Shown piece after piece: positions 1-32,000 of a stretch of DNA of 32,000 nucleotides. The translations under genes and the position numbers were made by a program. Source of the stretch: Breznakia sp. PF5-3 (GTDB lineage Bacteria; Bacillota_I; Bacilli_A; Erysipelotrichales; Erysipelotrichaceae). Where the stretch lies: positions 36,511 to 68,510 of the forward strand of contig NZ_JAQFIQ010000006.1 in NCBI RefSeq assembly GCF_029504745.1. The letters run 5' to 3'. The notes beneath the pieces are model-generated. The model ran no database searches and was not told where the DNA came from. It worked only from the letters and a program-made list of their open reading frames with translations. Every line of letters begins with the position of its first letter. Position 1 is the first letter of the stretch.

Positions 1-750
1 CATAATTCCCTTTTGATGCAAGAGTTTAGTATCTATTAAATATAAAGGTATCCAGTTTACTATCATATAGACAATAAACAATATGATTCCTGACAGACTT
101 GAATGTAATACAACATCTAAATGTATAGAACTTCCCAAACAGGCGCCTAAAAAAGGAAGTAAAACTTTATTCATACTTTTGGTAGCTACCCTAGATTGAG
201 GAAATAGCTTTCCTATTACTAATCCAACAATCAAAGGTATAATGGTTGCTAGTATCATCTGATAATCAAACGATGCAGAACTATCCAAACCCATAATCAT
301 TAATGGAAAAACAGGCAATACCATGACACTTAATAAAGCGAAATTTGCTTTATCTACATCATCACCATACTCTTCTGCAATTGCCATATAAACTCCAGGA
401 TTATAACTAGTAATAGCTACAACAAACGCTAATACAGAAATACCTAAGATACTATCTTTTACTAAAAAAATTACAATTGTAGATAGAATAACATTTATCA
501 AAAATCGCACAACAACTAAGATACCTCCACGTTTCATAGCCTTTATAAAAAGGGGAAGCTTCATCTGAATTCCTGTAACGACTAACATAATACCAATAAT
601 TGTCATTGTCCCTGTACTTGAAAACACTGCAGTTGTTGGATTACCAATATCTAAAATATCTGTATAACTATTTAAAACTGCTGTTATCAGCATTGGAATC
701 AATAATATCGCCCCAGGCATTTTCATTATTTTTTCTATTATTTTTCGCAT
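1..750 (-). CDS. 2-keto-3-deoxygluconate permease-like transporter (KdgT family), 3' end cut by the window edge
   Basis: I translated the minus strand from the ATG at 748-750 (250 codons open to position 1; not in the ORF track). N-terminus MRKIIEKIMKMPGAILLIPML and later blocks (SYNPGVYMAIAEEYGDD, LLPFLGACLGSSIHLD) parallel E. coli KdgT blocks (IEKIPGGMMLVPL, MTNGGLYASIMQQYG, LIPFFAFALGNTIDL). Polytopic hydrophobic protein. Confidence 0.7.
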   Translation of the reverse strand, partial: MRKIIEKIMKMPGAILLIPMLITAVLNSYTDILDIGNPTTAVFSSTGTMTIIGIMLVVTGIQMKLPLFIKAMKRGGILVVVRFLINVILSTIVIFLVKDSILGISVLAFVVAITSYNPGVYMAIAEEYGDDVDKANFALLSVMVLPVFPLMIMGLDSSASFDYQMILATIIPLIVGLVIGKLFPQSRVATKSMNKVLLPFLGACLGSSIHLDVVLHSSLSGIILFIVYMIVNWIPLYLIDTKLLHQKGIM

Positions 751-847
751 ATCATCCTCACCATATCAACTATAACAATGATATAAGTAGAGGTATACTA
801 CCTTGCTCTTGCCATCACCAAAAATCGGCATTGTCGAAAAAAGGATA

Positions 848-2095
848 TTATAATACCCTTTTATACTGTTTATATTTTTGAAAAATAGACATTGGTGCGA
901 AAAGCTTCAATGCAATCCCAGATCCATGATACTCCATATCTACTACTTTATACTGTTCATTCAAATAAGAAACTACATCTCCCATTGCATATGGAAACAA
1001 AAACTCTCCTATTTGATAATCAGCGAACAACGCTTCACGAAGAGCCTTTCTAAGTAGCTCAAGCCCTCTTTCTTGAAGTGAAGACACATATACCTTATGA
1101 TCTCCTGCACTTGCTTCTACTCCTTGTAAATCAATCTTATTATACACTTCAATTATTGGAATATCTTCAATTCCAATTTCTTTCAATGTTCTTATAGCAA
1201 TATTCTTTTGTTCTTGGTAATAAGGATTGTTTAAATCAATAACATGCAACAAAACATCTGCTTCCTTTACTTCTTCTAAGGTAGAGCGAAATGCTTGTAT
1301 AAGATAATGTGGAAGTTTATCAACAAACCCAACTGTATCTGTAAGTAAACATTCTTCTTGATCTGATAGTTTCACTTTTCTAACTCGTGTTTCTAATGTC
1401 GCAAAAAGGATATCTTCAGCAAAAACCATTTTCTCATCATCTGCCACAAGCGCATTCATTAACGTTGACTTCCCTGCATTGGTATACCCAACCAATGCTA
1501 CCGTTTTTATCCCTGTTTGTTTACGTTTTTCCCGTTGTGTCTTTCGCTCTTGAACCATCTTTTTTAGTTCTTGTCTCTTCTTATGAATTTTCGCTTCCAA
1601 CTGTCGTCGATCCAATTCCAGCTTCGTTTCTCCGCCTCCACGATTATAAAACCCAGCACTTCCCCCTTGCCTATTTAAATTCTCATAAGTCCCTACTAAC
1701 CTTGGCAATTGATACTGAAGCATACTGATTTCTACTTGTAACTTCGCTTCTTTTGTTTGGGCACGACGAGCAAAAATATCTAAGATTAACATCGTACGAT
1801 CCATAACCACACAAGGAATTATCTCATCTATGTTACGTAGCTGTGATGGCGATAATTCATCATTAAAAATAACAACATCGATATCCTCTGCCGCTTCTGC
1901 AATTTCTTCTAATTTTCCTTTTCCTACATAATAATGCTTTTGCATGCTTTCTAGTTTTTGAACAATTTGTTTGATTGGTTCAAACCCACATGCATAAGCA
2001 AGATTTTCTAACTCTTCCATACTATATTCAAATGCTTTATCTTGAGGTGTTTCTACACCTACAAGGAGCACTTTTTCATTTTCAACTTCACTCAT
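848..2095 (-). CDS. hflX: GTPase HflX
   Basis: 415 aa ORF. It has an HflX-type N-terminal domain, a G domain with P-loop GYTNAGKST, DTVGF and NKID motifs, and the basic coiled linker typical of HflX. Confidence 0.9.
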   Translation of the reverse strand: MSEVENEKVLLVGVETPQDKAFEYSMEELENLAYACGFEPIKQIVQKLESMQKHYYVGKGKLEEIAEAAEDIDVVIFNDELSPSQLRNIDEIIPCVVMDRTMLILDIFARRAQTKEAKLQVEISMLQYQLPRLVGTYENLNRQGGSAGFYNRGGGETKLELDRRQLEAKIHKKRQELKKMVQERKTQREKRKQTGIKTVALVGYTNAGKSTLMNALVADDEKMVFAEDILFATLETRVRKVKLSDQEECLLTDTVGFVDKLPHYLIQAFRSTLEEVKEADVLLHVIDLNNPYYQEQKNIAIRTLKEIGIEDIPIIEVYNKIDLQGVEASAGDHKVYVSSLQERGLELLRKALREALFADYQIGEFLFPYAMGDVVSYLNEQYKVVDMEYHGSGIALKLFAPMSIFQKYKQYKRVL

Positions 2096-2322
2096 AAATA
2101 CCTCCTATTTTCACGTCAAAAGTATAGGTACATATTACCTAAACAAATAAAAATAGTGAGACACCTTCAATTTTAAAATACAAAAAAAGAATCTATCCTA
2201 TTTATTTAATATATAAATGTACCTCATTATAATTTTCTATTTCTGATTCTTATATAATAGCGCATTTTAAAACCCCCAATCGCATTCACCTTACCATATG
2301 TCCATATAAAATACAACTATCA

Positions 2323-3144
2323 CTATTCTTTAATCTTTATTGATATCTTTAAAATATATTCCTCTGGTATTCGCGTTGAAATCTCATTTAATAAATAATC
2401 CTCATATGCTTCTTTTTCTAATGTGTAGTTATGTTCTTTCGCATATTGAAACATTTTATTATAAAATTCTTGTCTAATCATATAATCACCATATAAGTAA
2501 CCTACAAGATACTTTCCTTTAGGTTTATATGTATTTGATTTTGGGATTCGATAATATAGTTGCATAGTTTCCTCTGTCCCATATGCTTTATATCTCTCAT
2601 AATTCACTACAATTCCCCAAGGAAATGCACATTCAAACCCTTCATCACTTGCATATTGATAAAAGCGTGAAACCATTTTAGACAAAGAAATTTTCACACC
2701 ATCCTCCAATCGCAAATCCGGACTCAAAAAAATAGGTTCCTTTTCATGATATTCAACTTGTATTGTTCCTACTTTTACCTTCTCTGCTTCCTTGGCCATC
2801 TCCATTTGCATATCCATCATATCTTTAATTTGCGTTAACTTGTCTATTTCTTCTTCAATTGTTTTTTTCTGTTTTGTAAATAAAGCAATCATTTTTTCTG
2901 GCGTTCTACTATCCGTGAATTTTTTTATCTCTTTTAATGGCATTCCAATTTCTTTTAATGTCCATATCATATTCATTGTATATAACTGGCGATAGTAATA
3001 ATAACGATAACCATTATCTAATACAATTTCAGGAGAAAAAACACCAATTGAATCATAATAGATTAAATTTTTCCTACTGATTCCTGATGCTCTAGCAAAT
3101 TGTCCAATTGATAAATACACTTCTTTGTCTAATTTTCTTTCCAT
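2323..3144 (-). CDS. MerR family transcriptional regulator with a C-terminal effector-binding (GyrI/BmrR-like) domain
   Basis: MerR HTH signature LSIGQFARASGISRKNLIYYDSIGVFSP...GYRYY. I prefer the start at Met16 of the track ORF (ATG 3142-3144), which follows AAGAGG. The longer ORF to 3189 would run into the promoter. Confidence 0.85.
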   Translation of the reverse strand: MERKLDKEVYLSIGQFARASGISRKNLIYYDSIGVFSPEIVLDNGYRYYYYRQLYTMNMIWTLKEIGMPLKEIKKFTDSRTPEKMIALFTKQKKTIEEEIDKLTQIKDMMDMQMEMAKEAEKVKVGTIQVEYHEKEPIFLSPDLRLEDGVKISLSKMVSRFYQYASDEGFECAFPWGIVVNYERYKAYGTEETMQLYYRIPKSNTYKPKGKYLVGYLYGDYMIRQEFYNKMFQYAKEHNYTLEKEAYEDYLLNEISTRIPEEYILKISIKIKE

Positions 3145-3178
3145 ATAATACCTCTTTTTCATTTTATTAAGATTAGGA

Positions 3179-3209
3179 TTGACTGTCAAGTCGCTATACA
3201 GTTTAGAAT
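3179..3209 (+). promoter_or_regulatory. MerR-type promoter with a 19 bp spacer (TTGACT-N19-TAGAAT), back to back with a divergent TTGACA-N17-TAAAAT promoter for the MerR gene
   Basis: TTGACT at 3179-3184, a 19 nt spacer containing the partial dyad ACTGT-N11-ACAGT, and TAGAAT at 3204-3209. On the minus strand, TTGACA (complement of 3184-3189) lies 17 nt from TAAAAT (complement of 3161-3166). Confidence 0.55.
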
Positions 3210-3260
3210 AATAGTATAAAGAATTAACATATTTCTATAGTTTTGAAAGGAGGCCTTCTT

Positions 3261-3968
3261 ATGAAAGCAAAAACTATATCAACAAACGCATTTAACAAAC
3301 CATTATTTGAGAAAGACCTTGATTATGCATATCATACAAAAAAATACGTATATGATATAAAACAGCATTTCGGTAAAAATTTAAATAATGCAATTTATGT
3401 TACTTTATATCGATATCTATTGGATCTCTCACTGCATTCAAAAAAATCCCATGAAAATAGACGTTCTACTTTATGGTTAGTATCTACCTATTTTAACGAA
3501 GAATTTTTAGTTGCTCAAACTATCATTCATGATTTAAACAAACACGTACACTGCTTAAATACATACCATAGTAGTGAAATTGCTTTATTGATTATAGCTT
3601 CAAAATTTCATCTTTCGCCATCACAAATCTATATCATGATCGATATCATTTCAGAAATCACCAAAATAGTTAAATACTATTTTATGTATCCTATGGATAT
3701 TCACTCACCTACTACCCATAGCTTTTTAGAACACATCAAATTACTGTCTTATCGTATCGTAATAAACAAATACGATAATAGCAATATTGTCGACATGTTA
3801 GATGTCTTCAAAGCAAAGTATATCCTTGCTTTTCAAGGTAGTGAAAAAGTAGCATCTTTTATCCAAAAAAAATATCGATTCACACTAACAAAAACAGAAA
3901 AGACTTTCTTAGCAATACACATTCAAACAATGATTTATAAATCTGAACACCAAAAAACCGACTTTTAG
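3261..3968 (+). CDS. Hypothetical protein, possibly a PRD-like regulatory domain protein without an RNA-binding domain
   Basis: ATG at 3261 follows AAGGAGG (the track ORF begins at an upstream TTG). Two helical repeats carry histidine-centred motifs reminiscent of PRD domains (LEHIKLLSYRIV, FLAIHIQTMI). The assignment is weak. Confidence 0.35.
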   Translation: MKAKTISTNAFNKPLFEKDLDYAYHTKKYVYDIKQHFGKNLNNAIYVTLYRYLLDLSLHSKKSHENRRSTLWLVSTYFNEEFLVAQTIIHDLNKHVHCLNTYHSSEIALLIIASKFHLSPSQIYIMIDIISEITKIVKYYFMYPMDIHSPTTHSFLEHIKLLSYRIVINKYDNSNIVDMLDVFKAKYILAFQGSEKVASFIQKKYRFTLTKTEKTFLAIHIQTMIYKSEHQKTDF

Positions 3969-3993
3969 CTTTAAGTCGGTTTCACTTTGTCTT

Positions 3994-4854
3994 TTATAAA
4001 ACTTCAATACTATATGATGTAGTAAAGGTTTCACCAGCAGTTAAATTCATCATTCCTTCACGTTTAGCAAATGGAAGATCTACCTTTTCAAAATCACCAT
4101 GTGAATACCAAGGTTCAATACAAACAAAAGGCGCTCCTTGCGTTGGACTCCATAAAGCTAGTAGTGGAAACTTATCCATGGTTACTTTCACTTCATGCTT
4201 TGGCCCTTTCAAAGTCACATATGAACTTTTCATACCTTTATAAATAAGAGTTAAATATTTTTCAAACATTGCATAGTCCATAGGTATAGATTTCAAACTT
4301 ACTTCCGTATACGTATGAGGAACCTTTTTATTTGGGTCAAATATCAATTGTTGAAGTTTTTCCTCTTTTTCAAATACAATTTGATAATCTTCAAATTTTT
4401 CATCTTTTTCTAATGGACAGCGAAATCCTGGATGTAATCCAAAGGTAAAGGGCATCGTTACTTGATCATTATTCGTAATTGCATAATAAATCTCAATTTT
4501 ATTATCTACTAATTTATATGTAATCTTATATGTGAAATCAAATGGATATACTTTTTTTGTTTCTTGATTTGCATATAAGGCAAAAGAAATCATCGTATCA
4601 CTTTGCTCAACACATTGTAAATCTGCATAACGAATCAATCCATGATTTTTAAAGGTGTATGTTTTACCATCAACCTCATAAGTTCCATTATATGTATTTC
4701 CGACAATTGGAAACAACGTTGGATTCTTACCAGACCAATATTTTTCATCTCCCTGCCACAGATATTCAATACCTGTTTCTTTATCCTTAAACGATGTCAT
4801 TTCACCACCTAAAGTGGTAAATTCAACTTCAAAACGATTATTAAATATTTTCAT
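3994..4854 (-). CDS. Aldose 1-epimerase family protein (galactose mutarotase-like)
   Basis: 286 aa. Motifs FGLHPGF, YPFDF, PFVCIEPW and an all-beta sequence character typical of the aldose epimerase superfamily. Confidence 0.8.
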   Translation of the reverse strand: MKIFNNRFEVEFTTLGGEMTSFKDKETGIEYLWQGDEKYWSGKNPTLFPIVGNTYNGTYEVDGKTYTFKNHGLIRYADLQCVEQSDTMISFALYANQETKKVYPFDFTYKITYKLVDNKIEIYYAITNNDQVTMPFTFGLHPGFRCPLEKDEKFEDYQIVFEKEEKLQQLIFDPNKKVPHTYTEVSLKSIPMDYAMFEKYLTLIYKGMKSSYVTLKGPKHEVKVTMDKFPLLALWSPTQGAPFVCIEPWYSHGDFEKVDLPFAKREGMMNLTAGETFTTSYSIEVL

Positions 4855-4954
4855 ATTACTCCCTCTTTCTTCCTTTATTTTATCATAAAATAACCATTTG
4901 TATCAGCAAAGTCATTCGCTTGACACATTACTTAAAAGAATATATCATATAAGT

Positions 4955-5034
4955 GTAAAGTGAAGTGTAAATATCCCTTTCCTATCTTCCTACTTCACTT
5001 TACACCCTAAAAAAAGGACGTAAGTCCTTTTTTT
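4955..5034 (+). ncRNA. Candidate small RNA: a long hairpin with a C/U-rich loop, followed by an intrinsic terminator
   Basis: TTGACA at 4920-4925, a 17 nt spacer, TATCAT at 4943-4948. A 14 bp perfect stem (4953-4966 pairs with 4992-5005) encloses the loop UAAAUAUCCCUUUCCUAUCUUCCU. The terminator AAAAAGGAC-GUAA-GUCCUUUUUUU lies at 5009-5034. There is no ORF. Confidence 0.3.
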
Positions 5035-5159
5035 AGTTTCAACTACTATTCAAATGGTGTTCACAAAACCAACACACAAGCAAACTATACTATAAGCAGT
5101 TAGATAAGTTTCTTTCTCTCTCCCTAAAATAATCTTTTCTTCTTATCTAACTTTTCCCT

Positions 5160-5187
5160 CAAAAAAAAGATTCAATTGAATCTTTTT
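5160..5187 (-). terminator. Rho-independent terminator after the nuclease gene
   Basis: Hairpin AGATTC-AATT-GAATCT (5168-5183) flanked by an A-run on the plus strand, which is a T-run on the minus strand, immediately after the stop at 5188-5190. Confidence 0.6.
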
Positions 5188-5775
5188 TTATATTCTTTTC
5201 TTCAATTCCTTAGAAAGCCTATTTAGGCTTCTTTTTTTGCCTTTTTGCTTAAATAAAACAACAAGAATCATTAACACAATTATTCCTGCAATAGTAATAT
5301 AATACCATGGATCATCTTCTTCATCACTCCACATATTTAGTTTTTGCTTTTTCGCAACCGCTTCTTTTTCATAAAGCATATCTGTATAAGCATAATCACC
5401 ATAAATGTATTTGACTTCTGCCAACCCTTCTTCTACCAATTCTTCCTGTAATAATTCCCCATCTACAAACACCCAAGCGAGAAGACGATCATATTTATCT
5501 CGTTTATTACTTGGTTCATACTCCAAACTAATTGCTTCTGCTGCTTCTAATTTATCGCAAACATAAGCACTGGATTCTTTACCATAACGCTCCTTTTTTT
5601 TCGTATATTCAGGTGCATTAATCGCTAGAAAACGTACTTTTTCTTCTTTTCCATTCACAAGAAAAGCAGCTGTATCGCCATCAATACACCTACTTAATGA
5701 AACAGTTTCTTGATCATTTGCTTGAATATTGGTTGTCATCATCAACAAACAACAAATACATATTAATTTTCTCAT
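5188..5775 (-). CDS. Thermonuclease (staphylococcal nuclease-like) family protein with a signal peptide and a C-terminal membrane anchor
   Basis: SNase motifs RCIDGDTAAF, VRFLAINAPE, DKYDRLLAWVF. N-terminal signal MRKLICICCLLMMTTNIQA. C-terminal TM segment YYITIAGIIVLMILVVLF followed by a basic tail. Confidence 0.85.
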   Translation of the reverse strand: MRKLICICCLLMMTTNIQANDQETVSLSRCIDGDTAAFLVNGKEEKVRFLAINAPEYTKKKERYGKESSAYVCDKLEAAEAISLEYEPSNKRDKYDRLLAWVFVDGELLQEELVEEGLAEVKYIYGDYAYTDMLYEKEAVAKKQKLNMWSDEEDDPWYYITIAGIIVLMILVVLFKQKGKKRSLNRLSKELKKRI

Positions 5776-6347
5776 TTTAACTTCTCAAACAGCTCCTCAT
5801 AAATCTTTTGTAGTTCTTCTTGTTCTTTATCCGTCATTTTTCTTTCAGTAGCATCATGATCATCCAATGTCCCCATATGGTGTGCAACAATTTTACCTTC
5901 TTTGATTATAATAACCTCCGGCACATATAAATATGTTTCACCATCATTTTCATCTAATCCATATGCTTTATCCAACAATTTAGTTGTCTCTTTTAGCCAC
6001 TCAGGATGTGCTTCATTTGCTTCACTTTTTTTATTTACATAATAGATATTAGTTTCTTGTGCTTTGGCTACCTCATTCATGATTGGAACTGCTTCAATAC
6101 ACCAAGGGCATGTTGCATATCCAAAATAAATAATTCCTGAAAACTCTTTATCTTTTATAAACGTGTTTGCTTCATCAAACGTAACCTCTAAAAAGACATG
6201 ATCACCATCCATGAAATTATCATATCCTTCCATATCTGCTTTCTCACAATCTACTCCACAAACATTCGTATTTTCTTTTTCTTTATTGTCATTACACCCT
6301 GCTAGCAATAAACAAATGCCAAACAATACAATTCCTATTTTTTTCAT
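5772..6347 (-). CDS. Thioredoxin-fold lipoprotein (CPWC motif)
   Basis: Lipobox LLLAGC at the N-terminus. Thioredoxin-like YFGYATCPWCIEAVP active-site motif. Its start overlaps the upstream stop by 4 nt, and its stop overlaps the nuclease start by 4 nt. Confidence 0.7.
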   Translation of the reverse strand: MKKIGIVLFGICLLLAGCNDNKEKENTNVCGVDCEKADMEGYDNFMDGDHVFLEVTFDEANTFIKDKEFSGIIYFGYATCPWCIEAVPIMNEVAKAQETNIYYVNKKSEANEAHPEWLKETTKLLDKAYGLDENDGETYLYVPEVIIIKEGKIVAHHMGTLDDHDATERKMTDKEQEELQKIYEELFEKLK

Positions 6348-7519
6348 TTTAAATCTCCTGAATCATTTACAATTACTTTAATATCTTTTTTCTTTAATCG
6401 ATTATCAATATACTCGCCAAATAATTCATATGCCAAGGCAGTACATGGTACAGCTAATAACATACCAGCTACACCAAATAAATCACCTAAAACGAAGATT
6501 GATAAAAGAACCCAAATTCCTGGCAAGCCAATACTTTTCCCAACAATCTTTGGATATATGATTTGACTTTCTAAATTCGACAGAATTTGGAAAATCACAA
6601 TAAACCATATCCCTTGCAATGGATCAAAAGCAAAAATCAAAACAAAATCTATCAACATTGCAAATATTGGACCAAAAACAGGAACGATACTACATACCGT
6701 AATCGTCGTTGCCAATAATTCTGGGAGTGGGAAGTCAAGAATGATAAATACAATATAGAACATAATTCCCTTGATTGCACAATCAACCAATTGACCACCA
6801 ACAAATTTTGTAAACATGTAATTCGCTTTTTCACCAATTCGGAAAATCTTATGACTATGTTTTAAATTAAAGCAAGCCAAAATCACCTTACGAATTTGAT
6901 AAATAAATTTTTCTTTTCCTGCCAATAAATAAATGCTCAAACAAAAAGCTAAGAACCATTGGAAGAAAGCATTCGTAAACTCCATCGCATTCCTTATCAC
7001 ACCAGCTGTAATATCCCCAAAGAATGTAATACCTTTTTCAAATATTTGCTGCCATGACATATCTTGTAATTCCTTTATATATGCAATATCTTGCAAACGG
7101 AAATTAATATTAAAATCATCAAATATTTTATTCACAGAACGAATCCACGAATTTACAAGTTGTGGGAATCCTTTGAATACTTCAACCATACTTTCTGAAA
7201 CCTTTGGAATAATAATCATCACCAATAAATATAAAAGAATTGTCGCAAAAATTAAGGTCAACAAAATAGAAATTGTTCGAATGAACCGTAAGAGAAATTT
7301 ATTATTTCGCAATATTTTATTTAACCCCTGTTCAATTCTTCGCATTGGGATATTCAATACAAATGCAATTGCGATTGCATAAAAAAGTGGTTTTAAAAGC
7401 CCTAAGATAAGCATTGTATAATCAATGATTACTTTATAATTCAACATTACGGCTAATAAAACAATAACATATGTACAAACAAAAATTATATTTTTATTTT
7501 CACTTAAAAATTTTTTCAT
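6344..7519 (-). CDS. AI-2E family transporter (PerM/UPF0118)
   Basis: 391 aa polytopic membrane protein. C-terminal blocks (ESQIIYPKIVGKSIGLPGIWVLLSI, AGMLLAVP) are characteristic of the AI-2E/UPF0118 family. Confidence 0.85.
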   Translation of the reverse strand: MKKFLSENKNIIFVCTYVIVLLAVMLNYKVIIDYTMLILGLLKPLFYAIAIAFVLNIPMRRIEQGLNKILRNNKFLLRFIRTISILLTLIFATILLYLLVMIIIPKVSESMVEVFKGFPQLVNSWIRSVNKIFDDFNINFRLQDIAYIKELQDMSWQQIFEKGITFFGDITAGVIRNAMEFTNAFFQWFLAFCLSIYLLAGKEKFIYQIRKVILACFNLKHSHKIFRIGEKANYMFTKFVGGQLVDCAIKGIMFYIVFIILDFPLPELLATTITVCSIVPVFGPIFAMLIDFVLIFAFDPLQGIWFIVIFQILSNLESQIIYPKIVGKSIGLPGIWVLLSIFVLGDLFGVAGMLLAVPCTALAYELFGEYIDNRLKKKDIKVIVNDSGDLK

Positions 7520-7570
7520 TCCATACCTCTTTATATATTTATTATATATGTTTTTCTTCTATTATGAAAC

Positions 7571-8692
7571 CTATTTCATCATTCGATTATTAATCACTGC
7601 AATTGGTTTTCCGTTTTCTTTAATTACTTTCGTAATTCGATCATTCAATAAACATAGCACTTCATAAGAAAGCATATCTAATTCTTTCGCTACCTTTACT
7701 AAAGGTATATGTTCCCCAATGATTTCCACCTTTTCACCAATAGGATACATCTGATCAACCATAATCATCATCTGATCCATGCAAATTCGACCAACGATTT
7801 CATATGGATGTGTATCTATACATACAAAACGTCCTTGATTTTTCCTAATAAATCCATCCCCATAACCAATTGGTAATGTAGCGATAATACAATCTTTATA
7901 ACATTCATAGGTAGCTCCATAACTAATGGTTTCACCTTTCTTTACTTCTTTAATATGCGTAATTGTTGAGTAGAGAGATAATACTGGCTTTAACAATTCC
8001 TTACTATCTACACTCTTGATTCCATATAAGGCTAATCCTACTCTTACTGCATTGCTACGCTTATCTACAACCGATAAACTAGCATCGCTATTCGCCGTAT
8101 GAATCCATAAGAAATCATGCGCTAAACAATCAACAATATTATAAAACCAATTCATTTGAATTTCACAAGCAGTTTTATCTTTATTATCAGCACTATGAAA
8201 ATGTGTATAAATCCCTTCTACTTGAATTTTTAATACCAAGAGCTTTGCTAAAGCTGCTTGTACTTCATCTACTTTTTTAAAACCTATTCGATTCATACCT
8301 GTATCCACTTTTATATGTACACGTAATTTCTCAAAATCTAGTTTTAACGTCTCTAGCTTTTCAATCCACGATAAAGAAAACACGCTGATTGTTAGATCTT
8401 GTTCAATCACTTGCGCAACACAATCATGATCAATATATCCAAGAATTAAAATATCACTATGAAATCCCTGGTGACGTAAAGAAAGTGCTTCATCAAAAGA
8501 AGAAACACATACATATGGGCAACCATTTTCTACAGCCGTCTTGGCAATATAATAATCACCATGTGAATATGCATTTGCTTTACATACACAAAAAACTTTC
8601 TTCCGTGTATGCTTTTGCATTGTCTCAATATTATCTTTAAAGTTATCTAAATCGATTTCACTATATGTTCCACGATATATCATAGATAACAC
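7571..8692 (-). CDS. alr: Alanine racemase
   Basis: 373 aa. PLP-lysine motif VCKANAYSHG, an N-terminal YRGTYSEIDL block, and a C-terminal PIGYGDGF block with the conserved Tyr. Confidence 0.9.
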   Translation of the reverse strand: MLSMIYRGTYSEIDLDNFKDNIETMQKHTRKKVFCVCKANAYSHGDYYIAKTAVENGCPYVCVSSFDEALSLRHQGFHSDILILGYIDHDCVAQVIEQDLTISVFSLSWIEKLETLKLDFEKLRVHIKVDTGMNRIGFKKVDEVQAALAKLLVLKIQVEGIYTHFHSADNKDKTACEIQMNWFYNIVDCLAHDFLWIHTANSDASLSVVDKRSNAVRVGLALYGIKSVDSKELLKPVLSLYSTITHIKEVKKGETISYGATYECYKDCIIATLPIGYGDGFIRKNQGRFVCIDTHPYEIVGRICMDQMMIMVDQMYPIGEKVEIIGEHIPLVKVAKELDMLSYEVLCLLNDRITKVIKENGKPIAVINNRMMK

Positions 8693-9118
8693 CTATACAA
8701 TTTTAGCCATATAATATGAAATATACCCTGCATAAACAATCATTATCAAATGAATCATTCCCATCACATCCAATTGAAATAAACTACGGAATGTACTTTC
8801 TATACTATATGGTAAATAGTTAAGTGAAAAAACTGATAGCTGGTGTGTAAATGCAACAAAATCTCCTAAGAACACACATAAAATAAAACAAGCTACACTT
8901 AAAATTGAAAACTTTTTATCAACACCACGTCCAAAGTATTTAATTGCATAACCAATTGCATATCCTGCAGCAATATAAAGCAAAGAATAGTACCATCCTG
9001 TCCCAGAAGTGATAAGCCCTATCACAATTGCACATAAAATCGCTGTGATAACGCCTGCTGCTACTGCAACTGGGAAACGTTGCTTATTTCTTAAATTATT
9101 AGGATTAAAAATATTCAT
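8693..9118 (-). CDS. Hypothetical small integral membrane protein
   Basis: 141 aa with about four hydrophobic segments. The stop abuts the alr start, suggesting co-transcription. I recognise no family. Confidence 0.5.
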   Translation of the reverse strand: MNIFNPNNLRNKQRFPVAVAAGVITAILCAIVIGLITSGTGWYYSLLYIAAGYAIGYAIKYFGRGVDKKFSILSVACFILCVFLGDFVAFTHQLSVFSLNYLPYSIESTFRSLFQLDVMGMIHLIMIVYAGYISYYMAKIV

Positions 9119-9283
9119 AATCTACCTCCACTAATAAGTAGTATAGCATAAAAGAAAAACAATTGAAAAATTTCCAAAGCAAAATTCATTACAAAAATAT
9201 TCAACAGTTTTCCTTATTAATAATACACAAAAAATGATGTTTAAATTTTTCTGAATAATTTCCAAGAAATATTCAAAAAATGG

Positions 9284-9312
9284 TTGACATCATTTTCTAC
9301 AAATGATAGTAT
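9284..9312 (+). promoter_or_regulatory. Sigma-A type promoter of the tRNA operon
   Basis: TTGACA at 9284-9289, a 17 nt spacer, TAGTAT at 9307-9312, about 40 nt upstream of the first tRNA. Confidence 0.6.
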
Positions 9313-9352
9313 ATAAAGGCGCTGGATAATATATCCACCAAGAAAATAACAC

Positions 9353-9428
9353 GGAGGTTTAGCTCAGTTGGGAGAGCATCTGCCTTACAAGCAGAGGGTC
9401 AGCGGTTCGAGCCCGTTAACCTCCACCA
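9353..9428 (+). tRNA. tRNA-Val (anticodon TAC)
   Basis: Hand-folded cloverleaf. Acceptor GGAGGTT/AACCTCC, anticodon stem TCTGC/GCAGA, loop CTTACAA, T-loop TTCGAGC, encoded CCA. Confidence 0.9.
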
Positions 9429-9432
9429 TTAT

Positions 9433-9509
<77 letters not shown>

Positions 9510-9519
9510 TTTTTTTTGT

Positions 9520-9603
9520 GGGGGGGTAGCGAAGTGGCTAAACGCGGCTGACTGTAACTCAGTTCCTTAGGGTTCGACAGTTCGAATCTGTCCCCCCCCA
9601 CCA
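9520..9603 (+). tRNA. tRNA-Tyr (anticodon GTA), class II with a long variable arm
   Basis: Acceptor GGGGGGG/CCCCCCC, anticodon loop CTGTAAC, long variable arm, T-arm GACAG-TTCGAAT-CTGTC, encoded CCA. Confidence 0.88.
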
Positions 9604-9612
9604 TTACTTTCT

Positions 9613-9688
9613 TGGGGTATAGCCAAGCGGTAAGGCACCAGACTTTGACTCTGGCATTTCACTGGTTCGAATCCAGTTACCCCAGCCA
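9613..9688 (+). tRNA. tRNA-Gln (anticodon TTG)
   Basis: Acceptor TGGGGTA/TACCCCA, anticodon stem CCAGA/TCTGG, loop CTTTGAC. The layout closely parallels E. coli tRNA-Gln. Encoded CCA. Confidence 0.88.
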
Positions 9689-9701
9689 ATTTCTTATATG
9701 T

Positions 9702-9777
9702 GACCCGTTAGCTCAGATGGTAGAGCATTTGACTTTTAATCAAAGGGTCGGGCGTTCGAATCGCCCACGGGTCACCA
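9702..9777 (+). tRNA. tRNA-Lys (anticodon TTT)
   Basis: Acceptor GACCCGT/ACGGGTC, anticodon stem TTTGA/TCAAA, loop CTTTTAA, encoded CCA. Confidence 0.9.
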
Positions 9778-9790
9778 TTTATTTATTTTT

Positions 9791-9864
9791 GCGGGTGTAG
9801 TTTAATGGTAGAACTTCAGCCTTCCAAGCTGACTACGTGAGTTCGATTCTCATCACCCGCTCCA
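9791..9864 (+). tRNA. tRNA-Gly (anticodon TCC)
   Basis: Acceptor GCGGGTG/CACCCGC, anticodon stem TCAGC/GCTGA, loop CTTCCAA, discriminator T, encoded CCA. Confidence 0.9.
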
Positions 9865-9878
9865 AATGTAAAACAAAA

Positions 9879-9908
9879 ACTTAACACTCAAATGTGTTAA
9901 GTTTTTTT
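9879..9908 (+). terminator. Rho-independent terminator of the tRNA operon
   Basis: Hairpin CTTAACAC-TCAAAT-GTGTTAAG followed by TTTTTTT. The 3' arm and T-run lie inside direct repeat copy A. Confidence 0.75.
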
Positions 9909-10081
9909 ATGCTTTTTAGAATACTTAATGATGACATTTATGATCATCACCATGATGGTTACATGGAAACATCCGTGCTATATATATTAATGAATGAGAT
10001 AAAAGCTTTTGCACTACTTCATCTGTTTTTCCTTGCACACTTCTATATATGGCTATATTGTTTTCCATTAATATTTCTCTT
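9895..10081. repeat. Direct repeat copy A (~187 bp), paired with 13309-13492
   Basis: Hand alignment with 13309-13492 gives 14 substitutions plus 3 gapped bases, about 91% identity. Homology ends sharply at ...AATATTTCTCTT. Confidence 0.85.
9925..10081 (-). pseudogene. Truncated duplicate of the 3' end of the NifX-like gene (C-terminal ~50 codons only)
   Basis: Track ORF 9925..10128 ends ...REILMENNIAIYRSVQGKTDEVVQKLLSHSLIY...CNHHGDDHKCHH. The intact gene at 13339..13698 ends ...REILKENNIAIYGSVQGKVDEVVQKFLSHSLIY...CNHHGDDHKCHH. The N-terminal two thirds are missing. Confidence 0.8.
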
Positions 10082-10138
10082 AATATGATCAAGAAATCAT
10101 AAACATCTCCTATTCTTATATTATTCAATGCTTAAAAC

Positions 10139-10948
10139 TTACTTTTCGAATTTTTGTAATTCTTCATAAGCGATATCAATATAATAATATCCACCATTTG
10201 CTGAAGAATAACCATTATATACCAAGAGTAAAAGTGAATCTTTTTTAAAATAAGAATATACAGGTTGATCTACATCATTATAATTCTTATAAAATGCTGT
10301 ATCTGCATTTTTTAAAGCATACAAAAGATTATCCCCATACTCATTCATAAAGTCCTCTCTTGCTCCACTCTCCTTAGTTAGAAATCTTGATTTGTCAAAA
10401 ACAAAGTCAACTAACTCTTGATCTATATTATAGACATCTTTCAAACACAACCTTTCACCTGTGGCTAAATTATAATTCAAACTAAATGTAGGATGCCCTG
10501 AAACATTTCTATCGACTATTTCTACTGCTGTAAATTTTATACTGAAAATCTTTCCACGCATATTCCATTCATAATCTATACCAAGAGAAATATTATCTTT
10601 TTTATAAAGTTCATTTCCATTTATATCAGCTAAAAGTAACATTTCTATTTCATTATTAATTTTATTCTCAATATCTTTATTGTGTAATTGATTAATACTA
10701 GGGTATTTTATGTTAATTGTAGGTTCATCTGTATATATACTCAAAATTTCATTAACATAAATGACCTCATTAATACCAATATCATTATAAGCATCAGAAT
10801 ATAAAATATGATCACTATTTTTTTGCGTGTTTTTATCTTTTATAACTGGATTATTTTCCGTAGTTTCTTTTTTATTAGTATTAACACACCCCACAAAAAA
10901 ACAACAAGACATAAGTATTAAAATTATAATCTTAATATTTTCTTTCAT
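10139..10948 (-). CDS. Lipoprotein with DUF4163/DUF3298-like (RsiV-like) motifs; candidate immunity protein for the adjacent LXG toxin
   Basis: Likely start at Met22 of the track ORF, preceded by AAGAGGA. Signal plus lipobox KIIILILMSCCFFVGC. INIKYPSINQLHNKDIENKINNEIE resembles the DUF4163 opening motif, and the C-terminus (YSYFKKDSLLLLVYNGY...GGYYYIDIAYEELQKF) resembles DUF3298. It lies 16 nt downstream of the toxin stop. Confidence 0.55.
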   Translation of the reverse strand: MKENIKIIILILMSCCFFVGCVNTNKKETTENNPVIKDKNTQKNSDHILYSDAYNDIGINEVIYVNEILSIYTDEPTINIKYPSINQLHNKDIENKINNEIEMLLLADINGNELYKKDNISLGIDYEWNMRGKIFSIKFTAVEIVDRNVSGHPTFSLNYNLATGERLCLKDVYNIDQELVDFVFDKSRFLTKESGAREDFMNEYGDNLLYALKNADTAFYKNYNDVDQPVYSYFKKDSLLLLVYNGYSSANGGYYYIDIAYEELQKFEK

Positions 10949-10964
10949 TTTTATCCTCTTTTCT

Positions 10965-12353
10965 TTAATCAAAATATTTCGATGCTTCATCATAGTATTG
11001 TTTTCTATCATTTAGAGATTCTTCATTATCCCATGGGTTGATTAATGCCAGTACATCCTCAACACTACCACCAGTGTCAATAACTGCATTAATTTCACGG
11101 TATTTCCAAAACCATCCTGCTGATTGCCATGGATAATTATCTGCGACATACTGATAGCCTTGATTTACTATTTCTGGATCATCTATTTGATATATTTCTT
11201 TTAAATATGCTGCAAAGGCTTTATAATTACAACGTCCGGTTAATTGGAGCCCTCCAGCACCTCGATATTTGCTACCATCACCTGGTTGTGTATTACCTAA
11301 TTGTCCGCCACTAAATGTACCTGGTTCATATTTATCAAAAGCATTTGAATTATTACCATCCCACTCTACCATATCTCTTCCTCCACCAGTTTCTTTTGTA
11401 GCTTGCGCTATAAAATGCTTTATCCGCTCAGGAGTAGTAATATTATAATCTTCTAACGCTTTATTTAAATCATAAAGAAATTCTTCAGTTACAACATCTT
11501 TTCCATCTCTTGTCTTATTCCATCCCAATAATGTCAATTGCCAACAATCTACATAAATTGTGTAATCTACAAAACCTTGTTTGCTCTTTGTCAATTTATG
11601 TAATTCCTCTATAATTTCCTTTTTTCGTATCTCATCAGCATTCCAATATTCATCTACTAGTTTATCCTGTTTCGTTTGGATACTTTCCAAAAATCTTTTT
11701 TTAAGCACTTCAAATATTTTTCCTATTTCTAAACCTTTATCCTTTTCTTTTTTCTTACTTGTTTTTGATATGATATTTCCAACCCAACTCATCTGCTTGA
11801 TATCTATTTTAAAGCTTCCACTTTTTTCATCCCATGTACCTTTTGATAACATATTCATTCCTTGCTTCACCTGATTGTAATAATATCTAGCTTCATCATA
11901 ATATCCCTCTGCTTCAATATCAAAATTATACAACCTCTCTATCATATCTTGCAAATCCCTTGTTTCATATAACTCCATATCCATCCAAGGCTGTATACCT
12001 ATCTCATATTCCATTATTTCTCTTAATCTATTAAACCTTTCAATTCCTTCATATAAATAATCAGTATCAATATACGCTGTATGCGACCCATCTACTTGAT
12101 TATGAAATTCATTCATATATCGACTATTTGCATGGATTGTAGAAGAACACATATTTTGTATTCCTTCTAACAATGGAAGCCATACCATCTGAAAATATTC
12201 TTTTCCATTATCATATGCTTTTCCTTGTAATTGCTCCTCATTAATCAACCCTATGATTTCTTGTTTTAATTCTTCAATATCCTCTATTTTATTTTGCATA
12301 TTGTGATTCATACCTTCCATCATAATATGCATCTCATTTGCATCAATAATCAT
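10965..12353 (-). CDS. LXG-domain polymorphic toxin (type VII secretion substrate class) with a GH19/lysozyme-like C-terminal domain
   Basis: The N-terminal ~200 aa match the LXG pattern (EEQLQGKAYDNGKEYFQMVWLPLLEGIQ with LQG at aa 42-44, then QVDGSHTAYIDTDYLYEGI). The C-terminal ~170 aa carry GH19/COG3179-type blocks HFIAQATKETGGG (candidate catalytic Glu), GNTQPGDGSKYRGAGGLQLTGRCNYKAF and SAGWFWKY. Confidence 0.7.
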   Translation of the reverse strand: MIIDANEMHIMMEGMNHNMQNKIEDIEELKQEIIGLINEEQLQGKAYDNGKEYFQMVWLPLLEGIQNMCSSTIHANSRYMNEFHNQVDGSHTAYIDTDYLYEGIERFNRLREIMEYEIGIQPWMDMELYETRDLQDMIERLYNFDIEAEGYYDEARYYYNQVKQGMNMLSKGTWDEKSGSFKIDIKQMSWVGNIISKTSKKKEKDKGLEIGKIFEVLKKRFLESIQTKQDKLVDEYWNADEIRKKEIIEELHKLTKSKQGFVDYTIYVDCWQLTLLGWNKTRDGKDVVTEEFLYDLNKALEDYNITTPERIKHFIAQATKETGGGRDMVEWDGNNSNAFDKYEPGTFSGGQLGNTQPGDGSKYRGAGGLQLTGRCNYKAFAAYLKEIYQIDDPEIVNQGYQYVADNYPWQSAGWFWKYREINAVIDTGGSVEDVLALINPWDNEESLNDRKQYYDEASKYFD

Positions 12354-12690
12354 TTCCTTCTCCCTCTATTCTTTTCTTCCTTTGCCAATACACTGCTTCT
12401 TCTTCCTGTTCATTTAATACTCTATTCATTTTTTTATACGCTTCTTTTTCAAACTCTATATATTCATTGTTTTTAATTAATACATTTTTATACAGCTCTT
12501 CCTTTTTACCATAAAAGGTATTGGCTCTATCTCCTTGATACCCTTCAAATACTAAAGCTAATACATTATTCGTTTCTTGTGTATGACAATATATTGCTTC
12601 TCCTGTAGATTCTATTTGCTTAAACTTTTGTTTGTTCCGATATCTTTTAATTTCTATATCCTCTAATTGTTTATTAAATTCATTATTCAT
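12343..12690 (-). CDS. Small charged protein upstream of the LXG gene; candidate LXG-associated helical partner (by position only)
   Basis: 115 aa, Lys/Glu-rich. Its stop overlaps the LXG start by 11 nt. Small helical partners (Lap / YwqH / YwqI-type) normally precede LXG genes. I recognise no family motif. Confidence 0.4.
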   Translation of the reverse strand: MNNEFNKQLEDIEIKRYRNKQKFKQIESTGEAIYCHTQETNNVLALVFEGYQGDRANTFYGKKEELYKNVLIKNNEYIEFEKEAYKKMNRVLNEQEEEAVYWQRKKRIEGEGNDY

Positions 12691-12692
12691 AG

Positions 12693-12968
12693 TTATTTTA
12701 CTTCTCGTATTGTCTTTGCCATCTTTTTATCAACATTGTCAAATGATTTTGCCATAATTAAGAAATAATCAACATCCTTTTGCAGATGAGATTCCAAATC
12801 AGATAATATAGAAAAAGTATCATTTTCACATGATACTGATTATAATATTGATTGTAGAGTACTTTTAGATACTTGTATTGAATTGTTTATTTTACATACT
12901 TTAGATTGAATCTTATGTAATATTGTTACTCTCGTGTTGACAATATCTAAACTAGATTTTAACATCAT
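12693..12968 (-). pseudogene. WXG100/Lap-like small helical protein gene interrupted by one in-frame TAA
   Basis: Hand translation from ATG 12966-12968 (RBS AAGGAAG) gives MMLKSSLDIVNTRVTILHKIQSKVCKINNSIQVSKSTLQSIL, then TAA at 12840-12842. The same frame continues SVSCENDTFSILSDLESHLQKDVDYFLIMAKSFDNVDKKMAKTIREVK to the stop at 12693-12695, 2 nt before the next ATG. Both halves are below the 60 aa track cutoff. Confidence 0.5.
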
Positions 12969-13039
12969 ATTTTCACTTCCTTTATACACTTATGACGTAA
13001 CCATTTAAATTAGCGTTCCCCTTCCATTTGAAAATTCAA

Positions 13040-13308
13040 TCAATTCCTTGTAGTTCTTTCAGATATTATTTCTAAAAAAACAAAGGAGTACAAATACACC
13101 TTTGTTTTTTGAGCAGCTAATAAACTAATCGTTCTAATACCACAATATGTATCAACAATTACTTCATCACCTTTTAATTCTAATAAAGACAATGCTTTAT
13201 CATATAGTTTTTCACATTGTTCATGATTGATTTGGTAAAATGACTTCGGTGATATTATCTTAAAAGTTAAGCCACAAAGTGTATCATAGAAATATCCTTT
13301 TCCAAATA
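13040..13308 (-). pseudogene. Internal fragment of a RumA/TrmA-type RNA (uracil-5)-methyltransferase gene
   Basis: IFGKGYFYDTLCGLTFKIISPKSFYQINHEQCEKLYDKALSLLELKGDEVIVDTYCGIRTISLLAAQKTKV matches the central region and SAM motif I of this ~450 aa family (normally CGxGT; here CGIRT). The N-terminal TRAM domain and the C-terminal catalytic half are absent. The upstream edge coincides with the repeat B boundary. Confidence 0.65.
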
Positions 13309-13492
13309 TGTTAAGTTTTTTTATACTTTTTAGAATATTTAATGATGACATTTATGATCATCACCATGATGGTTACATGAAGCATCTGTGCTATATATTA
13401 ATGAATGAGATAAAAACTTTTGCACTACTTCATCCACTTTTCCTTGCACACTTCCATATATAGCAATATTATTTTCTTTTAATATTTCTCTT
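13309..13492. repeat. Direct repeat copy B (~184 bp), paired with 9895-10081
   Basis: See copy A. It covers the 3' third of the intact NifX-like gene plus 30 bp of its downstream flank. Confidence 0.85.
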
Positions 13493-13698
13493 GCTCCTGC
13501 ACCTATGCCACCACAGATAAGTGCATCAATGCCTTGATCTTTCAAAAACTTCCCTAAACTTCCATGCCCTTGGCCATTTGTACCAATACATTCACTATCA
13601 ACAATTTTATTATCTCTTATCTCAAAGATTTTAAACTGTGTAGTCTTTCCAAAGTGTTGAAACACATTTCCTTCATCATAAGTAACTGCTAATTTCAT
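13339..13698 (-). CDS. NifB/NifX-family (dinitrogenase FeMo-cofactor biosynthesis domain-like) protein with a His/Cys-rich tail
   Basis: 119 aa. MKLAVTYDEGNVFQHFGKTTQFKIFEI and ALICGGIGAGAREIL are typical of the PF02579-type domain. The C-terminal tail is CNHHGDDHKCHH. Confidence 0.75.
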   Translation of the reverse strand: MKLAVTYDEGNVFQHFGKTTQFKIFEIRDNKIVDSECIGTNGQGHGSLGKFLKDQGIDALICGGIGAGAREILKENNIAIYGSVQGKVDEVVQKFLSHSLIYSTDASCNHHGDDHKCHH

Positions 13699-13732
13699 TT
13701 TCTTTTCTCCTTTATTATTTCTAATTCAATGC

Positions 13733-14074
13733 TTATTCCTTACTACATGTTCCCCTCTTGCAACATTTCTTTTTATGATTACATTCCCCACAGATTTTAT
13801 ACTCTCCTCCTTCTATGAGCAATGTATCTCCATGTACTAAGAAGGAAGCTATTTTCTTTCTACTCCTTGCATAAATTGCTTGGACTGTTGTACGTGCTAC
13901 TCCCATCTGTTTTGAACATTCCTGTTGATTTAGACCTTCTAAGTCAATCAATCGTATTACCTCATATTCATCAACACTTAAAATAATTTTATTTATATCG
14001 TTTCTTGTTTGAGAATGAAAACAGTTATGTTTTGGTAAATGGCACACGTTTCTTCCTTTTTGTGGTCTTGGCAA
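13733..14074 (-). CDS. DUF134 (UPF0251) domain protein with a predicted HTH and a Cys-rich C-terminus
   Basis: TTG start preceded by GAGGTG. The family-typical N-terminus is MPRPQKGRNVCHLP. Sigma-70 region 4-like HTH EGLNQQECSKQMGVARTTVQAIY. Tail CGECNHKKKCCKRGTC. Confidence 0.75.
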   Translation of the reverse strand: MPRPQKGRNVCHLPKHNCFHSQTRNDINKIILSVDEYEVIRLIDLEGLNQQECSKQMGVARTTVQAIYARSRKKIASFLVHGDTLLIEGGEYKICGECNHKKKCCKRGTCSKE

Positions 14075-14096
14075 AGCTTCACCTCTTTTCTATTGC

Positions 14097-14130
14097 ATAA
14101 TACGCCCATTATCGACATATGTCAATAATG
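14097..14130 (-). promoter_or_regulatory. Promoter of the DUF134/NifX-like operon, overlapped by a 24 bp near-palindrome (candidate operator)
   Basis: Minus strand TTGACA (complement of 14120-14125), a 17 nt spacer, TATTAT (complement of 14097-14102). The palindrome CATTATCGACATATGTCAATAATG (14107-14130) has one mismatched pair and covers the -35 element. Confidence 0.5.
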
Positions 14131-14133
14131 GAT

Positions 14134-14168
14134 AAAAAATAAAACACTCTATCATTTAGTAGAGTGTT
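14134..14168 (-). terminator. Rho-independent terminator after the TrxB-like gene
   Basis: Perfect 9 bp stem (14143-14151 pairs with 14160-14168) followed on the minus strand by a T-rich run. Confidence 0.65.
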
Positions 14169-14186
14169 TATAAATAACAATCAATA

Positions 14187-15095
14187 CTATTTTATTTTCA
14201 TAGTCGCTTGAATTCCTGCTATTGTACCATCAGCAACAGCAGTTGATATTTGACGAACTTTTTTTACTCGAACATCTCCAACAGCATAGACATTTGGAAG
14301 GTTGGTTTCCATATTTGTGTTTGTCTTAATGTATCCATTTTCTAATTCTATTTCTTTACACCACTGTGTACTTGGATGAGAGCCGATATAAATAAATATT
14401 TGACCTCCAGATAAAGGAATTATTCTTTCTTCTTTATTGCTGTTATTTATTACTTTAATAGACTCTAATCGCTCATAATTATCTACCTCAGATAATGAAC
14501 TATCAGTAATTACTTCAATCGTGTTTGAATTCATAATAGGGTTTTTAAATTGTTCAATACAAGATAATTCTTTTTCTAAAATAATCATATATACTTTTTT
14601 AGTTTTCTTTGCTAAATACAACGCCTCTTTAGCAGCTCCATCAGAACCTCCTACAACACAAACACACTTGTCTTTGTATTGTTCTACTTGTTCAAAAGAA
14701 TTATGCAATGCTATCGGATATTTAAATTTGCTCTTATTAATATTAGACAATTCGTTTTGAATTGTACCTGTAGCTATAATAACCACCTTAGCTTGATAAC
14801 AATCTTTATCGGTACGTATTTCTTTTGTATCACCTGATAAATTTGCATCTAGTATATTCCCTTGTACAATTTCTATATCCATCTCTTTTACTTGCTTCCA
14901 AATGCGCTTTGCTAATTCTGGACCAGATTCATCATTTAAAACACCTGCATAATGAGTTACCGTTGAAATATTTTGAATCGTTCCTCCAACAAAGGATTCT
15001 TTTTCTATCAACAGAACATTTTTTCCTCTACTCTTTGCATAGATTGCACTAGACATTCCAGCAACACCTGCTCCAACAACTATTATATCGTACAT
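14187..15095 (-). CDS. Thioredoxin reductase-like FAD/NAD(P)-dependent oxidoreductase lacking the redox-active CxxC
   Basis: FAD motif IIVVGAGVAGMSSA, second dinucleotide motif VCVVGGSDGAAKEALYLA, C-terminal YAVGDV. Where TrxB has CATCDG, this protein reads PIALHNSFEQVEQY, with no Cys. Confidence 0.75.
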   Translation of the reverse strand: MYDIIVVGAGVAGMSSAIYAKSRGKNVLLIEKESFVGGTIQNISTVTHYAGVLNDESGPELAKRIWKQVKEMDIEIVQGNILDANLSGDTKEIRTDKDCYQAKVVIIATGTIQNELSNINKSKFKYPIALHNSFEQVEQYKDKCVCVVGGSDGAAKEALYLAKKTKKVYMIILEKELSCIEQFKNPIMNSNTIEVITDSSLSEVDNYERLESIKVINNSNKEERIIPLSGGQIFIYIGSHPSTQWCKEIELENGYIKTNTNMETNLPNVYAVGDVRVKKVRQISTAVADGTIAGIQATMKIK

Positions 15096-15185
15096 ATAAA
15101 ATCTCCTTCTCTTTATTCTATATACAGTATACGCTCTTTCTTACACAATTAGAAAGTAAAGTGATAAATCAATTAAGCTACACGC

Positions 15186-15761
15186 TTACCCATTGTCCTT
15201 CTTATGCTTTAGTTGACATATAGCTTGGGTCATTGTCCCCATTGGACAATATACACACCATGATCGTGGCTTAAACAAGAACATGCTCACGATTCCTAGT
15301 ATTGTTGATGTCAACATTACACTATAAAAACCAAAAGCAAATTGAGCTACCCAATTGCTAACAATTGACGTATTACTCCACCACCAAGGTAATTTAAATA
15401 CCCACATTAACGTAACTACCTCTTTTAGTGAAGCACCTGCAAAAACTAAATAGGTATTCCAAATCATCAATAGAAACATTGACATAAAAAAGACTAAAAA
15501 ACCATAGCGAAACCATTTTGTACGCAAAATTTTTGGTGATATTTTTCTTTGTGATAAGCCATATTTTTCTCCTAAAATTTCTAATAATTGTCCTCTCCCG
15601 CAATACTTATTACAATAAGCTTTATCCCCACCAAAAATTGAGATCAACAATGGAATACTAAAGCAAAGTAAACCAAGCCAAGCAAATAAGATATTAAAAA
15701 AACCAAGAATTAGATATACCAAAGATACCACCCAAAGATACTCATACCAATGCTTTTTCAT
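15186..15761 (-). CDS. Integral membrane 4Fe-4S binding protein (NapH-like Cys motifs)
   Basis: 191 aa with several TM segments. Motifs YCNKYCGRGQ and WCVYCPMGT resemble those of NapH/MauN-type membrane iron-sulfur proteins. Confidence 0.6.
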   Translation of the reverse strand: MKKHWYEYLWVVSLVYLILGFFNILFAWLGLLCFSIPLLISIFGGDKAYCNKYCGRGQLLEILGEKYGLSQRKISPKILRTKWFRYGFLVFFMSMFLLMIWNTYLVFAGASLKEVVTLMWVFKLPWWWSNTSIVSNWVAQFAFGFYSVMLTSTILGIVSMFLFKPRSWCVYCPMGTMTQAICQLKHKKDNG

Positions 15762-15963
15762 GTCCCTCTACCTCCCTCATCACAATTTCAATCACATCAG
15801 CAGGACAAACCTTAGCACACTTTCCACATCCCACACATTTGTTTTCATCCACTTGTGCATACAATCCCTTGTGTATTATAATTGCTCCAACTGGACAATA
15901 CTTCACACAATTACCACAAGCTACACAAGCTTTACCAATTTGTGCCTTTTTTCGTTTTATCAT
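15742..15963 (-). CDS. 4Fe-4S dicluster ferredoxin
   Basis: 73 aa with two cluster motifs, CVACGNCVKYCP and CVGCGKCAKVCP. It overlaps the downstream gene by 20 nt. Confidence 0.85.
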   Translation of the reverse strand: MIKRKKAQIGKACVACGNCVKYCPVGAIIIHKGLYAQVDENKCVGCGKCAKVCPADVIEIVMREVEGHEKALV

Positions 15964-15996
15964 ATAAATACTCCTTTATAATCTTATCCATATACA

Positions 15997-16033
15997 AAAT
16001 ATGTAAGAGTGTTATTATATCTCTTACATATTT
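15997..16033 (-). terminator. Hairpin after the CoADR-rhodanese gene (possible terminator)
   Basis: Perfect 13 bp inverted repeat AAATATGTAAGAG / CTCTTACATATTT with an 11 nt loop. Only a short T-run follows on the minus strand. Confidence 0.4.
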
Positions 16034-16040
16034 TATACCC

Positions 16041-17705
16041 TTACTTTTCTTCTACGCTTTTAGAACGTTTCCATTCATCATACGTTAAATATCCACCAAG
16101 TAAATTGTATAAATTTGAATACCCTAACTGGTGTAATAAACACAATGCATAGTGTGCTCGCTGACCTACTTTACAATATACAACGATTGGTGTATTTTTA
16201 TCTTTTGATAATTTATCTATATTATGACGCAATGTGTCAAGTTCAATGTTTATAGCACCTTCTATATGACCACCTTGATATTCTGAATCTGTACGAACGT
16301 CCAATAAAATAACATCCTTTTCTCTATTGTCTACATCTTGTGATTTCATTGTCTTATATAATCCATCAATTTCATGACTTGCTGCATATCCTAAAATGTT
16401 TACAGGATCTTTTGCACTTGAGAATGGCGGAGCATAGCATAGTTCTAATTTTGCTAAATCTGTTACTTTTAATTTTCCAATAATTGCTGTCGCTATAACA
16501 TCTATTCGTTTTTCTGTTCCTTCGTAACCAATTCCTTGTGCTCCTAAAATATCTAAAGTATCTTTATTATAGACAACTTTCAAAGTTAAGTTTTTTGCAT
16601 TTGGATAATATCCTGCATGATTTGAACGATGAACAATGGTAGTAGAAACAGGAATACCTAAATTGTTTGCCATCACTTCATTAAGTCCTGTAGAAGCTGC
16701 TACCATATCAAAAACCTTTGCTACACTTGAGCCCAAAGAACCTTGATAATCAATTTCCTTTCCATTTATGTGATCTGCTACTAATCGCCCTTGACGATTC
16801 GCTGGCCACGCTAATGGAATGTATGTTGGCGTTTGTGAAACTAAATGATTCACTTGAATCACATCTCCAACTGCATAAATATTAGGATCTGATGTTTGTA
16901 AATGTTCATTTACCACAATTGCTTTTCTTATACCCAATTCAAGATTTGCTTGCTCTGCTAATTTAGAAGCTGGAGATACTCCAATTGCAAGAATAGTAAG
17001 ATCCGATTCTAGCATTTCTCCATTATCTAATAACACCGTTTTTCCATTATTAGCAAAGCCTTTTAATCCTACACCAAGTTTTAATTTAACACCTTTTCTG
17101 ATCATTTCATTTTGCAAAATCGCAGCCATTTCTTCATCAAATGGTGTAAGTACTTGATTCGCTAAATCAACAAGCGTTACTTCAATACCCAAATGATGTA
17201 AATTTTCTGCCATCTCAACACCAATAAAGCCACCACCAACAATAACTGCTTGCTTAGGGTTATGTCTTACTACTTCTTTAATTTTATCCGTATCCGGAAG
17301 GTTGCGTAACTTCAACACATTTTCCGCTTCTTCCATACCTTCTAAATTAGGCCAAATCGGGTTAGCACCTGGTGATAAAATCAAACGATCATAAGATTCT
17401 ATATATGTTTCTTTTGTCTTATGATTATATACAGTTACATTTTTCTGTTCGCGATGAATTTCTGTAACTTCTTGGAAATTACGAATATCTAAATCAAAAC
17501 GCGTAGTCATTCCTTCTACTGTTTGAACTAATAATTTATCTCTTTCTTTTATTACTCCACCTATATAATATGGTAACCCACAGTTTGCAAATGAAATATA
17601 TTCATCTTTTTCAAACATAATAATTTCATCATCTTTTGATAATCTTCTCAATCTTGCAGCTGCTGAAGCACCTCCAGCAACACCACCAACTATTAATATT
17701 TTCAT
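16041..17705 (-). CDS. CoA-disulfide / CoA-persulfide reductase with a C-terminal rhodanese domain (CoADR-RHD)
   Basis: MKILIVGGVAGGASAA FAD motif, active-site SFANCGLPYY, second Rossmann VIVGGGFIGVE, C-terminal rhodanese domain with the CKVGQRA loop. The ATG at 17703-17705 follows GAGGA. The track ORF starts at an upstream GTG. Confidence 0.85.
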   Translation of the reverse strand: MKILIVGGVAGGASAAARLRRLSKDDEIIMFEKDEYISFANCGLPYYIGGVIKERDKLLVQTVEGMTTRFDLDIRNFQEVTEIHREQKNVTVYNHKTKETYIESYDRLILSPGANPIWPNLEGMEEAENVLKLRNLPDTDKIKEVVRHNPKQAVIVGGGFIGVEMAENLHHLGIEVTLVDLANQVLTPFDEEMAAILQNEMIRKGVKLKLGVGLKGFANNGKTVLLDNGEMLESDLTILAIGVSPASKLAEQANLELGIRKAIVVNEHLQTSDPNIYAVGDVIQVNHLVSQTPTYIPLAWPANRQGRLVADHINGKEIDYQGSLGSSVAKVFDMVAASTGLNEVMANNLGIPVSTTIVHRSNHAGYYPNAKNLTLKVVYNKDTLDILGAQGIGYEGTEKRIDVIATAIIGKLKVTDLAKLELCYAPPFSSAKDPVNILGYAASHEIDGLYKTMKSQDVDNREKDVILLDVRTDSEYQGGHIEGAINIELDTLRHNIDKLSKDKNTPIVVYCKVGQRAHYALCLLHQLGYSNLYNLLGGYLTYDEWKRSKSVEEK

Positions 17706-17740
17706 ACTTTTCCTCACAATATTTCTATTTTATTTCGCCA

Positions 17741-17989
17741 TTATCTTGATTTCATCAATAAATCTACAGCTTGTTCAATTTCTTTATCACTATATTCTTC
17801 ACTCTCATACAATTCTTTTAAATTATTAACAACAATTAATGCAATGATACGATCAATACTAGAACGCACAGCACTCAATTGCGTAACAACCTCTTTACAA
17901 CCTTTTTCATCTTCAATCATTTTCAAAATACCTCGAAGTTGCCCTTCGCTTCGTTTTATTCGATTGCTAATATCACTACTGCATTTCAT
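17741..17989 (-). CDS. CsoR/FrmR-family (DUF156) repressor, CstR-like
   Basis: 82 aa. RIKRSEGQLRGILKMIEDEKGCKEVVTQLSAVRSSIDR is the family core with the conserved Cys31. It sits between the rhodanese and CoADR-RHD genes. Confidence 0.8.
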   Translation of the reverse strand: MKCSSDISNRIKRSEGQLRGILKMIEDEKGCKEVVTQLSAVRSSIDRIIALIVVNNLKELYESEEYSDKEIEQAVDLLMKSR

Positions 17990-18018
17990 CTAGATACCTC
18001 CTTATCTGTTCATAAACC

Positions 18019-18318
18019 TTATACTATCTTCCCTCGCCAACTACTCATTCCTCCACTCACATTAATCACATCATATCCTTGTTTAGATAAATAGTGACAT
18101 GCCTGTTTGCTTCGCATTCCTGATTGACAAATTACATATGTAGTTCCTTTTAACTTAGTATTTTCAATATTAGACAACGGTGCATTAATTGCACTCTTGA
18201 TGTGTCCATCTTTAAACTCATCCTTCTCTCTTACATCTAAAATTGTGGTCTTGTCTCCTTGTTCTACCAATTCTTGCAATTTCACTGCACTTATCGACTT
18301 TATTTTTGAAAAAAACAT
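18019..18318 (-). CDS. Single-domain rhodanese sulfurtransferase
   Basis: 99 aa with the active-site loop CQSGMRS and the ILDVREKDEF / GHIKSAINAP blocks. Confidence 0.85.
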   Translation of the reverse strand: MFFSKIKSISAVKLQELVEQGDKTTILDVREKDEFKDGHIKSAINAPLSNIENTKLKGTTYVICQSGMRSKQACHYLSKQGYDVINVSGGMSSWRGKIV

Positions 18319-18331
18319 ACTTATCTCCTTT

Positions 18332-18347
18332 ATACCCTAGGGGGTAT
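18332..18347. promoter_or_regulatory. CsoR-family type operator (ATACCCTAGGGGGTAT)
   Basis: A 16 bp near-palindrome with a G/C core flanked by ATAC/GTAT, just upstream of the rhodanese RBS and downstream of the predicted -10. The architecture matches known CsoR/CstR operators. Confidence 0.65.
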
Positions 18348-18357
18348 TATTAATGTT

Positions 18358-18386
18358 ATTCTATCGTCTTTCTTTGTTCGTGTAAA
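18358..18386 (-). promoter_or_regulatory. Promoter of the rhodanese / cstR-like / CoADR operon
   Basis: Minus strand TTTACA (complement of 18381-18386), a 17 nt spacer, TAGAAT (complement of 18358-18363). Confidence 0.55.
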
Positions 18387-18405
18387 TTAAGATGCACTTA
18401 ATATT

Positions 18406-18434
18406 ACAAAAAAAGCAACCACAATATTATGGTT
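18406..18434 (-). terminator. Rho-independent terminator after the LysR gene
   Basis: Hairpin AACCACAAT/ATTATGGTT (one mismatch) followed on the minus strand by TTTTTTT (plus-strand A-run 18408-18414). Confidence 0.55.
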
Positions 18435-18445
18435 ACTTCCACTTT

Positions 18446-19345
18446 CTATTTTGTATATAATTTTAACGCTTCGAAAATCGTTTCATATTCTGTCGAAAAA
18501 GCACTATCTTTATTCCACAAAAATGTAAAATCATGAATAACTACAAAATCCGATAGTGGTATCTTTCTCAATGTCCCATTTTTCAATTCTTCTTCCACTG
18601 CTGATTTATACAAAAAGGCTATTCCACAATCCTGGCATAAAAGATTTACAATTGTATGTATATTGCCTATTTCTACTTTATGCTTAAAATCATCTATTGA
18701 CATATTTTTAATTGCCAAGGTTTTTGACAATATTGCCCTTGTCCCTGAACCATGTTCACGAACAAGCAAACGCTCTGAAACAAGATCTTTTAAATAATGA
18801 ATTGGTTTTTCAAACATATGATCTTTTGCTGCTATTGCAATATACTCCTCACTCTTATATATTTGTGCATTATAGTCATTACTATTAAAATATCCTTCTA
18901 CAATTGCAAAATCAATTTCCCCATGACGCAAATAAGAAAGCAAAGTTTGTGTATTTGCATATCGTACTCTAATATCTACATTGGGGTGCATTTTAATAAA
19001 ATTAGCCAAAGCAGGTACAATTGTATATTCCCCTATTGTCATTGTAACACCAAATGTTAATGTCTTTTTCCCATCAAGACTAACTTTCATACGTTGTTTT
19101 AACGTATTTTCATCATTTCGCATCGTTTCTAAGGTAGAACGTAATATTTCACCAGCAGGAGTAAGTAGCAATTTCTTTTTATCACGAATAAAAAGTAGTG
19201 TCTCATATTCCTTTTCTAAATATCGAATATGCTGAGAAACAGCAGGCTGAGTAAGATTTAACACCTTAGCAGCATGGGTAAAATTCATATACTCACAAAC
19301 CTTTAAAAAGGTTTCCATTCGAAAATCTAACATCATTACCTCCAT
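18446..19345 (-). CDS. LysR family transcriptional regulator
   Basis: N-terminal HTH FLKVCEYMNFTHAAKVLNLTQPAVSQHIRYLE plus a LysR substrate-binding domain. The true start may be Met4 or Met5 (19336 or 19333), because a GGAGG lies inside the first codons. Confidence 0.88.
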   Translation of the reverse strand: MEVMMLDFRMETFLKVCEYMNFTHAAKVLNLTQPAVSQHIRYLEKEYETLLFIRDKKKLLLTPAGEILRSTLETMRNDENTLKQRMKVSLDGKKTLTFGVTMTIGEYTIVPALANFIKMHPNVDIRVRYANTQTLLSYLRHGEIDFAIVEGYFNSNDYNAQIYKSEEYIAIAAKDHMFEKPIHYLKDLVSERLLVREHGSGTRAILSKTLAIKNMSIDDFKHKVEIGNIHTIVNLLCQDCGIAFLYKSAVEEELKNGTLRKIPLSDFVVIHDFTFLWNKDSAFSTEYETIFEALKLYTK

Positions 19346-19465
19346 ATATTGATTATTATGCTAACCATAACAAATATTTATGATTATATCAATTATTATA
19401 ATTTTACAAAATGATTATACATGTATATAGTAAAAGGGCATACATTCATAATGTGGAGGTATTTT

Positions 19466-20497
19466 ATGAAACTCATTTCAAACAATTGGCAAGGAATCCT
19501 TTTCTGTCTTGCATTAGCAATTCCGTCTTATTTTCTAGGTAATCAATTCCCTATTATTGGTGGTCCAGTTATCGCCATTGTTAGTGGAATGATTTTAGCT
19601 ATTTTCATAAAGAATAAAAATTCATTACATGATGGCGTTAAATATACATCTAAAAAAATACTACAATACGCTGTAATATTATTAGGTTTTGGGATGAATC
19701 TGGAGGTTGTTGTTCAAACCGGCAAACAATCTTTACCAATTATTATTTGTACAATTTCTACTTCCTTGGTGATTGCATATGTATTGCATCGGACAATGAA
19801 AATCCCTAAAAAAATATCTACCCTTATTGGTGTTGGTTCCTCTATATGTGGAGGATCAGCAATTGCTGCTACAGCTCCTGTAATCGATGCTGATGAAGAG
19901 GAAATCGCACAAGCAATCTCTGTTATTTTTCTTTTCAATATAATCGCTGCACTTATTTTCCCTATGTTAGGGAATGCCATCGGCTTCTCTACCTCCTCAG
20001 GTGATGCCTTTGGTGTCTTTGCTGGAACAGCCGTAAACGACACCTCTTCGGTCAGCGCTTCAGCATCTACATGGGATTCCATGCATAATCTTGGAAGTCA
20101 AACATTAGATAAAGCTATTACTGTAAAACTTACTAGAACCCTTGCAATCATTCCTATAACTTTATTTTTAGCTTTCAGAAGAAGTAAAAATACGGAAGCA
20201 ACCAATGAAAAAAAAGCATCTATTAAAAATGCTTTTCCCTTCTTTATCTTACTTTTCATCTTCGCCAGTTTCCTTACTACCATCGCTACATCAGCTGGTA
20301 TTAGTGAAGATGTTTTCGTACCAATGAAATTCTTATCTAAATTCTTCATCATCATGGCAATGGGTGCAATTGGTTTTAATACCGATGTTGTAAAACTAAT
20401 TAAGAGTGGTATTCGCCCCATCCTATTAGGTATGTCTTGTTGGATTGGAATAACTATCGTTTCCTTAGTGATGCAATATATGATGAACATTTGGTAA
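19466..20497 (+). CDS. YeiH/UPF0324 family membrane protein (putative sulfate exporter family)
   Basis: Polytopic protein with a family-like GVGSSICGGSAIAATAPV block. The ATG at 19466 follows GGAGG. It is divergent from a LysR gene, as in the yeiE-yeiH pairing. Confidence 0.75.
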   Translation: MKLISNNWQGILFCLALAIPSYFLGNQFPIIGGPVIAIVSGMILAIFIKNKNSLHDGVKYTSKKILQYAVILLGFGMNLEVVVQTGKQSLPIIICTISTSLVIAYVLHRTMKIPKKISTLIGVGSSICGGSAIAATAPVIDADEEEIAQAISVIFLFNIIAALIFPMLGNAIGFSTSSGDAFGVFAGTAVNDTSSVSASASTWDSMHNLGSQTLDKAITVKLTRTLAIIPITLFLAFRRSKNTEATNEKKASIKNAFPFFILLFIFASFLTTIATSAGISEDVFVPMKFLSKFFIIMAMGAIGFNTDVVKLIKSGIRPILLGMSCWIGITIVSLVMQYMMNIW

Positions 20498-20504
20498 CAT
20501 TTTA

Positions 20505-21248
20505 TCAATTCAGAAATACTGCTTTAAGTACAGAAAAATATTCTCTTATATAATTTGCAGTGAACCCTTTATATAACTTTTGGGATGGAGAACAATATGC
20601 TTTCATCCCTATTTTATTGGCGATATATTTTGCTCGAAATGCATGGAAATTATTAGTAACAATCAGAAAAGATGCATCTTTATTATCAACTAATGCATAT
20701 GAATTCCTCAAATTTTCATAAGTTGAAAAAGAATTATCTTCTAATAAAATTTGTTTCTTTGAAACCCCTAACTTAACAAGATATTTTTTCATTACTTCTG
20801 CTTCGCTATACTTTTTATCACTCGCTTTTCCACCACTACAAATGATCTTTACATTAGGGTATTGTATATAACAATCATACGCCTCCTCTAATCGATAACG
20901 TAAAGCTTTACTAGGTTGGTCTCCTTTAATTGCAGCCCCCAACACAACAATATAATCCGGTTTCACATCATCCTTTTTTACACCATTAATAATTACAAGT
21001 GTTTCAATAAGTAGAAAACTAACAATAAAGGTTGTAACACACACCCGACAAACGTATTGAAAAGGTTTTGGTAATTTCGCTAAAATGTTTTGCTGTTGAC
21101 GGAAACATACAAAAGAATATGCACACAACAAAATACCACCTATACATAATAAAATCGTAAATAGATTCCACCAAAGAAACAGATTAACGATACAAAAAAC
21201 ACCTGTAAAAAAATATAACCCATACTTCATCTTTTGAAAATTATTCAT
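20505..21248 (-). CDS. DUF218 (YdcF/SanA-like) membrane protein
   Basis: N-terminal TM segments, then DUF218 blocks YIVVLGAAIKGDQPS, ICSGGK, EDNSFSTYENL and LIVTNNFHAFRA. Confidence 0.75.
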   Translation of the reverse strand: MNNFQKMKYGLYFFTGVFCIVNLFLWWNLFTILLCIGGILLCAYSFVCFRQQQNILAKLPKPFQYVCRVCVTTFIVSFLLIETLVIINGVKKDDVKPDYIVVLGAAIKGDQPSKALRYRLEEAYDCYIQYPNVKIICSGGKASDKKYSEAEVMKKYLVKLGVSKKQILLEDNSFSTYENLRNSYALVDNKDASFLIVTNNFHAFRAKYIANKIGMKAYCSPSQKLYKGFTANYIREYFSVLKAVFLN

Positions 21249-21275
21249 ATTACATCTCCATTATTTCTATTGTTA

Positions 21276-21728
21276 TTATATTTCAACTTCATAAATCCTT
21301 GATGTTTCTCCATCTGGATGCTCACCATCGCCAATATAAGTAAATCCATATTGTTCATAATATCCAATATGATCACTACATAAATATAAACGTTCATATC
21401 CCATTTGCTTCGTATCATCTTTAATTTTATCAATCAAAAGTTTTGCATATCGATTACCACGATAATTTTCTTCAACATACAAAGCACAAAGCCATGGTTT
21501 TAAATCTGTCCGATTGATAAAATCATTTTCAATCAAACCTGCACAACCAGCAATAGTATTAGAATCAAAAAGTAAATACCATTGCGGCAAATTTGAAGTT
21601 GCTTGTAAGCTTTTGAGAATACTGTCTTCATAAACTTTTTCATCTACTATATCTCCCCATTTTGCTTGAAAATAACGGATAGCTTCCAAGGCATATGTTT
21701 GTTGTTCTCTTATTGAAATAATATGCAT
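21276..21728 (-). CDS. GNAT family N-acetyltransferase
   Basis: 150 aa. The acetyl-CoA binding region VEENYRGNRYAKLLI follows the Q/RxxGxG/A-type pattern. Confidence 0.8.
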   Translation of the reverse strand: MHIISIREQQTYALEAIRYFQAKWGDIVDEKVYEDSILKSLQATSNLPQWYLLFDSNTIAGCAGLIENDFINRTDLKPWLCALYVEENYRGNRYAKLLIDKIKDDTKQMGYERLYLCSDHIGYYEQYGFTYIGDGEHPDGETSRIYEVEI

Positions 21729-21776
21729 ACAAAAATCCCCTTTTTCATTTCTTCTAGTATATCATTAAACTTTGTT

Positions 21777-22057
21777 TTGACAACCTCCTTCAACCATGCT
21801 AGTATTATTAAAAATAAAATCAATGATTTGGAGTAGTAAGTTTAAATGAAGATTATAGAGAATTGCGGACGGTGGAAAAGCAATATCCTAATTTATTCTG
21901 AATGGACCAATGAGAGCGATCCGAAATTTTGAAAGTAGGCATCGACGGATTTACCCCGTTAACAGTAAACGTGTATGATAGTACACGATAAAAGACGTTT
22001 TACGTCATGGTGGCTTAACAAGTATAACTTGTCCTTTATTGGGACAAGTTTTTTTAT
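21777..22057 (+). promoter_or_regulatory. Promoter plus a tryptophan-specific T-box riboswitch leader with its terminator
   Basis: TTGACA at 21777-21782, a 17 nt spacer, TAGTAT at 21800-21805. Stem I elements are AGAGA, distal GGTGGAA, and the specifier GAA-TGG-A (TGG at 21903-21905). The T-box/antiterminator is CATGGTGGCTTAACAAGTATAACTTGT, whose UGGC bulge is complementary to the GCCA end expected for tRNA-Trp. Terminator ACTTGTCC-N7-GGACAAGT plus a T-run lies at 22027-22056. Confidence 0.8.
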
Positions 22058-22133
22058 TTTAAGGAGGTGGTACGAATGGAAGCTGATTGGGATTGGAAGG
22101 CATACAAACAACATAGAAAAGGAGAAATAAAAT

Positions 22134-23288
22134 ATGAACTATGGCATTTTTGGTGGACAATATGTGCCACAAGAACTTTTAAAAAGATTAGATGAAATTG
22201 AACATGAATTTAACCAAGCAATACAAGATGAAGATTACAAACAAGAATTTATATACTATTTAAAAAATTATGTTGGTAGACCTTCCCCATTGTATTACGC
22301 TAAGAATTTAAGTCGTCTTTATGGGGGTGCAAAAATTTATTTAAAACGAGAAGATTTAAACCATACAGGGTCCCATAAAATAAACAATGCTATTGGACAA
22401 GTATTACTAGCCAAAAGATTAAACAAGACTCATATCATTGCTGAAACAGGTGCTGGGCAACATGGTGTTGCCACTGCCACCGTATGTGCGATGTTCAATC
22501 TTAAATGTACAATCTTTATGGGTGAAGAAGATATGCGTAAACAAAGTGTAAATGTTGAAAAGATAAAACTATTAGGAGCTGAGGTGATTTCTGTCACAGA
22601 AGGATCAAAAACACTAAAAGAAGCAGTGGATGTAGCCTTTCAATATTTATTAGACCATGATGATGTATATTATTTAATTGGTTCTGCTGTTGGTCCACAT
22701 CCATACCCACAAATGGTAAAATACTTTCAACAGGTTATCGGCGAAGAAACAAGAAAACAAATTTTAGCGATGGAAAACACCTTGCCTAAAGCAGTTGTTG
22801 CTTGTGTTGGAGGAGGTAGTAATTCAATTGGAATGTTCTCAGGATTTATCCATGATAAACTTGATATTTACGGTGTTGAAGGTGCAGGATATGGCATTGA
22901 AAGCAAGATGCATGCTTCAGCGATTGCCAACAATAATATTGGTATTATACATGGTATGAAAACATATGCCATGACCAATGAGAATGGTGAAATAGCAGAA
23001 GCATATTCTATTTCATCTGGACTTGATTATCCTGGGATTGGTCCAGAGCATGCTCACTATTATAATGAAAACCTTGTTCATTATGATTCTGTTACTGACA
23101 AAGAAGCCATTGAAGGTTTTAAAGACTTGTGTAAAAGTGAAGGCATTATTCCAGCTCTAGAAAGTAGCCATGCCCTTGCCTATACCAAGAAGATTGCCAA
23201 AAAGTATAAACCAGATGATAGTATTGTCGTTTCCCTATCTGGTAGGGGTGATAAGGATGTTTCTACAATCTTAAACTACCAAGATTAA
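22134..23288 (+). CDS. trpB: Tryptophan synthase beta chain (TrpB1-type)
   Basis: 384 aa. FGGQYVPE N-terminus, PLP-lysine block HTGSHKINN, ETGAGQHGVATA and GGGSN motifs. Confidence 0.92.
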   Translation: MNYGIFGGQYVPQELLKRLDEIEHEFNQAIQDEDYKQEFIYYLKNYVGRPSPLYYAKNLSRLYGGAKIYLKREDLNHTGSHKINNAIGQVLLAKRLNKTHIIAETGAGQHGVATATVCAMFNLKCTIFMGEEDMRKQSVNVEKIKLLGAEVISVTEGSKTLKEAVDVAFQYLLDHDDVYYLIGSAVGPHPYPQMVKYFQQVIGEETRKQILAMENTLPKAVVACVGGGSNSIGMFSGFIHDKLDIYGVEGAGYGIESKMHASAIANNNIGIIHGMKTYAMTNENGEIAEAYSISSGLDYPGIGPEHAHYYNENLVHYDSVTDKEAIEGFKDLCKSEGIIPALESSHALAYTKKIAKKYKPDDSIVVSLSGRGDKDVSTILNYQD

Positions 23289-23508
23289 AATAATAAAATT
23301 CACAAATTTCATTGTCTTCAACAAGACAAAGTGATAATATTGAATTAGGAACCAGATGATGTTAGATTGTTGAAAACAAGCTAATATAAAATACTCTAAA
23401 ATTGTTCAGGGTGTTTTATGTTGGCTTTTTTATTAGAAAGGAGGTAAAAAATAAAACCAAAAGAATTGCTTTGTTAAAAAGAACTTATAAAGAAAGGCTG
23501 GAAGAAAT

Positions 23509-24708
23509 ATGAAGAAAATTATTAAGATTGTATTATCAACTATTTTATCTTTAAGCATATGTTCTAATTTAATGATTACGGTCCATGCTGATGCAACTTT
23601 GGATCAATATATCGCAGAGCTTATCTATTATCATGCAAATGGGGCAGAAACAGATGAATTACGTATTTTAGATAAAATAAAAGGCATTTCATCAGAAGAA
23701 TATAATAAATGGAGAGATGTTATGGATTATTGGTATTGGATTGAAAGTGATATGGTAGAAAATGTTGGTGTTGCTCCAGATTCACTACCAAATGATTCTA
23801 CACATGCATTTGTAGTTTTAGGTTTTGCTTTAAATAATGATACCGGTCAAATGGAACCAGAACTTATAGGACGTTTAGAAGTAGCAAAAGCTAGTGCTCT
23901 AAAATATCCTAATTCTTATATCCTTGTTACAGGTGGAGTTGAAAAACATGGTAACACGGAAGGCGATCTTATGCACGACTGGCTAGTTGCTGAAGGTATT
24001 GATGATAATCGCATTATCGTTGAAAACCAATCGAGGAATACAGCTGAGAATGCGTTGTTTAGTTTTGATAAACTATATAATAATTACAATGTTAAAACTG
24101 TTTCCATCATTACAAGTCAATACCATTTAAAAAGAGCTAGCATCTTATATTACACACAAGCAATGCAATCAGCAAAAATATATGGAAAAACACCAATTGA
24201 AATAATTGGTAATGGAAATGCTGGTTGGTATCGTAGTGATAAAACAGAAGAACCAATGACTAGTAAAGCTTATAGCTTATCACTAATTGCTGGCGGTGAT
24301 GTGAATGCTAACTTAATGTCATTAATGCAATCACTACCTGCAACATCTATATTACAAAGTATAGCAATTAAAGGCGATAAAGATTACATACTTGGTAGTC
24401 CATTAAATATCAAAGTAACTGCTACATATGATATCGAAAATTACCAACGTGATATTACTTCATTAGCCACAATAACTGGGTATGACCCTAATAAACTAGG
24501 TACACAAACAGTGAGTGCAGAATATATAGAAAACAACGTAACAAAACGTGCAACTTTTAATGTAAAAGTTAAAGCGAAAGCGACAACAACAGTTAATGCG
24601 AAAGCACCAGCTACTGGCGATACAACAAACTATGCGCCACTAACTGCACTATTTACATTATCACTTATTAGCATTGTAGCAATTTTAAAACGTCGTCAAA
24701 ATATATAA
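23509..24708 (+). CDS. Secreted DUF218-domain protein with an Ig-like domain and an LPXTG-like cell-wall sorting signal
   Basis: Signal peptide MKKIIKIVLSTILSLSICSNLMITVHA. DUF218 blocks FVVLGFAL, VTGGVEK, ENQSRNTAENA and ITSQYHLKRA. A Big-like segment ends (...GTQTVSAEYIENNVTKRATFNVKV). The C-terminus is APATGD followed by a hydrophobic stretch and KRRQNI. Confidence 0.7.
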   Translation: MKKIIKIVLSTILSLSICSNLMITVHADATLDQYIAELIYYHANGAETDELRILDKIKGISSEEYNKWRDVMDYWYWIESDMVENVGVAPDSLPNDSTHAFVVLGFALNNDTGQMEPELIGRLEVAKASALKYPNSYILVTGGVEKHGNTEGDLMHDWLVAEGIDDNRIIVENQSRNTAENALFSFDKLYNNYNVKTVSIITSQYHLKRASILYYTQAMQSAKIYGKTPIEIIGNGNAGWYRSDKTEEPMTSKAYSLSLIAGGDVNANLMSLMQSLPATSILQSIAIKGDKDYILGSPLNIKVTATYDIENYQRDITSLATITGYDPNKLGTQTVSAEYIENNVTKRATFNVKVKAKATTTVNAKAPATGDTTNYAPLTALFTLSLISIVAILKRRQNI

Positions 24709-24742
24709 TATAAAAAGCAGCTAGTTGGAATAAAATTCCAAA

Positions 24743-25738
24743 CTAACTGCTTTTTTTCATTCTCACATCTTCTTTAAACATATTCCTTGAAGGATTCCCC
24801 TCACAACGATAGTGTTTACCATTTTTCAAATCATATACAGAAGCCCAGATTGTATCAAATATATCAGGAGTTTCATATTGACACATAAATCCATACTTCC
24901 CCGCCAACAAATCTTGAACAAACGATAAAGAATATGTATGTTTTGCCAATGCATTCATTGCAACAGAATACCGTTCTTGTGAATGAATCGTATCAGGAAC
25001 ATCACTCACTTTGTATTTCTTCATTGTAGGCGTTTTAAAATCATTTGTTGATACAACAAAATTATCATCATAGCCTCTAAATACCACTTCCTTTGCATTG
25101 CACTCTGCTACTACCATATCCCCACTTGCATCCGCAATCAACAAACTATGTGAAGAGGAATGTGGAACTTGCTTAAGGAGTTCTATTGCTTCTTTTGTAG
25201 TCTTGCATTTTTCTAAAATCATTCTTACTAAGATTCCTGCATTTAATCCTGGAGCTATCACCTTAGGAACAATAAAATTCAACCCCACTGCCAATCCATG
25301 TTCATTTACTCCATCTTCCATTTGAACAAATGCTGTTGTATTCCCAATAAATGAATAAGCATTATCCAATCGATAATATGCACTAATTGTTAAATCTTTA
25401 ACAACACTCATAAAATCACTATTGCGTGCAAAGAAGATATGATCATCATCTTTACAAGCTATACATGTACACCAATTATCTTGAGTGTAACAATAAATAC
25501 AAAAAAGCCATGCCGCTAGTTTTTCAAAACTCATTTCTAAGCCATCCGCAATTCCTTGCATTTCTTCTAAAATTGCTGGATACCACTTCTTACATACTTC
25601 TATACATTGTATACCAAACTTCAATTGCTCTTCAGGTTGTTTAGCAAATTTGAAAACATCTACACCATTCTTTTTCATCATCGAACCAAACTTAAAACCT
25701 GCTTCATAATAACTACCTTTAAATCTTGGATGATACAT
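24743..25738 (-). CDS. C45 family peptidase / acyl-CoA:6-APA acyltransferase-like Ntn hydrolase
   Basis: 331 aa. The N-terminus (YYEAGFKFG), the internal Cys-containing WCTCIA...ARNSDF block and GLAVGLNF are reminiscent of the C45/AAT family. Recognition is moderate. Confidence 0.6.
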   Translation of the reverse strand: MYHPRFKGSYYEAGFKFGSMMKKNGVDVFKFAKQPEEQLKFGIQCIEVCKKWYPAILEEMQGIADGLEMSFEKLAAWLFCIYCYTQDNWCTCIACKDDDHIFFARNSDFMSVVKDLTISAYYRLDNAYSFIGNTTAFVQMEDGVNEHGLAVGLNFIVPKVIAPGLNAGILVRMILEKCKTTKEAIELLKQVPHSSSHSLLIADASGDMVVAECNAKEVVFRGYDDNFVVSTNDFKTPTMKKYKVSDVPDTIHSQERYSVAMNALAKHTYSLSFVQDLLAGKYGFMCQYETPDIFDTIWASVYDLKNGKHYRCEGNPSRNMFKEDVRMKKSS

Positions 25739-25900
25739 AATTCACTTCCTTTCCAATTCAAATTAACACAATAAAAATTTTAAGTAAACAACTATATTTA
25801 ATTAATTAAAATGAAAAAATAATCATTTAATTTTTCATTTTAATGAAACAAAAAAAAGAAATGTTCTTCGTCTTTTGTAAACGTTTTGAACCATTTCTTT

Positions 25901-26347
25901 TTATGCTTCTTTAGGGATTGGTTTTTTGATGAGTTTTGCAAAAGTTGACACAAATAATATACCTAATGCTAAAAGTCCTGCACTGCTTAACGTATCCAAT
26001 CCAATATCTAAGGCAGCCTGTAAATCATCATTTACTATGGATAACATTGTCAAGTACATTCCATTTCCAGGAACAAGTGGAATTAAGGCACTTAATGCAA
26101 ACGTAGTCACGGTTGTCTTACGAATTCGAGCAATTACTTCTGAATAAGACGCAAATGCTATCGCTGCCATAAATATAGATAGATTATTCCCCCAGCCTAT
26201 CATCGTTATGACTTCAAACACAAAACATCCAATCGCTCCACCAAAACCTGCAAAAATGAGATTGTCCTTTTTCACATTGAATAAAACGCCAAAAAACAAA
26301 GATGCCATGAAGGCGCAGATTACTTTCCCAATCATCCTACACACCAC
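25901..26347 (-). CDS. Threonine/serine exporter family protein, small subunit (DUF3815-type)
   Basis: 148 aa with 4-5 TM segments. It is adjacent to the ThrE-like large subunit and overlaps it. The start could be the internal ATG at 26335 rather than the GTG at 26347. Confidence 0.7.
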   Translation of the reverse strand: MVCRMIGKVICAFMASLFFGVLFNVKKDNLIFAGFGGAIGCFVFEVITMIGWGNNLSIFMAAIAFASYSEVIARIRKTTVTTFALSALIPLVPGNGMYLTMLSIVNDDLQAALDIGLDTLSSAGLLALGILFVSTFAKLIKKPIPKEA

Positions 26348-27104
26348 CTCCGATATACAACATCCATAAACTCAATACAACACCAGCTCCTAACGCCAAA
26401 GCAATTGCTATTAGGAAGGCTTCAATCGCTCTGGTAGCTCCTGACAGTAAATCACCAGAAATAGAATCTCTAACAGCATTGGTAATAGCAACGCCTGGAA
26501 CTAGTAACATTAAACTACCAATAATAACTTTATCTTTTGAATCAACAAGTCCTATATATGTCATAATTAGTGTTAAACAAGTAAGCATCGCTGATAATAT
26601 CATTATCTTTACAATTGCATTAATGTTTTTACGTTCCATAGATGCTCCTATATACTGAACACTTACACCAATCAAAAAAGCGCTACAACCATCAAAAAAG
26701 CTACCACCAAAAAACAAGGTAAAAAACAAGGCTGCAAAGCCAGAAGCTATTAATTTTATATTTGATGAATATCCTTGATATTGAGCAATTATTTTCAGCT
26801 TATCATAAGCTTCTATCTCATTGATAAGTTTTTCATTACATTTTCGAGATACATCATTCACTGAATTGATTTTCTCCAAATTAATGCCACTTCCTTTAAT
26901 TCGTAATACTTTTGAATATGTTTCATCCTCATAATCAAAAGAAACGAATAATCCTGTAGGTGTTGCAAAGGCATTCGCATCAACAACAAGAAAAGCCTCG
27001 CAAATACGAGTAACTGTTTCTTCTACACGAATTGTTTCAGCACCACTCTCCAACAATATTTTACCTGCTAAGGTGCCTGCTTTTAATACAACATCTGGTT
27101 TCAT
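26337..27104 (-). CDS. Threonine/serine exporter family protein (ThrE/DUF1212-type)
   Basis: 255 aa. N-terminus AGKILLESGAETIRVEETV and C-terminus LLVPGVAITNAVRDSISGDLLSG are typical ThrE family blocks. Confidence 0.8.
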   Translation of the reverse strand: MKPDVVLKAGTLAGKILLESGAETIRVEETVTRICEAFLVVDANAFATPTGLFVSFDYEDETYSKVLRIKGSGINLEKINSVNDVSRKCNEKLINEIEAYDKLKIIAQYQGYSSNIKLIASGFAALFFTLFFGGSFFDGCSAFLIGVSVQYIGASMERKNINAIVKIMILSAMLTCLTLIMTYIGLVDSKDKVIIGSLMLLVPGVAITNAVRDSISGDLLSGATRAIEAFLIAIALALGAGVVLSLWMLYIGGGV

Positions 27105-27122
27105 AACTACCTCTATAATCTA

Positions 27123-28976
27123 TTACTTTCGTTTTTGTCGTCTATAATCATTACCAAACCTTTTATTACCACGTTCATAATGATGAGAGCGATCTTTAAT
27201 TAAACACTTCTTTCCTTGTCCAATCAAATCATCTCGCTTAGCAAGTGTTAACGCTTCATAAACCAAATCATAATTTTTAGGATTACGATATTGAATCAAT
27301 GCTCGTTGCATTGCTTTTTCTTTGGATGTCTTTGGGACATAAACAGACTTTTTATCTCTAGGATCTATTCCTGTATAATACATAGCAGTTGATAATGTTC
27401 CAGGTGTAGGATAAAAATCCTGTACCTGCTCTGGTTGATGATAAATATCTCTTAAGTATTCTGCCAATTCAATTGCCGCATGTAAATCACTCCCTGGATG
27501 AGATGACATAAGATACGGTACTAAATATTGATTCTTATGATATTCATCATTTAAGCGATAATACTTTGAAACAAATTCTTGATATAACTCTTTATGGGGT
27601 TTTCCCATCTTATCTAATACTTTATTACTTATATGTTCAGGTGCTACTTTCAATTGCCCACTAATATGGTGTTGAGCAAGTTCCCTAAAAAAGCGATCAT
27701 CTCTATCATACATCAGATAATCATAGCGTATTCCACTGCGTACAAAAACTTTCTTCACATTTGGTAATTCCCTAAGCTTTTGCAAGAGCTGTAAATAATC
27801 TTTATGTGACACTTTCAAATTATTACAAGGTTTAGGCCATAAACATTGTTTTTCTTTACAAACCCCATGTTCAATCTGTTGCTCACAAGAAGGCTCTCTA
27901 AAGTTTGCTGTAGGCCCTCCTACATCATGAATATATCCTTTAAACTCTGGATCCCAAACCATTTTTTTAGCTTCTGCTACAATTGATTCATGTGATCTTG
28001 CTTGAATTACTCTTCCTTGATGAAATGTCAATGCACAAAAATTACATGCTCCATAACATCCACGATTTGAAATCAAAGAAAACTTAACTTCATCGATTGC
28101 TGGAACATGACCGATAGCTTTATACATAGGATGATAATTACGCGTATATGGAAGTGCGTAAGCCCGATCAAATTCATTTTGTGTAAGTGGACGATTAGGA
28201 CGATTTTGTACAACATACCACCCTTGATATGCCTCCACTAATGTTTTTGCTTTAACATGATCCGTATTTAAGTATTGAGTGTGAAATGATTTTGCATACA
28301 TTTCTTTTGATCGTACAATTTCCTCATAAGTTGGTAAGAAAACAGGTTCAAAAGCCAATGAAGGATCTTTCGTTTTAAATACTGTTCCATCTAAATATGT
28401 TAAATCTTTGATATCAATTCCACTATTTAATGCATCTGCAACTTCAATAACACTGTTTTCTCCCATTCCATACATCAACAAATCTGCATTGGCATCAATA
28501 ACAATTGATTTTCTAACTTTATTATCCCAATAATCATAATGAGCAAGTCTTCTTAAACTCGCTTCAATTCCTCCAAGGATAATATTCGCATCCGGATATG
28601 CCTGTCGTGCCATCTGCGAATATACAATTACTGCTCGATCAGGTCGCTTTCCACTCTCTCCATTTGGTGTATAACTATCCTTTTTTCGCTTGCGTTTACT
28701 CACTGTATAATGATTTACCATAGAATCAATATTTCCTGAAGAAATCATAAATCCTAATCTAGGTTTTCCAAAACGTTGAAAATCTTTCACATCCCGCCAA
28801 TTTGGTTGTGCTAAAAAGCAAACTTTATAGCCATGACTTTCCAACGTTCGACAGATAATAGCTGCACCAAAAGAAGGATGATCAACATAAGCATCCCCAC
28901 ACACATATACAAAATCGGGTTGTTCCCAACCACGTTCTAACATTTCTTCTTTTGTAACCGGTAAAAATTCATTCAT
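27123..28976 (-). CDS. YgiQ family radical SAM protein (UPF0313)
   Basis: 617 aa. N-terminus [34 protein letters not shown], radical SAM cluster motif CYGACNFC, basic C-terminal tail. All are hallmarks of YgiQ. Confidence 0.88.
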
Positions 28977-29049
28977 ATCACTACCACCTGCTTTATTTCC
29001 ATACTACATTATACTATAAATTTATGTGCTTTTTTATTATTTATAAATA

Positions 29050-29078
29050 AAAATAAAAAAACCTGTTTTCACAGGCTC
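29050..29078 (-). terminator. Rho-independent terminator after the NagB-like pair
   Basis: Hairpin CCTGT-TTTC-ACAGG (29062-29075) followed on the minus strand by a T-run (plus-strand A-run 29052-29061). Confidence 0.65.
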
Positions 29079-29079
29079 T

Positions 29080-29808
29080 TTAGTATAAATCTTTAATTTC
29101 ACTTGCTGCTTCTTCATCCAATACAAGTGTAAAATTCGGGTGTAATTGAAAAATTGATGATGGTACATTTTCGCTTACTGGTTCAAAGAAAGCTTTTTTA
29201 ATAATAGCTGCTTTCCCTTTCCCACTAGCAAACATCACTGGTGCTTTAACATCCATTACACTTCTTGGACCCATTGTCACATAGAAAGTTGGTACCTCTT
29301 CATCTTTTCCACCTACTTCACCTTTGATGATATCATACATCTCAGGATAAACATCAATAGCTACCGAAGATGTTCGATCACCAAATTTCGTTGTTCCTGG
29401 TAAATTCCCACAGAAATGACCATCTGCTCCAATTCCCATGAAAAAAGCATCTAAGCCTCCTACATTGGCTAAGTAATCATCATGTGATTTATAATTGTTT
29501 TCATCTAACACATGTACTTGATCCATTGAAATACCTGCAGGATCAAAATACATTTTCTTTAGATTCTCAATCGTTACACCATATCCTCCACGTTTTGCAT
29601 ATGGAATTTCGTCAAAATTATAATATGTTACATTATCAAACGCTTTTTTATTACGGATTTCTTCGCTTAATAACTCATATAGACGCTTTGGTGTCGAACC
29701 TGCAGTAATGGCAAGATGTACAGCTTTATCTTTATACATCTCTGCTAGTAATAAATGCATTACCGTTTTACTCATTTGCTCATAATCTTTTTCAATAATA
29801 ATTCTCAT
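29080..29808 (-). CDS. Glucosamine-6-phosphate deaminase/isomerase (NagB) family protein, paralog 1
   Basis: 242 aa. AITAGSTPKR, YYNFDEIP, MGIGADGHFCGN and QLHPNFTLVLDE align with NagB blocks (LPTGGTP, FNMDEY, GGVGNDGHIAFNEP, LQLHPKA). Confidence 0.75.
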   Translation of the reverse strand: MRIIIEKDYEQMSKTVMHLLLAEMYKDKAVHLAITAGSTPKRLYELLSEEIRNKKAFDNVTYYNFDEIPYAKRGGYGVTIENLKKMYFDPAGISMDQVHVLDENNYKSHDDYLANVGGLDAFFMGIGADGHFCGNLPGTTKFGDRTSSVAIDVYPEMYDIIKGEVGGKDEEVPTFYVTMGPRSVMDVKAPVMFASGKGKAAIIKKAFFEPVSENVPSSIFQLHPNFTLVLDEEAASEIKDLY

Positions 29809-29817
29809 AAAAACCTC

Positions 29818-30540
29818 CTATACTAAATCTTTAATTTCACTTGCTGCTTCTTCATCCAATACAAGTGTAAAATTCGGGTGCAATTGGAAAATTGATGATG
29901 GTACATTTTCGCTTACTGGTTCAAAGAACGCCTTTTTGATAATAGCTGCTTTTCCCTTTCCATTAGCAAACATCACTGGCGCCTTTGAAGACATTACACT
30001 TCTTGGTCCCATCGTTACAAACGAATCTGGAACTTCATCAATATCTCCTCCTACTTCACCAACCAATGCTTGTTTCATATCAGCAGGAATCTCTATTTCA
30101 ACCGTTTTATTCTCAAACTTTGTGAAACCTGGCATATTCCCACAGAAATGTCCATCTGCTCCAATACCCATAAAAATAGCATCTAAGCCTCCAATAGCTT
30201 CTAAATGATCATCATGTTGCTCATAATTGCTTAAATCTAACACATGCACCTGATCCATTGAAATACCTGCTGGATCAAAATATGCTTTCTTCAAATTTGA
30301 TATTGTTACACCATAACCACCACTTTTCTTAAATGGAATTTCATCAAAATTATAGTATGTTACATTATCAAACGCTTTCTTATTACAAATTTCTTCACTT
30401 AACAATTCATACATACGTTTTGGTGTTGAGCCTGCCGTAATTGCAAGATGTACAGCTTTATCTTTATACATCTCTGCTAGTAATAAATGCATTACTGTTT
30501 TACTCATTTGTTCATAATCTTTTTCAATAATTATCCTCAT
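29818..30540 (-). CDS. Glucosamine-6-phosphate deaminase/isomerase (NagB) family protein, paralog 2 (tandem duplicate)
   Basis: 240 aa with the same family blocks. The N-terminal ~65 aa and C-terminal ~50 aa are almost identical to paralog 1, while the middle is divergent. Confidence 0.75.
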   Translation of the reverse strand: MRIIIEKDYEQMSKTVMHLLLAEMYKDKAVHLAITAGSTPKRMYELLSEEICNKKAFDNVTYYNFDEIPFKKSGGYGVTISNLKKAYFDPAGISMDQVHVLDLSNYEQHDDHLEAIGGLDAIFMGIGADGHFCGNMPGFTKFENKTVEIEIPADMKQALVGEVGGDIDEVPDSFVTMGPRSVMSSKAPVMFANGKGKAAIIKKAFFEPVSENVPSSIFQLHPNFTLVLDEEAASEIKDLV

Positions 30541-30562
30541 AAAAACCTCCTATTATTTTTTT

Positions 30563-30593
30563 ATTATAAACTCTATAGTCACTATAGAGTCAA
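30563..30593 (-). promoter_or_regulatory. MerR-type promoter (TTGACT-N19-TATAAT) with a perfect 10-1-10 dyad operator in the spacer
   Basis: Minus strand TTGACT (complement of 30588-30593), a 19 nt spacer, TATAAT (complement of 30563-30568). The dyad is ACTCTATAGT-C-ACTATAGAGT at 30570-30590. GGAGG and the ATG of paralog 2 follow. Confidence 0.7.
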
Positions 30594-30629
30594 ATAAAAT
30601 TTGTAGTATAATAGAACTGAGGTGAATAC

Positions 30630-31406
30630 ATGAAAAATCTTATTTCTATTGGTGAAATGGCAAAACTCAATAATCTAACCATTCAACGACTTCGCTATTA
30701 TGATAACATTGGTCTCTTTTCACCTGTTTATATCGATGAAACAAGTAAATATCGCTATTATGAAAAATCTCAATCAAGGCTTCTTGAAAAGATTCAATCT
30801 TTACAATATATAGGATTTTCCCTTCATGAAATTAAACTTTTACTTCAAGATAACAATCAAAACTTTGAAACTTTATTAGATAAAAAAATGATGATTTTAG
30901 ATGAAAAAGAAAGAAAAATACACCGTAAAAAAGATATTTTAAACAATTATAAACGTGGATTAAATCATATTCCTGTAGCTGATGAAATCAACATTTGTGC
31001 ATATAATAGTTTTTTTATGGTAACAATCCCTTCAAAGATTCACAATTTTATATCTTTAAATGACGATGAATTTTTAATCCGACTAACTGATATAAAAAAA
31101 GTCACTGACAACTATAAGTTATCTCGTGGCTTTATCCCCTATATCTATCTTCCAACAGCAAATCTTACACAACAATCTTTAATCTTCAAAACAACTGATC
31201 AAATAAAGCAAAATAACAAAAAAGAAATTCCTGCCAGTCAATATTATTGTATATATACAACCTGTGATAATATCAATGTTGCGATTGAGGAATTATCTAA
31301 AAAAGCTGGCACACAAGGACTAGACTTCTTTATTGAACCATTATCAGAATTAAATAATGATCACAAACAAAAGTATGCTATTTATCATCGTTTAAAAAAA
31401 GAGTAG
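30630..31406 (+). CDS. MerR family transcriptional regulator with a C-terminal effector domain
   Basis: HTH ISIGEMAKLNNLTIQRLRYYDNIGLFSP...YRYY. It is divergent from the NagB-like pair and shares the dyad operator. Confidence 0.85.
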   Translation: MKNLISIGEMAKLNNLTIQRLRYYDNIGLFSPVYIDETSKYRYYEKSQSRLLEKIQSLQYIGFSLHEIKLLLQDNNQNFETLLDKKMMILDEKERKIHRKKDILNNYKRGLNHIPVADEINICAYNSFFMVTIPSKIHNFISLNDDEFLIRLTDIKKVTDNYKLSRGFIPYIYLPTANLTQQSLIFKTTDQIKQNNKKEIPASQYYCIYTTCDNINVAIEELSKKAGTQGLDFFIEPLSELNNDHKQKYAIYHRLKKE

Positions 31407-31420
31407 TCAAGTGACTACTC
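31401..31420. terminator. Bidirectional hairpin between convergent genes
   Basis: GAGTAGTC-AAGT-GACTACTC is flanked by an A-run (31394-31400) and TTT. It overlaps both stop codons. Confidence 0.5.
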
Positions 31421-31702
31421 TTTGATATATTCATTAAGCAATTGAATTGCACCAATCCCCACTGCTGTTGCCCCAATTAAGAAACTAGTTTTCGCTAAAA
31501 TAGGATGCTTTTTTCGCAGTGGTACATAGGTTGCCATAAGACTAGCACCCACAGCCATGGTTCCAATTTTTACCAAAGTTTCCTTATTTGTATCTTCGAC
31601 ACTTGTGATTACTGTGTCTACTTTATCCGCAGCTTTTTCTACTGCGTTTTCTAATCTTTCAACCTTTTCTTCTAGTAATTCATTAAAGTCTTTTTCACTC
31701 AT
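31415..31702 (-). CDS. Hypothetical small protein with a helical N-terminus and a C-terminal membrane segment
   Basis: 95 aa. The N-terminal half is charged and coiled-coil-like. The C-terminal half is Gly/Ala-rich and hydrophobic. RBS AAGGAGG. I recognise no family. Confidence 0.5.
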   Translation of the reverse strand: MSEKDFNELLEEKVERLENAVEKAADKVDTVITSVEDTNKETLVKIGTMAVGASLMATYVPLRKKHPILAKTSFLIGATAVGIGAIQLLNEYIKE

Positions 31703-31816
31703 AAGTCAATTCCTCCTTAGCGTCTTATCTTCCTAAGTCCAATGTACCATATTGAACTTATAAGGTCAAAGTATTAAAATCAAAATTTAACTAAAAAAAG
31801 ACCTACTATTTTGATG

Positions 31817-32000
31817 TGAACCCATAAAGTTGGACACGTTATTATTTAAGCGCTTAAACTTGAGGATTGTTCTCTGTATGCTACAGGGGATAATCCTTTT
31901 AGTTTGTGCTTACCTCTTTTGTTGTTGTAAAAATCTATATAGCCACGAATCGCTTCCTCTAGCGATTTTTTTGTTTTAAACGTATACTCGTCACCAATAT
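31817..32000 (-). mobile_element. End of an IS3-family insertion sequence (continues beyond the window)
   Basis: A terminal inverted-repeat-like end, TGAACCCATAAAGTTGGACACG, starts at 31817 (IS3-type TG... terminus). The 3' end of the transposase gene follows. Confidence 0.7.
31846..32000 (-). CDS. IS3 family transposase (OrfB/rve integrase core), C-terminal 50 codons only
   Basis: Hand translation gives ...IGDEYTFKTKKSLEEAIRGYIDFYNNKRGKHKLKGLSPVAYREQSSSLSA, then a stop. This is the typical IS3/IS150 transposase C-terminus (YIxFYNxxRxHxxLxxxSPxxYR). Confidence 0.8.
   Translation of the reverse strand, partial: IGDEYTFKTKKSLEEAIRGYIDFYNNKRGKHKLKGLSPVAYREQSSSLSA

Follow-up and report, generated by a model that had tools for sequence, protein, structure and literature searches.

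Gene arrangement of the island

The window analysed here is the whole 32,000-nt stretch of Breznakia sp. PF5-3 DNA. Within it, a toxin gene and a lipoprotein gene lie in a small island bounded by direct repeats, and the minus strand is the coding strand of all features of interest. By position, these are:

9889..10081, unstranded: left copy of a direct repeat of ~190 nt, bounding the candidate toxin/immunity island
10139..10948, minus strand: lipoprotein gene, encoding a candidate immunity protein (269 aa plus stop, by translation)
10142..10783, minus strand: predicted folded RsiV-like core of the lipoprotein, aa ~56-269 (PF13739 match, profile alignment to RsiV)
10784..10885, minus strand: low-complexity tether, aa ~22-55, from anchor to folded domain (low model confidence)
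10886..10948, minus strand: signal peptide and lipobox, aa 1-21, MKENIKIIILILMSCCFFVGC (PS51257-style regular expression and hydrophobicity)
10949..10964, minus strand: 16-nt spacer between toxin and lipoprotein genes, with Shine-Dalgarno GAGGA at 10954-10958 (sequence reading)
10965..12353, minus strand: LXG-GH19 polymorphic toxin gene, 462 aa (PF04740, and PDB matches to GH19-type endolysins)
10974..11504, minus strand: predicted GH19-type muramidase toxin domain, aa 284-460 (sequence and profile matches)
11238-11240, minus strand: predicted catalytic Thr372, in YRGAGGLQLTGRCNY (triad definition of PMC11253643)
11364-11366, minus strand: predicted catalytic Glu330, in MVEW (same triad definition)
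11391-11393, minus strand: predicted catalytic Glu321, in KET (same triad definition)
12006..12347, minus strand: LXG domain, aa 3-116, for T7SSb targeting (PF04740)
12343..12690, minus strand: helical protein of 115 aa, possibly an export helper associated with LXG (weak DUF3958 resemblance)
12693..12968, minus strand: gene for a small helical protein, probably a pseudogenised second helper (in-frame TAA at 12840-12842)
13303..13492, unstranded: right copy of the direct repeat, over the 3' end of a Nitro_FeMo-Co gene and just downstream of it

The toxin gene ends with TAA at 10965-10967 and the ATG of the lipoprotein gene ends at 10948; the 16-nt spacer, with GAGGA ahead of the second gene, implies co-transcription of the two. 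An earlier note on this DNA had described a lipoprotein with an FVGC lipobox 16 nt after the toxin, and this is what the sequence holds (lipobox FFVGC). A longer reading frame for the lipoprotein, starting at 11011 (290 aa), would run 47 nt into the toxin gene and lacks a Shine-Dalgarno motif ahead of it. The start at 10948 is preferred because it is preceded by GAGGA and agrees with the database protein, an identical 269-aa 'hypothetical protein' of Breznakia sp. PF5-3 at NCBI; the start at 11011 has neither in its favour.

Cys21 is the predicted lipidated residue, by a PS51257-type pattern match only. Residues 21-50 have pLDDT values of 51-55 in the AF2 model. Further along, INIKYPS (aa 78-84) lies within the DUF4163-like half, and it is followed by the loop VSGHP (aa 149-153), the Tyr/Gly-rich loop NGYSSANGG (aa 245-253) and IAYEELQKF (aa 259-267).

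Two small genes precede the toxin gene. The resemblance of the 115-aa protein to DUF3958 comes from a full-length alignment to PF13125 at E 0.032, below threshold. A ~90%-identical DNA copy of the second gene in another genome locus (L091) has CAA where the window has the in-frame TAA; Pfam gives no support for the identity of its product. If the stop is genuine, the toxin may suffer from defective export, with immunity kept. No T7SS core genes occur within the 32-kb window. The repeat copies that bound the island are 90-96% identical (repeat search; two repeat families). GC content is 0.26-0.33 in the island and 0.30-0.33 in the flanks, which is uninformative, and promoter and terminator scans of the window stayed at an equally uninformative background level.

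The toxin domain and the lipoprotein fold

The N-terminal region of the toxin is matched by PF04740 at E 4.4e-17 (63.1 bits, threshold 26.5). Its C-terminal region matches GH19-type endolysins in the PDB (9ms7 at E 8e-14 and 4ok7 at E 3e-8), and a profile of the toxin-domain family has its best match to GH19 endolysins at E 2.8e-36 and reaches classical GH19 chitinases at ~1e-14 to 1e-17. PF00182 is carried by most homologues of the domain; in the Pfam HMM search it gave no match at E<=1 to the window toxin itself. Members of GH19 are recognised by a Glu-Glu-Ser/Thr triad and a Y-x-G-x-G-x-x-Q-[IL]-[ST] motif (PMC11253643). In the window toxin the Glu-Glu-Thr triad is intact, with both Glu residues invariant across the homologue alignment, and the motif is the endolysin variant, which differs from the plant-chitinase consensus. 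The domain is assigned from these sequence features to the GH19 glycoside hydrolases, in agreement with the earlier note. No characterised GH19 LXG toxin was found in the literature searched, and chitinase, GH19 and DUF3298 are all absent from a 2012 survey of polymorphic toxins.

The lipoprotein is far more isolated in sequence. A word-indexed homologue search returned the protein alone; an exhaustive HMMER search brought in 63 distant homologues, and a family profile was built from an alignment of 53 distant homologues. Run against the PDB, this profile matches 3cyg_A (E 3.3e-11, profile positions 52-249) and RsiV 5jen_A (E 3.2e-9, profile positions 51-248), each across ~200 residues and nearly full length. 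The AF2 model (pLDDT 83.1, pTM 0.77) gives six Foldseek matches at E<=1e-3, all of them to the RsiV/DUF3298 family (3cyg, 5jen, 3s5t, 4e72) with probability 1.0; the target-normalised TM scores of 0.47-0.63 are moderate. The two-domain RsiV fold that had been recognised from motifs is recovered by both routes, so that the protein can be classed, from profile and model, as a divergent member of the RsiV-like (DUF4163/DUF3298-fold) superfamily.

The separate domain models fare less evenly. DUF4163 had been placed at the start of the mature part, and PF13739 does align there (aa 77-118, E 0.0014), with a score of 20.1 bits that falls below the gathering threshold of 29.1; the same model matches 43 of the 53 aligned family members at E<=0.01, the best at 1.9e-16. 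The proposed DUF3298-like C-terminal half finds its support in the profile and structure comparisons and not in a direct HMM match: PF11738 gives none at E<=1 to the window lipoprotein in the Pfam HMM search and matches just two of the 53.

A fold held in common with a signalling receptor raises the thought that the lipoprotein senses the toxin as RsiV senses lysozyme, or that it is an accessory for toxin secretion or activation; both roles seem most improbable. The protein is by sequence not an RsiV orthologue, scoring 8.9 bits with the NCBIfam RsiV model NF052658 (cut-off 250). Neither a transmembrane helix nor a cytoplasmic anti-sigma domain is present, and the N-terminus is a lipoprotein signal peptide. 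No ECF sigma gene adjoins it or lies in the repeat-bounded island, and the sole sigma-region-4-like HTH nearby is that of a DUF134 protein encoded beyond the island. As for an accessory role, the occurrence of orphan copies that lack a toxin fits immunity rather than help in secretion.

In the family-profile alignment, read with the published contact table, VSGHP and NGYSSANGG align to the two loops through which RsiV contacts lysozyme (PMC5014341). These two motifs are the most conserved in the lipoprotein family. Their conservation is not proof of an interface, because the loops are also family-wide structural motifs.

Toxin and lipoprotein pairs in other genomes

The scan for pairing was run from the toxin side, with the GH19 domain, and covered the best 80 genome loci (~0.85 Mb). 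A member of the lipoprotein family adjoins the GH19 gene in 18 of these 80, all 18 in Bacillota. The Bacillota loci whose GH19 domain is related number ~31; 18 of them have the pairing, nine have no such lipoprotein beside the GH19 gene, and in four its place is taken by another lipoprotein family. LysM-GH19 proteins were seen with a second lipoprotein family as neighbour. Pairs also occur on five metagenome contigs. The three closest metagenome homologues of the toxin domain (E 7e-59, 1e-29 and 3e-27) all have a family member next door. P0004, which ranks second in closeness to the lipoprotein, is encoded after a toxin whose linker and GH19 end are the same as in the window. All 26 family matches in the toxin-fetched loci, from many genera, are located at a GH19-domain gene or next to one; 24 directly flank its 3' end, and the remaining two are additional copies within those clusters. 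Of 23 toxin-paired lipoprotein homologues, 22 have a hydrophobic segment for export or anchoring at the N-terminus.

The N-termini of the paired toxins are varied and include LXG, RHS, Phage_Mu_F, DUF4280/PAAR-like, choline-binding and PG_binding_1 domains. The earlier note had proposed a check for co-occurrence of GH19-type LXG toxins with DUF3298 lipoproteins. The pairing of GH19 domain and lipoprotein stands, with LXG/T7SS toxins as a minority; in most pairs the toxin N-terminus is RHS, MuF, PAAR-like or cell-wall-binding. An orphan RHS-CT/immunity module occurs at one locus (L003) and tandem arrays at another (L060). Judged from gene content, a GH19 toxin and a lipoprotein neighbour that recur behind differing delivery N-termini have the arrangement of a polymorphic toxin/immunity cassette.

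The two partners also diverge together. Across 21 pairs, the divergence of toxin and neighbour is correlated (Mantel r 0.52, p<=2e-4). The neighbour changes faster, with a median identity of 22% versus 39% for the toxin domain, a pattern typical of immunity proteins. Because the pairing recurs in many Gram-positive genomes whatever the delivery module, the lipoprotein is very probably the cognate immunity protein of the LXG-GH19 toxin.

The family extends beyond immunity proteins. Among its high-scoring members, four (L085-L088) lack a GH19 neighbour and sit in ordinary chromosomal contexts, and orphans make up two of the three closest relatives of the window lipoprotein. Breznakia is an insect-gut genus, and host lysozymes are plausible in that habitat. 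Such observations would suit a general envelope lipoprotein, or an RsiV-like inhibitor of host lysozyme, whose position beside a toxin gene is incidental. This is nevertheless a quite improbable explanation, as the stand-alone members are confined to one compact clade, the matches beside GH19 genes span at least six unrelated N-terminal architectures, and co-divergence with the toxin counts against coincidence.

Proposed function and known systems

From the gene arrangement, the lipoprotein signals, the fold, the GH19 assignment with its intact triad and the co-diverging pairing, we infer physical binding of the partners, its site, protection of the producer and T7SS dependence of the toxin. 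In the proposed mechanism, the toxin would be exported, presumably via the type VIIb secretion system, and would cut the glycan strands of neighbours' peptidoglycan from outside the membrane. The producer and kin that bear the cassette would display the 269-aa lipoprotein, as the cognate immunity protein of the toxin encoded upstream, on the outside of the cell membrane by a flexible tether of ~35 residues. Its RsiV-like two-domain core is predicted to bind the GH19 domain 1:1 and block the catalytic groove (Glu321/Glu330/Thr372). The likely contact loops are aa 149-153 and 245-253, the counterparts of the RsiV loops inserted into the active site of hen lysozyme. The proposal as a whole, a cognate immunity lipoprotein that binds GH19 1:1 and blocks its catalytic groove, is a prediction in which we place good confidence. 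If the protein does confer immunity, occlusion of the active site is a somewhat favoured mode.

Immunity might also be achieved with no plugging of the active site: the toxin could be sequestered at the membrane, an exosite or the glycan substrate could be bound, or nascent peptidoglycan could be shielded. Conserved pairing is silent on the binding site. Both partners in the window are strongly acidic (net charge -14 for the toxin domain and -12 for the lipoprotein core), so there is no simple charge complementarity as in RsiV/lysozyme, and bulk charge complementarity follows no consistent pattern between the partners. The RsiV-like fold also precedes the deacetylase part of peptidoglycan deacetylases: PdaC gives PF13739 its name, and PgdA appears, with structure 2c1i, as Foldseek match 7. 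This would leave room for a glycan-binding role. Against these points, RsiV, the sole characterised member of the fold, inhibits by filling a catalytic cleft, and fast divergence correlated with the toxin is more in keeping with an interface between proteins than with a conserved site for glycans. Modes of this kind are on balance unlikely.

With cognate immunity, a large group of uncharacterised DUF4163/DUF3298-like lipoproteins acquires a function that can be tested. The pairing also defines a GH19 toxin/immunity cassette of Bacillota that would move among LXG, RHS, MuF and PAAR-like delivery systems, and the pair could yield specific protein inhibitors of GH19 endolysin-type enzymes. RsiV gains an evolutionary setting, since interbacterial immunity may be the source of its capacity to bind and inhibit lysozyme, or may share that capacity. 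A wider and doubtful speculation is that the DUF4163/DUF3298 fold is an old, general Gram-positive envelope module for muramidase inhibition, used mainly as immunity to bacterial GH19 toxins, with the sensing of lysozyme by RsiV and the N-terminal domains found in deacetylases of the PdaC/PgdA type as later derivatives. If so, many unannotated 'DUF' lipoproteins of Bacillota would be cognate or orphan immunity genes and would shape killing relations in gut communities.

A close functional parallel comes from Xanthomonas citri, in which the lipoprotein X-Tfi(XAC2610), the product of the adjoining gene, neutralises X-Tfe(XAC2609), an antibacterial GH19 enzyme that is secreted and hydrolyses peptidoglycan (PMC10933484). 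The window pair likewise consists of a GH19 effector and a lipoprotein encoded alongside, with binding predicted. X-Tfe differs in being delivered by a T4SS with a C-terminal XVIPCD signal from a Gram-negative host, whereas the window toxin has an N-terminal LXG domain. No search of this analysis found similarity of the lipoprotein to X-Tfi, and the X-Tfi fold is not known to be related to the RsiV-like fold. The 'new immunity logic' once suggested for this locus was an overstatement: the logic is not new, because secreted GH19 effectors with lipoprotein inhibitors have been described before, and RsiV itself was a known lysozyme inhibitor (PMC5014341). What appears new is the RsiV-like fold in the role of immunity to a GH19 toxin; the literature searched holds no report that ties RsiV, DUF3298 or DUF4163 to toxin immunity. 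On the enzyme side, the window toxin domain is detectably related in sequence to the GH19-like TfcB of Stenotrophomonas (PMC11253643, PDB 7r6s).

Other systems share parts of the arrangement. In the TelC/TipC pair of Streptococcus intermedius (PMC6193138), an LXG/T7SSb toxin attacks wall synthesis outside the membrane and its immunity protein is membrane-anchored and faces outward, as proposed for the window pair; TelC is a lipid II phosphatase, not a GH19 glycosidase, and TipC belongs to a different immunity family. [quoted passage not shown] Their folds are unrelated, their targets are host lysozymes and they lie outside toxin cassettes.

RsiV of Bacillus subtilis (PDB 5JEN) is the structural parallel. 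It is ~15% identical to the lipoprotein and, unlike it, spans the membrane by a helix, carries an anti-sigma domain on the cytoplasmic side and is encoded with sigV. Its target is the animal c-type (GH22) lysozyme, whereas the window lipoprotein is encoded behind a bacterial GH19 toxin. RsiV occupies the active-site cleft of lysozyme and inhibits it 1:1 (PMC5014341). The two proteins are alike in their two-domain DUF4163/DUF3298 fold and in its placement, predicted for the lipoprotein, outside the cell membrane, and the contact loops of RsiV align with conserved motifs of the lipoprotein family (PMC5014341).

The lipoprotein and its fold

Toxin and candidate immunity protein are encoded in succession on the minus strand:

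10965-12353 (-), toxin gene, ending with TAA at 10965-10967
10139-10948 (-), lipoprotein ORF, 269 aa by translation

As read from the sequence, 16 nt containing GAGGA (10954-10958) lead from the toxin TAA to the lipoprotein ATG at 10948, the gap that had been described before. This start was taken because a longer ORF from 11011, which was discarded, overlaps the toxin gene and has no ribosome-binding site. A homologue search returned an identical protein, named 'hypothetical protein', from Breznakia sp. PF5-3, a member of a genus of Erysipelotrichaceae (Bacillota). The earlier note had read it as a lipoprotein. Its N-terminal sequence MKENIKIIILILMSCCFFVGC conforms to the lipoprotein pattern, Cys21 being the lipidated residue, and the strings quoted in the note lie at aa 78-84, 245-253 and 259-267.

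The note had also assigned the protein to DUF4163 (PF13739) and DUF3298 (PF11738), an identity that stood at the level of fold but not in direct HMM searches. PF13739 matched at aa 77-118 with E 0.0014 and 20.1 bits, below the cut-off of 29.1, and the Pfam search gave no match to PF11738 at E<=1. RsiV, the lysozyme receptor and inhibitor of Bacillus subtilis (PDB 5jen), was the top PDB sequence match at E 0.13, and the NCBIfam RsiV model, with its cut-off of 250, gave 8.9 bits. A word-indexed homologue search found no relatives; exhaustive HMMER searching of 1.84 billion cluster representatives gave 63 distant homologues, mostly of 240-280 aa. The alignment of 53 of these (A1) shows the consensus motifs 'IxIxYPQI..L.D...Q..IN' and 'AHP...FYT.NID...G....L.D'; PF13739 is matched by 43 of the 53 members, PF11738 by just two. 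Against the PDB, the A1 profile matched 3cyg (E 3.3e-11) and RsiV 5jen (E 3.2e-9) over about 200 residues each. An AlphaFold2 model built from A1 (pLDDT 83.1, pTM 0.77) has a disordered stretch past the signal peptide. With this model Foldseek found six PDB matches at E<=1e-3, namely two chains each of 3cyg and RsiV plus 3s5t and 4e72, both deposited as DUF3298 proteins, with target-normalised TM-scores of 0.47-0.63. The RsiV-like assignment holds because profile, model and Foldseek matches agree; to judge from these, the window lipoprotein falls within the RsiV/DUF3298 superfamily as a highly divergent representative. Orthology with RsiV is rejected, since the protein lacks an anti-sigma domain, a transmembrane helix and an adjacent sigV.

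The toxin and its island

The toxin begins with an LXG domain (aa 3-116, E 4e-17). Its C-terminus (aa 284-460) is GH19-type, as the earlier note had it, and matches the PWe2 endolysin 9ms7 (E 8e-14), the SPN1S endolysin 4ok7, mycobacteriophage LysA domains, TfcB (7r6s) and, weakly, class IV chitinase. PF00182 occurs in most of its 59 word-indexed homologues. A profile from the ten closest (A2) reaches E 2.8e-36 with GH19 endolysins vs about 1e-14 to 1e-17 with classical plant and bacterial GH19 chitinases. PMC11253643 defines the GH19 catalytic triad and substrate motif; both are present, with Glu321, Glu330 and Thr372 within YRGAGGLQLTGRCNY, and the two Glu residues are invariant across A2. 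The substrate of endolysin-type GH19 enzymes is peptidoglycan, not chitin (PMC11253643).

The two genes lie in a small island with the following surroundings:

9353-9864, tRNA cluster of six genes, beside the island
9889-10081, left direct repeat, about 190 nt, 90-96% identical to the right copy
about 10082-13302, toxin/immunity island, 3.2 kb, between the repeats
12693-12968 (-), small helical-protein gene upstream of a DUF3958-like gene, in-frame TAA at 12840-12842
13040-13351 (-), 103-aa ORF inside the island
13303-13492, right direct repeat, about 190 nt, over the 3' end of the Nitro_FeMo-Co gene
13339-13698, Nitro_FeMo-Co (PF02579) gene, its 3' end duplicated by the repeats

The left repeat is a dead duplicate of the Nitro_FeMo-Co 3' end (ORF fragment 9925-10128), and the repeats suggest insertion or recombination at this site, next to the tRNA cluster. 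The small helical gene probably encodes another helper of LXG export, an identity without Pfam support. A copy about 90% identical in L091 (GCA_029504715.1) has CAA in place of TAA; should the TAA prove genuine, export of the toxin may suffer and immunity be kept. The 103-aa ORF, with no significant Pfam match, looks like a gene fragment, presumably resembling the start of a RumA/TrmA-type RNA methyltransferase catalytic domain.

Pairing of toxin and lipoprotein genes

The conserved pairing across genomes that the earlier note had looked to was found in genomes and metagenome contigs alike. The three closest toxin-domain homologues in metagenomes (P0064, P0065, P0073) each lie beside a gene for a protein of 260-275 aa that matches the A1 HMM (E 3e-27, 7e-59 and 1e-29). 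Genomes, one per species, were scanned with A2, the 80 best loci were kept, and all ORFs called in them were scored with both HMMs. In 18 of the 80 (L005, 10, 11, 12, 21, 32, 33, 35, 38, 50, 52, 56, 58, 59, 60, 61, 62 and 68) the immediate 3' neighbour of the GH19-domain gene belongs to the A1 family, and the spacing runs from an overlap to a gap of about 230 nt. Pairs are co-directional except for two convergent ones, in L021 and in metagenome contig L001, the latter outside the 18. Among 26 A1 matches in the sequence examined, 24 are direct 3' neighbours and two are extra copies in the same clusters (L058, L060). An N-terminal hydrophobic export or anchor segment occurs in 22 of 23 toxin-paired neighbours, 14 of those with a lipobox pattern, which would suit a protein that has to encounter a wall-degrading enzyme on the outer side of the membrane.

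All 18 paired genome loci are from Bacillota, which, judged by record title, supply about 31 of the 80; a further four Bacillota loci have a different lipoprotein family and nine have neither. Some of these nine look like phage lysis modules, and in L046 and L051 an M23 peptidase gene adjoins the GH19 gene. None of the remaining loci (about 49 of the 80; cyanobacterial, proteobacterial or other) has an A1 neighbour. Cyanobacterial loci within L014-L045 hold many close GH19-domain relatives (37-43% identity) in proteins of 240-930 aa, and no family lipoprotein is encoded close by. The different family, unrelated to A1, adjoins LysM-repeat and GH19 proteins in four Bacillales genomes:

L006:6702-7439 (+), Sporolactobacillus
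L007:7909-8592 (-), Virgibacillus
L008:6616-7491 (-), Bacillus spizizenii
L009:6588-7259 (-), Sediminibacillus

Its members, with no Pfam match, combine an acidic linker of low complexity with a conserved domain of about 100 aa at the C-terminus (consensus 'EIEYARVWLQLGPNQEIDELNV.HIPAGE...VIQLAGSRLVDGSVTYS.NGDGTINVYNVPLRWD'), and could be another family that inhibits GH19 enzymes or gives immunity to them.

The N-termini of the paired toxins are mutually unrelated:

RHS repeats: L005, L056, L059, with an orphan RHS C-terminal module in L003
Phage_Mu_F: L052, L060
DUF4280/PAAR-like: L038
Choline-binding repeats: L032
PG_binding_1: L021
LXG: window toxin, whose linker region is shared with L090 only

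A constant toxin domain and neighbour family, with interchangeable delivery modules, orphan modules and arrays, is the polymorphic toxin/immunity signature (PMC3482391). By arrangement, the GH19 domain and its A1-family neighbour would form such a cassette, recognised by this signature. An Eubacteriales contig (L060:303-6984) lines up a pair of GH19 toxin genes, of which one is MuF-type, and three genes for family lipoproteins, a toxin/immunity array in which one immunity gene is surplus. The distance matrix of the toxin domains is correlated with that of their neighbours over 21 pairs (Mantel r 0.52, permutation p<=2e-4), and the neighbour side diverges faster (median identity 22% vs 39%). 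The correlation shows co-inheritance as a unit; it is compatible with toxin-neighbour co-evolution, contact not being thereby proven.

The A1 family is not exclusively one of immunity proteins. Four top-scoring members (P0126, P0136, P0137, P0145; loci L085-L088) have no GH19-like neighbour; a neighbour-joining tree groups them in a single tight clade that lies within the long-branched members paired with toxins. The three closest relatives of the window lipoprotein are also divided. P0004 (L090) follows a GH19 toxin with the window toxin's linker, P0003 (L089) lies amid IS66 transposase genes, and P0005 (L091/L092), a paralogue about 30% identical to the window lipoprotein, directly follows the same small helper gene in a related genome. 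In L091:4603-5789 and, with the same arrangement, L092, no DUF3958-like gene or toxin stands between helper and P0005, so that the locus looks toxin-deleted with the orphan immunity gene kept; P0003 and P0005 both have the appearance of orphan immunity genes or of loci that lost the toxin. The search for paired members started from the toxin, that for unpaired ones from the centre of the profile, and because of this sampling bias their counts do not give the true paired fraction.

Proposed inhibition and comparison with known systems

Every computable test supports the window lipoprotein as putative immunity protein of the adjacent GH19 toxin. RsiV sits in the catalytic cleft of hen lysozyme, with near-complete inhibition at 1:1, mainly through T165-T171 (S169 included) and Y255-Y261 (PMC5014341). 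With RsiV numbered as chain index + 14 (checked on E88 and S93), these two contact loops align in the A1 profile with the family motifs 'GAAHP' and 'HA.GDH', which are also general family hallmarks. Their window counterparts are VSGHP (aa 149-153) and the Tyr/Gly-rich NGYSSANGG (aa 245-253). From this alignment the lipoprotein may, like RsiV, be a tethered 1:1 active-site blocker of the toxin. A point against this mode of action is that toxin domain and lipoprotein core are both acidic (net charges -14 and -12).

The earlier note had suggested that both fold role and immunity logic would be new. An immunity role for the RsiV-like fold family appears unreported, as does the GH19 cassette in Bacillota polymorphic toxins, its LXG form included. 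Literature searches, with most subscription journals outside their coverage, found nothing relevant linking RsiV, DUF3298 or DUF4163 with immunity, or LXG with GH19, and the 2012 polymorphic-toxin survey has no entry for such a pairing. The logic has precedents, and the result is a well-supported new immunity family with an RsiV link rather than a new principle. RsiV would share with the window lipoprotein its action as a lysozyme inhibitor. In the Xanthomonas T4SS, the lipoprotein X-Tfi(XAC2610) inhibits the GH19 effector X-Tfe(XAC2609) (PMC10933484), the role proposed here for a lipoprotein that resembled X-Tfi in none of the searches made. TipC is an outward-facing immunity protein against the LXG toxin TelC (PMC6193138), which the window pair would parallel. 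From RsiV, X-Tfi and TipC, countering a wall-targeting effector with an inhibitor tethered at the cell surface is an established logic.
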